Origin: a virus
Reading direction: 5' to 3' (one strand)
Length of the DNA stretch: 47,813 nucleotides
IMG/VR virus record: IMGVR_UViG_3300031696_000011
The translations under genes and the position numbers were made by a program. This document shows positions 1-47,813 of this stretch, piece by piece. A model generated the notes under the pieces. That model ran no database searches and was not told the DNA's origin. It saw nothing but the letters and a program-made list of their open reading frames with translations. The stretch's first letter is position 1, and every line of letters starts with the position of its first letter.

Positions 1-127
1 AAACGATTCAGCAAATATACAACCTACGTCCCCGGTGAGAAACTCATCGTGCGACTAGATCCATCCACGTTTGCAATCTCTGACTGCGAGCGTGAGCTTG
101 AGCTAGGCAACCTGTTAGGTTGGGTGG
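1..127. repeat. Left copy of exact 127-nt terminal overlap (identical to 47687..47813)
   Basis: Read directly: bases 1-127 (aaacgattcagc...ttaggttgggtgg) recur exactly as the last 127 bases. An ORF runs through the junction, so the sequence closes into a 47,686-bp unit. Confidence 0.95.
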
Positions 128-954
128 AGAAAGTATCGTCGCACAAAATGGAATACGGTTCTGCGATTCACAATGCGGCGGCGGAATTTGTCAGCAAGAA
201 GTGCACGGTCATGCAAGCGGTGCAAGTTGCGATGGAATACTTTCGTGACTGTGGTTGTGATCCCGGCAAAGACTGGCGTAACGCTGGGCATTTGCTAATG
301 ACCACGAACGGATACCTGACGAAGTATATCAACGATCCATTTCAACCCGCAACACTGGAGTTAACAGATGCCGAAGGAAAGAAATTCAAACACATCGCCG
401 TTGAGTTACCCTACGAAATACCGTTTCGCTCTTACCCGCACGTTGACATTATCCTCTGCGGAGTCATCGATTCATACGGCACGATGGATGGTGTCAAATG
501 TTTCAAAGACATTAAGTCCACGGCATCATGGGACATACCTAAGTTCTTTGAGAAGTATCGCACCAGCATTCAGCTGATGATATATGCGTGGGCAATGCGA
601 CACCTAGGTTGGGTGGACTACTACCCGCCAGCGATGATCGACGGGATATTTCTGCGAGACAACATCAACAAGACTGCGAAGTTTGAACGGTCAGGGTTTA
701 TAGACTTCGAGGATTCGCAAGTCGAGGACACAATGGATTGGGTGCGTGATAGGTGCGACAGGATTGCGACGTTGCTAGAAGAAGACGCACCATTCCTAAA
801 GAACCCGACACGGTGCGAGAAACTATTTGGCAAGTGTAAGTTTATGAACGTCTGCTGGGAGAACAACGAGACGCTACGTGATGTGCATATGCGGCGATTG
901 AAGCAAGTGATCTACGACCCGAAAACATTCGGCACACCGAACAACCAGAAATAA
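1..954 (+). CDS. PD-(D/E)XK Cas4/RecB-like exonuclease (true start is the ATG at 47678, across the junction)
   Basis: Frame 1 is open from base 1 and continues the ORF that starts at the ATG at 47678. Motifs: GVIDSYG...FKDIKS (D...D/ExK), SIQLMIYAW (QxxxY), a C-terminal Cys cluster CEKLFGKCKFMNVC and an N-terminal Cys (ISDCE), as in Fe-S Cas4/AddB nucleases. Confidence 0.75.
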   Translation, partial: KRFSKYTTYVPGEKLIVRLDPSTFAISDCERELELGNLLGWVEKVSSHKMEYGSAIHNAAAEFVSKKCTVMQAVQVAMEYFRDCGCDPGKDWRNAGHLLMTTNGYLTKYINDPFQPATLELTDAEGKKFKHIAVELPYEIPFRSYPHVDIILCGVIDSYGTMDGVKCFKDIKSTASWDIPKFFEKYRTSIQLMIYAWAMRHLGWVDYYPPAMIDGIFLRDNINKTAKFERSGFIDFEDSQVEDTMDWVRDRCDRIATLLEEDAPFLKNPTRCEKLFGKCKFMNVCWENNETLRDVHMRRLKQVIYDPKTFGTPNNQK

Positions 955-956
955 CT

Positions 957-1190
957 ATGAGCAACGAACAACCAGAGAAGCACAAGTGTGCAAGATGCAA
1001 AGGTGAACGTGTGTGCAGACATTACGCCAAACAGACTGTGGGTAGCAAAGCACAACATGTGTTTGTGTGCATACCATGCCTGGCTGACCTTGGCGAGAGT
1101 GTTATCGCGCGCAACATAAGTCGTATTGTAAACAAAGGCTACGGAACAGCTAATGACATGATTAAGAGAGCGGCAAGGAAAATAATATGA
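957..1190 (+). CDS. Small Cys-rich (zinc-ribbon-like) protein, 77 aa
   Basis: ORF packed tightly after the nuclease gene. Contains CARCKGERVC...CIPC Cys pairs. The next gene starts with an ATGA overlap. Confidence 0.6.
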   Translation: MSNEQPEKHKCARCKGERVCRHYAKQTVGSKAQHVFVCIPCLADLGESVIARNISRIVNKGYGTANDMIKRAARKII

Positions 1191-1468
1191 GCAACTCACG
1201 TAACGATCCAGACAGCAATGACAACCGTGAAGAGACGAAAGCTAATGAAGCATACATCAAAGGTTTGCAATGGCCAAACAATGATGTCCAATATGACACC
1301 GACGAACCTAGCCCTGACTATGTCGATGCGCCATTCGAAACCTATTGTATCAACGTCCACATCGAAGAGACCAGAACCTGCCACAGCGAGGAAGAGCTTG
1401 CGGAGTTTGTTCTGCTACGCAGCAATGACATGCCTCATGATCTCGACGAGCGTTACGGCGAGCACTAA
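1187..1468 (+). CDS. Acidic hypothetical protein, 93 aa
   Basis: ATGA overlap with the upstream gene. Coding-like composition. No recognisable motif. Confidence 0.55.
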   Translation: MSNSRNDPDSNDNREETKANEAYIKGLQWPNNDVQYDTDEPSPDYVDAPFETYCINVHIEETRTCHSEEELAEFVLLRSNDMPHDLDERYGEH

Positions 1469-1763
1469 ACCCTACATCAACTTTGAAAAACTTGCCGATG
1501 CAATCTACTGGGCAGAAGGCGGAAGGAAAGCTAGGGTTCCTTACGGGATACTTAGTGTGCCGGTTTCTGGACACAGGGACGCTAGACGAATCTGTATCAA
1601 CACTGTGCGAAACTCTTATCGCAGATGGGACGGAAGCGGACGATTCATTGTGCATCTCAGCAATACATACTGTCCGCGAAGTGTTAGCAAAAAGGGCAAC
1701 GACAACTGGAATAAGAACGTGAGACACTATTACTTTAACCCAAAACAAATACCAGCACAATAA
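1437..1763 (+). CDS. Hypothetical protein (~108 aa; C-terminal part of ORF 1218..1763), weak muramidase-like EGG...YGI signature
   Basis: Only the part of the ORF downstream of 1468 is free of overlap. Sequence KLADAIYWAEGGRKARVPYGIL...NDNWNKNV. Its stop overlaps the next ATG (TAATG). The start (1425 or 1437) is uncertain. Confidence 0.45.
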   Translation: MISTSVTASTKPYINFEKLADAIYWAEGGRKARVPYGILSVPVSGHRDARRICINTVRNSYRRWDGSGRFIVHLSNTYCPRSVSKKGNDNWNKNVRHYYFNPKQIPAQ

Positions 1764-2560
1764 TGTATCAATCATCATTCGCCGAACCACTTAACAAAGA
1801 CGACAAGACTATCAAGCTCGCACTTGTTGGTCCGCCGGGATCAGGCAAAACTTACTCGGCGCTTACCACATTTCCCAATCCAATCCTTGTCGACATTGAC
1901 AACAACTTGCCAACTGAACTGCAAGACAAGGGATATCCTACGATCAAATTGTGGGACGAGGATTGGCGCAAGGCTAAGTTCGGTGCTGACGGAGCGCGTG
2001 TGCTTAGATCGCTGGTAGCTTTCATGGCCAAAGAGGGCAGGTTCTTTACCGAAGAACAAACACTTATCTTCGACTCGATGTCTGCGATCAACGATCATCT
2101 TGAAGCTGATACCGAGACTGACACACCACGTCAGCCTGAAGGCGACAGAAACTTTCGCTACTGGAAAGCGCATCAGATGTGGTTGTCGATGTTTCTGCAA
2201 GCGATCCGTGCACTTAGTTGCAACGTGGTTGTGATCTGTCACGAAGATGAGCTACGTGATCCGAACACGAACATGATTAAAGCGCGACGTATTCAACTAC
2301 CGGGCAAGAAGACTTCGCCTAGGTTGCCGTCGTTCTTTAACAATGTGTTCCGTCAAGTCCGTATAGCGCTGAAAGTCAGGAAGGTTCCGATTATACCTGC
2401 GCCTAAGACTGGGCCGAAAGAGACAGAGAAGTATGACATCGCATACCTGTGGCTTATCAAACCATACGACAACTTTGATATCGCCCGCACCACAATTGTC
2501 ACTGACAAAAAGATGGTGTTGGCAACATACGAATCCTTTGGCTTAACCAAGCCTGAATAA
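1763..2560 (+). CDS. RecA-fold AAA ATPase (Sak4-like recombination/replication ATPase)
   Basis: Walker A LALVGPPGSGKTYSA near the N-terminus. Walker B-like VVVICHED. Size (265 aa) and position between a nuclease and a putative SSB match phage Sak4-type modules. Confidence 0.7.
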   Translation: MYQSSFAEPLNKDDKTIKLALVGPPGSGKTYSALTTFPNPILVDIDNNLPTELQDKGYPTIKLWDEDWRKAKFGADGARVLRSLVAFMAKEGRFFTEEQTLIFDSMSAINDHLEADTETDTPRQPEGDRNFRYWKAHQMWLSMFLQAIRALSCNVVVICHEDELRDPNTNMIKARRIQLPGKKTSPRLPSFFNNVFRQVRIALKVRKVPIIPAPKTGPKETEKYDIAYLWLIKPYDNFDIARTTIVTDKKMVLATYESFGLTKPE

Positions 2561-2618
2561 TTTTCGCAGGCACTAACGTCTGCGAGATCAAGACCGCAAC
2601 CTAAGATAGCATAAAGTT

Positions 2619-3200
2619 ATGAGTGTAGAAGAAGAAGCATTGGCCGCAGCAACAGCAGCCGCAGAGACACAATCCGAAGCAACCAGTCAGTCGAGCGAAG
2701 TCGTCAGCATTGACTTGGATGCAGCACCTGTTTCGAGTGGAGCAAGTGAAACGGACAAACCCAACATCCCTCGCGTTCCGAAATCGACGTATCAGCTTCG
2801 GTGCAAGAACGTGAAGTATGCCACGTCCAGAGCGGACAAGCCCATGCTCGTGTTTGAGTTCGAGCTTATCGCACCTGCAACCCGCATGGTTGAAGGCGTG
2901 GAGTATCGAATCGCTGGCATGGAATTCCTGTTCTATTGCTCGCTGGAGAACACGCGCAACCTCAAGACGGTTCACAAAGCGATGGATCTGCCGTTGAAGA
3001 TCGACCTCGATCCTGCGAGCGGTGTCCCTATGGGAATCGAATACATCGGCAAGGAAGTCTGGGGTGTGTGCGAATCGAAACTCGTCGAAGAGATGGGTGA
3101 GAACGAGGCTGGAGAACCCGAAGTCATGGTCAACCCAGTGACTGGCAAAGCGATGACGCGACAGATCTCCCGAATGGAGAGCATCATCACTGCTGACTAA
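2619..3200 (+). CDS. Putative ssDNA-binding/annealing accessory protein (DUF669-like), 193 aa
   Basis: Called from its position after the Sak4-like ATPase, an acidic low-complexity N-terminus and a core YQLRCKNVKYATSRADKPMLVFEFELI that resembles DUF669-type phage proteins. Judged by eye only. Confidence 0.4.
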   Translation: MSVEEEALAAATAAAETQSEATSQSSEVVSIDLDAAPVSSGASETDKPNIPRVPKSTYQLRCKNVKYATSRADKPMLVFEFELIAPATRMVEGVEYRIAGMEFLFYCSLENTRNLKTVHKAMDLPLKIDLDPASGVPMGIEYIGKEVWGVCESKLVEEMGENEAGEPEVMVNPVTGKAMTRQISRMESIITAD

Positions 3201-3220
3201 TTGTCATTGCCCTGTGACAC

Positions 3221-3260
3221 GTCCGTGACTGTGACAATTCCGTTGCAGTCACGGACTTTT
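3221..3260 (+). terminator. Intrinsic terminator
   Basis: Perfect 11-bp stem gtccgtgactg (3221-3231) / cagtcacggac (3246-3256) followed by tttt. Confidence 0.75.
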
Positions 3261-3286
3261 AGCAAACAGAGAAACAGAATAACATC

Positions 3287-4156
3287 ATGAGTAACGAACA
3301 ACGAGAACCAAGTAATCCACCTGCATACAATACGGGTGACAAATCTATGCCATTCGCTCAACGTGTCGAGAGCGATGCACCTGTTAAAGTTGCTGACATT
3401 GTGGCACCTAAACCTGTCGCGGCGACTACGACAAAACCTGCTGAACAAGGGAGTATCAAGAAGTCTGTGCCTGTTCCCAAGCCAGTGGTCCCGGTTCCTA
3501 TTCCTGGTGGTGACAGCGCAAAGGTTGACCCAATCGCTGCCGCACATGAAGCGCAGGTCACAGCAAAGTCCAGCCCGAACGCAATCACATCCGCACCTGT
3601 TGCGAACGAAGTGGTGAACCAGCGTAAAGATAATCAGCCTGTGAATATTCCTGCTAAGGTTCCCGGACCTTCGGCTGGGTTGGATCAGCAACGTGACTCA
3701 CATGCGCCACATACACGCGACGTTGACGACGATGCTGCGTTGCCTGAACAGGATCTTGCCGCGCTGCAAGTGATGTTGGAAAAGTTCGGCATGACAGTCG
3801 TGCCTACTAAGGACGCAGTTGTCTACGCCGCAGAAGAGAAGCTCGAACTGAATGTCGATGGCAAGACCGTGACAGAAGCGATGGAATATCTGCAACGTGT
3901 CGAAGAGCATGTGAAACAATTCATCGGACACAAAGGATGCAACCCGTTCTTCTTTGTCAAAGAGCGGATCACTCCGTTGCGTATGCGATTCGCAGAAGGT
4001 GAGAACAATGAGAACTTCCTCAAGGAATGCTTTCTCGTTCCGATGGACAACCAACCCACTACGTCGTGTATTAGTGGACCGCAGACGATCGAGACAGTCA
4101 TGACCACGTTGCCTGACGGTAGCAGAGGCGTCGCGCACAAAGTGCACAAATCCTAG
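3287..4156 (+). CDS. Hypothetical protein, 289 aa (Pro/Ala/Val-rich N-terminal half)
   Basis: Long ORF in the plus-strand arm. The antisense ORFs have low-complexity shadow composition. Confidence 0.6.
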   Translation: MSNEQREPSNPPAYNTGDKSMPFAQRVESDAPVKVADIVAPKPVAATTTKPAEQGSIKKSVPVPKPVVPVPIPGGDSAKVDPIAAAHEAQVTAKSSPNAITSAPVANEVVNQRKDNQPVNIPAKVPGPSAGLDQQRDSHAPHTRDVDDDAALPEQDLAALQVMLEKFGMTVVPTKDAVVYAAEEKLELNVDGKTVTEAMEYLQRVEEHVKQFIGHKGCNPFFFVKERITPLRMRFAEGENNENFLKECFLVPMDNQPTTSCISGPQTIETVMTTLPDGSRGVAHKVHKS

Positions 4157-4187
4157 ACCTAACATACAGCGTGTCAGAAATGGCGCG

Positions 4188-4475
4188 TTGTTTGATATGC
4201 CTAAACCCATAGACAATAACGAGGCTGCACAGCAAGTAATGCTGGAGCAGGATGTAATAATTAAAAACCTAAACCGTGAGGTCAGCATGCTTAAAGCGTT
4301 TACGTATATAATCATCCGTGACTATACTAAGTGTAGCATGCACAAACCGATCACAGTATCACACGATGATATCGTCAGCGTTACAGAAAGCAAGCCTGTG
4401 TTCTTGATCGAACCTAACAACGAAGTTCCTGAGAAATCCACCGGGTTCACAGTCAACATCAAACGTGAGGACTGA
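4188..4475 (+). CDS. Hypothetical protein, 95 aa
   Basis: ORF fills the gap between flanking genes and overlaps the polymerase start by 11 nt. Confidence 0.5.
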   Translation: MFDMPKPIDNNEAAQQVMLEQDVIIKNLNREVSMLKAFTYIIIRDYTKCSMHKPITVSHDDIVSVTESKPVFLIEPNNEVPEKSTGFTVNIKRED

Positions 4476-6930
4476 ACCACTACCCGGTTTCTATTGCGGC
4501 GTGACTTTGGTATTGTCAAAGCCGTCGCGATTCGATATCAAAGAAGACGAGCTAATGACTGGCATCGCTGGGACATTTGTAGACAATTGCCTACACCCAT
4601 ATGCACGTCACGAGATGGACATTCGAACCATCGACGAAGGAACTGAACTATTGCAAGGCACAAAGGTTGTGCTGCTCATGGGCCTAGAGTCGTTACGCTT
4701 TCTTGAACTCAAGGGCGTAAGTCTCAACCAGATGCGAGGCCATCCACATGAGCGCAATGGTGTTGTGTTCATACCAACCGTTCACCCACAAGATACACAA
4801 GACCTACGAGATTATGAAAGTGGTTCTGATCCTAGTATTGTTGATGCTCCTGAAGATAGTCAGAACGTCCAGGAGGAAGCGAACTCTGTTCATGCGACAA
4901 AAAACAAAGCCTCCACTGCGAGACGGAACTACAGATTCTGGTTCAAGCAAGACGTCACGAAGGCATTCCGTATTCTTCGAGATGGACTGACGCAGTATGA
5001 ATGTGTGTATCGGATTCGTCCCGCGGATTTCGTGTTCACCGAATGGGCGAGTGCACAAACTGGCGAGGACATATCGTGCGACATAGAAACCAACCCCGAG
5101 ACGTTGCGAATGACAGTGATCTCATTTGCTACAACAACAAGCGAAGTCTGGTGCATACCAATCACCGACCACAAAGGAGAACTGTGCTATGATATCGAAG
5201 TTACTGCTGAAATTTTTAAATCTATCTGTGGTCTGTTTCGTCGGAATACTATTGTGCTTCATAACGCCAGTTATGATTTGTTTGTATTGGCTTTCATGTA
5301 TCGTATTCCGCCACCACCGTATAGACAAATAAAAGACACGATGCTTATGCATCACCGACTGTTTCCTGATGTGGAAAAATCGCTCGGTCATTGTATCAGC
5401 CTATACACGGACAAGTCATACCACAAAGACGAAGGTATGTTCTTTCCGAAGAACTCAAAGCAAGACCAACAACTGTGGGTGTATAACGCAAAGGACGTTG
5501 AGACCACGTTGCTTGTGTATAACGAACTAAAGCTACGCACCGCTCGCACTCCCGGTGCCGCAGAATCTGGCGAGCAAGCATGTGAATTCATACGCACCTC
5601 GTTGCTGATGACACTACGCGGTGTGCGTGTAGACCACAGTGAACTGATTGCAAAGATCACGGAGCTTGCAGCGCGGATCGGTATCGCGGAGTATAAGATT
5701 CTCCCGATTCTTGTCGGCTACTATATCAACCCGGGTTCGCCGCAACAAGTCGCACGATACCTGTATCAGGATCTCAAGCTCAAGGCGCCGTCTAAAGATC
5801 TGACTGGCAAGAAAACACTATACAGATTCCAGACTCGCAAGTATCGCGCTTCTATTCAAGTGATCCTAGACACTCGCCGTAAGCGCACAGAGATTGGCAA
5901 GCTCAAGTCACGGCTGTATGGCGAAGGTCATACGCGAATAACTGGCGCATACAATATCGCAGGCACCAAATCAATGCGGCTATCTTCCACCAAACTTCTG
6001 GGTGTATGGGGAACGAACATGCAGAACTTCAACAAGAAGATCAAGCGGTTCATCATACCTGATCCGGGAATGGAATTGTGGCAAGTCGATCTCGCGGGCG
6101 TAGAAGCTGTGATCGTGTCACGCCTGACTAGACCGGGCAGTAACTTTCGCGAACTGTTCCGTGTTGGAATCAAGCCGCATGTGTATGTAGGGTTCAGATT
6201 GTTCTACGATCACTGGTGTGAAGTGTTCGACCAAGACCTAAGCGAGCTGCGTGAGTCTGAGATTAAAGACTTAGAGAAGTTTGATGTGTGGAAAGAGTTG
6301 GTCAGTGTGATTAAAGCATCTGACAACGACATTCCGTCACGGCGGTGGTATTACTTTGCAAAGCAGACATGCCATTCCGCGAACTATGGAATCCGCGCAC
6401 CTACGTTTGCAATGAACGTGCTAGACAAATCAGAAGGTGAAGTCGTGCTAGAAGTTCGTGACGCTACACGATTTCTGTCAGTGTATCACTCGCTATTCCC
6501 TGAGATACGTATGGACTTTCAACAAGGTGTAGCTGCGTCGCTTGAATACGACATGACACTTGTGAACTTCTTCGGCTACCCACGACTGTTCTACGGTTCG
6601 TCTGTCAACGACGCTATGCTGCGTGACGGGTATTCGTGGATACCACAATCGACTGGTAGCGGCATTACGGCGCAAGTTGCCGGTGCAGAACTACAAGCCG
6701 AACTAGACGAAGGACGTAGCGAGCTAGAATATTGTATCATGCAAAACAATCACGACTCGCTGATGGGACAAGCTCCTATTGGCACGGGTCAAGCTGTGTG
6801 TCAACGTGTAACAGATGCGATGAACGTCGAACTCACCTCACCGTTCGGTGAACAGTTCAAGCTCAAGTCTGAAGCACAAGTTGGACGTAACTGGAAAGAG
6901 ATGATCGAAGTAGATGTAATTAACAGATAA
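4465..6930 (+). CDS. Family A DNA polymerase with 3'-5' exonuclease and an N-terminal UDG-family-4-like domain
   Basis: Exonuclease motifs: ISCDIETN (Exo I), LHNASYDLFVL (Exo II), YNAKDVETT (Exo III). Polymerase motifs: QVDLAGVEAVIV (A), RRWYYFAKQTCHSANYG (B), QNNHDSLM (C). The N-terminal ~130 aa end in VVFIPTVHPQD, which resembles the UDG motif B HPS. GTG start. Confidence 0.9.
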   Translation: MRTEPLPGFYCGVTLVLSKPSRFDIKEDELMTGIAGTFVDNCLHPYARHEMDIRTIDEGTELLQGTKVVLLMGLESLRFLELKGVSLNQMRGHPHERNGVVFIPTVHPQDTQDLRDYESGSDPSIVDAPEDSQNVQEEANSVHATKNKASTARRNYRFWFKQDVTKAFRILRDGLTQYECVYRIRPADFVFTEWASAQTGEDISCDIETNPETLRMTVISFATTTSEVWCIPITDHKGELCYDIEVTAEIFKSICGLFRRNTIVLHNASYDLFVLAFMYRIPPPPYRQIKDTMLMHHRLFPDVEKSLGHCISLYTDKSYHKDEGMFFPKNSKQDQQLWVYNAKDVETTLLVYNELKLRTARTPGAAESGEQACEFIRTSLLMTLRGVRVDHSELIAKITELAARIGIAEYKILPILVGYYINPGSPQQVARYLYQDLKLKAPSKDLTGKKTLYRFQTRKYRASIQVILDTRRKRTEIGKLKSRLYGEGHTRITGAYNIAGTKSMRLSSTKLLGVWGTNMQNFNKKIKRFIIPDPGMELWQVDLAGVEAVIVSRLTRPGSNFRELFRVGIKPHVYVGFRLFYDHWCEVFDQDLSELRESEIKDLEKFDVWKELVSVIKASDNDIPSRRWYYFAKQTCHSANYGIRAPTFAMNVLDKSEGEVVLEVRDATRFLSVYHSLFPEIRMDFQQGVAASLEYDMTLVNFFGYPRLFYGSSVNDAMLRDGYSWIPQSTGSGITAQVAGAELQAELDEGRSELEYCIMQNNHDSLMGQAPIGTGQAVCQRVTDAMNVELTSPFGEQFKLKSEAQVGRNWKEMIEVDVINR

Positions 6931-6934
6931 TATC

Positions 6935-7153
6935 ATGAACAAAAATTGCGATAATCCTATGTGTATGTGGCACCACAAGCACAAACTAATCAAATCAAAA
7001 CAAGAAGACTACCCCGGTGACGACAAGATTAGCGAGTGGCAAGTTCGTGTGCCTGATGCTAAAGGTGCGATGCACACGCTTACATTTTGCGATGCCTGTG
7101 CGGACCCTATACGTGTGTTAAGAGAATTCGTAAAAACGATAGGCGCTGTCTAA
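6935..7153 (+). CDS. Small Cys/His-rich protein, 72 aa
   Basis: CDNPMCMWHH...CDAC Cys/His pairs. Tightly packed between the polymerase and helicase genes. Confidence 0.55.
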   Translation: MNKNCDNPMCMWHHKHKLIKSKQEDYPGDDKISEWQVRVPDAKGAMHTLTFCDACADPIRVLREFVKTIGAV

Positions 7154-7154
7154 G

Positions 7155-8477
7155 ATGTCTAAGACGAACTTACAACGGTGGCAGCATTTCTGCAAAGACT
7201 TGCCTTCCCCGGATATGTTCATCGAGTGGACGTGGTATTCAACCGTCGCTGCAAGTCTTGAGCGGCGTGTTTGGATTGGGCCAGATGGGATGAATCCTAT
7301 CTATCCTAACATGTTCATCATCTTTGTTGCAGAACCCGGAGGTGGCAAATCATTCGCGGCGAATCAAGCCCGAGACCATTTACTAATCCCGCTCGACAAA
7401 GTAGACGAGGCAGGTGTAGAACAGGAAGTAATCAAACGCGGACCTGATAGTGTCACACTCGCGCGACTAATCGAATACCTAAATGAACATGCCAAAGATA
7501 AACAAGTCGGAGTCCTCGACAATGGCAAGCCCAAAATCTACTCCTACGCAGGTCTATACTTCTGCGCGGGTGATGAGCTTGGGACTTTGCTTGCATCTGA
7601 TACACACGACCTCGTTACATTCCTCAATAAGTCGTGGGACGGAGGCACGTTCAAGAAGGAAACCAAGTTCGCGGGTAAAGACACTGTAAGAAACATCTGC
7701 GTCTCGCTGCTTGGTAGTTGCACACCGGAATGGATGCGCGCGAATTGTGATTCACGGATCATGAACGAAGGGTTCTCCGCTCGCACAATCTTCACTTGGG
7801 GTGGGCCTTCACGACCTGCGCCTATGTATCTTGACTATGCACAATCACAGCTCGACGACATGCTTCACCTACGCGCACATATCAAAGAGCTGACTGAGAT
7901 TTATGGTCGTATAAAGATGACTCCCGAAGTCAACGACTGGTGTAACAACTGGTCATACAAAGAGTCGAAGAAGCGGATCAACAATGACCGCAAGCTGGCA
8001 TACTACTACGGGCGTAAAAACCAACACATCCTAAAGCTTGCGATTGCAATGCGATTCAGTGACACCTACGACAGCCTCAAGCTGCGTGTGGAAGATCTTG
8101 AACGTGCATGTAACTTGCTAATGCGGACTGAGGTCCACATGTCCGATGCGCTAGCGGCAGTGACTAAGAATCCAATCGCAGCTGTGGCCGCAGAGCTTGA
8201 ACGATTCATCGTGGATAACAAACGCGTATCGTGGCAAGTGATTCTTGTCCAGTGTTTCACACTAGGCGAAGAGTGGCAACTGAAAGCTGCGCTTAGTTAT
8301 CTCACAGACTCAGGCAAAGTTTGGAAGAGCAAGGTCAGTGAAGAATGGTTCTCGAACAAGGAGAAAACCGCCGTAGTTGCTGAACCTGAATCAACTGTGG
8401 GAGATGCGCCCGTCGAACACGTAGAAGCAAAACCCACAACATCACAATCTATCACGTCAATCAACATGGAATCATGA
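7155..8477 (+). CDS. P-loop NTPase, putative SF3/D5-like replicative helicase (no primase domain recognised)
   Basis: Walker A FVAEPGGGKSF. Walker B FCAGDELG. Sensor-like LLGSCTP. 440 aa and adjacent to the polymerase. Confidence 0.55.
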   Translation: MSKTNLQRWQHFCKDLPSPDMFIEWTWYSTVAASLERRVWIGPDGMNPIYPNMFIIFVAEPGGGKSFAANQARDHLLIPLDKVDEAGVEQEVIKRGPDSVTLARLIEYLNEHAKDKQVGVLDNGKPKIYSYAGLYFCAGDELGTLLASDTHDLVTFLNKSWDGGTFKKETKFAGKDTVRNICVSLLGSCTPEWMRANCDSRIMNEGFSARTIFTWGGPSRPAPMYLDYAQSQLDDMLHLRAHIKELTEIYGRIKMTPEVNDWCNNWSYKESKKRINNDRKLAYYYGRKNQHILKLAIAMRFSDTYDSLKLRVEDLERACNLLMRTEVHMSDALAAVTKNPIAAVAAELERFIVDNKRVSWQVILVQCFTLGEEWQLKAALSYLTDSGKVWKSKVSEEWFSNKEKTAVVAEPESTVGDAPVEHVEAKPTTSQSITSINMES

Positions 8478-8695
8478 GCGAAAAAATACCAGACGCAATC
8501 AATCCGTCACACTACACTAGCCATCCTTCGGGTGTTGAGTGTATCCAAATCACAGAGCACATGGGATTTAACCTTGGCAATGCGATGAAGTATATATGGC
8601 GCGCGGATTTGAAGCACGACACAATCGAAGACCTAAAGAAAGCGAGCTGGTATCTAGCCCGTGAGATCAGCAAGCGTGAAAGACTTACGCCCTAA
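8474..8695 (+). CDS. DUF3310-family phage protein, 73 aa
   Basis: Characteristic NPSHY...GVECIQI...GNAMKYIWRA..K...EDLKKASWYL pattern. ATGA overlap with the upstream gene. Confidence 0.8.
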   Translation: MSEKIPDAINPSHYTSHPSGVECIQITEHMGFNLGNAMKYIWRADLKHDTIEDLKKASWYLAREISKRERLTP

Positions 8696-11600
8696 CGCAA
8701 CTCCGGCACTTGCACTCGTGGCACTAGACCTTTCTTCGCATCGTTTAGCAACTGCTGTTGTTGGTATTCCTCTACCACACGCTGCATTTCGTCTCTGCCC
8801 TTTGTCGCTTCCAGAAAGTCGAGCACACGATTGTATCGCATCGGATTGTTTTCTGGGTCAGGCAATGTTGACGACGAGATATTCCGCAAGCTGTTCACAT
8901 TCTTCGCAACTTGAATAGGATTGTTACCTCCCATTCTCATCTGTTCTGCAATCGCCGCGTCTAGGTGTGCATTCGCTCCCTGTCCAGTTCGTGCATTCTT
9001 AAACGCTCGTGTCTGCGGGCTAAGCATCGGGTTGTTATCGCCCAGACCTAACTGTGTGCTGCTACCTTCAGTTCGGATCAACGCCTGTCGCACATCACGA
9101 CGCACGTCTTTCTGCCGCATCTCTTCTTCATGCAAGAAGTTATAGAACAACCTTCCCGATTGTGCGATGTCTTTGTAGACCTCAGCCACGAAGATTGTGT
9201 ATGCGTCATACGGTGCAGTCCCACGATCAATTGCTTCGCTTAGGTTTGCAATGTTCTTTGCAAGCCCGTCTTGCAACACAGTCTGCAACGGAAAGTCAAA
9301 CCCTCGCATCATGTCGCCTTCGCTGACAGAACTCATTGATGCAAGTATGTCGCTCATGATTCCGCCAGTTCCTGACAGTTGCATTAAGTGAACCAGCGTT
9401 TCTACCTTGTCACCCACCGTGGACATTTCCGGCGCCTCGATACTCAGCTCAATCTCTTCGGTCAACCCAGCAGCTTGATTGGCTTTGTTGTTCATGATCT
9501 CGCTAAGCTGATGAATCACTTCTCCACCCAGCACTGAACCAAGTGTGTAACCCATCAACCTCTTCCACGCGCCGGGTTGTGCACCGCCGCTTCCTTTCTT
9601 CAAACCTAGCGGAGCAATCACGTCTTTATAAATCGTGTTACTCTTCTCAATGCTCCAGCGAGCCAAGCCAAAGAATGGCTGACCTACACCACTCGCAGCC
9701 CAGCTAGGAATTCCCCGCTCATCATATGAGCCTTGTATCCGCTCAGTAAACGCAGCGCCCATTTCGCCTGACTCTTTCGGCAACAACGAACCACGCTGTT
9801 TGAAAGCGTCAATGTCAAACCCTGGCCCACCAAACTCTTTCAACCACTGAATAGCTTGTGCGTCACCGCCACGTGCTCGTCCAGCGTTTGCGTGTGCAAG
9901 CATCTCACCGTGCACGAATGTCAGTGCGCGCGAAAGTTGCTCACCTTTATTCCGTAGTTGAAATGTGCTAATCATGTTCGCGATGTTGGTGAACTTGTTT
10001 GTCAAGTTACTAACCGCGCTTGCCTGATACTCCCGCGACAACGCGCTGCTGCGATTCACACCGAACTCAAACGACTTACGCCATCCGCTGCTAAGACTAC
10101 CGATCGCCTTAATAAACAAGTGCGTATCTTGCAACCGCATATACGGCAAGCTGTTACTCCAACTCGACACAACGTCTCGCATCACCGACACTGGCCCAAG
10201 AAACGAAGCCACTGCCACACGATTCGCAGACATCACAACGTCATCAAACCCGCTGGTTTCACGAGTCAAATATCGCATCAAGTCTTTCACTTCCCGTGTG
10301 CCTTCGTATCGAGTTAGCCCCGAGGGATTATCAGTTCGTAGACCTTTCTGGTCTGGCAGATTTAACATCGACCTAACACGTGGGTTGTCTTGCAATGCTT
10401 TGAAGTATGCAAGATCATGCGCTGCACGACTACCGTATCGTGTCATGCTTGACATACCAGACTTGTCTACCATCTTCCACGGTAGTCCTAAACCTTGTGC
10501 CATACGCAACGCATTAAAGTGTTCGTGCGTGAACCCATCACGATTCACACCAAGCGCGATAAAGTAGTTGTCAACATCTTCCTGTGCCTTGCTAAGTGTG
10601 TAAGGCTCCTTCGTCTTTCTTCCAATAGCTTCACTACGCTTCACCCAGAACTCTGCAAGCTCTTCTTTCAGCTTTACTGTTTCAGCAGACCTCGGATTGT
10701 CGCGTATCTGTTTGCCTACTTCTACATCCAACATCGAGTTCTCATACTCTTTGTTAAATCCACCCTCACGAAAGTTCTCTCCGTCCTTAACCGTAAGTCC
10801 AGCTTCGTTCTGGAATTGTCGTGATTTCAAATACTGCGCCTCGACATGGTTCTCCATGATCGACAACTCAGTAGGCGTGAGTCTGATATCTGACTCCTCA
10901 CCTGTCCAACGCTTCTGCCGGAATTCACGAATCCTATCTAGCGCAGGTCCAAGCTCGCCACGTTTCAACGGCAAGTGTTCCATGTCATACACAACCACGT
11001 CCACTAGCTCGCCAGTATATCGCACTTGCAATCTCGCGCGTTCGCCAAACGCTTCACCAAGCTCTACGTTCTGCTTGCCTTTAACTTTGTCAACCATCGA
11101 CTCGAGCACTTCGAAGAATCCGAATTTCTGTTTTTCTGGCACGCCGTCTCTTGCAGCGTAACTCAACTTGCTACGTGAGCCTGCGTTAGCCCCAGTTGCC
11201 CAACCCGGCGCTTCACGATTCACACGTGACCCAAGTGAATACATGATGTTAGGGTTATCCAGTTTGGCAAACTCACCCTGCATCGCTCTGTCCGCAGCAC
11301 TCAGCTTAGGCGTAGGTTTACCCGCGTCATCTGGAGTAGCTGGCTTTGCTTCTTCAGTCTTTGCTCGCATCTTAGCGAACCCTGACTTGCTTTTAGCATC
11401 AGACGCTCGGGAGCCATCCTGAAACCGCATGTTAGATTTCCCCAACTCTTCCACGGTTGTGGGTATGCCTAGTTTTTTAGTGAGGCTGTCTATTGGAGAA
11501 TCGCCCACAGATTCCAATGCTCCAGTTTCCGGGTTCTCTGTTCTGGCTCTAGTATCTAAATCATCTATCTGACCTATGCCCACGCGCTTCCTATAGCTCT

Positions 11601-13968
11601 GTAAAGTCTCGCCTGCAATTGGTCTAGGTCCTTTGCTAGCCTCCCCTCCTATAATATTAACTCTTGATAGGTCATCGTAAAGACGAGCAGTATCAAGTCC
11701 ATGCCTTCCTAGAAGGTTCATAACCTCAGTAGCGGGCAATTCGTCTAACACACTTCTTACGCCGCCTAGTTCTGGCAATGATCGTGGAAGTCTGTTACCT
11801 CTGCCTGCATCTACTAGTTGACTTGACCTCTCTATAATAACAGATTCAATCCCACCACCACCTTGAAACTTTGCATCGCTGACCAAGATATTCTTCCCTG
11901 TCTGTGTCTGCAAATGCTCAAGCCCTTTGATAAAGTCACCGCGACTTTCGCGAATCTGCTCCGCGATAAACGCATCTGCGTCTGCTTGATTCTTCGCCGT
12001 GGCAATCAGATCACCGTTCTCTCGTATCTGGAATCCCTTGATTTCAACACGCTTACCTCCTTGAGCAACCACGTCTACGCCTTTGGTAACACTGTAGTCT
12101 TCGAACATTTTGTGCCGCACAATGTTACCATCGACAGTAAAGTGATCTAGAAATTTCGCACCCAATGCGCCACTAGGCACACGGTCAACGTCAATATGTG
12201 CAATCCGCATCTTGTTGTGATCGAACGCAGGATCATCCAACACCTTACGTGACAGCAAACGATTGATATCTTTGTCGCTGCCTTTACCGAATCGCACTTT
12301 CACATGCGACCAGAAGTCCTTTAGAAATTCAAGCGGCCCATCACCTTTCAACAAGTTGCTGGTTCCTTTTAGCCCAATACCTTCAACAAGAGCTTCTTCG
12401 CCGCCGAATGCTTTGATCCCTTGCTCGACAAGTTTGCGTTCGAATCGTGAACCACCCTCTTGCAAGTCACGCAAAAATACATGTGCAACCTCGTGCAACT
12501 CTGTGTCAGGACCGAAAAGCGGATGGTCAGGATCAATCAGTGCAAGACGTTCTCTAAGAAACGCTGCGCCCGTAGCATCTGTGCCTGTTGCTGCTTTCAC
12601 ATTACCTTCTAGCACAACTACTTCACGCTTAGCTGCAACCGCGACCATGAGATCACGAACAGTCATCGTCGATGCGCCGTCAAGATCCAAGCCTAGCGCG
12701 TCAAGCAATTTACGAATAGACTCGCTTTGCAGGTTCCCGCGTTCTTGAAAGCGAACACCGTCAACACCATCGCCATGTTGCCGACTAAGAAACTCTGCCT
12801 CAGTTTGTGCAACACTTGGATCTGCCACAGGCTGTCCTTCAACAGGCAATTTAGCACCAGTCTGTCCGCTAATCTTGTTCCATTCAGTAGCATCATCCAA
12901 CACACCTCTTGGAACTCCCGGAGGCGCAGTTTCATTTGTCTCAACTTCAAATGCTTTTTGCTCAAACGTCAACTCTTTATCTCGCACAGGTTCTTTTCTT
13001 CCGAACCTGTTGAACTTCGGTTTCGCATCTCCAGCGTTTCCTTCAAGAGCCTCAGCATTACCACGCACACCTGCCGCGTCAGCTTCTGCTTGCTCGAATG
13101 CTTTCTGTCTAACAGCACTCTCTTCTGCTCGCACAGCTTCGTCCAGTTTAACTTTCTGAGCATTCTTTACCATCGTAACAAGCTGTTCTCTGTGCTCCGC
13201 GTCTCTAGGAACAACCACTTCACCATCCGCCATAGTCACTGGCTCAAACGGTGTAGGCTTTGCTTGCACACGAACCTTCGATGGATCACCAAGCGTGGGG
13301 AATCCCATCTTCTTGCCAATCGCTGTCGGTGTGGTCATTAGTCCACCACCTAGTGTCGCGGCAAGAACACGTTTCGCATCCACGCCTTCACCTAATGTTG
13401 CTCCAAATCCTGCTTCAAATGTGCCACCAAGCGCAGCACTCACGCCCATGTTTGTCAGATGTGCTTTTTCAGTGTTCAACAACTTACGTCCACCTCGCAA
13501 CTTTCCTGCCACGCCCGTGAATGCCGATTTGATACCGCTCGGTGAAGGCCGCAACGCAAGTGCCGATGGCAAAATCTCACCCACAACCTGCCCGACTGGA
13601 TGCGCTGCACGATCCGCTAGCATCTGTCTGATCTCATCTTCTGTCAACGGATCAATCTTATCCTGCGCCATGCCCAGACCAACACCTGACGCAATAGCTG
13701 CGGCAATAACTGGTATCGTGCCTACGCCAGATGCGAGCGCAACACCTGTCACAGCAAGACTTCCTATCGAAGGAATCGCAGAACGCAATGCGCTACGTTT
13801 TATCGTGCCACCCAGTGTCGACTCCAATGGAGCTTCAACAACAGGCTTGATGATCTTACGCTTGACAGGTAGTGATTGCTTCCACACAGTTCCGTCAGGT
13901 CGGATTGTGTGATACTGGGGATCAAACCCCATTTCTTTTAGTCGTGTAATTTCTCCGGGAACAGGCAT
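8692..13968 (-). CDS. Giant internal virion/ejection protein (1758 aa) with an HExxH zincin motif and Gly/Ala-rich hydrophobic N-terminal segments
   Basis: Last gene of the late operon. HEVAH lies at residues 492-496 (nt 12481-12495). Residues ~60-100 and ~170-215 are hydrophobic and G/A-rich. Confidence 0.7.
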   Translation of the reverse strand: MPVPGEITRLKEMGFDPQYHTIRPDGTVWKQSLPVKRKIIKPVVEAPLESTLGGTIKRSALRSAIPSIGSLAVTGVALASGVGTIPVIAAAIASGVGLGMAQDKIDPLTEDEIRQMLADRAAHPVGQVVGEILPSALALRPSPSGIKSAFTGVAGKLRGGRKLLNTEKAHLTNMGVSAALGGTFEAGFGATLGEGVDAKRVLAATLGGGLMTTPTAIGKKMGFPTLGDPSKVRVQAKPTPFEPVTMADGEVVVPRDAEHREQLVTMVKNAQKVKLDEAVRAEESAVRQKAFEQAEADAAGVRGNAEALEGNAGDAKPKFNRFGRKEPVRDKELTFEQKAFEVETNETAPPGVPRGVLDDATEWNKISGQTGAKLPVEGQPVADPSVAQTEAEFLSRQHGDGVDGVRFQERGNLQSESIRKLLDALGLDLDGASTMTVRDLMVAVAAKREVVVLEGNVKAATGTDATGAAFLRERLALIDPDHPLFGPDTELHEVAHVFLRDLQEGGSRFERKLVEQGIKAFGGEEALVEGIGLKGTSNLLKGDGPLEFLKDFWSHVKVRFGKGSDKDINRLLSRKVLDDPAFDHNKMRIAHIDVDRVPSGALGAKFLDHFTVDGNIVRHKMFEDYSVTKGVDVVAQGGKRVEIKGFQIRENGDLIATAKNQADADAFIAEQIRESRGDFIKGLEHLQTQTGKNILVSDAKFQGGGGIESVIIERSSQLVDAGRGNRLPRSLPELGGVRSVLDELPATEVMNLLGRHGLDTARLYDDLSRVNIIGGEASKGPRPIAGETLQSYRKRVGIGQIDDLDTRARTENPETGALESVGDSPIDSLTKKLGIPTTVEELGKSNMRFQDGSRASDAKSKSGFAKMRAKTEEAKPATPDDAGKPTPKLSAADRAMQGEFAKLDNPNIMYSLGSRVNREAPGWATGANAGSRSKLSYAARDGVPEKQKFGFFEVLESMVDKVKGKQNVELGEAFGERARLQVRYTGELVDVVVYDMEHLPLKRGELGPALDRIREFRQKRWTGEESDIRLTPTELSIMENHVEAQYLKSRQFQNEAGLTVKDGENFREGGFNKEYENSMLDVEVGKQIRDNPRSAETVKLKEELAEFWVKRSEAIGRKTKEPYTLSKAQEDVDNYFIALGVNRDGFTHEHFNALRMAQGLGLPWKMVDKSGMSSMTRYGSRAAHDLAYFKALQDNPRVRSMLNLPDQKGLRTDNPSGLTRYEGTREVKDLMRYLTRETSGFDDVVMSANRVAVASFLGPVSVMRDVVSSWSNSLPYMRLQDTHLFIKAIGSLSSGWRKSFEFGVNRSSALSREYQASAVSNLTNKFTNIANMISTFQLRNKGEQLSRALTFVHGEMLAHANAGRARGGDAQAIQWLKEFGGPGFDIDAFKQRGSLLPKESGEMGAAFTERIQGSYDERGIPSWAASGVGQPFFGLARWSIEKSNTIYKDVIAPLGLKKGSGGAQPGAWKRLMGYTLGSVLGGEVIHQLSEIMNNKANQAAGLTEEIELSIEAPEMSTVGDKVETLVHLMQLSGTGGIMSDILASMSSVSEGDMMRGFDFPLQTVLQDGLAKNIANLSEAIDRGTAPYDAYTIFVAEVYKDIAQSGRLFYNFLHEEEMRQKDVRRDVRQALIRTEGSSTQLGLGDNNPMLSPQTRAFKNARTGQGANAHLDAAIAEQMRMGGNNPIQVAKNVNSLRNISSSTLPDPENNPMRYNRVLDFLEATKGRDEMQRVVEEYQQQQLLNDAKKGLVPRVQVPELR

Positions 13969-13972
13969 AATG

Positions 13973-16129
13973 TTAAATGAAGAATTTTGTCAGCAAGTTC
14001 ATGAAGTTTTTACCTCCATCACCAGAAGAAGAAGCATCGAGTTGTGCTTTGCTTCCAAGCTTGTCTTTGAGTTTACGTTGTGCTGCTGCTTTGACCATTC
14101 CGTCTCCGCCAGCATTTGCTGCAGCACCGCCTTGTATAAGTTTGCTAAGCATACCAGAAGGCTCACCGCCACCACCACCTAGACCACTCAGCATACTACC
14201 TATCGCAGCCTTAAATTTCTCTTGCCCTAGCTCTTTAACAGAACCAGCATTCACAACCTGCCCAAATAGTCCATCGCTATCAACAGCACTCTTCGCAGCA
14301 TCTTGACCCATAGCTTTAACAGACCCAGCTTGCATAAGCTTTTGAAGCAAACCAGCAGGTTCCGCACTTGCCGAATCGGGAGCTGTGGGCACGGGGACTA
14401 CCTGCACACCACTGTCCCGCGGTTCCAATCCCCCGCCGCGAATGATGGCAGGCTGACCAGTAGGTAAAGGCCCCGGCACCATTGCAGGACTACGAGAAGG
14501 CGGGATAGGCTGGGAAGGTAGCGTAGCAGGTGTGGGAATTGCAGGAATAGGAATAACCTTCCGCTCTCTAGCAGGTGCAACGAATGGGGGCGGTGCAACG
14601 AATGTGGGCGTTGTAGCACTTTTTCCAATCTGTGACTCTATCGCTTTAATCTCAGCTTCGACTGCTAGACTTTGTTGCATAAGCCCGTCGATTCTCTGGC
14701 CTTCATTCCTAATCTGCACCGGATGATTAGGGTCTGGAGCATAACCAGGTAAAAACGATAACGGATTAAAGATTGTAGGTTCTGGGCCAGGTTTACGTTT
14801 TGCTTCAGCACCAAGCTCTTTAGATTTCTCCTTGAGCTCACGTAGCTTAGCATCTAGTTTTACTCTGGTTTGTTTACGCACAACTTCTTCGTGCTTATTT
14901 TGCGCTTTGAAAACATCATTTAGCCGTGGCGAAGGTGAAGTTTCGCCAACCACACTTCGCGGATCAGCACCCGGCACACCACCTCCAGCATCCGGTGAGC
15001 CCGGAATCGGCACTCGTGGTTTGTCTTGCCTGTTGTAAAAAACTGTAAATGGATCTTGCGCTTCCACAACTTCCGTTGTGAGATTACCCTCAGAGTCTGT
15101 CACAGTAGTGGTTGACGGATTCACCCCAGGACGAGTGACAACTTGGCTACCAAAAATTTTACCTGCATTAAGATCAGGGTTGACGGTTAGGATATTTTCA
15201 CCAAGTGCGTCTGACGTGTTGCGATTAACATCGTTTCTGTATGAGTTGTGCTCCTCATCTTCGTTCTCTGTCGTCTGTTTTATACGCGTCCCAGTCAGGT
15301 TCTGCGTTCTAGTAGACGCCCGATTCAAGTCGTTCACAACTCCCGCCGCATTGTGTTTCTCAATTACACTATCTTCATACGCTTTTTTTCCTTCGGGCGA
15401 ATTAAGCACTCCAACTTCAGCACTGTCCTTCAGGGCTGATATCATCTTAGGCCCAAGCTCATTCATTTTGTTAAACTGCCTGCCAGAATTTTCCAGGTCC
15501 TTTAGCTCCATCGACTCCACGACACCAACAGCAGCTTTTAGACTAATCCCCTTATCAGTTCGAAGCTTTCTTATAGCCAAAGCACGACCTGTAGCCATGT
15601 TAACTATGCTATCAGCTTCTTTTGCTTCTTTGATTTTTTCCGCGCGTATTGCTTTCTCTATATCACGCTTGTCTTTGAGCTGTTTCTTTTTCTCTTTAGT
15701 AGTATTCTCTCCAGCAGTTTTTGCAAGCTTTGCATTAAGATTTGTAAGCCTCCTGTCACTTTTCGCGAGCTGTCTATTTGTCTCACGACGATTGTCCGTG
15801 GCAAGATCGATGTTATTGACAGCATTAGTCTGTGCCAGCTTCGCAGCAGCTAGCCGTCGCGTTTGCAATTTGTTAGCTACTTTCTCAGCTTTATCATCCG
15901 AGAGTTTATTCAGCTGCATGCTACTTCGCAAATTTCTCGCATTCGCACCTGCGCTACCAAGCGAGAAGAAATTCTTCATCTTGCTAGGTTGCTCAACGAC
16001 AAGCTTGCCGTCCACGATACGCGTTTTTGGTGTAGCCAAAGAGTTCATTAGCAACTGGCGCATAGCACCATTCGCTGAACCTGCTCCGCTTCCACTACCC
16101 TTTGCTGGTCGTCTTGGTCTTCCTGCCAT
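13973..16129 (-). CDS. Internal virion protein, ~718 aa, Lys-rich coiled coil, Pro-rich middle, Gly-rich repeated C-terminus
   Basis: Long ORF upstream of the giant protein. The ATG at 16129 lies just past the upstream stop; the alternative ATG at 16147 overlaps the upstream gene by 17 nt. Compositionally biased. Confidence 0.65.
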   Translation of the reverse strand: MAGRPRRPAKGSGSGAGSANGAMRQLLMNSLATPKTRIVDGKLVVEQPSKMKNFFSLGSAGANARNLRSSMQLNKLSDDKAEKVANKLQTRRLAAAKLAQTNAVNNIDLATDNRRETNRQLAKSDRRLTNLNAKLAKTAGENTTKEKKKQLKDKRDIEKAIRAEKIKEAKEADSIVNMATGRALAIRKLRTDKGISLKAAVGVVESMELKDLENSGRQFNKMNELGPKMISALKDSAEVGVLNSPEGKKAYEDSVIEKHNAAGVVNDLNRASTRTQNLTGTRIKQTTENEDEEHNSYRNDVNRNTSDALGENILTVNPDLNAGKIFGSQVVTRPGVNPSTTTVTDSEGNLTTEVVEAQDPFTVFYNRQDKPRVPIPGSPDAGGGVPGADPRSVVGETSPSPRLNDVFKAQNKHEEVVRKQTRVKLDAKLRELKEKSKELGAEAKRKPGPEPTIFNPLSFLPGYAPDPNHPVQIRNEGQRIDGLMQQSLAVEAEIKAIESQIGKSATTPTFVAPPPFVAPARERKVIPIPAIPTPATLPSQPIPPSRSPAMVPGPLPTGQPAIIRGGGLEPRDSGVQVVPVPTAPDSASAEPAGLLQKLMQAGSVKAMGQDAAKSAVDSDGLFGQVVNAGSVKELGQEKFKAAIGSMLSGLGGGGGEPSGMLSKLIQGGAAANAGGDGMVKAAAQRKLKDKLGSKAQLDASSSGDGGKNFMNLLTKFFI

Positions 16130-16130
16130 A

Positions 16131-16568
16131 TTAATTCCTGTGTGCAACAGCGCGTGCTTCGCTGCTAATTTCTCTTACAAAGTTATATCCTGCGACGATT
16201 CGCAAGACGGTTAAAATCATATCATACCCTGCATGCCGTAACACATCTGCGTGTTCGCGCTTCCATCGTGTTCCGCCTTGTTCCCATTCAACACTATCTG
16301 CATACGTGTTAACAATGATAAGAAACACCGGCGCCAAAGTCTCTTTGTGCTGTTGATAAAATGCTGACGAGAACACTCGTTCCGCGCGGATGAAGCTTTT
16401 GAGAAACGTTTCATTCTTCGCTCTAAGTATATCGTCTGTGTCTGTTCCGCGAATCGGCTCGTCGATAACGTCATCAATGTCGTGCACAAACGCTGTCCAC
16501 TCAAGCACAAACGCTTTCGCATCTGGGAATTCATTAAGCTTCGCATCGACTTTTTCTTTCCAGCTCAT
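16131..16568 (-). CDS. Hypothetical virion-module protein, 145 aa
   Basis: ATGA overlap with the upstream gene. Predicted helical. No known motif apart from an Asp-rich DIDDVIDE stretch. Confidence 0.55.
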   Translation of the reverse strand: MSWKEKVDAKLNEFPDAKAFVLEWTAFVHDIDDVIDEPIRGTDTDDILRAKNETFLKSFIRAERVFSSAFYQQHKETLAPVFLIIVNTYADSVEWEQGGTRWKREHADVLRHAGYDMILTVLRIVAGYNFVREISSEARAVAHRN

Positions 16569-17524
16569 AACGATCCGATACTACCTGCAACGGAGCTAAC
16601 AGCGCCGAGTCCTACATCCAAACCGCTGCGCCTGTTCGCATTGATGTTCGCAGAGTTTTGTGCGATCTGCTGGTTCCCACTGTTCATCGCCGAACCTGAC
16701 TGAAATATTTGCGACGGATCAGATTCGCGCGACTTAAATTGTCCAGCACCTTGATTGTTCGTGCTCGGTCTACCGGTCGCAACTTGAAACGGATCAACCC
16801 CACTACGGCTGGAGTTCATAAACGACGACGCAGTATTCAACACTTCGTTCATCTCAGTCCTGCTCTGCGCCTCACGCTGCTGTTGTGCGCCACCAAATGT
16901 CATCGCACTACCCACAGCCTCAGAACTAGACGGTGCATTCTGCGTCCCACGTTGTGTGTCCTGTGCTGCAAGACCACGCTCAATCTCAGCACGCTCACCG
17001 CCTGAAAGATCTCCACTCGCACCAATCTCACCGAACAGATTGAGCAAATTCTCTAGTCCTGCTTCACGTGCCTGAAAGAGTTCAGGATCATTTTCACGCC
17101 GCAGTTCACGTGCAGCTCTGACCAAATCAGTGCCAGGTCCTTGCAACACATCAAGCTCACCCTCAGCTTGTGCAATCGCGTTCTGGTTAATGATCTTCTG
17201 TCCCGCGGCGTTAAATCGCGGCGTGAACTCTTCGAAGTTTTTAAGGTTCGCTTCGTTAAACTGCGGCGTGAAATTCTTCGTGACATCAAGTAACGCCTGT
17301 TCCAGGTTCGGAATCTCTGCAAGCTGCACACCAATATAGTCAGAAAAGTTGTCGATGAACGCACGATTAACTGAGCTTGCCGATTCTTGCACAGTCGGCG
17401 CAGGTGGGTCGCCATTGACAGCATCGTCCACGATACCATTCGGTGACAGCTCTTGCTTCGTTTCGTAAACCATCGAATGCGCCATCATCGTGGCGACACT
17501 TGCATTAAATTCAATATCGTTCAT
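16565..17524 (-). CDS. Putative internal virion protein, 319 aa (Gln/Asn/Ser/Gly-rich)
   Basis: ORF in the late operon between tail and ejection genes, with a low-complexity C-terminal half. Confidence 0.55.
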   Translation of the reverse strand: MNDIEFNASVATMMAHSMVYETKQELSPNGIVDDAVNGDPPAPTVQESASSVNRAFIDNFSDYIGVQLAEIPNLEQALLDVTKNFTPQFNEANLKNFEEFTPRFNAAGQKIINQNAIAQAEGELDVLQGPGTDLVRAARELRRENDPELFQAREAGLENLLNLFGEIGASGDLSGGERAEIERGLAAQDTQRGTQNAPSSSEAVGSAMTFGGAQQQREAQSRTEMNEVLNTASSFMNSSRSGVDPFQVATGRPSTNNQGAGQFKSRESDPSQIFQSGSAMNSGNQQIAQNSANINANRRSGLDVGLGAVSSVAGSIGSL

Positions 17525-17531
17525 GATATAC

Positions 17532-17897
17532 CTAAGTAACCTTGCCTAATCGTGCGACTAATTTAGCCGAATAAAGTTTAAGTTTCCCATCGCGGGTGCC
17601 TGTGATCGTTGTTTCGTTGTTGAACATTTGGTAAAACTTCTTCATCAACACCTGAATCACAACCCGACTCGGTGCATCGCTATGTGCAAGCACATTCGAT
17701 ATGTGCAAGTTGTTTGTGTCTTTATCATACTTACCAAAAATCACACCAACGAGTTTATCACCGTCTAGCATCGTTGCCATTCCGTCGTTCTGACTAGATA
17801 CTAACACATGTTGCACAACCTGAAGCTGTGTCCAATCTTTGAATGCACCGTCACGTCTATGCTCTAGGACAAACTTCGCTATGCCAAACACGGTCAT
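17532..17897 (-). CDS. Hypothetical protein, 121 aa (weak GNAT-like beta-strand pattern)
   Basis: ATGA overlap with the upstream gene. GDKLVGVIFGKYDKD...LHISNVL only loosely resembles acetyltransferase cores. Confidence 0.45.
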   Translation of the reverse strand: MTVFGIAKFVLEHRRDGAFKDWTQLQVVQHVLVSSQNDGMATMLDGDKLVGVIFGKYDKDTNNLHISNVLAHSDAPSRVVIQVLMKKFYQMFNNETTITGTRDGKLKLYSAKLVARLGKVT

Positions 17898-19522
17898 GCT
17901 TTAACTCCTATCGGCACCGTTGGTTGCGTGGTCTCACCGCTTAGTGTTGCGCTTGCAAGTGACCCTTGAAAGTCCCATTCAATAAACACACCAACTCGTT
18001 TCCCTGCCAGAATGTCCGGTGTTGGTATAACCACACTGACTAAACTTTTCGCATCGCTGCCCGGAAATGGTTTGGTATCAGTAGATACGAATGTCGATGC
18101 CTCAATCGCACGACTTCGTGTCGCAGCTTTCTTTCCATCTACCTGATACGTAGCATAAACCATACCACCGGTTCGAACGTTGTCAAAAGTCAGCGTGATC
18201 TTTTTCGGAACTTGCTGTTGGTCAGGGTGTGCAGCGGTAAAATCACCCAGATAAATCTGTGCACGTTCAACACCATCACCTGCGTCGAACTCATACAGGC
18301 TGTTGTCTTCTGTGATAAATAGCAACCTACGCTTACCTGCCACTTTAATCTCCGAGAACATCTTGATCTGGTCGACACCTTCTAGCGTATCGACTGACAC
18401 AAACCCGTTTGTCTGCTCGTCAAATATCACAACCACAGGCCCGTGAATGCTGTTCATCGCGAACATTCCGTAGTTGTCATGTTTGATCGTGGCGGTAACA
18501 TTCTGGTCGATCTTGCGAAACAACTCATTCACTGATCTTGAAAACGATGCGTTCTGTCCTTCGTTCTTTGTGCTTCTAATCGCATTAAAGCTACGCACAC
18601 CCAACTCGTCGATGAAAGCATTGTCACCTAGCAGCTCCACAAATGAGAACTGATTAAATGCGCCTGTCGAAAACAAGAATGTGTTATTGAATCGTGGCTC
18701 GCCGAAGATTCGCAACTCAGGATTCGGTGTCACAAAATGTGATATGCGTCCCGATGAAACAAAAATCGAATTGTCTTGCAGCCCAACAGAAGCGAGGCAT
18801 GTGATCTTTTCAAAATCAACCGCATGCGAAACTTGCGCCGCACCACCTTCTGCTTCGTTGTCCAGTCTGTTACCATCCGGCTTGATGATAACCATAAAAT
18901 CCAGCGGACGTCCTGTCAACGATCGCAACAGCTTGTTCCCTTCTGCATCGACAATATACAACACACTCCCGCTGTGCACCATACGTGAACCAATAGGCAC
19001 ATACTCACGCTTGTCTGGTGTCCACGACGTATAGCCTTGCGCCAATCGTGCATTCCCTTGCGAGTCAATAATCCACGGCTGGTTGATTCCATCTTGCACG
19101 ACCACAGATTGCGGCGTGCCTGTAATTCCAGACACTAATGTAATCGCATCGCTTGGGTTCGTGCCTGCTTCACGCCCGTGATTCATCGACGACGCAGGCA
19201 CAAGTGCGGCGTAGATATATTCCACATCCGGATCAAGAGCCAAGTTTTTAATCTGGTAGTAGTTAGATCCTTCAATAGCGAAGTTTTTAATCCACGCCTT
19301 GCCGTCGATAAACACCAAACTAAAAACAGACGCTGCGTAGTTCCCTTGGTAGTTACCTTCAGGCAAACCTAACGTCAGCTTCTTGGGCTTGTTGATCGGC
19401 TCAACCAGACCATCTCGCACACGCACATTGAATGCGATAGGATAGAATCCCGGCCGCTTGCCCACTTTACGTGGATGCACACCGAAGTCCAGTCCTGTGA
19501 AATCTTCAATAACGTGTTCCAT
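17894..19522 (-). CDS. Virion structural protein, putative tail tube/nozzle, 542 aa
   Basis: Called on position (after fibre genes, before internal proteins) and size. No motif recognised. Confidence 0.5.
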   Translation of the reverse strand: MEHVIEDFTGLDFGVHPRKVGKRPGFYPIAFNVRVRDGLVEPINKPKKLTLGLPEGNYQGNYAASVFSLVFIDGKAWIKNFAIEGSNYYQIKNLALDPDVEYIYAALVPASSMNHGREAGTNPSDAITLVSGITGTPQSVVVQDGINQPWIIDSQGNARLAQGYTSWTPDKREYVPIGSRMVHSGSVLYIVDAEGNKLLRSLTGRPLDFMVIIKPDGNRLDNEAEGGAAQVSHAVDFEKITCLASVGLQDNSIFVSSGRISHFVTPNPELRIFGEPRFNNTFLFSTGAFNQFSFVELLGDNAFIDELGVRSFNAIRSTKNEGQNASFSRSVNELFRKIDQNVTATIKHDNYGMFAMNSIHGPVVVIFDEQTNGFVSVDTLEGVDQIKMFSEIKVAGKRRLLFITEDNSLYEFDAGDGVERAQIYLGDFTAAHPDQQQVPKKITLTFDNVRTGGMVYATYQVDGKKAATRSRAIEASTFVSTDTKPFPGSDAKSLVSVVIPTPDILAGKRVGVFIEWDFQGSLASATLSGETTQPTVPIGVKA

Positions 19523-19524
19523 TA

Positions 19525-20472
19525 TTAATACCGGCCATTAAGCCACCTACCGTCCATCATTTCTGACACCGGATTTGCTGCGAAGTTCATTCCTTGCTTG
19601 TCATTCTTCCGCGCTTGTGCGTTCAAATCGTCTGCAAGATCTTTACCCATACCATTCAATATCAATGCTGCTTGCGAACCAGAACTATCTTGTCCTTTTG
19701 CTCGCGCAACTGCAAGCTGAATGATCGCCTCGTCGTATAGGTCACCGGCAGGAAATATATCCTCGTCGTTAACGAATGGCAACCACCGCATTTTGTATGA
19801 ATACTCATACACCTCGTTCTCTGTCAAGCCTTGTCGCCCGTCAGACACTTGCACTAGCAGAAAGTCTGTCCTAAGCAATGCATTGTGCAACGACGAAACC
19901 TCCGTGCCTTCAACGTCAGACACTTTGATGTCCACCGCAGTGATCTTATCTTTCGACAAGTTATCCACACGCACCCATGACTTCGACGAACTCACACTAG
20001 TCACACCTGCAGCTAGCACAACCAACTCCCGCGACTTGCTTGCATCGGGTGTCTCACCGATAATCGCCATCGTCACATCTTCACTCAACGCTTCTTCCAC
20101 GCTGAATGTGAGCACACCTTTGTTCGTGGTATGCGTGTGAAATACAGACTTGCCCTTCACACGCCACCGATATCCGCCCACATCAATCCGCTGTTCGACA
20201 TACCGTGGTCCGGTATATTCGTGCGGAATCTGCGTCAACGAATCACGATGCAGGATGTTCCACAACTCGCCCACTTCTGCAGGTAGTGTGATCTGGTCCT
20301 GTTGTGACGGCAACACAAGCATGGCTTCACGATGAGACCATTTCAAGTCACGTGTGTCATACAGTGTCTTTGCTGCAGCGTTAACTTGCCGCAACAAAAA
20401 CGACCTGTCTCGTGCATCGTCTAGGGAATATCCCATCGACTCCGCCATCTCAGTGAGTATATATTTAAGCAT
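19525..20472 (-). CDS. Virion structural protein, putative tail adaptor/tubular protein, ~315 aa
   Basis: Positional call. The ATG at 20472 gives an 8-nt overlap with the upstream gene; the ATG at 20493 gives 29 nt. Confidence 0.45.
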   Translation of the reverse strand: MLKYILTEMAESMGYSLDDARDRSFLLRQVNAAAKTLYDTRDLKWSHREAMLVLPSQQDQITLPAEVGELWNILHRDSLTQIPHEYTGPRYVEQRIDVGGYRWRVKGKSVFHTHTTNKGVLTFSVEEALSEDVTMAIIGETPDASKSRELVVLAAGVTSVSSSKSWVRVDNLSKDKITAVDIKVSDVEGTEVSSLHNALLRTDFLLVQVSDGRQGLTENEVYEYSYKMRWLPFVNDEDIFPAGDLYDEAIIQLAVARAKGQDSSGSQAALILNGMGKDLADDLNAQARKNDKQGMNFAANPVSEMMDGRWLNGRY

Positions 20473-21613
20473 TGTGTCTAACGAATGCCTCAATTACGAG
20501 GTCGAAATCTACACTCAGGGCAGTTGTGCTTCCGCTATATGCGGTGCTTCGTGTGCCGTCTGCCTTAAGTATATGCCAGTTACCAAACGAGTTATCAAAA
20601 ATTGTAACGTCCACGTTGGTCGCACTCATCATCAAACTATGACCACCGAACCTGTCGTCACTTTCACCTGCAAGATTGTTCAAGGGTATTCTGTCACCAA
20701 ATGTATAATCGTGCGTGCCAAAATTAGCCTTGACTTGTAGGTATGCGAATGCAAAATCAGGCATCACAGCAACGCCCACTGCATTCGTTAACCCGTGCAA
20801 AAATGGTGTGGTTTTGTGTGTAGCAACACTTCCCGTATTCGCTGCTGTCGGATCATACCAATCAGTAATCAAACCTGTGGAATACTTCTTCAACGGTGCA
20901 ACCCACTCGACCTCGTTCACTCCAACTTTCTTCACTGCGAACATCCTGTCTGTCACAGCAATCACGTTCAGCTTGTTCGGGTCGATTGTGTTATCCGCGA
21001 TCTTCGCATTAGTCACGGCCAGATCTTTGATCTTGTCTTCCTCAACAGCGTCAATCAGAATCTTACTCGCGTCCACACTATTAATAGCTAACGTCTCCAA
21101 CGTGACCTGCAACAAACCAATCTTCGGCGTGGTGACTGCCAAGTCTGCAATCTTATCTGTGGTAACGTTCAAGATCTTAATGTGTGCTGACACCACAGCG
21201 TTCGTTGCTATCTTATTCTCACTCACCGAACCATCACCTAGCTTCGAGTTCACCACAGACATGTCATCAAGCTTCGTCTCGTCAACTGCAAGCGCCGCAA
21301 TCTTAGATCGTGTAACCGCACCATTGGCAATCAACGCCTCAACAATCGTGCCTGCACCCACTGCTCCCGGTGCCCATGTTGCGAGAACTGGGCTGTAAAC
21401 CTTTGCAACATATGGCTCAGCGCTTGTGTCAATCCACACATATCGCTTGAACTTGGCATCCGCCCCTGTCACGCTTGGCTCAGTTGTCTGAACGATAACC
21501 AGTCCCCTATCTGCAGCAGGTTCAAGACCTTCTTGCATCGTGTTAAGGTCAGCTTTGGATGCTCCACGTCGGGTGTCGTAGTCGATTGCTTTGGTAAAAT
21601 CTAAAGATGGCAT
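20465..21613 (-). CDS. Tail fibre protein with periodic ~11-aa K(I/L)-x-x-x-A(V/I) repeats
   Basis: Residues ~95-215 are SKIAALAVDETKLDDMSVVNSKLGDGSVSENKIATNAVVSAHIKILNVTTDKIADLAVTTPKIG...KIKDLAVTNAKIADNTIDPNKL, typical of fibre shaft repeats. Confidence 0.65.
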   Translation of the reverse strand: MPSLDFTKAIDYDTRRGASKADLNTMQEGLEPAADRGLVIVQTTEPSVTGADAKFKRYVWIDTSAEPYVAKVYSPVLATWAPGAVGAGTIVEALIANGAVTRSKIAALAVDETKLDDMSVVNSKLGDGSVSENKIATNAVVSAHIKILNVTTDKIADLAVTTPKIGLLQVTLETLAINSVDASKILIDAVEEDKIKDLAVTNAKIADNTIDPNKLNVIAVTDRMFAVKKVGVNEVEWVAPLKKYSTGLITDWYDPTAANTGSVATHKTTPFLHGLTNAVGVAVMPDFAFAYLQVKANFGTHDYTFGDRIPLNNLAGESDDRFGGHSLMMSATNVDVTIFDNSFGNWHILKADGTRSTAYSGSTTALSVDFDLVIEAFVRHNA

Positions 21614-21625
21614 AGTCTATATTGG

Positions 21626-22972
21626 TTATTGGTTAGGAATAACGTTGTTTACTCCGTAAAGTTTTGGATCAAAATGTGCGCCGTTGCTTTGAAGGGGCGG
21701 TTCTTCGTCATAGAGTGCGCCAAGACCTAGCACCCATGTGGAATACTTGCCTCGAAGAAACTTCCACAACCTCTCAGCTTCGTCATCAGTGAAAGTCTCG
21801 AGTGATGTAGCTAAAAACTTAACATTGTTCGTCCCTTCCCAGCCTGCAACACTGCCATTGCCATTATAATAACCTACAATGTTCTGAGAGAACGCAACCT
21901 TATCAGCAAGATCACGGATCTCAAGCCTAAAAGTAGTCTCATCCCAATCTCCATATCCACTATCAGGACCGAGATCTACAATATGAAAGCGGGCAATGAA
22001 CCATGTATCGTCATCAAGCCCTGCAACAACCTTCGCAGGATCTCCAAGATATTGAATGCCGCCGTTCCAGTACAAGCTAGCACCAGAGTAACCGATCTGT
22101 GCGACACTAGTGGATGCAAGAGTGATCCCAGATTTAACGCCTGTCACTGTCTGGAACATGAACCACATCTCTGTTTGGTTCTTAAGTCCTCCCGGATGCT
22201 CAACCGAATTCAGATGCATGCGCTGAGCTGAGCCATCACTATTCAAAACAGTTCCTGGAGTTGCATTAGTCTCAACTATGCCAATACCAATCGCAGGTGC
22301 TTGACCTGTGACGAGGTTTTTCAAATCAAGAATACCCACTTCGTCACGTAAGTAATAGTCAGCAGCAGGCAATTCGAGCTGTGCCCTCCATACATGGATA
22401 AATCTCGGCTCAAAAATTTCCATCTCAGCATCCGGCATGTAGGGTTGTGCGAGCACATCGTCACCTGTCACCGCTACCTCGTTCGCAATAGCCACATCGC
22501 TAATCGTATAGTTCTGCGCGGGTGTTATATTGATCGAAGTCTCGATAACAACAGGCTCGATACTTCTGTAAAACGTAGTAGGATTGGTGATATACACATC
22601 AAATATACACTCCTTATGAATCACTTGCCCATCGTATAGCTTGTAACTCCACTTCGTCACGTCGTCAGCGTAAAGCATATACGCATGATTCGTGTTCACC
22701 GACAGTCCATCAACCCACTCAGTCGTGATCCACCGCACAACGATATTGAAGAACTGATCCCCAAGCCGCTTGGGCAGCTTGACAATATTGAACTTCTTTC
22801 CTGCATCTAGCGTGTAGGTAGCGACATGTTTGTGCTGCCCACCCTCAAACAACGTTCCACTCAACAGCGTGAGGCTTGCTGTTGGGACACTAATTAAACT
22901 CTTACGCAACCCTGCCTCCGACACAGGTGTCGCAGTTTTCCAATCAGTGTTATTGAAGTTGTCTGTTGACAT
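21626..22972 (-). CDS. Putative receptor-binding/fibre protein with a C-terminal concanavalin/LamG-like region, 448 aa
   Basis: Position next to the fibre gene. The C-terminal WFIARFHIVD...FTDDEAERLWKFL resembles the ends of LamG-type jelly rolls. Confidence 0.45.
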   Translation of the reverse strand: MSTDNFNNTDWKTATPVSEAGLRKSLISVPTASLTLLSGTLFEGGQHKHVATYTLDAGKKFNIVKLPKRLGDQFFNIVVRWITTEWVDGLSVNTNHAYMLYADDVTKWSYKLYDGQVIHKECIFDVYITNPTTFYRSIEPVVIETSINITPAQNYTISDVAIANEVAVTGDDVLAQPYMPDAEMEIFEPRFIHVWRAQLELPAADYYLRDEVGILDLKNLVTGQAPAIGIGIVETNATPGTVLNSDGSAQRMHLNSVEHPGGLKNQTEMWFMFQTVTGVKSGITLASTSVAQIGYSGASLYWNGGIQYLGDPAKVVAGLDDDTWFIARFHIVDLGPDSGYGDWDETTFRLEIRDLADKVAFSQNIVGYYNGNGSVAGWEGTNNVKFLATSLETFTDDEAERLWKFLRGKYSTWVLGLGALYDEEPPLQSNGAHFDPKLYGVNNVIPNQ

Positions 22973-22976
22973 TATT

Positions 22977-23378
22977 TTATTTCAGCGGGCTTTTAAGTTT
23001 GGCCGCTTCTGTAATCACGTTACTCAGTCGCTCTTCCGTGGCAACACCCTTGGCTTTCACACCCGAGTCGTTCTTGTATGTTCCCTTTCGGTTACCAACA
23101 AGCTCGTCAGCTTTGCTCTTTGCAATAATGCTCAAGCCTTTTGCCCGCGACAAGTCAGCAACATCCACGCTATACGCGTTCGTAGTGTAGTATGTGATCT
23201 TATATAGTTCACCATTCGTATAGTGAACCTCAAGAGCTGACACATTGTTTGTTCCGTCTTTGGGGAACTTAGCATGGAAACCAGACTCCTGACCATACCA
23301 TAGTCCACCGCAACCCGTTAGCATCGCAGCAGCAACCGCCACCGCAGCTATGATTAGTTTTTTATTTATCTTTTTCAC
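22977..23378 (-). CDS. Lipoprotein, 133 aa (lipobox LTGC)
   Basis: N-terminus MKKINKKLIIAAVAVAAAMLTGCGG is a signal peptide II with a lipobox. GTG start. Confidence 0.7.
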   Translation of the reverse strand: MKKINKKLIIAAVAVAAAMLTGCGGLWYGQESGFHAKFPKDGTNNVSALEVHYTNGELYKITYYTTNAYSVDVADLSRAKGLSIIAKSKADELVGNRKGTYKNDSGVKAKGVATEERLSNVITEAAKLKSPLK

Positions 23379-23389
23379 AATGTCCTTGT

Positions 23390-23405
23390 AGCAATTCGCA
23401 TGCCA
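23390..23405 (-). promoter_or_regulatory. Sigma-54 type -24/-12 promoter candidate (TGGCATGCGAATTGCT)
   Basis: The minus strand reads TGGCATG-CGAA-TTGCT with canonical GG/GC spacing. It fills the 30-nt gap between the stop at 23409 and the GTG at 23378. Confidence 0.6.
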
Positions 23406-23408
23406 CTA

Positions 23409-23753
23409 TTATCTGCTGCCTGCAATTTTCAGCTCTAGCTTGTGCATCGCATTGGTGTGAACCTCGTTGTGGTCATAAAACGTCTCCACATGCTTGTCCA
23501 TTCTCCCAACGAAATCCCTTTGCTCCTTACCCATCGCAACCACAGCAGCACAAACACGATCAACTGCGCTAGTGACTTCAGTTTTATCTGCTTTTTTATC
23601 CACAATGCTCTCCAGTCTCTTGATCTCTCTGAAGATCTTTTTGTCTCTGCGATCCAAGATCATGTTGATGAACTTGTATGCAGTGAATACTCCGCCGAGG
23701 ACAGTGAAGAATCCTATCAACACCATCCATAATATCTGATCTTGTTCTGGCAT
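23409..23753 (-). CDS. N-terminally anchored membrane protein, 114 aa (i-spanin- or holin-like)
   Basis: Single TM segment ILWMVLIGFFTVLGGVFTAYKFI, then a charged helical region. Immediately upstream of the lipoprotein gene. Confidence 0.55.
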   Translation of the reverse strand: MPEQDQILWMVLIGFFTVLGGVFTAYKFINMILDRRDKKIFREIKRLESIVDKKADKTEVTSAVDRVCAAVVAMGKEQRDFVGRMDKHVETFYDHNEVHTNAMHKLELKIAGSR

Positions 23754-23796
23754 TACTCATGACTTCCGTATTTGTATTTAGTCGCTGCGGCTTTCA

Positions 23797-24207
23797 TTAA
23801 CTACCGGGCTGCTGCGGGTTTTCATCGACTTCCGACCATGCCTGATCTCGATCGGTGAGCGGGCCGAAATTGATTGATCGTTGCATTAGCACCCCCGCCT
23901 CGCGGACCTGAACTACCAGCACGAACCCATTTCCGTCTGGTCCGTTGTATGTGTCAACGCGCCCCCGAGCAGTCATTAACGTGGCCGAAATATCAGCCAG
24001 ATCAACCCAGCCCGCAGCCTGATCGGATGGTTTGTCGGCAAGAGTGTCAGGCAGGACTTTGGCGCCGTCTTCAGGAGCCGCGGCATGACTCCAAAGGGTT
24101 TGTGCGTAGGTTCCATTTTGTGCAAGGTGGTTAGCTTGAGTCGCTGTGAGCAATGCCCTCCACTTCGACTCGATCTCTGCGTCTATGCTTTCAGTTAATG
24201 TGCTCAT
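23797..24207 (-). CDS. Hypothetical protein, ~136 aa
   Basis: The ATG at 24207 forms an ATGA overlap with the stop of the LamG gene. The longer ORF (to 24282) would overlap by 79 nt. Confidence 0.5.
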   Translation of the reverse strand: MSTLTESIDAEIESKWRALLTATQANHLAQNGTYAQTLWSHAAAPEDGAKVLPDTLADKPSDQAAGWVDLADISATLMTARGRVDTYNGPDGNGFVLVVQVREAGVLMQRSINFGPLTDRDQAWSEVDENPQQPGS

Positions 24208-24947
24208 AATTGCGAATATTTTAGCCCGGCTCCCGAGTTGTGCAAGGTAGTAATCTCCGAAGAAGTTAGAACCCTGTTCCAAAAGCTTACAGGGCCTGCG
24301 GCGCCATCCATGAGTGAGATGGGAGATGAATTGCTATAATATGCCCCGATCCCGAACAGACCTGTCGAAGTTTTAAGAGACTTTGTCACCGCGAGTACGG
24401 CAGGAGTTCCGTTGTTGATGATTAACTGAAGCTCATTTTGGTCGTCAACTGTCACCACGATGTGATACCAGTTCCCAACGACCATCGGAGTCACAGCAGA
24501 AGCCGGTTGTGATACCGTTCCGTCTGGATGGTAGACTGCCCAATAAAGCTTCGCGGTTGGTGCGTAGTAATATAGCAGGTAGGACTGCTGAGTTCCCACC
24601 GAATCGTGCTTACTCAGAAAAGGTATAACCCCACCTGTCAATATATCTGGTTTCACCCACATGGAGAACGTCAGGGACAAAGGCTGCAACAACGAGTTGG
24701 ATGCGTGGGATAGATATTCGCTTTGAGCCGCTACAAAGTCAGCAGCATTCGCGTAAGTGTTTCCCGTAACTTGCCCTACGGTATTGTTGTCAGTCAGATC
24801 CAGCGAGTTGGTATGCGAATCCGCCCTCGTCCCACTGGCCTCATCCAATGCCCAATACGCAACCAAGCCAGTAAAGAGCGAGCTTGGTGCTGGTCCTGCT
24901 GCCGAACGACTCGACGCAATCACTCCATGTCTTACGAGATTGTTCAT
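24204..24947 (-). CDS. LamG (Laminin_G_3/concanavalin-like) domain protein, ~247 aa
   Basis: LVAYWALDEASGTRADSHTNSLDLTDNN...FSMWVKPD...WYHIVVTVDD...VSFWNRVLTSSEITTLHNSG is the classic LamG_3 pattern. ATGA-coupled start at 24947. Confidence 0.8.
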   Translation of the reverse strand: MNNLVRHGVIASSRSAAGPAPSSLFTGLVAYWALDEASGTRADSHTNSLDLTDNNTVGQVTGNTYANAADFVAAQSEYLSHASNSLLQPLSLTFSMWVKPDILTGGVIPFLSKHDSVGTQQSYLLYYYAPTAKLYWAVYHPDGTVSQPASAVTPMVVGNWYHIVVTVDDQNELQLIINNGTPAVLAVTKSLKTSTGLFGIGAYYSNSSPISLMDGAAGPVSFWNRVLTSSEITTLHNSGAGLKYSQL

Positions 24948-26050
24948 GCTTTGAGTGATCCGATCAGATACCAAGTATCGGTTGCTTCTTTGACTAGAGT
25001 CGCAGCAGCGAACTGTGCGTTCAGTTTCCGCTCGCTCGCTTCAGAGTTGATCGTAACGCCCACACCTGCTGCGAAGCTGGTTTCGCCCACGCCCTTCCAT
25101 ATCCCTGTGATCTGTGTACCAACAGGAAACGCGACGGATGAGTTTGGCGGGACTGTAATCACGTTCGCGCCTGCGTTGGACATCGTGACGACATTGTCAG
25201 TCAGGACGAGGGTGTAAGCTGCCAGTGTCTGCGCGTTGATCGTGGCGATGATCGTTTTGTTCGTCAGCGTTTCCGCGCTGCTCGCAGTGATAAGTGTGGC
25301 AGGATCAACCGATGAAGGCGTCAAATTATTCGACGCATCCCAGTAGAGCAATCGGTCCTGCGTCGGAGATCCATTGTGAGTGAAGCCGTTAGCGGATGCT
25401 CCGTGGGTCTGCGCGTCGATAGGAGCCTCGAAACTCACAATGCCGCCCATCGTGTCTCCGATGGCGAATCCGTTGGTGTCCAGTGTTGCTGTCAACTGAG
25501 GTGCAGCGTCTTGAGCAAGCGCGTTTAGATACCCAGCATTTGCATGGTTGTTCCAGTTGAAAGCTGTATTCCAGTCCGCCGCCGCGTTCGCGGGACCACC
25601 AACCAGATCGCCGTCGACGTTCCAAACCGCCAAGTTGCCGTTACCTCCCTCCGTTCCAGTGACGAGCTTGAGATCCAAACCAGTCTTCAAGAGTGCCGCT
25701 TCAGTATTGTCAACTTTCTCCCACGCTGTGCCGTTATAGATTACCCAATCGTTGACTTTCCAATCAACAATCCCATCTAGGTTTGTCGCACCGTCAACAG
25801 AGACTTTGTAGTAGAAGCCTTTTGTCCCTGCTCCTGTTGCAAGTGCCGGAACATTCGTGCTCGCATTCCACACGCCTTGATAAATCACAGCACCGATCAA
25901 ACCACCCACAAGATTCGCCCGGGTGACATACTTCGTCGTGCCACCAAGACCATGCGAGAGGTCATCGATGTCTTTAATAACAAGCACATCACCTGCTGCG
26001 GGTGTTACCGCAAGTTCTGTGAATCCTCCAAACTTTTTTCCTGTAGCCAT
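24944..26050 (-). CDS. Fibre/appendage-like structural protein, 368 aa
   Basis: Gly/Thr/Asn/Ala-rich beta-type composition. Lies between the capsid-proximal gene and the LamG protein. Confidence 0.5.
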   Translation of the reverse strand: MATGKKFGGFTELAVTPAAGDVLVIKDIDDLSHGLGGTTKYVTRANLVGGLIGAVIYQGVWNASTNVPALATGAGTKGFYYKVSVDGATNLDGIVDWKVNDWVIYNGTAWEKVDNTEAALLKTGLDLKLVTGTEGGNGNLAVWNVDGDLVGGPANAAADWNTAFNWNNHANAGYLNALAQDAAPQLTATLDTNGFAIGDTMGGIVSFEAPIDAQTHGASANGFTHNGSPTQDRLLYWDASNNLTPSSVDPATLITASSAETLTNKTIIATINAQTLAAYTLVLTDNVVTMSNAGANVITVPPNSSVAFPVGTQITGIWKGVGETSFAAGVGVTINSEASERKLNAQFAAATLVKEATDTWYLIGSLKA

Positions 26051-26233
26051 ATATTTATTCCTCCGAGAGAATTACTGAATCGTCTTCTGCTAGAAACCAG
26101 TTAAGCGCTTCCTCAGATATGATCGCGGTTGTGTGCCCAGCCGGTGGCGCAGTCGTAGTCGCAACCTCGCCATGCCCGGGAAACCTGAACGACGCGCTCA
26201 AAGGAGCATTAAAAATTGGTGCAGATTTTACCA

Positions 26234-26635
26234 TTACGCAGCCCGAAATCCTTGTGCACGTAAGACTGCGCCGCCAACAGCGTCGTCAATCCACAATGCG
26301 TCGATAAATTCTTGTTTAGTCAGCCACACATTTGAGCCTTTCGCAAGTGCGAGTCCCAAACCTCCTGCAACTGGTGTCTGTCCATCAAGCGTATACTTGA
26401 CAGCGCTTGTCGACTCCGAAGCAACCTCGACTAAAAACATCGTAGCCGCATGTTCAATCGTTGGTGTTGCACCACCGAGATACGCCGCAATCGCAGTCGC
26501 TGCAAGCGTGGTTGAAATCATTGGTCCCACTGTGGAAACCTGCCCCGCGTTCATGCGGTGCGCGTCAGTTGTGTCCACTCCCGAAGCAAGTGTGACACGA
26601 CGTGGAACGTAAAGATGAGCTGTTTCTGCTGGCAT
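26234..26635 (-). CDS. Hypothetical structural protein, 133 aa (possible capsid accessory)
   Basis: First ORF after the capsid gene and its hairpin. No motif recognised. Confidence 0.5.
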   Translation of the reverse strand: MPAETAHLYVPRRVTLASGVDTTDAHRMNAGQVSTVGPMISTTLAATAIAAYLGGATPTIEHAATMFLVEVASESTSAVKYTLDGQTPVAGGLGLALAKGSNVWLTKQEFIDALWIDDAVGGAVLRAQGFRAA

Positions 26636-26659
26636 AATAAAATTTTAATTGAAATTGGT

Positions 26660-26696
26660 AGAAAATGTGGTGGGTTTGATGTTATCTCACCCACCA
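26660..26696 (-). terminator. Hairpin/weak intrinsic terminator after the capsid gene
   Basis: 9-bp stem acccaccac / gtggtgggt (26666-26674 and 26688-26696), followed on the minus strand by attttct. Confidence 0.45.
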
Positions 26697-26722
26697 CAAT
26701 GATGTCACTCTTGCCCTGTGAC

Positions 26723-28024
26723 CTAGGCCGCAACCCTAGTCCGACGGAATATAACCGCGAATGCATGACGACGATTCACAGGCAGAATCCCGTGAACGGT
26801 GTCGGCAATAAGCTGCACGAATTCACCGTATTTATTCGTCTCCAACACCGGAGTTCCTGCTGTGCCGTAGTTCACGAGGAAGTCCGAAGTAAGGCGAACC
26901 TCACCATTCCAGCGAAGCTGGGAGAACTTCCGCGCATCCATACGACCTGTTCCGAATTCTTTGGGAGGTGCGCCAACGTCGATTGACTCATACGCACCAC
27001 CACCAATGCAGAATGCAACCTCGAACGGTGCATCGACATACGCAGGATTCGGAATCGTCTCGCCCAAGTTGAACGTGCCACCAACGGCATTCTCAATCTG
27101 CGGCGCAGGAAACTCTCCACCTGCGTCAATACGCAACGGGAAACGTTCCGTCTTCCAAACTCCCTTGCTTCCGATCAGACCAGAAAAGTCCTCACCGGTG
27201 TAGTCCTTGTCGTTGGATCGCAACGCAAGAACGTTCGCATCGTGCTCGAAGTATTCGAATGCTTCGTTCGAACCGACCCAGCACAGTTTGCCCTTGATCG
27301 TTTCGTTCGGAGAAGGCATACCTTGCATCTGTTCGAAACCAGGCATCTGCAAGTCCTCGGTCGCAATCGTCTGCGCCTTCTTGGCGAGGTTGAACTTCAA
27401 CGCACCAGAAGCTCCAGCAGGGATCTCTGCAATCGCACCTTGAATCCACGCCGTAGTTTTCGCAGCAGTTCCAGCGATGTTGCCAATCCCAGACGGTGCA
27501 GCAACAAAGTCATCACCGATGTATCCGCCAGTAGTCGTGGTGCTCTTACCAGCAAGCAACACATACGGGCAGTAATGAAACAGCATTGTGCGAATGAACT
27601 GATCGTTCGCAATCGCAATCTGCTGAGTGAGGTCCGCCATGTTGTGCGGAATTTGCTGGCGACGAAAGTCCGCGAACGAACCATTGAAACGAATATACTT
27701 CGTCTCATACTGATGCCTGTAAACAACCGCATCTTCAGTCCGCTCACCAGTTTGATGCACGTCACGATTCGGTGCCGCGGCAGTGATCGCATTGGGGAAG
27801 AACTGCTGACGACCAACAGGACTGAACTCAGCGTTGACACCTTTCAGTGTATCACCCTGATTCGCTTCCCATTTTCGTTTGCCGAAGAGTTTGTTGAACA
27901 CATGCCATCGCGGAAACAATCGCGAGGACATCAGCGCCAAATGATATGGCAGCTTGTTATAGAGCGTAGTGCTCTGTGAATCCCAGATATCTGGGGTTTT
28001 GGGTAGATCGTATGTGCTAGGCAT
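26723..28024 (-). CDS. Major capsid protein (positional call), 433 aa
   Basis: Gene order is TerL-portal-small ORF-scaffold-this gene. It has its own promoter-like element upstream and a hairpin downstream. Size is typical of HK97-fold coat proteins. Confidence 0.7.
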   Translation of the reverse strand: MPSTYDLPKTPDIWDSQSTTLYNKLPYHLALMSSRLFPRWHVFNKLFGKRKWEANQGDTLKGVNAEFSPVGRQQFFPNAITAAAPNRDVHQTGERTEDAVVYRHQYETKYIRFNGSFADFRRQQIPHNMADLTQQIAIANDQFIRTMLFHYCPYVLLAGKSTTTTGGYIGDDFVAAPSGIGNIAGTAAKTTAWIQGAIAEIPAGASGALKFNLAKKAQTIATEDLQMPGFEQMQGMPSPNETIKGKLCWVGSNEAFEYFEHDANVLALRSNDKDYTGEDFSGLIGSKGVWKTERFPLRIDAGGEFPAPQIENAVGGTFNLGETIPNPAYVDAPFEVAFCIGGGAYESIDVGAPPKEFGTGRMDARKFSQLRWNGEVRLTSDFLVNYGTAGTPVLETNKYGEFVQLIADTVHGILPVNRRHAFAVIFRRTRVAA

Positions 28025-28201
28025 TACTTTATTCTTTCAAGGGTTCGCAAACAAAAGCCTGTGACGTTGCGATGCCCTTCGCGAAAGAAGCTGGTCATGC
28101 CCTTGACCGATAAGAAGCGTTTGGGAAGTTTGAAAAGCTCTCCGGCTTTCAATTTGCGGTGTTTTCTTCACCATTCACAGGCTCATAACAATACAACATA
28201 A

Positions 28202-28217
28202 AGCACATACCATGCCA
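28202..28217 (-). promoter_or_regulatory. Sigma-54 type -24/-12 promoter candidate (TGGCATGGTATGTGCT) upstream of the capsid gene
   Basis: The minus strand reads TTGGCATGGTATGTGCTT, matching the plus-strand element at 44186-44203 at 16 of 18 positions. It is intergenic, directly after a terminator. Confidence 0.65.
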
Positions 28218-28231
28218 ACGCTGCAAGCAAG

Positions 28232-28265
28232 AAAAAAAGGAACACCCATTTCTGAGTGTTCCTTT
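28232..28265 (-). terminator. Intrinsic terminator after the scaffold gene
   Basis: Perfect 10-bp stem aaaggaacac (28236-28245) / gtgttccttt (28256-28265), followed on the minus strand by a run of 7 T. Confidence 0.75.
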
Positions 28266-28316
28266 CTCCTCATGTTTGTGCAGCGTTCAACTTGCACAGC
28301 CTTAGTCCTAACCTCC

Positions 28317-29576
28317 TTACATGGGATTTCCGTCTTCGTCATCCCAACCTATACTATCAAGCATGTGTTCTGCTCCACCTGTTTGACCAGCAACGTGATT
28401 GCCAGTTGGTCCCGCCGCTTGCATTTCTGCATTTACAGTTTGCGCGGGCTGCCCTGCTGCCGTTTGCTGTTGTTGATTTTGTGTTCCTGCCGGTGCGAGT
28501 GCGCCGAATCGTTTATGATACGTCTGCAACTGCGCCGTGACTGACGACAATGTGATAAACATTTTCGACACCGTCGGCATGAGCGGATCATTCCTAAACG
28601 ACGAAGGCATCATCTCGGTAAACTGCTCTGCCTGTTTGGCACCTGTGGTTTTCCAATACTCACCGTCTGACTTCAGATTGGAAAAATACCGATCTTCCAA
28701 CGCATGGATCATACCCAGATCTTCGTTGTATTTTTCCACATGCCCAGTCTCAATGCTCTTCAACACAGCCAACTCACCCTCACGCTCACTGTTCGTCGTG
28801 GTGTGCGATTGTGTCAGGTGCTGTATCGCAGCCTCACGTGTTGTCTGTCCAGCTTCCTCACCAATCGGATGTTGCGAATACTGCGGCTCACCTGCGTCAT
28901 TGTAACCAGAGATCGTGTAAAACGACACCTGATCTGGATTACCCACCACAGCGTTCAACTGATTCTCATAGAACGTTGCCTGTGTGTTCGCTGCTTGATA
29001 CTTATCAAGCCCTGACTGATACGCTGGCGTAAGTGTGTATGCCTGATCGTGGCTTTGATAACTCGCCGGCACTCCTGCAGAATCTGTCAACTGCGCTGCA
29101 ACAGCTTCCGCATCAGTCACTCGCTTCTGCAATGCTGGCAGTCGTGTTTTGAAATGGTCAAACGCCGCGTTCGGCATCCCGCGCAACGCAGCACGATCAC
29201 CTTCTTCAAACACATCAAGCTCACGCCCTTGTGCTTCAGGAAGCGGTGCAATAGTTACTGGGGCCTGCGGCGCTGCAACTACAGCTTCCGCAGCAGTTCG
29301 TGCAGCAATTTGTTCCGCAGTCAGTCCAGTTGTATCTGGCGCAAGCTCAGGCTCAACAACCGGTGCAGGTGCAGGTGCAGGTGTGCTTCCCATGAAGTCT
29401 TCGAAATCTCCCATATCGAGGATCTCTCCTTCTCCACCTAGCATCGCGTCGTTACCTCCACTATTGGGCAATGCTACTGCTGGTGGTGCACCGTTTGCAC
29501 CGCCTGGGATTGTTGTTGTGACATCTTTCGGAGGGCTAGCTCCGAAGTCTGGTAGTGGTGTAGTCGGTGTTGACAT
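28317..29576 (-). CDS. Scaffolding protein (positional/compositional call), 419 aa
   Basis: Between portal and capsid genes. Ala/Gln/Pro/Glu-rich, helical, low-complexity sequence. Confidence 0.6.
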   Translation of the reverse strand: MSTPTTPLPDFGASPPKDVTTTIPGGANGAPPAVALPNSGGNDAMLGGEGEILDMGDFEDFMGSTPAPAPAPVVEPELAPDTTGLTAEQIAARTAAEAVVAAPQAPVTIAPLPEAQGRELDVFEEGDRAALRGMPNAAFDHFKTRLPALQKRVTDAEAVAAQLTDSAGVPASYQSHDQAYTLTPAYQSGLDKYQAANTQATFYENQLNAVVGNPDQVSFYTISGYNDAGEPQYSQHPIGEEAGQTTREAAIQHLTQSHTTTNSEREGELAVLKSIETGHVEKYNEDLGMIHALEDRYFSNLKSDGEYWKTTGAKQAEQFTEMMPSSFRNDPLMPTVSKMFITLSSVTAQLQTYHKRFGALAPAGTQNQQQQTAAGQPAQTVNAEMQAAGPTGNHVAGQTGGAEHMLDSIGWDDEDGNPM

Positions 29577-29853
29577 ATTTTTTCAGGGCGTTAAGTGTTC
29601 GTGCTTTGTTTAGTTTGTATCTCAGCTCATCGGAGTTGCGGCCGATGTTATCTGATTCTTCTGTGGTTTCGTCGACAAGTTCAAGATACTCAATTTGAAT
29701 ATTCAGCATGAGTAACTTAAACAAAGGGTTTGCTTCAAGCATCGCACGTAGGCGTAGCTTTTCATTTGCAATTTGTGCACGGTCTATGTCGGTCAACCCA
29801 ACCAGTCCGTGCTTTTTAATCAGCGCACTAAGCTCCTCCATCTTGGCCTCCAT
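29536..29853 (-). CDS. Hypothetical protein, 105 aa
   Basis: ORF between portal and scaffold genes, overlapping both. Predicted helical. Confidence 0.45.
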   Translation of the reverse strand: MEAKMEELSALIKKHGLVGLTDIDRAQIANEKLRLRAMLEANPLFKLLMLNIQIEYLELVDETTEESDNIGRNSDELRYKLNKARTLNALKKYVNTDYTTTRLRS

Positions 29854-31741
29854 CTTCGCCAGCGGATTTCATATGCTCTTGTGCGCCTGCTAGAACATCT
29901 TGGACTTTTTGCATCGCCTCGGGCGGTAAGTTCGCGTTTTGCGAGACCGCTTGTAGAGTCGTAGCAAGTGCTTGTATAATCCCGCCAGTGGGCTTCTCGG
30001 TCCGTAGAATCTTTTCATATCTATCAGCTTGGTCAGGCAACGCTTGCTTGAGCATATCAATCATAAACTCCAGCTTCAGTGACGTCGCACTAGCCACAGG
30101 CCAGAATTCTTGCATCACGGACAACATACGTTGCTTTTGCACAACGTCGTTTTCACCTGCTGACTTTATCACAAACGAACACTCCAATAGTGTCAATCGT
30201 TCTTGCGACTTGTCGTTTGCTTTAAATGTATCGGTTGTCTCATCTTCGCCCGGTTCGACTACTCGCAGAAAGTTCGGCAGATCACCTTGTCTTGCACGTG
30301 CCTGAGCAATCGCCCAACTGCGCCGCACAATCGCTGTCTGAAACGTAGACCATCGCGTAACTGAAATCCCATCCAGTCCACTTTGCGCGCTTTCAGCTAC
30401 TTCAAATTCTTTCTTCGTCTTACGCGCATCCTTACGGTTCAACACGCCCACATTAAGCGCACCTGTCTCTTGTGAGTTTTCACCTGCAAGTGCCTGCGCC
30501 GCAAGTATAGCAGTCCCGTCTGGCGAAGGCGTCGACCAGAAGTCCACAGCCTTGTCATACATATGATCCGGGCGTAGTTCAGAATTCTCCAACACACTCG
30601 GTGCGCCTGCTCGTGTCGTGTTTGCTGCTTTAGGCGATGCGTAAATGTTAGAGCTACGCACAAGTTTATTAATAAACCCAGTCCACATCGACGTCTGCGC
30701 CTCCTGCGTGTGGTAGTCGTAAAATGCACGCCCGCGATTCTCCACAATCGACGACTCTTCTGTCCCGTGGCTAACGAATATGTCAATCGGAAACTCTGTC
30801 TCATACAACGGGCCACCGTCCTCATTCAAATCACTCGCTTTAAACGCAGATTGTATCTCACCTAGTCGCACGTTGCTTCCTAACTTCTTCCCTAGGAACA
30901 ACGGCTTCGGCACTTTCAACCACTCCATACAGCTCTCGTGATACCACGCCGTATACACAGTCCCGTTGTCAGCCTTATACAACAACTGATACACTTGCAA
31001 CACAGTATCACCATACTCTGCCGAAGACTTCTGCGCCAACATATCGACTTGATCTGCGTCGAATCCGAACTTCTTCACCCAGCTCTTGAGCTTCGACACC
31101 GTAGTATCCACGATCACAGACACATACTCCGCCATCTGAATGTCCGTGATCCCAATCGGAAACATGAACTTATCCGTTGCAAGAAACTTGTGCGAGAAAT
31201 GTCCAGGCTTGTCAGGATCGAATAGTGTCTGCAACCCAGCCCACCCAGATAACCACGCCGCATCGAGACATTTAAAGTGAGGCTCTTCCCAACCTTCAAA
31301 GCGGGACACGCGTGTGAAATCTACTTCGAGCTTGTCTGTGTTGATACCGAAACGATCTTCACATTCAAACAATGCAGTCCGTGTAGGTAGCTTTAGGTAT
31401 GCCACAAATGGCGGCTTGGCTCGTTCGATATTGGTATCGACAATACGTCGCGGATACATTCCCGCGTCTTTGGCGATCTTGCCGCTAGCACGCATGTCTT
31501 TGACATTGACATCGGCTTTGCGAACTTCGCGGTCGTTGGCGACTTGGGTGTGGATCTTTCCCCAGTCTTGGTGTAGTCGTGCGAGTTTCTCTTTGTGGTC
31601 TGCCCACGGCCAGATGAACGTGTTGCTCGTGGAGAATTCCGGCGCGAATCTTTGCTTCTCGTCTTGTTCAGGCGTAGTCAGGAGTTGTCCCGCCATCGCA
31701 AAGGTTTCTTCTACTGATTGAAGTGTAGTTGCTTTCGGCAT
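29828..31741 (-). CDS. Portal protein (positional call), 637 aa
   Basis: Immediately downstream of TerL. Size typical of portals. Acidic Gly-rich C-terminus. Confidence 0.7.
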   Translation of the reverse strand: MPKATTLQSVEETFAMAGQLLTTPEQDEKQRFAPEFSTSNTFIWPWADHKEKLARLHQDWGKIHTQVANDREVRKADVNVKDMRASGKIAKDAGMYPRRIVDTNIERAKPPFVAYLKLPTRTALFECEDRFGINTDKLEVDFTRVSRFEGWEEPHFKCLDAAWLSGWAGLQTLFDPDKPGHFSHKFLATDKFMFPIGITDIQMAEYVSVIVDTTVSKLKSWVKKFGFDADQVDMLAQKSSAEYGDTVLQVYQLLYKADNGTVYTAWYHESCMEWLKVPKPLFLGKKLGSNVRLGEIQSAFKASDLNEDGGPLYETEFPIDIFVSHGTEESSIVENRGRAFYDYHTQEAQTSMWTGFINKLVRSSNIYASPKAANTTRAGAPSVLENSELRPDHMYDKAVDFWSTPSPDGTAILAAQALAGENSQETGALNVGVLNRKDARKTKKEFEVAESAQSGLDGISVTRWSTFQTAIVRRSWAIAQARARQGDLPNFLRVVEPGEDETTDTFKANDKSQERLTLLECSFVIKSAGENDVVQKQRMLSVMQEFWPVASATSLKLEFMIDMLKQALPDQADRYEKILRTEKPTGGIIQALATTLQAVSQNANLPPEAMQKVQDVLAGAQEHMKSAGEDGGQDGGA

Positions 31742-31745
31742 AAAT

Positions 31746-33356
31746 TTAGTTTCGTGTTGCGCCCATGTAACCGTAGACTGGTGCAGATTTTCGCGACTCT
31801 CCGCGCGCGTCTACGCCAGAGAAAGAATATTTGCTTTTATCGTATTCCGCAATAATATCTTTAGTGGTTCTGCGACGAAGCAGACGTGAATTTTTAACTA
31901 GGTGTTCGTTTGAATAGAGCGGGTATTCCTTATCAGCAAGAGCAAGAACTGTGCCATCAGCACGGTCAGGAGATCCGTGACCTTTCGCACGTGCAACACG
32001 TTTTGACTCAAGCACAATTTTTCCGTGAACCGCGCCTTGCATATAGTATCGTGTCGCAAGTTGCCGCTTGAGTGCGTCGTCGTCGAACAACACAAGGTCT
32101 AGGTTCTTGAGGAATATTGCAAAGTTAAACCACATCTCTGCGCCGCGATTACCGTATGTCGAATTGTCAATCGCCCGCGCTTGGTTCAATACTCGGTTAA
32201 CTTGAAACCCGTCCTTCCACAACTGATCTATCATAGACTTGCCCACGCCGCCGTCGTCAGCGTTGATATTTTCTGGCGGAATCTTATACCTATTTATCAA
32301 ACCCTTCACATGATCCACCGCATCGGTCGTGTCGTCATACCTAAAGCAAGGCATCGCAATCTGTTTGTTGCCATCAAATATACTGAACACATTTTCGTCA
32401 CCTCCCGCCGCAAGATCAAGCCCACCGTATCGTATGCCTGTCGGTATCACAACCGGAGGTTTTCGATACGCGCGCATGACCTCTTCAAATGTCATCACTA
32501 GCATCTCGTCTATGCTACAAAATTCGGCTAGGTATGCAGACCTAAACCACGCGGAATTTTCACCGAATCGTTCTCGCGCTTCGTCTACTTCGTCCTGTGA
32601 TATGTGCGGACAGTCACGATACGTGACTTTGAACCGATGCCAACGCTCTGACTCGAAACAACCATAGAAATGCCCGGATGGGGAACCTGGTGAAGACACA
32701 TCCAACCGCCGAGTGAGATTATTACACCGGGCGAGAGCTTCGAAAATGGGCTCCGTGACAGTTTTTGCTTCGTCAACAAAGATTGCAAATTCGCCATCGG
32801 GTCGGAGAGTGTGATAACCTTCAGCCAAGCCCGCGTCGTCGGTAGCAAAGAGTTGGATCTTAGATTTGGTTGGGATAAATGTGAGACTGCGGTAGTTGAT
32901 CTTCCAGAGGATTTCGCCATGGAGCTCATTGATAAATCTGCACAGCCGTGAAACTGCGTAGAAGGTTTGTCTGTCAAGTTGCGTGCCTGACGCGGAAGTA
33001 ATCACACAATTCGCTTCCACGTGCGCCATCGCAAGCCACACTGCACACGGTGCAATTAAAAACTGCGATTTTCCCGAACCATTGTTCGCGCACGTCGCAA
33101 TACGCAACACTTTATCCGGCAGCTTGCCATGTGCAAACAACGTCATGACTTGAATCTGCCATGTGTGCACTTTTACGTCGTGATCGCGGATGTATGGGTC
33201 GTAGATGTGCAACAACATCAACGGATCTTTGATCTTGAACCCATTTGCGCCAGCCCAACCCTTCGCATCGGTAATCGACGCTTTAGGCAAGCGCGATTCC
33301 TGGTCGACAGTGGCGTTTTTGATCTGTGCTTCTACTGTTTGTCGAAAAGGCGCCAT
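31746..33356 (-). CDS. terL: Terminase large subunit
   Basis: Walker A-like CANNGSGKSQF. Walker B FAIFVDEA. C-terminal RNase H-like nuclease Asp motifs GGLDLAAGGDENV, ADDGGVG and SPDRADG. Confidence 0.85.
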   Translation of the reverse strand: MAPFRQTVEAQIKNATVDQESRLPKASITDAKGWAGANGFKIKDPLMLLHIYDPYIRDHDVKVHTWQIQVMTLFAHGKLPDKVLRIATCANNGSGKSQFLIAPCAVWLAMAHVEANCVITSASGTQLDRQTFYAVSRLCRFINELHGEILWKINYRSLTFIPTKSKIQLFATDDAGLAEGYHTLRPDGEFAIFVDEAKTVTEPIFEALARCNNLTRRLDVSSPGSPSGHFYGCFESERWHRFKVTYRDCPHISQDEVDEARERFGENSAWFRSAYLAEFCSIDEMLVMTFEEVMRAYRKPPVVIPTGIRYGGLDLAAGGDENVFSIFDGNKQIAMPCFRYDDTTDAVDHVKGLINRYKIPPENINADDGGVGKSMIDQLWKDGFQVNRVLNQARAIDNSTYGNRGAEMWFNFAIFLKNLDLVLFDDDALKRQLATRYYMQGAVHGKIVLESKRVARAKGHGSPDRADGTVLALADKEYPLYSNEHLVKNSRLLRRRTTKDIIAEYDKSKYSFSGVDARGESRKSAPVYGYMGATRN

Positions 33357-34096
33357 ACTAGTCTCTTATATTTACTCATATCGTGGTCTTGAACTGGGTT
33401 AAAGTTAAATTGGCGTATTGCACTCCACACTCCTTGGAATAAATCACGCAATAGAAACATGCGCGAAGGATTTACGTGGAACTCGCCACGTGTATCGAAG
33501 TGAATAAGCGGGACTGCAATACGCCGAAAATTAATCACAGGAATCCACGTCACAATATCGTTGTTGTCCCGAAACGTGACCGCATGCTTGTCGCCAGCGA
33601 ACCTACGTGCGTATTTTCCGTTCCCTACTCGAGGACTAGCGAACGCGCACAGGTAAATTGCCGGGTTTGTGGTTGGGAATCCGTATGTTTTCGTGTTCGA
33701 ATACATAATCGTCGCTATCGCCGCGCCTAGACTATGCCCTGTGAACACAATTCTGTCATACGTAGGTTGGCGACGCAAGATTTCAACCAACAACCCTAAC
33801 CACACCCCTTGCACACGTCGCATAAACCCACGATGCACGCGACTTCCATCTTTGTCGAACTTCACTTTCCTCACCATCACGTTCGCAACCCAGTCTCGCG
33901 CCGCAAGCGTGCCGCGCACTGCCACATACAACGTCCTGTCTTTGTTGTCTAGGTGCAGTATCGCATGTGTGCCGTGAGTTCCGTCGAACTTCATATACAG
34001 GCTTGAATCGCCATATGCCTCAACACACAAATCTGCCGCGCAAGTGACCCATCGTGACTGTAGATGCGCGTGTTTGTATATCGGGTTAGACATCAA
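33332..34096 (-). CDS. Class 3 lipase-family alpha/beta hydrolase (Lipase_3)
   Basis: VAVRGTLAARDWVANV, HRGFMRRV, the nucleophile elbow FTGHSLGAAIA, FASPRVGN and DIVTWIP occur in the order typical of PF01764. Confidence 0.85.
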   Translation of the reverse strand: MMSNPIYKHAHLQSRWVTCAADLCVEAYGDSSLYMKFDGTHGTHAILHLDNKDRTLYVAVRGTLAARDWVANVMVRKVKFDKDGSRVHRGFMRRVQGVWLGLLVEILRRQPTYDRIVFTGHSLGAAIATIMYSNTKTYGFPTTNPAIYLCAFASPRVGNGKYARRFAGDKHAVTFRDNNDIVTWIPVINFRRIAVPLIHFDTRGEFHVNPSRMFLLRDLFQGVWSAIRQFNFNPVQDHDMSKYKRLVWRLFDKQ

Positions 34097-34505
34097 CTGG
34101 TTGCCCTTTCGTAATTCGCTCGTTGAGTCGCAACATATCTTTCTCGTAGCTGCTATTCGCTTCCACGATCACAGTGTTGAACACCGCCGCCGTCATTTCG
34201 CTTTCACGCTCGCCTGGATTGAAACATCCGTGCGCGAGTTTGATAATAAACTCACTTGCCCGCTGCGCCACACCCGGCGATTCTTCTTCCAGATACGTCA
34301 AGTTCTGCATCGTCCGCAACGCTCCTGGCGCAAGCTTCGCCGCCTCTTCTTGCAAGTCTAACGTCGGCGCCTTACGCCCTTTCGCAGACATCAAACATAT
34401 CTGCGTCACCGCCTCTGGCGTCATTCCCATCGCATCGGCAATACTTTCTATCGGCATCCCTTGTTGGTGATGCATCGCCGAGATTCGCTTTTGATCGCTG
34501 TTCAT
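34086..34505 (-). CDS. HTH-containing protein, possible terminase small subunit, 139 aa
   Basis: Helix-turn-helix-like MPIESIADAMGMTPEAVTQ near the N-terminus. Lies upstream of TerL, separated from it by the lipase gene. Confidence 0.4.
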   Translation of the reverse strand: MNSDQKRISAMHHQQGMPIESIADAMGMTPEAVTQICLMSAKGRKAPTLDLQEEAAKLAPGALRTMQNLTYLEEESPGVAQRASEFIIKLAHGCFNPGERESEMTAAVFNTVIVEANSSYEKDMLRLNERITKGQPVDV

Positions 34506-34723
34506 ATTGTTACGCCAGTAAACTGTTCCACCAACATTCTTTCGCTCTCCCTCGCTTCACCTTTGATGTCTGCGTCGTGCGCCGCAGGCCTACGGCTCGC
34601 ACATTCGCCCTCTTCTCCTTTCCACCTCCACTGCAACATCTTATTCATCGGCGCCGTCGTCGCACTTCTAATCGTTGCACTCCCAAACCCTACTTCTTTT
34701 CCTCTATGCTTGTGTGTATTCAT
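34502..34723 (-). CDS. Hypothetical protein, 73 aa, first ORF of the late operon
   Basis: ATGA overlap with the downstream gene supports translation. Its ATG lies 14 nt downstream of the C of the -12 GC of the promoter-like element. Confidence 0.4.
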   Translation of the reverse strand: MNTHKHRGKEVGFGSATIRSATTAPMNKMLQWRWKGEEGECASRRPAAHDADIKGEARESERMLVEQFTGVTI

Positions 34724-34735
34724 TCTCTATCTTAT

Positions 34736-34751
34736 AGCAATTCCCATGCCA
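34736..34751 (-). promoter_or_regulatory. Sigma-54 type -24/-12 promoter candidate (TGGCATGGGAATTGCT) at the head of the late operon
   Basis: The minus strand reads TGGCATG-GGAA-TTGCT with correct GG-N10-GC spacing. It sits at the upstream edge of the ~26-kb minus-strand gene array. Confidence 0.65.
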
Positions 34752-35151
34752 TGCTTCCGTGCGTCGTTTCGTGTACCACGTTTTCACAATCAAATATGTC
34801 AAGTCGATTCGTAATTTTGGTCATTTTGTAAGATATACACTGTTCGGATGCCGAACTCAGATCGGGCTTTTTATTTCCGCGGCGTAGGATTAGATCGCCT
34901 AATGGTTAGCATAAGGAAAACTAATCATAAGTGAATTACTTATATATGTTAAGCGCGCGGGAAGTTAATACATACGCCAAGCGGGGACGCCGTGAATCCT
35001 TAACAACTTTGGTTAGGAATTGAATCGCCAGTGTGAAAACCCTAGAAAATCGCCGGAGGATCAGAGAGCACGACGAGAGGGCAAACATGAAACGCATATG
35101 TCTTTTCAGAATATCCGGTTTGGTCTGGGGAATGGGCGGTTACTCTTTTCC

Positions 35152-35182
35152 GTGGAATGTGAAGAGAACCTTTCCATTCCAC
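35152..35182 (+). repeat. Hairpin element R1 containing the 18-nt repeat gtgaagagaacctttcca
   Basis: 8-bp arms gtggaatg (35152-35159) / cattccac (35175-35182). The 18-mer at 35159-35176 recurs exactly at 35306-35323. Confidence 0.8.
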
Positions 35183-35305
35183 CCCCCCGCTCTCGAATGG
35201 GCAAATGGGCAATTCCACATTAAAGAGGATTTAATAAAAAAAACATATATACCAAATACTCTCTTTTGTGGTCTACCAAAGTTGCTAACAGTCGACGGAG
35301 AAGTA

Positions 35306-35334
35306 GTGAAGAGAACCTTTCCACATTCCACATT
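35306..35334 (+). repeat. Second copy (R2) of the 18-nt repeat, followed by tandem ccacatt-ccacatt
   Basis: Exact 18-nt match to 35159-35176, with flanking ttccac similarity. Confidence 0.8.
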
Positions 35335-35409
35335 CTCTCCCTTGTCCCTTGTCCGGTTCATGGTTCATACGGTTCCACGCTTTGCTTTGATTCACGCCAG
35401 AGGATGAAG

Positions 35410-35503
35410 GAATGAAGGAGCGGGAGAGTGAAGGAGCGCACGACGCAAGGGAATGGACAAGGGAAGGAGCGCGGAGAATGGGAGTGAATGAAGGAGCGCG
35501 GAG
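35410..35503 (+). repeat. Direct repeats: GAAGGAGCG x4 (35414, 35430, 35463, 35490); 14-mer gaaggagcgcggag x2; 13-mer gaatgaaggagcg x2
   Basis: Counted directly in the sequence. A fifth degenerate copy, aaaggagca, is at 35521. Confidence 0.85.
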
Positions 35504-35612
35504 GTAATAGGTAAAGGGGAAAAGGAGCATGGGAAAAGAATCAGAAGAAAAAGCGAATAGGGGTTGACGGGAAAAGGGAAAGAGTCCATTCTCTCCGTGT
35601 CGCCAATTGGTG

Positions 35613-35637
35613 ACCCGGATTTATCCGGTTGTTTTTT
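35613..35637 (+). terminator. Weak intrinsic terminator candidate
   Basis: 5-bp GC-rich stem ccgga / tccgg (35615-35619 and 35624-35628) with loop ttta, then ttgtttttt. Confidence 0.35.
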
Positions 35638-35861
35638 GACAGGTTCGCAGTTGAGACGGTTTCCATGAAACCAGATTGACTAGAACAAATTGAATAGGTG
35701 AAAGGAAAACCTTTCACGCCGGTGGAGTATCGGCACAAGTCCTAAGCTTGCGAATGAGTTCATTGCCTTCGAAAATTCAGGGTTACAAGCCAAAGTAGAG
35801 TTGTGTCTAACGTTCAAGATCGGCGGTGAAATGGAATGGCCGGAAACTTAGAGAAATTGGG

Positions 35862-35890
35862 TTTACATAGGAGAATCTCTGGATTCTAAT
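35862..35890 (+). promoter_or_regulatory. Sigma-70 type early promoter candidate (TTTACA-N17-TCTAAT)
   Basis: -35 TTTACA at 35862-35867, a 17-nt spacer, and -10 TCTAAT at 35885-35890, directly upstream of the first plus-strand gene. Confidence 0.5.
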
Positions 35891-35938
35891 ATGTGGATTC
35901 GCCCGGTAATAATGCCACGAATTCACATTTTAAAACCT

Positions 35939-36697
35939 ATGTCAAACACACAAACATTGGAAATTCCAACCAAACGCAATGTCAAGTCTGCCGATATTGC
36001 AACGGGAAAAGGTATCACTGGCGCCGACGCTAAGAACCAAAGCTCTGTGAAATATTGGGACGAGGGTGGAGCATTCAACACGATCGCAGTTGCAAGACTC
36101 GTCCGTGAAATTGCTACCAAGTCTGCAAAGCGTGGATACAATATCAATGTGACCAGTCTCGCTGCTGCCGCTGCAAAACGGATCAAAGCGACTGTTGGCA
36201 AAGATATGTTGACTCGGGAAGAGTTCTACGCTGTGACGGATGCTGCTAACGTGTTACTTTTCAATCTCATCAGTGATATTGAAAACGACACCGACGGTGG
36301 ATTCGTCAACGAGGACGGTTCACGCTGCGGATACGAGCGCGAGTCGTTCTCTGCCGAGAAGATCAACGTCAACCATAAATTGGAGAAGGTGCATCTCACC
36401 AAGACTGCAACGTGGCGCAAGTTGCTCGACCGTGTGACGGAGATTGACAAGCTGGAAGAGGCTATTGCGAACAAAGTCGCGAGCCTCCGCAAGCTGCGTG
36501 AACGTCAGAACGATTCGTTCGATGCCGACAAGATCGACGAAATGGGATTGCAAATCCTGTCCGGCGAGGAATGGTTGGAGCGAAGTGATTCGCTACTCGC
36601 CAAAGACGGTTGGAAGCCTGTGCAAGACGACGCACACTATGTGAACCCATCTTCCCGGAACTACTGGGAAGAATTCGGCAACACCATTGCCGAGTGA
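35939..36697 (+). CDS. Early hypothetical protein, ~252 aa
   Basis: The ORF is open from 35891, but that ATG lies inside the promoter candidate. In-frame ATGs at 35912 and 35939 are more plausible starts. A strong terminator follows. Confidence 0.55.
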   Translation: MSNTQTLEIPTKRNVKSADIATGKGITGADAKNQSSVKYWDEGGAFNTIAVARLVREIATKSAKRGYNINVTSLAAAAAKRIKATVGKDMLTREEFYAVTDAANVLLFNLISDIENDTDGGFVNEDGSRCGYERESFSAEKINVNHKLEKVHLTKTATWRKLLDRVTEIDKLEEAIANKVASLRKLRERQNDSFDADKIDEMGLQILSGEEWLERSDSLLAKDGWKPVQDDAHYVNPSSRNYWEEFGNTIAE

Positions 36698-36703
36698 AGC
36701 AAA

Positions 36704-36740
36704 GCGGGAGAGGACTTCAAACTCTCCCGCACTTTTCGTT
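36704..36740 (+). terminator. Intrinsic terminator
   Basis: 9-bp stem gcgggagag (36704-36712) / ctctcccgc (36722-36730), followed by acttttcgtt. Confidence 0.7.
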
Positions 36741-37003
36741 CCTTCAAATCTGCGTTGCATTGCATTGCAGCATAGATTTGAGCGAATCATATTCGTTCTA
36801 CTGCGGACCATTGCACACACTGTGCATAGCCAGCCGCAACGCTAGCTAGTAGGTCACAAGAGTTCTTGTGCAATCACTGTATTGCATACCCTCTTCGTCT
36901 ACAATAGCGAGATACGCCCGGCAGAACTAGACTGAAAACTACGGGATAGACGACAGAACACAAGAACTGTGTATTGTGCTCGTGATACTACGAAAGGAAT
37001 ATC

Positions 37004-37270
37004 ATGAAAAAACTTATATTGCAGGCTGAACAGTTGCGTCAAGAATGCAACATGGCTATCTCCAATATCAGAGCACGTCTATCCCATGTCCCTTGGGAAC
37101 AAGGGTTGCGGATGGACTCAGAACTCACTGAATGTCATTTGCACAGATGCGCGAATATGTTGCGGAACATTAGCGACGACTGTGCAAACAACAGAGTCAG
37201 TGAGGTGTCAGCGCAAGGCGACATCGCAGGTGTTGAAAAGCACATGACGGTGATTGCGAAATACTTGTAA
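37004..37270 (+). CDS. Early hypothetical protein, 88 aa
   Basis: Preceded by aaaggaatatc-ATG, one of the few clear SD-like sites in the window. Confidence 0.6.
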   Translation: MKKLILQAEQLRQECNMAISNIRARLSHVPWEQGLRMDSELTECHLHRCANMLRNISDDCANNRVSEVSAQGDIAGVEKHMTVIAKYL

Positions 37271-37592
37271 CCCTATCTCACGGGCACACTACACGGTTCT
37301 TGGATGTGAAAGATCTGTCAGCGGCAATCTATGGGACCGCACAGTCAAGAACGAGCGGATAAATACAGTGTTGGGAATCGCGATTGCGCCGCAGGCTTGT
37401 GATACTACGCAAGCCACGGAGATGCAAAACCTACCCGACACAACTTCTGGGACGACTACTCTAGTATTGGCTGAAGGGAGACGAAGCATTAGAAACGGCA
37501 GAGAGTGGAGAGAAATCCATGTGACAAACTCTGTTTATGACCGTTCCGCGTATAGGTTAGCGGCTATTGGCAAGGTAAATGCTCCCGTGTAG
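37254..37592 (+). CDS. Doubtful ORF, 112 aa (an internal start at 37422 is possible)
   Basis: It is the only ORF filling 37.27-37.6 kb. Overlaps the upstream stop. No motifs. Its 3' end contains a promoter-like element. Confidence 0.3.
   Translation: MRNTCNPISRAHYTVLGCERSVSGNLWDRTVKNERINTVLGIAIAPQACDTTQATEMQNLPDTTSGTTTLVLAEGRRSIRNGREWREIHVTNSVYDRSAYRLAAIGKVNAPV
37568..37583 (+). promoter_or_regulatory. Weaker sigma-54 type -24/-12 match (TGGCAAGGTAAATGCT)
   Basis: Correct GG/GC spacing. Shares TGGCA-GGTA--TGCT with the elements at 28202 and 44187. A terminator follows about 50 nt downstream. Confidence 0.35.
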
Positions 37593-37631
37593 GACAATGG
37601 TTCTACAAGATAAACCCGAATTACACGATTG

Positions 37632-37675
37632 GGAGCGCACAGTTTACAGACACTCTGTGCGCTCCTTCTCTTTTT
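37632..37675 (+). terminator. Intrinsic terminator
   Basis: Perfect 11-bp stem ggagcgcacag (37632-37642) / ctgtgcgctcc (37655-37665), followed by ttctcttttt. Confidence 0.8.
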
Positions 37676-37719
37676 CATATCTCAATTCAGACTAGGGATA
37701 GCATAGCTTGAATTCAGAT

Positions 37720-37878
37720 ATGAAAGAATACAAACATCACCGTTTATGTGGGCATGGTGGAATCAAATGCCCTTGCTGTTCGCCGATGAACACAGTCAAG
37801 AAATCACGTGTTATGATTAACCGCCGATACCGGCGCACGTGCAAACAAGAACTGCATACCTATGACGAAAGCGAATAA
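37720..37878 (+). CDS. Small basic Cys-rich protein, 52 aa (below the ORF-track cutoff)
   Basis: Translated by hand: MKEYKHHRLCGHGGIKCPCCSPMNTVKKSRVMINRRYRRTCKQELHTYDESE. Has a CxH...CPCC zinc-knuckle-like pattern and a basic tail. Confidence 0.45.
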   Translation: MKEYKHHRLCGHGGIKCPCCSPMNTVKKSRVMINRRYRRTCKQELHTYDESE

Positions 37879-38053
37879 GATCAGAGATGGCCCTGTCATG
37901 GGCTAATATTCTCAATCACCGAAGTTGGCCCGGTAATAATAGGCCAACACATACTTCAATTCAGGAGGAAGTGTAGACCATCGGCGAAATGTTTGATTAT
38001 GACCCAAACTACTGACGGTAACGCTAGGTGGAGCCTTCCTTCTGAATTGAATT

Positions 38054-38149
38054 ATGAACAAAACTGATAGAATCCTTATCGTCCTGTGCATCATGCTTGC
38101 GCTACTTGTGGTCATGGCAAATGTTGCAGGCTACATCACTCACCGATGA
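38054..38149 (+). CDS. Possible 31-aa single-pass membrane peptide
   Basis: Translated by hand: MNKTDRILIVLCIMLALLVVMANVAGYITHR. Its TGA overlaps the ATG at 38146 (ATGA). Confidence 0.3.
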   Translation: MNKTDRILIVLCIMLALLVVMANVAGYITHR

Positions 38150-38502
38150 TTGCTTGCCCTGAATGCGCCGCAGGCTTGGTCTTGCCGAGTTACGTGGACG
38201 GAATTGTCAAGTGTCCAGAGTGTGACATGCTGTTTCAATACACGAAACCTGTGCCGTCACAACCACCCACACCCACATACGATGGGATAGGTAGACGTGT
38301 GAATCGTAGGATGCGGCAAGTAGACATGGACATCGCATGTGAAAAACTTTACGACAAGCATGTTGCAAGGCTAGGATACGTCCCTGAGCGTATGGAACTT
38401 TACTTGTTGTTGAAGTCGATGGAGAATGCAGTGCGCGGACGTATGATTGCGCGAATGTGGGACGAGGAATTGCGGAGGACATTTCACGAGGTATTACAAT
38501 GA
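38146..38502 (+). CDS. Zinc-ribbon protein, ~118 aa (the ORF is open from 38086)
   Basis: CPEC...CPEC pairs (MIACPECAAGLVLPSYVDGIVKCPECDMLFQY). The start is either 38146 (ATGA-coupled) or 38086. Confidence 0.55.
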   Translation: MIACPECAAGLVLPSYVDGIVKCPECDMLFQYTKPVPSQPPTPTYDGIGRRVNRRMRQVDMDIACEKLYDKHVARLGYVPERMELYLLLKSMENAVRGRMIARMWDEELRRTFHEVLQ

Positions 38503-38705
38503 ACGCGAAAGAGTTTGAAGAAGCAACAGGTGATGAGCCACGTCAGGATGATTTGGAGCGTGCAAACTGCATTCTTGCAGGTGCCAGTGGGCATCAAGAT
38601 TGTGGCATATGTGAACCGCACGGTTTGCCTATTAGCAAATGCGCGCTCTGCTTTATCCTTCCTGCTAAGGATGTCAAAAGAAAACCAAACAAACAAACGG
38701 AATAA
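38499..38705 (+). CDS. Small Cys-rich protein, 68 aa
   Basis: The ATG at 38499 overlaps the upstream TGA (ATGA). Contains HQDCGICEPH...CALC. Confidence 0.5.
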   Translation: MNAKEFEEATGDEPRQDDLERANCILAGASGHQDCGICEPHGLPISKCALCFILPAKDVKRKPNKQTE

Positions 38706-38707
38706 AC

Positions 38708-38989
38708 ATGAACGAAATACTAAATGACTTGAAAGATCTCTATCATGCAGCGATAGACAATCGTAACCTCTTTGCTGCGCGTGCTGCTGCTGCGCCATGT
38801 GAAGACATGGTGTTGCACAACAACCTTATGTCTGTGTCGGAATCGTATGCTGCAATCGCGCTGCGTATCGGGGACATCATTAGCAAGTATGACGAGGTTG
38901 ATCCTGAAGTTGCACCTGTCACATCCACGCGGGAACATTGCCATGACAAGTTCAACAACATTGGCGAAGCAATTGATGATGCATCATAA
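38708..38989 (+). CDS. Hypothetical protein, 93 aa
   Basis: Tightly packed ORF. The antisense ORFs look like shadows. Confidence 0.5.
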   Translation: MNEILNDLKDLYHAAIDNRNLFAARAAAAPCEDMVLHNNLMSVSESYAAIALRIGDIISKYDEVDPEVAPVTSTREHCHDKFNNIGEAIDDAS

Positions 38990-38994
38990 ACGTG

Positions 38995-39010
38995 TGGCAT
39001 GGTTCTTGCT
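38995..39010 (+). promoter_or_regulatory. Sigma-54 type -24/-12 promoter candidate (TGGCATGGTTCTTGCT)
   Basis: TGGCATG-GTTC-TTGCT sits in the 78-nt gap between the genes ending at 38989 and starting at 39068. It matches the consensus TGGCACG-N4-TTGCW at all but one position. Confidence 0.65.
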
Positions 39011-39067
39011 ACACATTCATTGCCTAGTCCAACCCTTTCCACCCTTTAGTGTATCACACATATCGTT

Positions 39068-39433
39068 ATGACAATCAAGCACACACAAACACGTGCGCCA
39101 GTTAGGGTTGCTAACCACTTTCGCGTTGCTAAGTATCGCGAGACACTGTGGATAGTGTATACACTGACTGATCTCATTGCCAAGATCAAAGCGTCGATGC
39201 TAGCATCAGGTAAACACAGGCATATTGTGGTCGTGACACACTTCGATCATGTCAGTGTGGACAGTGATGGTGTGACGTTTCACAGGTATGAAAGTATCAG
39301 CACAGGACATTCGTATATGAATAACGAAATCATTATACCATCGTGCGAACTTACGGCAGGTGCATTAGAGAGGCTTGAACATATGCAAGAACACTCTGCA
39401 CTATGCAGTCAAGTTGATCGACAACAATCATGA
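39068..39433 (+). CDS. Hypothetical protein, 121 aa
   Basis: First ORF downstream of the promoter-like element. ATGA overlap with the next gene. Confidence 0.55.
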   Translation: MTIKHTQTRAPVRVANHFRVAKYRETLWIVYTLTDLIAKIKASMLASGKHRHIVVVTHFDHVSVDSDGVTFHRYESISTGHSYMNNEIIIPSCELTAGALERLEHMQEHSALCSQVDRQQS

Positions 39434-39678
39434 ACACAAGAAATAAACCTTGCCCCTGTGGAAGCGGGAGCAAACACAAGAAGTGTTGCTTAGCTAAGCA
39501 GCAAGAACAACGGAAGCTTGATAGCGAACCCGAAGGGTTGCGGCGTAATCGTAAACACAAGAAGTCACTTGTCCCTGCGGCAATTACACTAGCTGCAACA
39601 GATCAACTGCTAGACTGTGGCCCGAAGTCTACGCTTCCGAACTTCAACATCAACGCATTCAACACTGACAATGAGTGA
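39430..39678 (+). CDS. SEC-C motif protein, 82 aa
   Basis: N-terminal KPCPCGSGSKHKKCC is the SecA C-terminal metal-binding (SEC-C) motif. Confidence 0.7.
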   Translation: MNTRNKPCPCGSGSKHKKCCLAKQQEQRKLDSEPEGLRRNRKHKKSLVPAAITLAATDQLLDCGPKSTLPNFNINAFNTDNE

Positions 39679-40327
39679 CCATATTCCATCGCACAACCCA
39701 ACACCGTTGCCTACCGTGCTCAAGGTGCCGGGATACAGTGTTGCTGTGTCTCGTTTGATCGACTGGATCATTGCACCGGGCGAAATTGTGGGTGCAGGTG
39801 GGTTGCTTGAACCGCGCGAGATTAACATCGTGCTTGCAGACTTCATGCTACGGCATTCCAAGTTCCACGAATACGGAATGATCCACGCTGTTGAACAAAT
39901 GGGCGAGCACACACGCTACTGGCTGTGGCGTAAACGTGACTGGAGCGAGCGAGCACATGTGCATCGTATCGACAAGGCAAAGAACGACATTGAACGAACA
40001 CGGAGTATGCGTAGCACCAAGACACGCGACACAATCTTTAGTCGGTTGTGTAAAATGTTCCCGAAGTTTCTGACTGAGCGTAAGCTGGGTATGGAAATGG
40101 TTCGGATGTGGATCAGTGAACACGACGACAACGACGAGTTCAAGTATTGGCTGAACAAGATGGGATACTTTGAACTGTCGGAAACTGATAGAGCTGCGGT
40201 TGAAGAGGCAGCGGATGAAGCAGACGAGATTGAAGCAGCAGATCCGTTCGATCCGAATTGGATCAGCGAGATAGACGCAGGACTACTTGCACGAATGAAG
40301 AAGGAATACAGCAAACCATTATCATGA
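39671..40327 (+). CDS. Hypothetical protein, 218 aa (acidic C-terminus)
   Basis: The ATG at 39671 gives an 8-nt overlap with the upstream gene. The ORF track's longer form would overlap by 62 nt. Confidence 0.55.
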   Translation: MSDHIPSHNPTPLPTVLKVPGYSVAVSRLIDWIIAPGEIVGAGGLLEPREINIVLADFMLRHSKFHEYGMIHAVEQMGEHTRYWLWRKRDWSERAHVHRIDKAKNDIERTRSMRSTKTRDTIFSRLCKMFPKFLTERKLGMEMVRMWISEHDDNDEFKYWLNKMGYFELSETDRAAVEEAADEADEIEAADPFDPNWISEIDAGLLARMKKEYSKPLS

Positions 40328-42468
40328 CACCTGAACAGATCAAAGCATCGCTATTCAAGCTGATGCCTAAAGCAGCACCGGGCAATGCGCTTGCACGTGC
40401 TGAAGAACAAGCGAAAGTTGACGCGGAGAAACGACAACGTGCACGTGCTGTGCTAGAAGCAGAGGTTGCTAAGTTCGTTGGCGAATCAGCTGCGTCTAAC
40501 ATGGGTGAGAAACGACTTCGCGAGATGCGAGACATTGGACGCAAGGCTGCGGAAGATGCGACGTTCCATGCTGCACTTGCCGATGCGAAAGATAACCCTG
40601 TTGATACTGTTGACGAACAGATCGCCGCGCTGACTAGCATTCACGAGAACAAAACACCTGCTCGTGGACGTATGACACCTGCTACTCACGACAAGATGTC
40701 TGCTGTTATCAAGTTCGAGCCTGAAGTATTGGACATGTATGCCATGCGATACGGCAGCGACGAGAAGAAATCGTTCCGCATTGATTTGGAAAACCGAATG
40801 CTTCCATGCTTGAAACAGTTCAATCGTGGCCCGAAGTTACTGCACTTTCAAACACATCCGTTACCAAGGGCATTGCGTTTGCTTGGAGACGAGCATCAAT
40901 CAGCATTGTTGATCGCGCCGACAGGTGCGGGCAAGACATACTTCTTTGCGACGTTGATTAAATATCTGCGACTATACTTTCCCGAAGACTATCCGAAAGA
41001 TAGACAGATCATGGTTGTCACGAAGCCAACGGTGGTTAAGCAGACACAGCGTGTGTTGTTCGGTGAGTTTGGGATTACGAATGTGATGGTGACGTCGTAT
41101 CCAGAGATGACACGGTCGCAGATTAGTGGGATATATGTATCATGGGAGACACGGGTTACGAGAGATGGTGAGGTGAAAGAGGTTCCGATATGGAATCCAG
41201 TGTTCAGGCCGTCACTAATCATATGGGATGAGTGTCAGTGTCTCAAGAATTTCGGCAGCACACAGAGCATAATTGCAGCAGCGTATGGGCAACGATTGAA
41301 TCCGACAGGACATGTGGCAAGTGCAGCGGATTGGGAAGGTGACCCGATTAGTTTGAGTGTGTCTGCCACGCCATACTCACGTCCGCAGAATGCGAAGGTT
41401 GTGATCTCGTTGCTAGGCCCAGTGATTAACAATCGCAAGGTAACACTTAACAACTTCAACGAGTGGGCACGGGATATATGTGCAAGACACAACACAGACT
41501 TAGATAAGTGGAGTCCGGTTGCGATGAAGAGTATTCAGGATTCGATTGAACACCTTACGATTAGGTTCGACAGGATTCAGTATCGGAAGCGGACACTTAT
41601 CAAACAGAAGGTGATTGAGTTCGAGACGGTGGAAGAGAAGAGCGAATACGGTGAAGCGTTTACTGAATACATGAAGAAGCGCGAGGAGTTGGAGGCGAAA
41701 GAACTGTCGTCAGGAACTGAGATACTAGTGGCGATGATGATGTTTCGCAAGAAGGCAGAGATCATTCGTGCACCGCGGCTTGCACAGATGGGACTGGATA
41801 GTATGGACTTGAGCAACAACGTAATCATTGCGTGTGCATTTCGTGAGACACTTGAAACAATCAACGAACTGTTGCTAGACGTTGGTGTAGGTAGTGACAA
41901 GATTGCACAGATCAAAGGAGGACAAACAGCAGATGCCAGACAAAAACAAATCGACGGATTCCAACGGGACGAGCGTCATATTATGTTGCTTATGTTTAGT
42001 GCAGGTGGAGCGGGACTTTCGTTACATCAATCAAACACTGGAGATTTCCCGAACAAACGTCCACGAGTTGTGTATCTGCCACCAGTGTGGAACGCAGAGG
42101 AACTCGTTCAAGTCCTTGGTCGAGCACATCGCGTTACTTCTGATAGCACAACTCGACAATACATAGTCTGGTATAAGGACACGATCGAGAGCGAGGTTGC
42201 TGAGAAAGTTAAGAAGAAGTGTAGCGCACTTAAAGAAGTTGTCGGGAAGAAAGAAGACTGGAGTATTGCATTCGCAGGCAAGGAGATTGGTGAAGGGATA
42301 GAAGATCAGATGGAGATAAATTTCAAAGGTGTGCGAGACAAGAGCGACGAAGAAGTGAATGACGACGACGACGAGAATGAAGTGGCATCAGACTTCGAGG
42401 TCATGGATTCTGAGGAAGAACTCAAGCGAGCCGAGGTTGCGGATGCTATACTTGAACATACATTATGA
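40324..42468 (+). CDS. SNF2/SF2-family helicase, ~714 aa
   Basis: Motif I LLIAPTGAGKTYF. Motif II IIWDECQCLKN. Motif V MFSAGGAGLSLH. Motif VI QVLGRAHRVTS. ATGA-coupled start at 40324. Confidence 0.85.
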   Translation: MTPEQIKASLFKLMPKAAPGNALARAEEQAKVDAEKRQRARAVLEAEVAKFVGESAASNMGEKRLREMRDIGRKAAEDATFHAALADAKDNPVDTVDEQIAALTSIHENKTPARGRMTPATHDKMSAVIKFEPEVLDMYAMRYGSDEKKSFRIDLENRMLPCLKQFNRGPKLLHFQTHPLPRALRLLGDEHQSALLIAPTGAGKTYFFATLIKYLRLYFPEDYPKDRQIMVVTKPTVVKQTQRVLFGEFGITNVMVTSYPEMTRSQISGIYVSWETRVTRDGEVKEVPIWNPVFRPSLIIWDECQCLKNFGSTQSIIAAAYGQRLNPTGHVASAADWEGDPISLSVSATPYSRPQNAKVVISLLGPVINNRKVTLNNFNEWARDICARHNTDLDKWSPVAMKSIQDSIEHLTIRFDRIQYRKRTLIKQKVIEFETVEEKSEYGEAFTEYMKKREELEAKELSSGTEILVAMMMFRKKAEIIRAPRLAQMGLDSMDLSNNVIIACAFRETLETINELLLDVGVGSDKIAQIKGGQTADARQKQIDGFQRDERHIMLLMFSAGGAGLSLHQSNTGDFPNKRPRVVYLPPVWNAEELVQVLGRAHRVTSDSTTRQYIVWYKDTIESEVAEKVKKKCSALKEVVGKKEDWSIAFAGKEIGEGIEDQMEINFKGVRDKSDEEVNDDDDENEVASDFEVMDSEEELKRAEVADAILEHTL

Positions 42469-42779
42469 ACAAAGATCTAGCACTAGAAGATGCGATTGAA
42501 TTGATCGACGCGATCATGAAGGGTGAGATAAACCCGGAGGATGAGTGTGAGAAATGGCTGAGGGCATATGCACCTAAGCGATTACGAGATGCTACGAGCC
42601 ACGACAAGGACAAGATAGCTGAACACAATGTGAGAATCATACACATTATGCAGAAGATAAATTGGCTTGAAGGACAGTGGGACAGGAACGACAACAACAA
42701 CAAATGTAACAAGTTTGTTCAAGACAAGCTGACGAAACTACACACAGAACTAACCAAACTACAAACAAAAGATGAGTGA
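42465..42779 (+). CDS. Hypothetical protein, 104 aa
   Basis: ATGA overlap with the helicase gene. Confidence 0.5.
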   Translation: MNKDLALEDAIELIDAIMKGEINPEDECEKWLRAYAPKRLRDATSHDKDKIAEHNVRIIHIMQKINWLEGQWDRNDNNNKCNKFVQDKLTKLHTELTKLQTKDE

Positions 42780-43200
42780 TACAGACCTGACCAAAGAAGA
42801 GATTGCGGACGGCGACGACTACATTGCCGAGACAATCGCGCAACAAGCGCGAGACAAAGCTGCGGCAAAGAAACCACCAGCACGACAGCTTGAATTGTAT
42901 GTGATCTTCGCGTGGAAGACACCGCAGTATAGGCTGCACGAATGGTGTCAGACTGGTGAGACGGCACCTAACGACTCTCAGTGTGTGCATTGTGATCGCA
43001 CGATGGGTGACGCTGATGATCGTGTATGTGATTCAGGCATGGCTGGTGCGCTTGGTGGATGGAACGACTACAAAGGTGGTAGTGGAAACTTCGGCATTGC
43101 GATGTTGAAGTGGCAGACATTGAAAGCGCAAGGACATAACAACTGTCAGGTGTTGAACATACACAGCGGCAAGCTAGAGTTGGAGGTGTATGATGCTTAG
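42772..43200 (+). CDS. Hypothetical protein, 142 aa
   Basis: 8-nt overlap with the upstream gene. Contains CVHCD...C Cys residues. Confidence 0.5.
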   Translation: MSDTDLTKEEIADGDDYIAETIAQQARDKAAAKKPPARQLELYVIFAWKTPQYRLHEWCQTGETAPNDSQCVHCDRTMGDADDRVCDSGMAGALGGWNDYKGGSGNFGIAMLKWQTLKAQGHNNCQVLNIHSGKLELEVYDA

Positions 43201-44176
43201 CACAGAGGAGTTGGCGCGGATAAATGAGGCGACCAAACGGCAAGCGGCAACTGTTGAAGCGAACAAGGCGCGGTTGCTAAATCAACCACCGAACCCTAGC
43301 GGAGTGGATCACGGTGCGATCAAACGTAAGCTAGAAAAGATGGGACTGTTTGAGTTGGCGAATGATCTCAAGGTCTGTCGTCCAGCAAGTCTTGCTTCGC
43401 TTGATGAGTTTATCACAGATGACGCGGCGATGTTGCGGCTCAAGAAACAGGTTGAGTATCTGTGCGAGATGGATGACCCAGTGTTGATTCACGGTGAGAG
43501 TGGGACAGGCAAGGAGTTGATAGCTCGTGCGTTGCATGGACGAAAGTCAGCGCCGTTTATCGCAGTCAACACGACAGCACTACCACTTCATCTGATGGAG
43601 AGTGAGTTATTTGGTCATGCGAAAGGATCATTCACCGGTGCAGATGCGAACAAGATCGGGATACTTGAAGGCGCAGGTAACGGGACTGTGTTTCTGGATG
43701 AGATAGGTGACATGGAGTTGACGCTGCAATCGAAGTTGTTGCGTGTGTTGCAAGAGAAAGTAATCAGACCTGTCGGCACGAATGCTGAGCGTGAGATACA
43801 TTGTCGAGTAGTGGCAGCCACGCATCAGGTGATACGACGTGAGGAAACAGTTCATGGAACTAAGTCAGTCACGTGGAAGAAAGGTTTCCGTCAGGATTTA
43901 TACTGGCGTCTTGCTACACACACGCTTCACATCTCACCGCTTCGTGATCGTCCAGATGATATCCGTGAGATACTAGATGCGGTCATAGATCCTGACCAAC
44001 GATTGCCTGAATCATTCCGTGACGAGATGGTAACGATGCAACTGGAAGGCAACTTCCGTGAACTCAATGCGTTGTGTCAGCGTAAGTTTCTTGCAATGAA
44101 AGTGGACGATACGCAGGGTGAACTTTATATACCCGGTGTTGTGACACACGCAGCCTACGTCCACACAAAAGAGTAA
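43190..44176 (+). CDS. Sigma-54 interaction-domain AAA+ ATPase (minimal bacterial enhancer-binding protein; no sensory domain or HTH seen)
   Basis: VLIHGESGTGKELIARALH (Walker A), FGHAKGSFTGA (GAFTGA loop, nt 43625-43642), GTVFLDEIGDM (Walker B), LQSKLLRVLQE, FRQDLYWRL, ISPLRDRPDDI and GNFRELNA. About 95 aa precede the module and about 30 aa follow it. Confidence 0.9.
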   Translation: MMLSTEELARINEATKRQAATVEANKARLLNQPPNPSGVDHGAIKRKLEKMGLFELANDLKVCRPASLASLDEFITDDAAMLRLKKQVEYLCEMDDPVLIHGESGTGKELIARALHGRKSAPFIAVNTTALPLHLMESELFGHAKGSFTGADANKIGILEGAGNGTVFLDEIGDMELTLQSKLLRVLQEKVIRPVGTNAEREIHCRVVAATHQVIRREETVHGTKSVTWKKGFRQDLYWRLATHTLHISPLRDRPDDIREILDAVIDPDQRLPESFRDEMVTMQLEGNFRELNALCQRKFLAMKVDDTQGELYIPGVVTHAAYVHTKE

Positions 44177-44186
44177 CGCAACCTGT

Positions 44187-44202
44187 TGGCACGGTATGTG
44201 CT
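44187..44202 (+). promoter_or_regulatory. Sigma-54 type -24/-12 promoter candidate (TGGCACGGTATGTGCT)
   Basis: TTGGCACG-GTAT-GTGCTG begins 11 nt after the activator gene's stop and lies 28 nt upstream of the ATG at 44230. Confidence 0.65.
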
Positions 44203-44229
44203 GTATAAGAACTGTCCACCTCCCCGAGT

Positions 44230-44463
44230 ATGAACAAGAAAATATTTAGAAATTCTGTCGGCTGGATTGTTCTGGTATGGAATCGTGCTGACTGGGAGTT
44301 CATCGCAGTCCATGAGAACGGTTGCTGTAAGGACATACCGTGGACAGCAGTGGAAGAGAAAGATAAAAGTCTTGCGATTGATACGATCATCGGCAAGCTG
44401 ACAAGACGTGAGTTCAAATACCAACAAGAACTCCAACAAGATTTGCCCAACGCTACTTCGTAG
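44230..44463 (+). CDS. Hypothetical protein, 77 aa
   Basis: First ORF after the promoter-like element. Confidence 0.5.
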   Translation: MNKKIFRNSVGWIVLVWNRADWEFIAVHENGCCKDIPWTAVEEKDKSLAIDTIIGKLTRREFKYQQELQQDLPNATS

Positions 44464-44523
44464 CACGGCATTAACAAACGAGCATAATGCTCATCGACAA
44501 GAACAGTTAGAAAAAGCAAAGTT

Positions 44524-45171
44524 ATGAGTAACGAAGCCGCAGACCAAAACGTTGAGACCGAAGTTGCCGATGCCCCGGCACAAGCCATCGACCTGAGCAA
44601 CGACAGCGCTGCTGAAGCGAACAAAGCCGTGGTCATCATCGACCCTGAGACTGGTAAGGACAACACTTACCTGACTGACGACGACGGCGACAACTACTTG
44701 GAGTTCGAAGGACTCCGTGTGTATGTCACCACATTCGGCGGCGCATTGAAGGGTGTGCTGTATCACTACAAACAGTTCACCTCGCTTGACAAGGCGATTG
44801 AAGTGCACGGCGCAGACAAAGTCCTCGCTGCGTTGAACGACAACCTGAATGCCGGAACCCGTAACAAGGTGAAGTCGTCCAAGATTCCGAAGTTCGACGA
44901 CAGCAAGGCGCAGGAGTCCGCGATTCGCACGATGCTTACGGAACATCCTGTTCAGTTCACCATCAACGAAGCGATTCGTTACGAGCCGGGTGAGCGCGAT
45001 CAGACGTCTGGTCAGATCCTCGCCGTGCTGAAGGCAGCGCAGAAGGATGGTGTCGGAACGACCAAGATCGCCGCGATCATGCAGCGTTTGATGGCCGTGA
45101 TGGCGAAGGAGAACTTGCGTCGTGGTATCGACGACGGACAGGTTCACGTTGCCGACGACGACGAGCAGTAA
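44524..45171 (+). CDS. Acidic hypothetical protein, 215 aa
   Basis: Clean ORF with acidic termini (ends DDGQVHVADDDEQ). A strong terminator follows. The long antisense ORFs are compositional shadows. Confidence 0.65.
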   Translation: MSNEAADQNVETEVADAPAQAIDLSNDSAAEANKAVVIIDPETGKDNTYLTDDDGDNYLEFEGLRVYVTTFGGALKGVLYHYKQFTSLDKAIEVHGADKVLAALNDNLNAGTRNKVKSSKIPKFDDSKAQESAIRTMLTEHPVQFTINEAIRYEPGERDQTSGQILAVLKAAQKDGVGTTKIAAIMQRLMAVMAKENLRRGIDDGQVHVADDDEQ

Positions 45172-45183
45172 GAAGTCACATGT

Positions 45184-45214
45184 TGGGGAGGACATCCACT
45201 CCCCAGCATTTTTT
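45184..45214 (+). terminator. Intrinsic terminator
   Basis: 7-bp stem tggggag (45184-45190) / ctcccca (45199-45205), followed by gcatttttt. Confidence 0.75.
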
Positions 45215-45318
45215 AAATCGAACACACTAGCAAGCACAACGCAATGGCGATTTCGTTTATTGGTTTAGCTGGATCGCAGGTCGTGACTAAACACCATGAT
45301 GTTAGTGTGTTCGATTTA
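45214..45318. repeat. 16-bp perfect inverted repeat (taaatcgaacacacta / tagtgtgttcgattta) enclosing 73 nt
   Basis: Arms at 45214-45229 and 45303-45318, extendable to 18 of 19 bp. Located between a terminator and the gene at 45342. Confidence 0.85.
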
Positions 45319-45341
45319 GAAAATGCAAACAGGAAATAGAT

Positions 45342-45995
45342 ATGAGTATTGACCCAATCAAGTTAGCGATAGGTGACAATGAAGGCCACGAAGGTCAGTG
45401 GAAGCAACGCAGGTTGAAGCGTAGCACATACACGGTGAAGAATGCAATGAAATTTCAAGCATACTTTGACCTGTCTATACGTGACAAGAAGCCTGTGTTG
45501 ATACCAGCAAGACCATACAATGTGAAGCTAGACACGTTGTATAAAAAGGTATGCGATGGTTTGTTGTGGCTAGTGCAGAACATGCAACAAGGTGCAGCGC
45601 AGCAAGCGTATGCGTTGCTCAAGTCGCAGTCGCAGTTTACTAGAGTCGAGGGACATGCAGGCGGCGTGAAGATTACATGGGATGTGCACGAAGAGATACT
45701 TTCACCAGAATCAATCAAAGCTGTGACAGGTGTTGCGCCTGTTGGGATATTACAATCAGCTACGACGCAAGAGCAGATGTCGGATGCAGTAGCGGACATC
45801 AAACAAGTCGGGTTGACTGACAGAATCAGGACGCATCTGGAGAGCACAAGCGACACTGGTATATTCAACGAGCAAGGACTGAACCTGTCACCGGAAAAGG
45901 TGCGGGACATAGCGCGACTTCTCACAGACGCAGGTGTGCCACCGGCATTGGCTGTGATCGAACCGACGCAAGTAAGATTCTTCAAACCATCGTAA
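45342..45995 (+). CDS. Hypothetical protein, 217 aa
   Basis: Preceded by an aggaaatagat-ATG SD-like site. Confidence 0.6.
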   Translation: MSIDPIKLAIGDNEGHEGQWKQRRLKRSTYTVKNAMKFQAYFDLSIRDKKPVLIPARPYNVKLDTLYKKVCDGLLWLVQNMQQGAAQQAYALLKSQSQFTRVEGHAGGVKITWDVHEEILSPESIKAVTGVAPVGILQSATTQEQMSDAVADIKQVGLTDRIRTHLESTSDTGIFNEQGLNLSPEKVRDIARLLTDAGVPPALAVIEPTQVRFFKPS

Positions 45996-45996
45996 C

Positions 45997-46197
45997 ATGG
46001 ACATGATTAACAAACTGGTTGACACACCTGCAGGTGTAGGGTTGTGCAGGATTATAATTAATGGGCAAGCTATTGTCTATTATCTTGACAAGCCATTCTT
46101 TGCGTATGATGTTGGCGATATCAAACTGTGCGACATGCAAGATGAAATGTTGTATGCACAGATTGAAGCTAAAGCAATCGAGGAACTATCGAAATGA
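45997..46197 (+). CDS. Hypothetical protein, 66 aa
   Basis: Tightly packed. ATGA overlap with the ligase gene. Confidence 0.5.
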   Translation: MDMINKLVDTPAGVGLCRIIINGQAIVYYLDKPFFAYDVGDIKLCDMQDEMLYAQIEAKAIEELSK

Positions 46198-47027
46198 AAC
46201 CACCGTTTAAGTCAATGCTCTTTTGTAACGAAGAGTGGGAGTGGAGTGATGTGATGTTGCCTGCGATGGTGCAGCCTAAGCTAGATGGTGTGGCTGCGTA
46301 TAAGGCAGGCGGTGAGATATGGACGAAGCGAGGTAAGTTGTTTCCGAACAATCGCATACGCACATACTTGCGCGAAGTTCTTGAAGAAGGAATGGACTGT
46401 GAGATATGGCATCCGCACATGACATTTCATCAGATCTCTGGGTTCTGTCGGAGGATAAAAGATACACCACCAATTGGTTGGCTTGCGATGGTGTATGATC
46501 GTAGTCGTCCGTATATGTCGGAGGCGTATGTGATAAGGTATCGCAAGCTGCTTGAGTGGTATGACGACTCGCCGCATGTGAACGAGCAACAGACAGTTCG
46601 AATCATGGACAGTGTATTGTGTCACACGCAAGAAGACATAGAAGCAACTCACTTTGAGAACACACTACAAGGACAAGAAGGTAGTATGATACGTGCGTTG
46701 CATGCGCCATACTATCACGGGCGGACTGGGATTAAAGATGGGTTCGGATTCAAGTTCGTAGGACTGGAGTATGACACGGCGATGTTCACTGGAACTACCG
46801 CGAATTCCAACAGCGTCAAAGCTGCGACGATGATAGGTGCGATAGTGTGCGAACATAAAAAGTGGGGCAGGCTACATATAGGAAGCGGGTTCGACCATAC
46901 GCTGTCCAAAGATATGTATGACAACCCTGCTCGTTACACAGGCCAAGTGGTAAGATTTAAGTATAAGAAACATGGAACAGAAGAGAAGCCACGTCAACCT
47001 ATCTTCGTGAGCTTCGAAGGGAAATAA
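46194..47027 (+). CDS. lig: ATP-dependent DNA ligase, 277 aa
   Basis: Motif I adenylation lysine VQPKLDGVAAY (KxDG). Motif III-like DCEIW. Motif IV EGSMIR. C-terminal VVRFKYKKHG...PRQPIFVSF, typical of small phage ligases. Confidence 0.8.
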   Translation: MKPPFKSMLFCNEEWEWSDVMLPAMVQPKLDGVAAYKAGGEIWTKRGKLFPNNRIRTYLREVLEEGMDCEIWHPHMTFHQISGFCRRIKDTPPIGWLAMVYDRSRPYMSEAYVIRYRKLLEWYDDSPHVNEQQTVRIMDSVLCHTQEDIEATHFENTLQGQEGSMIRALHAPYYHGRTGIKDGFGFKFVGLEYDTAMFTGTTANSNSVKAATMIGAIVCEHKKWGRLHIGSGFDHTLSKDMYDNPARYTGQVVRFKYKKHGTEEKPRQPIFVSFEGK

Positions 47028-47031
47028 GATT

Positions 47032-47319
47032 ATGGTCATAACAGAACTGAAGGTGCGACTGGTTAGATTCCAGAATGCATGGATGGCGATACCATTGGTG
47101 AGACATGCGGAAGTGGTAGGTCACACTAAAAGTTATCTGCCTGCACAAATCGAACATCGTAAAGGCTACGGCGATTCACCGCATGAGGCACTTGGCCACT
47201 TGCTATCGTTGTTCAACAAAGACACGATCCAACTTACCCGTGCGTTTGTTGATATCAACGACGAGGCGACAATGCGACACTGTGTGTTCACTTGCAGATC
47301 TGAATACGAACTGATATGA
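47032..47319 (+). CDS. Hypothetical protein, 95 aa
   Basis: ORF in the plus-strand arm. ATGA overlap with the next gene. Confidence 0.5.
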   Translation: MVITELKVRLVRFQNAWMAIPLVRHAEVVGHTKSYLPAQIEHRKGYGDSPHEALGHLLSLFNKDTIQLTRAFVDINDEATMRHCVFTCRSEYELI

Positions 47320-47681
47320 ATCCGATCGCATCGAACATCGACGAGCTGCTTGGACATTCGCTAGCAGACTTGGAGCGTATGACCACGGCGCAGATGGTAT
47401 TGTTTCTCACGCCAGCATTGTTGGATCAGCCAGCGATGAACATGAAAGAGCTGGAGAAAAGCGCGAGTGAGACTAAGATCACGATACCTAAGAACATCGA
47501 CATGTCCGGTGTGACGCGTAGACCTAGCGCGAAGAAAGGTCCGAGCGATTTGAAGAAGAGCGTGAAGAAACGTGGCTCGCTGGTGAGAGGGAAGAAATTC
47601 CTAGACAACAAAGACTTCGACCAGCTGTGTAAAGAAACTGGATTTGATCCTGAACTGATAGACGACCCAAACCAAGAATGA
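47316..47681 (+). CDS. Hypothetical protein, 121 aa (Lys-rich C-terminal half)
   Basis: Its stop overlaps the ATG of the nuclease gene, which crosses the junction. Confidence 0.5.
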   Translation: MNPIASNIDELLGHSLADLERMTTAQMVLFLTPALLDQPAMNMKELEKSASETKITIPKNIDMSGVTRRPSAKKGPSDLKKSVKKRGSLVRGKKFLDNKDFDQLCKETGFDPELIDDPNQE

Positions 47682-47813
47682 GCCTTAAACGATTCAGCAA
47701 ATATACAACCTACGTCCCCGGTGAGAAACTCATCGTGCGACTAGATCCATCCACGTTTGCAATCTCTGACTGCGAGCGTGAGCTTGAGCTAGGCAACCTG
47801 TTAGGTTGGGTGG
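47678..47813 (+). CDS. First ~45 codons of the same Cas4-like nuclease gene (continues at base 1..954)
   Basis: The ATG at 47678 overlaps the TGA of the preceding gene (ATGA). Reading MSLKRFSKYTTYVPGEKLIVRLDPS... joins frame 1 at base 1 through the 127-nt overlap. Confidence 0.7.
   Translation, partial: MSLKRFSKYTTYVPGEKLIVRLDPSTFAISDCERELELGNLLGWV
47687..47813. repeat. Right copy of exact 127-nt terminal overlap
   Basis: Identical to 1..127. A length of 127 nt is what a k=127 assembler leaves on a circular contig. Confidence 0.95.

What the first reader, a model, noticed from the sequence alone, without database searches (positions are those of the whole stretch)
44187..44202. Sigma-54 promoter directly downstream of the activator gene, driving the next plus-strand unit
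TTGGCACG-GTAT-GTGCTG starts 11 nt after the stop of the activator gene and lies 28 nt upstream of the ATG at 44230. It is the only element here with the full TGGCACG -24 box. The unit it would drive (44230..45171) ends at a strong terminator (45184-45214).

This makes a compact module of promoter, two genes and terminator next to the regulator gene.
Basis: partly seen in the sequence, partly recalled or inferred. Interest (0 to 1): 0.65.

Follow-up and report, generated by a model that had tools for sequence, protein, structure and literature searches.

The report
Phage sigma-54 promoter beside its activator
A marine phage carries its own stripped-down activator for the host's sigma-54 RNA polymerase, and the sequence right after that gene is very probably a sigma-54 promoter, kept at this spot across a large group of uncultured phages, for which I found no published description.

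Summary
TGGCACGGTATGTGCT lies at 44187-44202. It has the GG/GC doublets 12 nt apart and one mismatch to the sigma-54 consensus. It starts 11 nt after the stop of a 328-aa gene with a Sigma54_activat domain (E 1.6e-53) and ends 28 nt before the ATG at 44230.

The window is a complete phage genome of about 47.7 kb. It holds six consensus-grade sites (0.09-0.86 expected); five are intergenic and co-oriented with the next gene.

Relatives give the decisive evidence:
- 13 of 23 non-redundant phage-type activator genes have a near-perfect sigma-54 motif within -30 to +60 nt of their stop, same strand (0.004 expected per window).
- Only 1 of 79 cellular activator loci does.
- An approximately 85%-identical Tara Oceans relative changes 4 of the 16 bases, all at low-information positions.

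The module of promoter, small ORF, p215-family gene and terminator recurs in the closer relatives.

The activator has only an AAA+ domain and no DNA-binding domain, and no shared upstream element was found. Activation from solution is therefore inferred.

The functions of the two driven genes, the host, and the promoter's actual activity remain untested. I class this as a new variant of a known kind.

The parts
43190..44176 (+). Phage-encoded sigma-54 activator (bEBP), 328 aa. It is AAA+-only, with a 70-aa N-terminal extension of unknown function and no C-terminal HTH.
   Evidence: Pfam Sigma54_activat E 1.6e-53 over residues 75-246. Solved bEBP AAA+ domains align with residues ~72-321. Motifs GESGTGKE, GSFTGA, FLDEIGDM and GNFREL are present. 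NCBIfam matches cover only the central domain, and all fall below the equivalog cut-offs.
44187..44202 (+). Sigma-54 (-24/-12) promoter core TGGCACGGTATGTGCT. GG is at 44188-44189 and GC at 44200-44201. The start site is inferred at about 44212-44214.
   Evidence: 19.1 bits, fourth of six sites. Its positional homolog in L081-L083 is TGGCATGGTTCCTGCT. A motif next to the activator stop is conserved in 13/23 phage clusters against 1/79 cellular loci. De novo 5-mer enrichment of TGGCA and TTGCT with a fixed 12-nt offset.
44230..44463 (+). p77, the first gene of the unit: a small protein of unknown function in a positionally conserved family of 69-90 aa.
   Evidence: An ORF of the same size sits in the same place in L081, L079, L078, L084, L085 and L076. 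The relatives are alike (blastp down to 1e-10). The window-type protein (its L081 copy) links to them only weakly, E 0.038. 84% aa identity to the L081 copy, with dN/dS 0.33 in frame. No Pfam, PHROG, NCBIfam or PADLOC hit.
44524..45171 (+). p215, the second gene of the unit and the conserved cargo of this promoter across the phage group. Function unknown; acidic C-terminal tail.
   Evidence: tblastn finds homologs directly downstream of the promoter in 39 IMG/VR loci. HMMER finds 47 proteins at E<=0.001, of which 44 plus the query were aligned. AF2 model pLDDT 87 with no fold neighbour in PDB or BFVD.
45180..45215 (+). Intrinsic terminator closing the unit.
   Evidence: 11-bp stem (6 GC), 8-nt loop, then TTTTTT. 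Identical in L081 apart from one loop base. Terminator hairpins also follow the p215 homolog in L079 and L084.
38995..39010 (+). Second plus-strand sigma-54 promoter, TGGCATGGTTCTTGCT. It lies upstream of the block 39068 ... helicase ... activator gene.
   Evidence: 26.6 bits, the best site. Positional homologs at L081 6451, L084 6217, L085 5885 and L079 1563.
34736..34751 (-). Sigma-54 promoter at the head of the leftward (structural/packaging) gene block.
   Evidence: 21.0 bits. The identical 16-mer is at L081 2032(-). Homologous sites are at L084 2109(-) and L085 1745(-).
28202..28217 (-). Sigma-54 promoter TGGCATGGTATGTGCT, upstream of the 433-aa gene 26723-28024. It differs from the target site by one base.
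   Evidence: 21.8 bits. It is preceded by a terminator-like hairpin and T7 run at 28232-28262, read from the sequence.
23390..23405 (-). Sigma-54 promoter upstream of the distal leftward genes (22977-23378 and onward).
   Evidence: 17.4 bits. It is intergenic and co-oriented.
31941..31956 (-). Intragenic sigma-54 motif near the 3' end of the terminase-like gene, 200 nt upstream of the next gene. Candidate only.
   Evidence: 18.5 bits. It lies inside ORF 31746-33356.

Best explanation
The site at 44187-44202 is a working sigma-54-dependent promoter of a lytic-type phage.

**Proposed mechanism.**
1. Host RNA polymerase carrying host sigma-54 binds the GG(-24)/GC(-12) element as a closed complex.
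2. The phage's own activator, the product of 43190-44176, is made from the gene ending 11 nt upstream. It is an AAA+-only protein without a DNA-binding domain.
3. The activator hexamerises, contacts sigma-54 through its GSFTGA loop and uses ATP to open the promoter. It acts from solution rather than from an enhancer.
4. Transcription starts near 44212-44214, runs through p77 and p215, and stops at the terminator at 45180-45215.

**Wider context.** The same activator would fire the other sigma-54 promoters:
- 38995 (+), which feeds the helicase-activator block and so gives positive feedback.
- 34751, 28217 and 23405 (-), which drive the packaging and structural genes.

Appearance of the activator would therefore be the temporal switch of the phage.

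**Shown here:** the motif, its statistics, its conservation in place, the activator's domain content, and the conserved gene cargo and terminator.

**Inferred:** use of host sigma-54, enhancer-independent action, the start site, the timing, and the feedback loop.
For: **Motif and statistics**
- Near-consensus motif with correct spacing.
- Six sites against 0.09-0.86 expected. Five are intergenic and co-oriented with the downstream gene.

**Activator**
- Adjacent gene is a bEBP.
- All catalytic and sigma-54-contact motifs are conserved in 21 phage homologs.

**Conservation in relatives**
- 48 of the 57 loci with a short (158-320 aa) activator ORF, and 13 of 23 clusters at <=70% identity, carry a near-perfect motif within -30..+60 nt of the activator stop on the same strand. 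Background is 0.004 per window.
- Control set of 79 cellular bEBP loci: 1 hit.
- Assumption-free 5-mer count: TGGCA in 14/23 windows, TTGCT in 13/23, with offset exactly 12 in 13 of 14.
- In the ~85%-identical Tara relative, 4 of the 16 motif bases differ, all at positions of low information, while TGGCA..TGCT is intact.

**Driven unit and other promoters**
- The unit of promoter, small ORF, p215 homolog and terminator is seen whole in L081, L079 and L084, and in part in L085 and L078.
- The other promoter positions, 38995 and 34751, are also conserved.

**Activation from solution**
- No DNA-binding domain and no shared upstream motif.
- A truncated AAA+-only DctD activates sigma-54 promoters promiscuously without an enhancer (PMC3844500).
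- FleT is a natural bEBP lacking both the regulatory and the DNA-binding domain (PMC7175178).
Against: - No transcript, 5'-end or reporter data exist. The phage is known only from metagenomes.
- The host is unknown, so the presence of rpoN cannot be checked.
- The -12 element is GTGCT rather than TTGCT.
- The site scores fourth of six.
- The motif evolves faster than its flanks between the window and L081: 4 of 16 bases against about 8% nearby.
- There is no terminator between the activator gene and the promoter. p77 and p215 would therefore also be read through from upstream, and the promoter may add only a boost.
- In L084 and L085 one or two small ORFs separate the activator gene from the motif. 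In 10 of 23 clusters no motif lies next to the stop. Adjacency is therefore common but not obligatory.
- The 70-aa N-terminal extension could be an unrecognised DNA-binding or regulatory module.
Confidence: 0.8

Rival explanations
1. The site binds sigma-54 holoenzyme, but its main role is as a gate or roadblock. A stable closed complex parked at the 3' end of the activator gene would block read-through from the upstream operon until the activator accumulates. It would insulate the downstream genes rather than chiefly initiate transcription.
For: - There is no terminator between the activator stop and the motif.
- In L079 and L078 the motif overlaps the last codons of the activator gene.
- Sigma-54 holoenzyme forms stable inactive closed complexes, and many intragenic sites exist in E. 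coli (abstract of PMC4591121, listed).
Against: - The motif is always oriented with the downstream genes.
- In the marine relatives it is followed by a 60-76-nt leader and the p215-type gene, as expected for a promoter.
- The other five sites sit at operon heads, where no read-through needs blocking.
- The two roles are not exclusive.
Confidence: 0.07
2. The promoter is real and sigma-54-dependent but is fired by a host enhancer-binding protein or a host signal. The phage AAA+ protein would have another task, for example remodelling a different target.
For: - Sigma-54 promoters can be activated promiscuously by any bEBP AAA+ domain from solution (PMC3844500).
- The function of the phage protein is untested.
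Against: - Phage-type activator genes and these motifs co-occur and are adjacent in relatives down to about 40% activator identity.
- The sigma-54-contact loop G(S/A)FTGA is almost invariant in the phage clade.
- There is no upstream enhancer-like repeat for a host DNA-binding activator.
Confidence: 0.06
3. The motif is recognised by something other than sigma-54, such as an undetected phage-encoded specificity factor or DNA-binding protein. Its resemblance to the -24/-12 consensus would be coincidental.
For: - Most phage proteins here have no recognisable family, so an unknown factor cannot be excluded.
- The host is unknown.
Against: - The match covers both sigma-54 elements, with the exact 12-nt offset in 13 of 14 relatives.
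- The pattern of variable and fixed positions mirrors the known sigma-54 information profile.
- The only regulator consistently encoded beside it is a bEBP, a family dedicated to activating sigma-54 holoenzyme (PMC7175178).
Confidence: 0.04
4. The site is a chance match with no function.
For: A single 16-mer with one mismatch is expected about 0.9 times in this window.
Against: - Six sites occur against 0.86 expected.
- The site is conserved in position across relatives, against 1 of 79 control loci.
Confidence: 0.02

Closest known systems
FleT of Rhodobacter sphaeroides, and engineered AAA+-only activators such as DctD250 and PspF(1-275)
   Same: - The activator consists essentially of the sigma-54-interaction AAA+ domain.
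- It has no HTH DNA-binding domain and no recognised regulatory domain, so it would activate from solution without an enhancer (PMC7175178; PMC3844500).
   Different: - It is encoded by a phage and forms a large natural clade of 240-330-aa proteins.
- It has a variable 40-90-aa N-terminal extension.
- Its presumed targets are phage genes, whereas FleT acts with FleQ on flagellar genes.
- Direct homology to FleT was not tested.
PspF and the pspA promoter (group 4 bEBPs, PspF and HrpR/S)
   Same: - A bEBP without a cis regulatory domain.
- Its activity would be set by its amount or by partners acting in trans.
- A compact regulator-promoter pair sits at one locus (PMC7175178).
- The AAA+ domain aligns over PspF 8-236.
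   Different: - PspF has a C-terminal HTH and binds upstream sites; the phage protein does not.
- Here the promoter lies downstream of, and co-directional with, the regulator gene, 11 nt after its stop. It is not divergent from it.
FlgR (Helicobacter/Campylobacter) and CtcC (Chlamydia), group 5 bEBPs
   Same: Natural sigma-54 activators that lack the DNA-binding domain (PMC7175178 Table 1).
   Different: They keep a phospho-receiver domain and are controlled by a kinase. The phage protein has no receiver domain.
Phage late-gene switches: T4 gp55/gp33/gp45, P2 Ogr, Mu C, lambda Q, and the SPO1 sigma cascade
   Same: A phage-encoded factor made early redirects host RNA polymerase to a distinct class of phage promoters and so times the structural genes. 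T4 late transcription is treated in PMC2988020, listed. The other systems are cited from general knowledge.
   Different: The phage supplies neither a sigma factor nor a DNA-bound activator nor an antiterminator. It appears to supply only the ATPase that unlocks a host alternative holoenzyme, sigma-54. Eight full-text searches found no description of this for a phage.

Membership tests
Sigma-54 (RpoN) -24/-12 promoter | GG and GC doublets exactly 10 bp apart (12-nt offset) | tested here: met
   GG at 44188-44189 and GC at 44200-44201. The same offset is seen in 13 of 14 relatives.
Sigma-54 (RpoN) -24/-12 promoter | Match to the extended consensus TGGCACG-N4-TTGCW | tested here: met
   11 of the 12 specified positions match; the mismatch is G for T before TGC.
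Sigma-54 (RpoN) -24/-12 promoter | Upstream of, and co-oriented with, a gene at a plausible distance | tested here: met
   28 nt from the end of the motif to the ATG at 44230. The inferred leader is about 17 nt.
Sigma-54 (RpoN) -24/-12 promoter | A cognate AAA+ activator is available | tested here: met
   The adjacent gene 43190-44176 has the Sigma54_activat domain.
Sigma-54 (RpoN) -24/-12 promoter | Upstream activator-binding sites (enhancer) about 80-150 bp upstream | tested here: not met
   No k-mer is shared by the upstream regions of the six sites beyond random controls. This is expected if the activator has no DNA-binding domain, and it is not required for enhancer-independent activators.
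Sigma-54 (RpoN) -24/-12 promoter | Conservation of the element in relatives | tested here: met
   with the negative control.
Sigma-54 (RpoN) -24/-12 promoter | Sigma-54 is present in the cell, and initiation depends on RpoN and ATP hydrolysis, starting about 11-12 nt after the GC | not testable with these tools
   The host is unknown. No sigma-54 domain was found among the 38 window ORFs scanned against Pfam, so a host factor is assumed. No transcript data exist.
Bacterial enhancer-binding protein (clade 6 AAA+) | Sigma54_activat domain above Pfam's gathering score | tested here: met
   181.3 bits against a cut-off of 20.2.
Bacterial enhancer-binding protein (clade 6 AAA+) | Walker A, Walker B, the GAFTGA L1 loop, the R-finger region and sensor II | tested here: met
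   GESGTGKE, FLDEIGDM, GSFTGA (A to S, the commonest form in the clade), RVLQE and GNFREL. All are conserved in 21 phage homologs.
Bacterial enhancer-binding protein (clade 6 AAA+) | C-terminal HTH (Fis-type, PF02954) DNA-binding domain | tested here: not met
   The AAA+ alignment runs to about residue 321 of 328. PF02954 is absent from the short phage-type homologs but present in most of the long cellular ones. Most relatives end within about 10 residues of sensor II.
Bacterial enhancer-binding protein (clade 6 AAA+) | N-terminal regulatory domain (receiver, GAF, PAS, V4R) | tested here: not met
   No Pfam or NCBIfam match covers residues 1-70. The extension is variable across the clade.
AAA+-only bEBP (FleT-like) | Lacks both the regulatory and the DNA-binding domain | tested here: inconclusive
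   This holds for the 241-300-aa relatives. The window protein has an unassigned 70-aa N-terminus that could hold a small unrecognised module.
AAA+-only bEBP (FleT-like) | Specific sequence relationship to FleT | not tested
   No FleT sequence was compared.
Intrinsic (Rho-independent) terminator | GC-rich hairpin followed by a U-tract | tested here: met
   An 11-bp stem at 45180-45209 followed by TTTTTT.

The most novel reading that the evidence does not exclude
The tight, conserved placement of the promoter is functional. In many clusters it lies 2-45 nt after the stop of the activator gene, and it sometimes overlaps the gene's last codons.

The activator has no DNA-binding domain. The promoter nearest its site of synthesis would therefore see the highest local concentration, through coupled transcription and translation, and would fire first.

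Its cargo, p77 and the orphan-fold p215, would be the commitment factors of the switch. They might, for example, withdraw core RNA polymerase from sigma-70 or assist sigma-54 holoenzyme.

An enhancer-less activator would thereby gain promoter preference from gene order alone.
Probability: 0.12. Interest if true: 0.85.

Novelty: new variant of a known kind. Interest (0 to 1): 0.62.

Why it matters
Sigma-54 transcription is normally seen as a cellular stress, nitrogen and motility system controlled by DNA-bound enhancer proteins. Here a whole clade of uncultured, largely marine phages appears to run much of its programme on host sigma-54, including the packaging and structural genes. The phages bring only a minimal ATPase of 240-330 aa.

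If confirmed, this would:
- Add a new strategy to the known ways phages time their genes.
- Provide many natural examples of enhancer-independent activators. A 2020 review lists FleT as the only bEBP lacking both accessory domains (PMC7175178).
- Offer compact activator-promoter pairs for synthetic biology.
- Predict that these phages are restricted to rpoN-carrying hosts, which helps host assignment.

It also flags two conserved orphan proteins, p77 and p215, as the most consistently sigma-54-driven phage genes.

Tried and rejected
**Relatives among sequenced phages**
- DNA search of the region against 50,697 phage records found no relative.
- tblastn of the activator hit only mis-filed bacterial contigs and unannotated metagenomic fragments below 46% identity.
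- tblastn of a p215-type protein found nothing.

**Function of the two driven genes**
- Pfam, PHROGs, NCBIfam and PADLOC gave nothing for p77, p215 or p217.
- A profile search of the p215 family against PDB sequences gave only low-complexity TPR and designed-helix matches to the C-terminal helices.
- Fold searches of the confident p215 model found no hit at E<=0.001 in PDB or BFVD.
- An SSB-like role was considered because of the acidic tail and the position in the replication module. No OB-fold match supports it.
- The p77 structure from a single sequence had pLDDT 48 and was unusable.

**Searches that could not be run or gave nothing**
- The search for related loci with the p215 alignments failed because no stretch was conserved enough.
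- The word-index homolog search for p215 found only itself.
- An exact-match search for the L079 contig in GTDB genomes found nothing.
- The activator search in genomes returned only generic cellular bEBPs, which were reused as a negative control.

**Other promoter types, enhancer and RNA families**
- No shared upstream enhancer motif.
- E. coli-type sigma-70 scans were at or below chance.
- Bacteroidota-type TTTG/TAnnTTTG promoters were not enriched.
- Rfam found no family.

**Literature**
- Eight literature searches found no paper on phage-encoded bEBPs or phage sigma-54 promoters.

**Discarded result**
- One dN/dS figure, for the last 200 codons of the activator, is invalid because indels misalign it. 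I ignore it.

Full report
**1. What is in the sequence**

Positions 44187-44202 (+) read TGGCACGGTATGTGCT.
- GG (44188-9) and GC (44200-1) are offset by 12 nt. This is the defining geometry of sigma-54 promoters.
- The 16-mer has one mismatch to TGGCACG-N4-TTGCW.
- The upstream ORF 43190-44176 stops at 44174-44176, 11 nt before the motif.
- The next ORF starts at 44230, 28 nt after the motif.
- An intrinsic terminator follows ORF 44524-45171: an 11-bp stem at 45180-45209 and then TTTTTT.

Its remark that this is the only full TGGCACG box holds only among the credible sites. TGGCACG also occurs at 6780, 11137 and 20705 in poor contexts.

**2. Context: a complete phage genome with six such sites**

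- The first 127 bases of the window are repeated exactly at its end. The unique sequence is therefore 47,686 bp and represents a complete genome.
- Plus-strand genes run from about 35.9 kb through the end and on to 8.7 kb. They include a helicase, DNA ligase, PD-(D/E)XK nuclease, an AAA_24 protein, DNA polymerase A and DUF3987.
- Minus-strand genes from 34.7 kb down to 8.7 kb include a terminase-like protein, whose homolog in L085 hits Terminase_6N, and tail-like proteins.
- The a-priori consensus with at most 1 mismatch occurs 6 times against 0.86 expected; none of 100 shuffles reached 6.
- TGGCAYR-N4-KTGCT occurs 6 times against 0.09 expected.
- Five of these six sites are intergenic and point at the next gene: 38995(+), 44187(+), 34751(-), 28217(-) and 23405(-). 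The sixth, 31956(-), lies inside the terminase-like gene.

**3. The neighbouring gene is a sigma-54 activator without a DNA-binding domain**

- ORF 43190-44176 hits Pfam Sigma54_activat at E 1.6e-53.
- It aligns with the AAA+ domains of FleQ, NtrC1, ZraR, LuxO, FlrC and PspF over residues ~72-321 of 328.
- It carries GESGTGKE (Walker A), FLDEIGDM (Walker B), the sigma-54-contact loop as GSFTGA, and GNFREL (sensor II).
- Nothing follows sensor II that could be an HTH.
- NCBIfam models match only the central domain and stay far below their equivalog cut-offs.
- Twenty phage-type homologs are built the same way: a variable N-terminal stretch of 40-90 aa, the AAA+ domain, then the end.
- In the large protein database the short relatives lack PF02954 (HTH_8) and PF00072. 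Most of the long cellular ones have them.
- No upstream motif is shared by the six promoters beyond what random regions give.
- No sigma-54 domain was found among the 38 window ORFs scanned against Pfam.

**4. Comparative evidence**

This is the main result.

*Anchored on the activator.* IMG/VR yielded 72 loci with relatives of 35-52% identity.
- Of the 57 loci whose activator ORF is short (158-320 aa), 48 carry a near-perfect sigma-54 motif close to the stop codon on the same strand, 2-45 nt after it in the IMG/VR loci. Loci with long, cellular-type activators do not.
- After clustering at 70% identity, 13 of 23 clusters have the motif within -30..+60 nt of the stop. Background frequency in the same loci is 0.004 per such window.
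- As a negative control, 79 cellular bEBP loci from bacterial genomes (median ORF 492 aa) give 1 hit.
- Without assuming any motif, the most enriched 5-mers around these stop codons are TGGCA (14/23 against 3.5 expected), TTGCT (13/23 against 2.6) and ATATA (13/23 against 2.1). The TGGCA to TGC offset is 12 in 13 of 14 cases.

*Close relatives.* Tara Oceans contigs L081-L083 have an activator 93% identical in protein and are about 85% identical in DNA.
- The homologous site reads TGGCATGGTTCCTGCT.
- Four of the 16 bases differ from the window. All are at the positions known to be weakly constrained: position 6, the spacer, and the base before TGC.
- TGGCA and TGCT are intact.

*Other promoters.* They are also conserved in position.
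- 38995(+) corresponds to sites just before the gene preceding the helicase in L081, L084, L085 and L079.
- 34751(-) corresponds to the head of the leftward block in L081 (identical 16-mer), L084 and L085.

**5. What the promoter drives**

- In the marine relatives the motif is followed by a 60-76-nt leader with a hairpin, and then a gene of about 135 aa homologous to residues 73-194 of p215.
- In the closer clade a small ORF of 69-90 aa lies between the promoter and the p215 homolog, as in the window. This clade comprises L081, L079, L078, L084 and L085, with activators 50-93% identical.
- In L085 an extra 115-aa ORF lies between the small ORF and the p215 homolog, and the locus ends inside that homolog.
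- A hairpin terminator follows the p215 homolog in L081, L079 and L084.
- The small ORFs of the relatives form one family (pairwise E down to 1e-10). The window-type p77 links to it only weakly (E 0.038, through its L081 copy).
- The window and L081 copies are 84% identical. Their dN/dS is 0.33 in frame, against 0.78 and 1.39 in the other frames, from few substitutions.

The function of both genes is unknown.
- HMMER found 47 proteins at E<=0.001 for p215. Two long multi-stretch hits were left out of the 45-row alignment.
- The family has no Pfam, PHROG, NCBIfam or PADLOC match.
- The model is confident (pLDDT 87): a five-stranded sheet followed by helices, with an acidic tail.
- It has no fold neighbour in PDB or BFVD.

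**6. Mechanism**

*Shown:*
- a consensus-grade -24/-12 element conserved in place next to a phage bEBP gene;
- an AAA+-only bEBP with an intact sigma-54-contact loop;
- a conserved cargo and terminator;
- further conserved sites at operon heads.

*From the literature:*
- bEBP AAA+ domains suffice to activate sigma-54 promoters from solution, promiscuously and without an enhancer, though less efficiently than enhancer-bound proteins (DctD250; PMC3844500).
- Natural bEBPs lacking the DNA-binding domain exist (FlgR, CtcC). FleT was listed in 2020 as the only one lacking both accessory domains (PMC7175178).

*Inferred:*
- Host E-sigma54 occupies the phage promoters as closed complexes.
- Once the phage activator is made, it opens them all.
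- The activator would first be made by transcription entering from the unidentified early promoters near 35-36 kb, and then from the sigma-54 promoter at 38995. Only one weak terminator-like site (44068-44084, inside the activator gene) lies between 38995 and the end of that gene.
- The site at 44187 starts transcription at about 44212-44214 and gives p77 and p215 their own strong, terminated transcript.
- The leftward promoters turn on the packaging and structural genes.

I put 0.8 on the central claim that this is a functional, sigma-54-dependent promoter activated by the phage protein.

**7. Rivals**

- *Gate or roadblock.* This role for the closed complex is compatible with the absence of a terminator before the site and with motifs that overlap the activator's last codons. 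It does not explain the operon-head positions of the other sites.
- *Activation by host bEBPs.* This is possible in principle, but it does not explain the co-inheritance and adjacency of the gene and the site.
- *A non-sigma-54 reader of the motif.* This is unlikely, given the fixed spacing and the substitution pattern.
- *Chance.* This is excluded.

**8. Comparison with known systems, and novelty**

- The site is a member of the sigma-54 promoter class on every sequence criterion that could be tested. RpoN dependence and the start site could not be tested.
- The protein is a bEBP by its AAA+ criteria, but it fails the DNA-binding-domain and regulatory-domain criteria of the classical three-domain architecture. 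It resembles FleT and truncated PspF or DctD.
- As a phage timing device, it works like T4 gp55/gp33/gp45, P2 Ogr, Mu C or the SPO1 sigma factors. It differs in supplying only the ATPase for a host alternative holoenzyme.
- Eight full-text searches found no paper describing phage-encoded bEBPs or phage sigma-54 promoters.
- The INPHARED collection holds no cultured relative.
- PHROGs has the activator family only as 'unknown function' (phrog_7998).
- Absence from a literature search is not proof of novelty. I rate this as a new variant of a known kind.

**9. Limits**

- All evidence is computational.
- The host is unknown. Only 9 of 48 ORFs have even a weak Shine-Dalgarno core, which is a hint and not an assignment.
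- The early promoters are not identified.
- The transcription source of the genes beyond the terminator at 45215 is not identified.

Noticed in passing
window 1-127 and 47687-47813: An exact 127-bp repeat at both ends. The window is a complete genome of about 47,686 bp, either a circular assembly or one with direct terminal repeats.
   Followed up: partly
window 45206-45232 / 45300-45326 (spacer 45172-45345): Right after the terminator, a 27-bp-stem inverted repeat spans the spacer before gene 45342 (RNA fold z = -7.35). The 180-nt stretch aligned (45165-45345) is about 98% identical to L081, against about 85% for the genome. One arm change (A to G) would keep a G-U pair. No sigma-54 or sigma-70-like promoter was found here, so how the downstream replication genes are transcribed is unexplained.
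   Followed up: partly
window 34830-35890: A non-coding control region of about 1 kb lies between the divergent gene blocks. It holds four GAAGGAGCGC-type units at 35410-35499 (an exact 14-nt repeat runs to 35503), an exact 18-nt repeat GTGAAGAGAACCTTTCCA at 35159 and 35306, and several inverted repeats. It is a candidate for the origin and/or the early promoters.
   Followed up: partly
window 28202-28262 (-): A terminator-like hairpin (GGAACAC...GTGTTCC plus T7, 28232-28262) is followed 14 nt later by the sigma-54 site at 28217-28202. The 433-aa gene 26723-28024 lies downstream and may be the major capsid gene, which is a guess from its position. The scan tool missed the hairpin because its loop is 10 nt.
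   Followed up: partly
window 38995-39010 (+) through 44176: The activator gene lies downstream of another conserved sigma-54 promoter, with only one weak terminator-like site in between. This suggests positive autoregulation.
   Followed up: partly
window 6780-6795 (+) and 18152-18167 (-): Two weak extra sigma-54-like sites. TGGCACGGGTCAAGCT lies at the 3' end of the DNA polymerase gene. TGGTATGGTTTATGCT scores 14 bits and is intragenic.
   Followed up: no
whole window: Only 9 of 48 ORFs have even a 4-nt Shine-Dalgarno-like core upstream, and the upstream regions are A-rich. There are no tRNA genes. This is a possible hint to a host with SD-independent initiation. Bacteroidota-type promoter motifs are not enriched.
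   Followed up: partly
L002 6727-7000 and L003 5368-5650: In one relative clade the sigma-54 motif after the activator gene is followed by a leader of 260-268 nt before the next ORF. The leader may hold a non-coding RNA or a small unannotated gene.
   Followed up: no
L013, L018, L020, L022, L024 and others, 15-45 nt downstream of the motif: The marine relatives share a hairpin (such as CTGGCCCCAATCTGGGGG) at the 5' end of the inferred transcript, and a TTATATA box right after the -12 element.
   Followed up: no
P0051 (activator of L085), alignment A6 columns ~255-300: Some phage activators, including the window's to a lesser degree, carry an insertion between the sensor I region and the FRxDLYWRL helix. 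In P0051 the insertion is Cys/His-rich and looks like a zinc ribbon.
   Followed up: no
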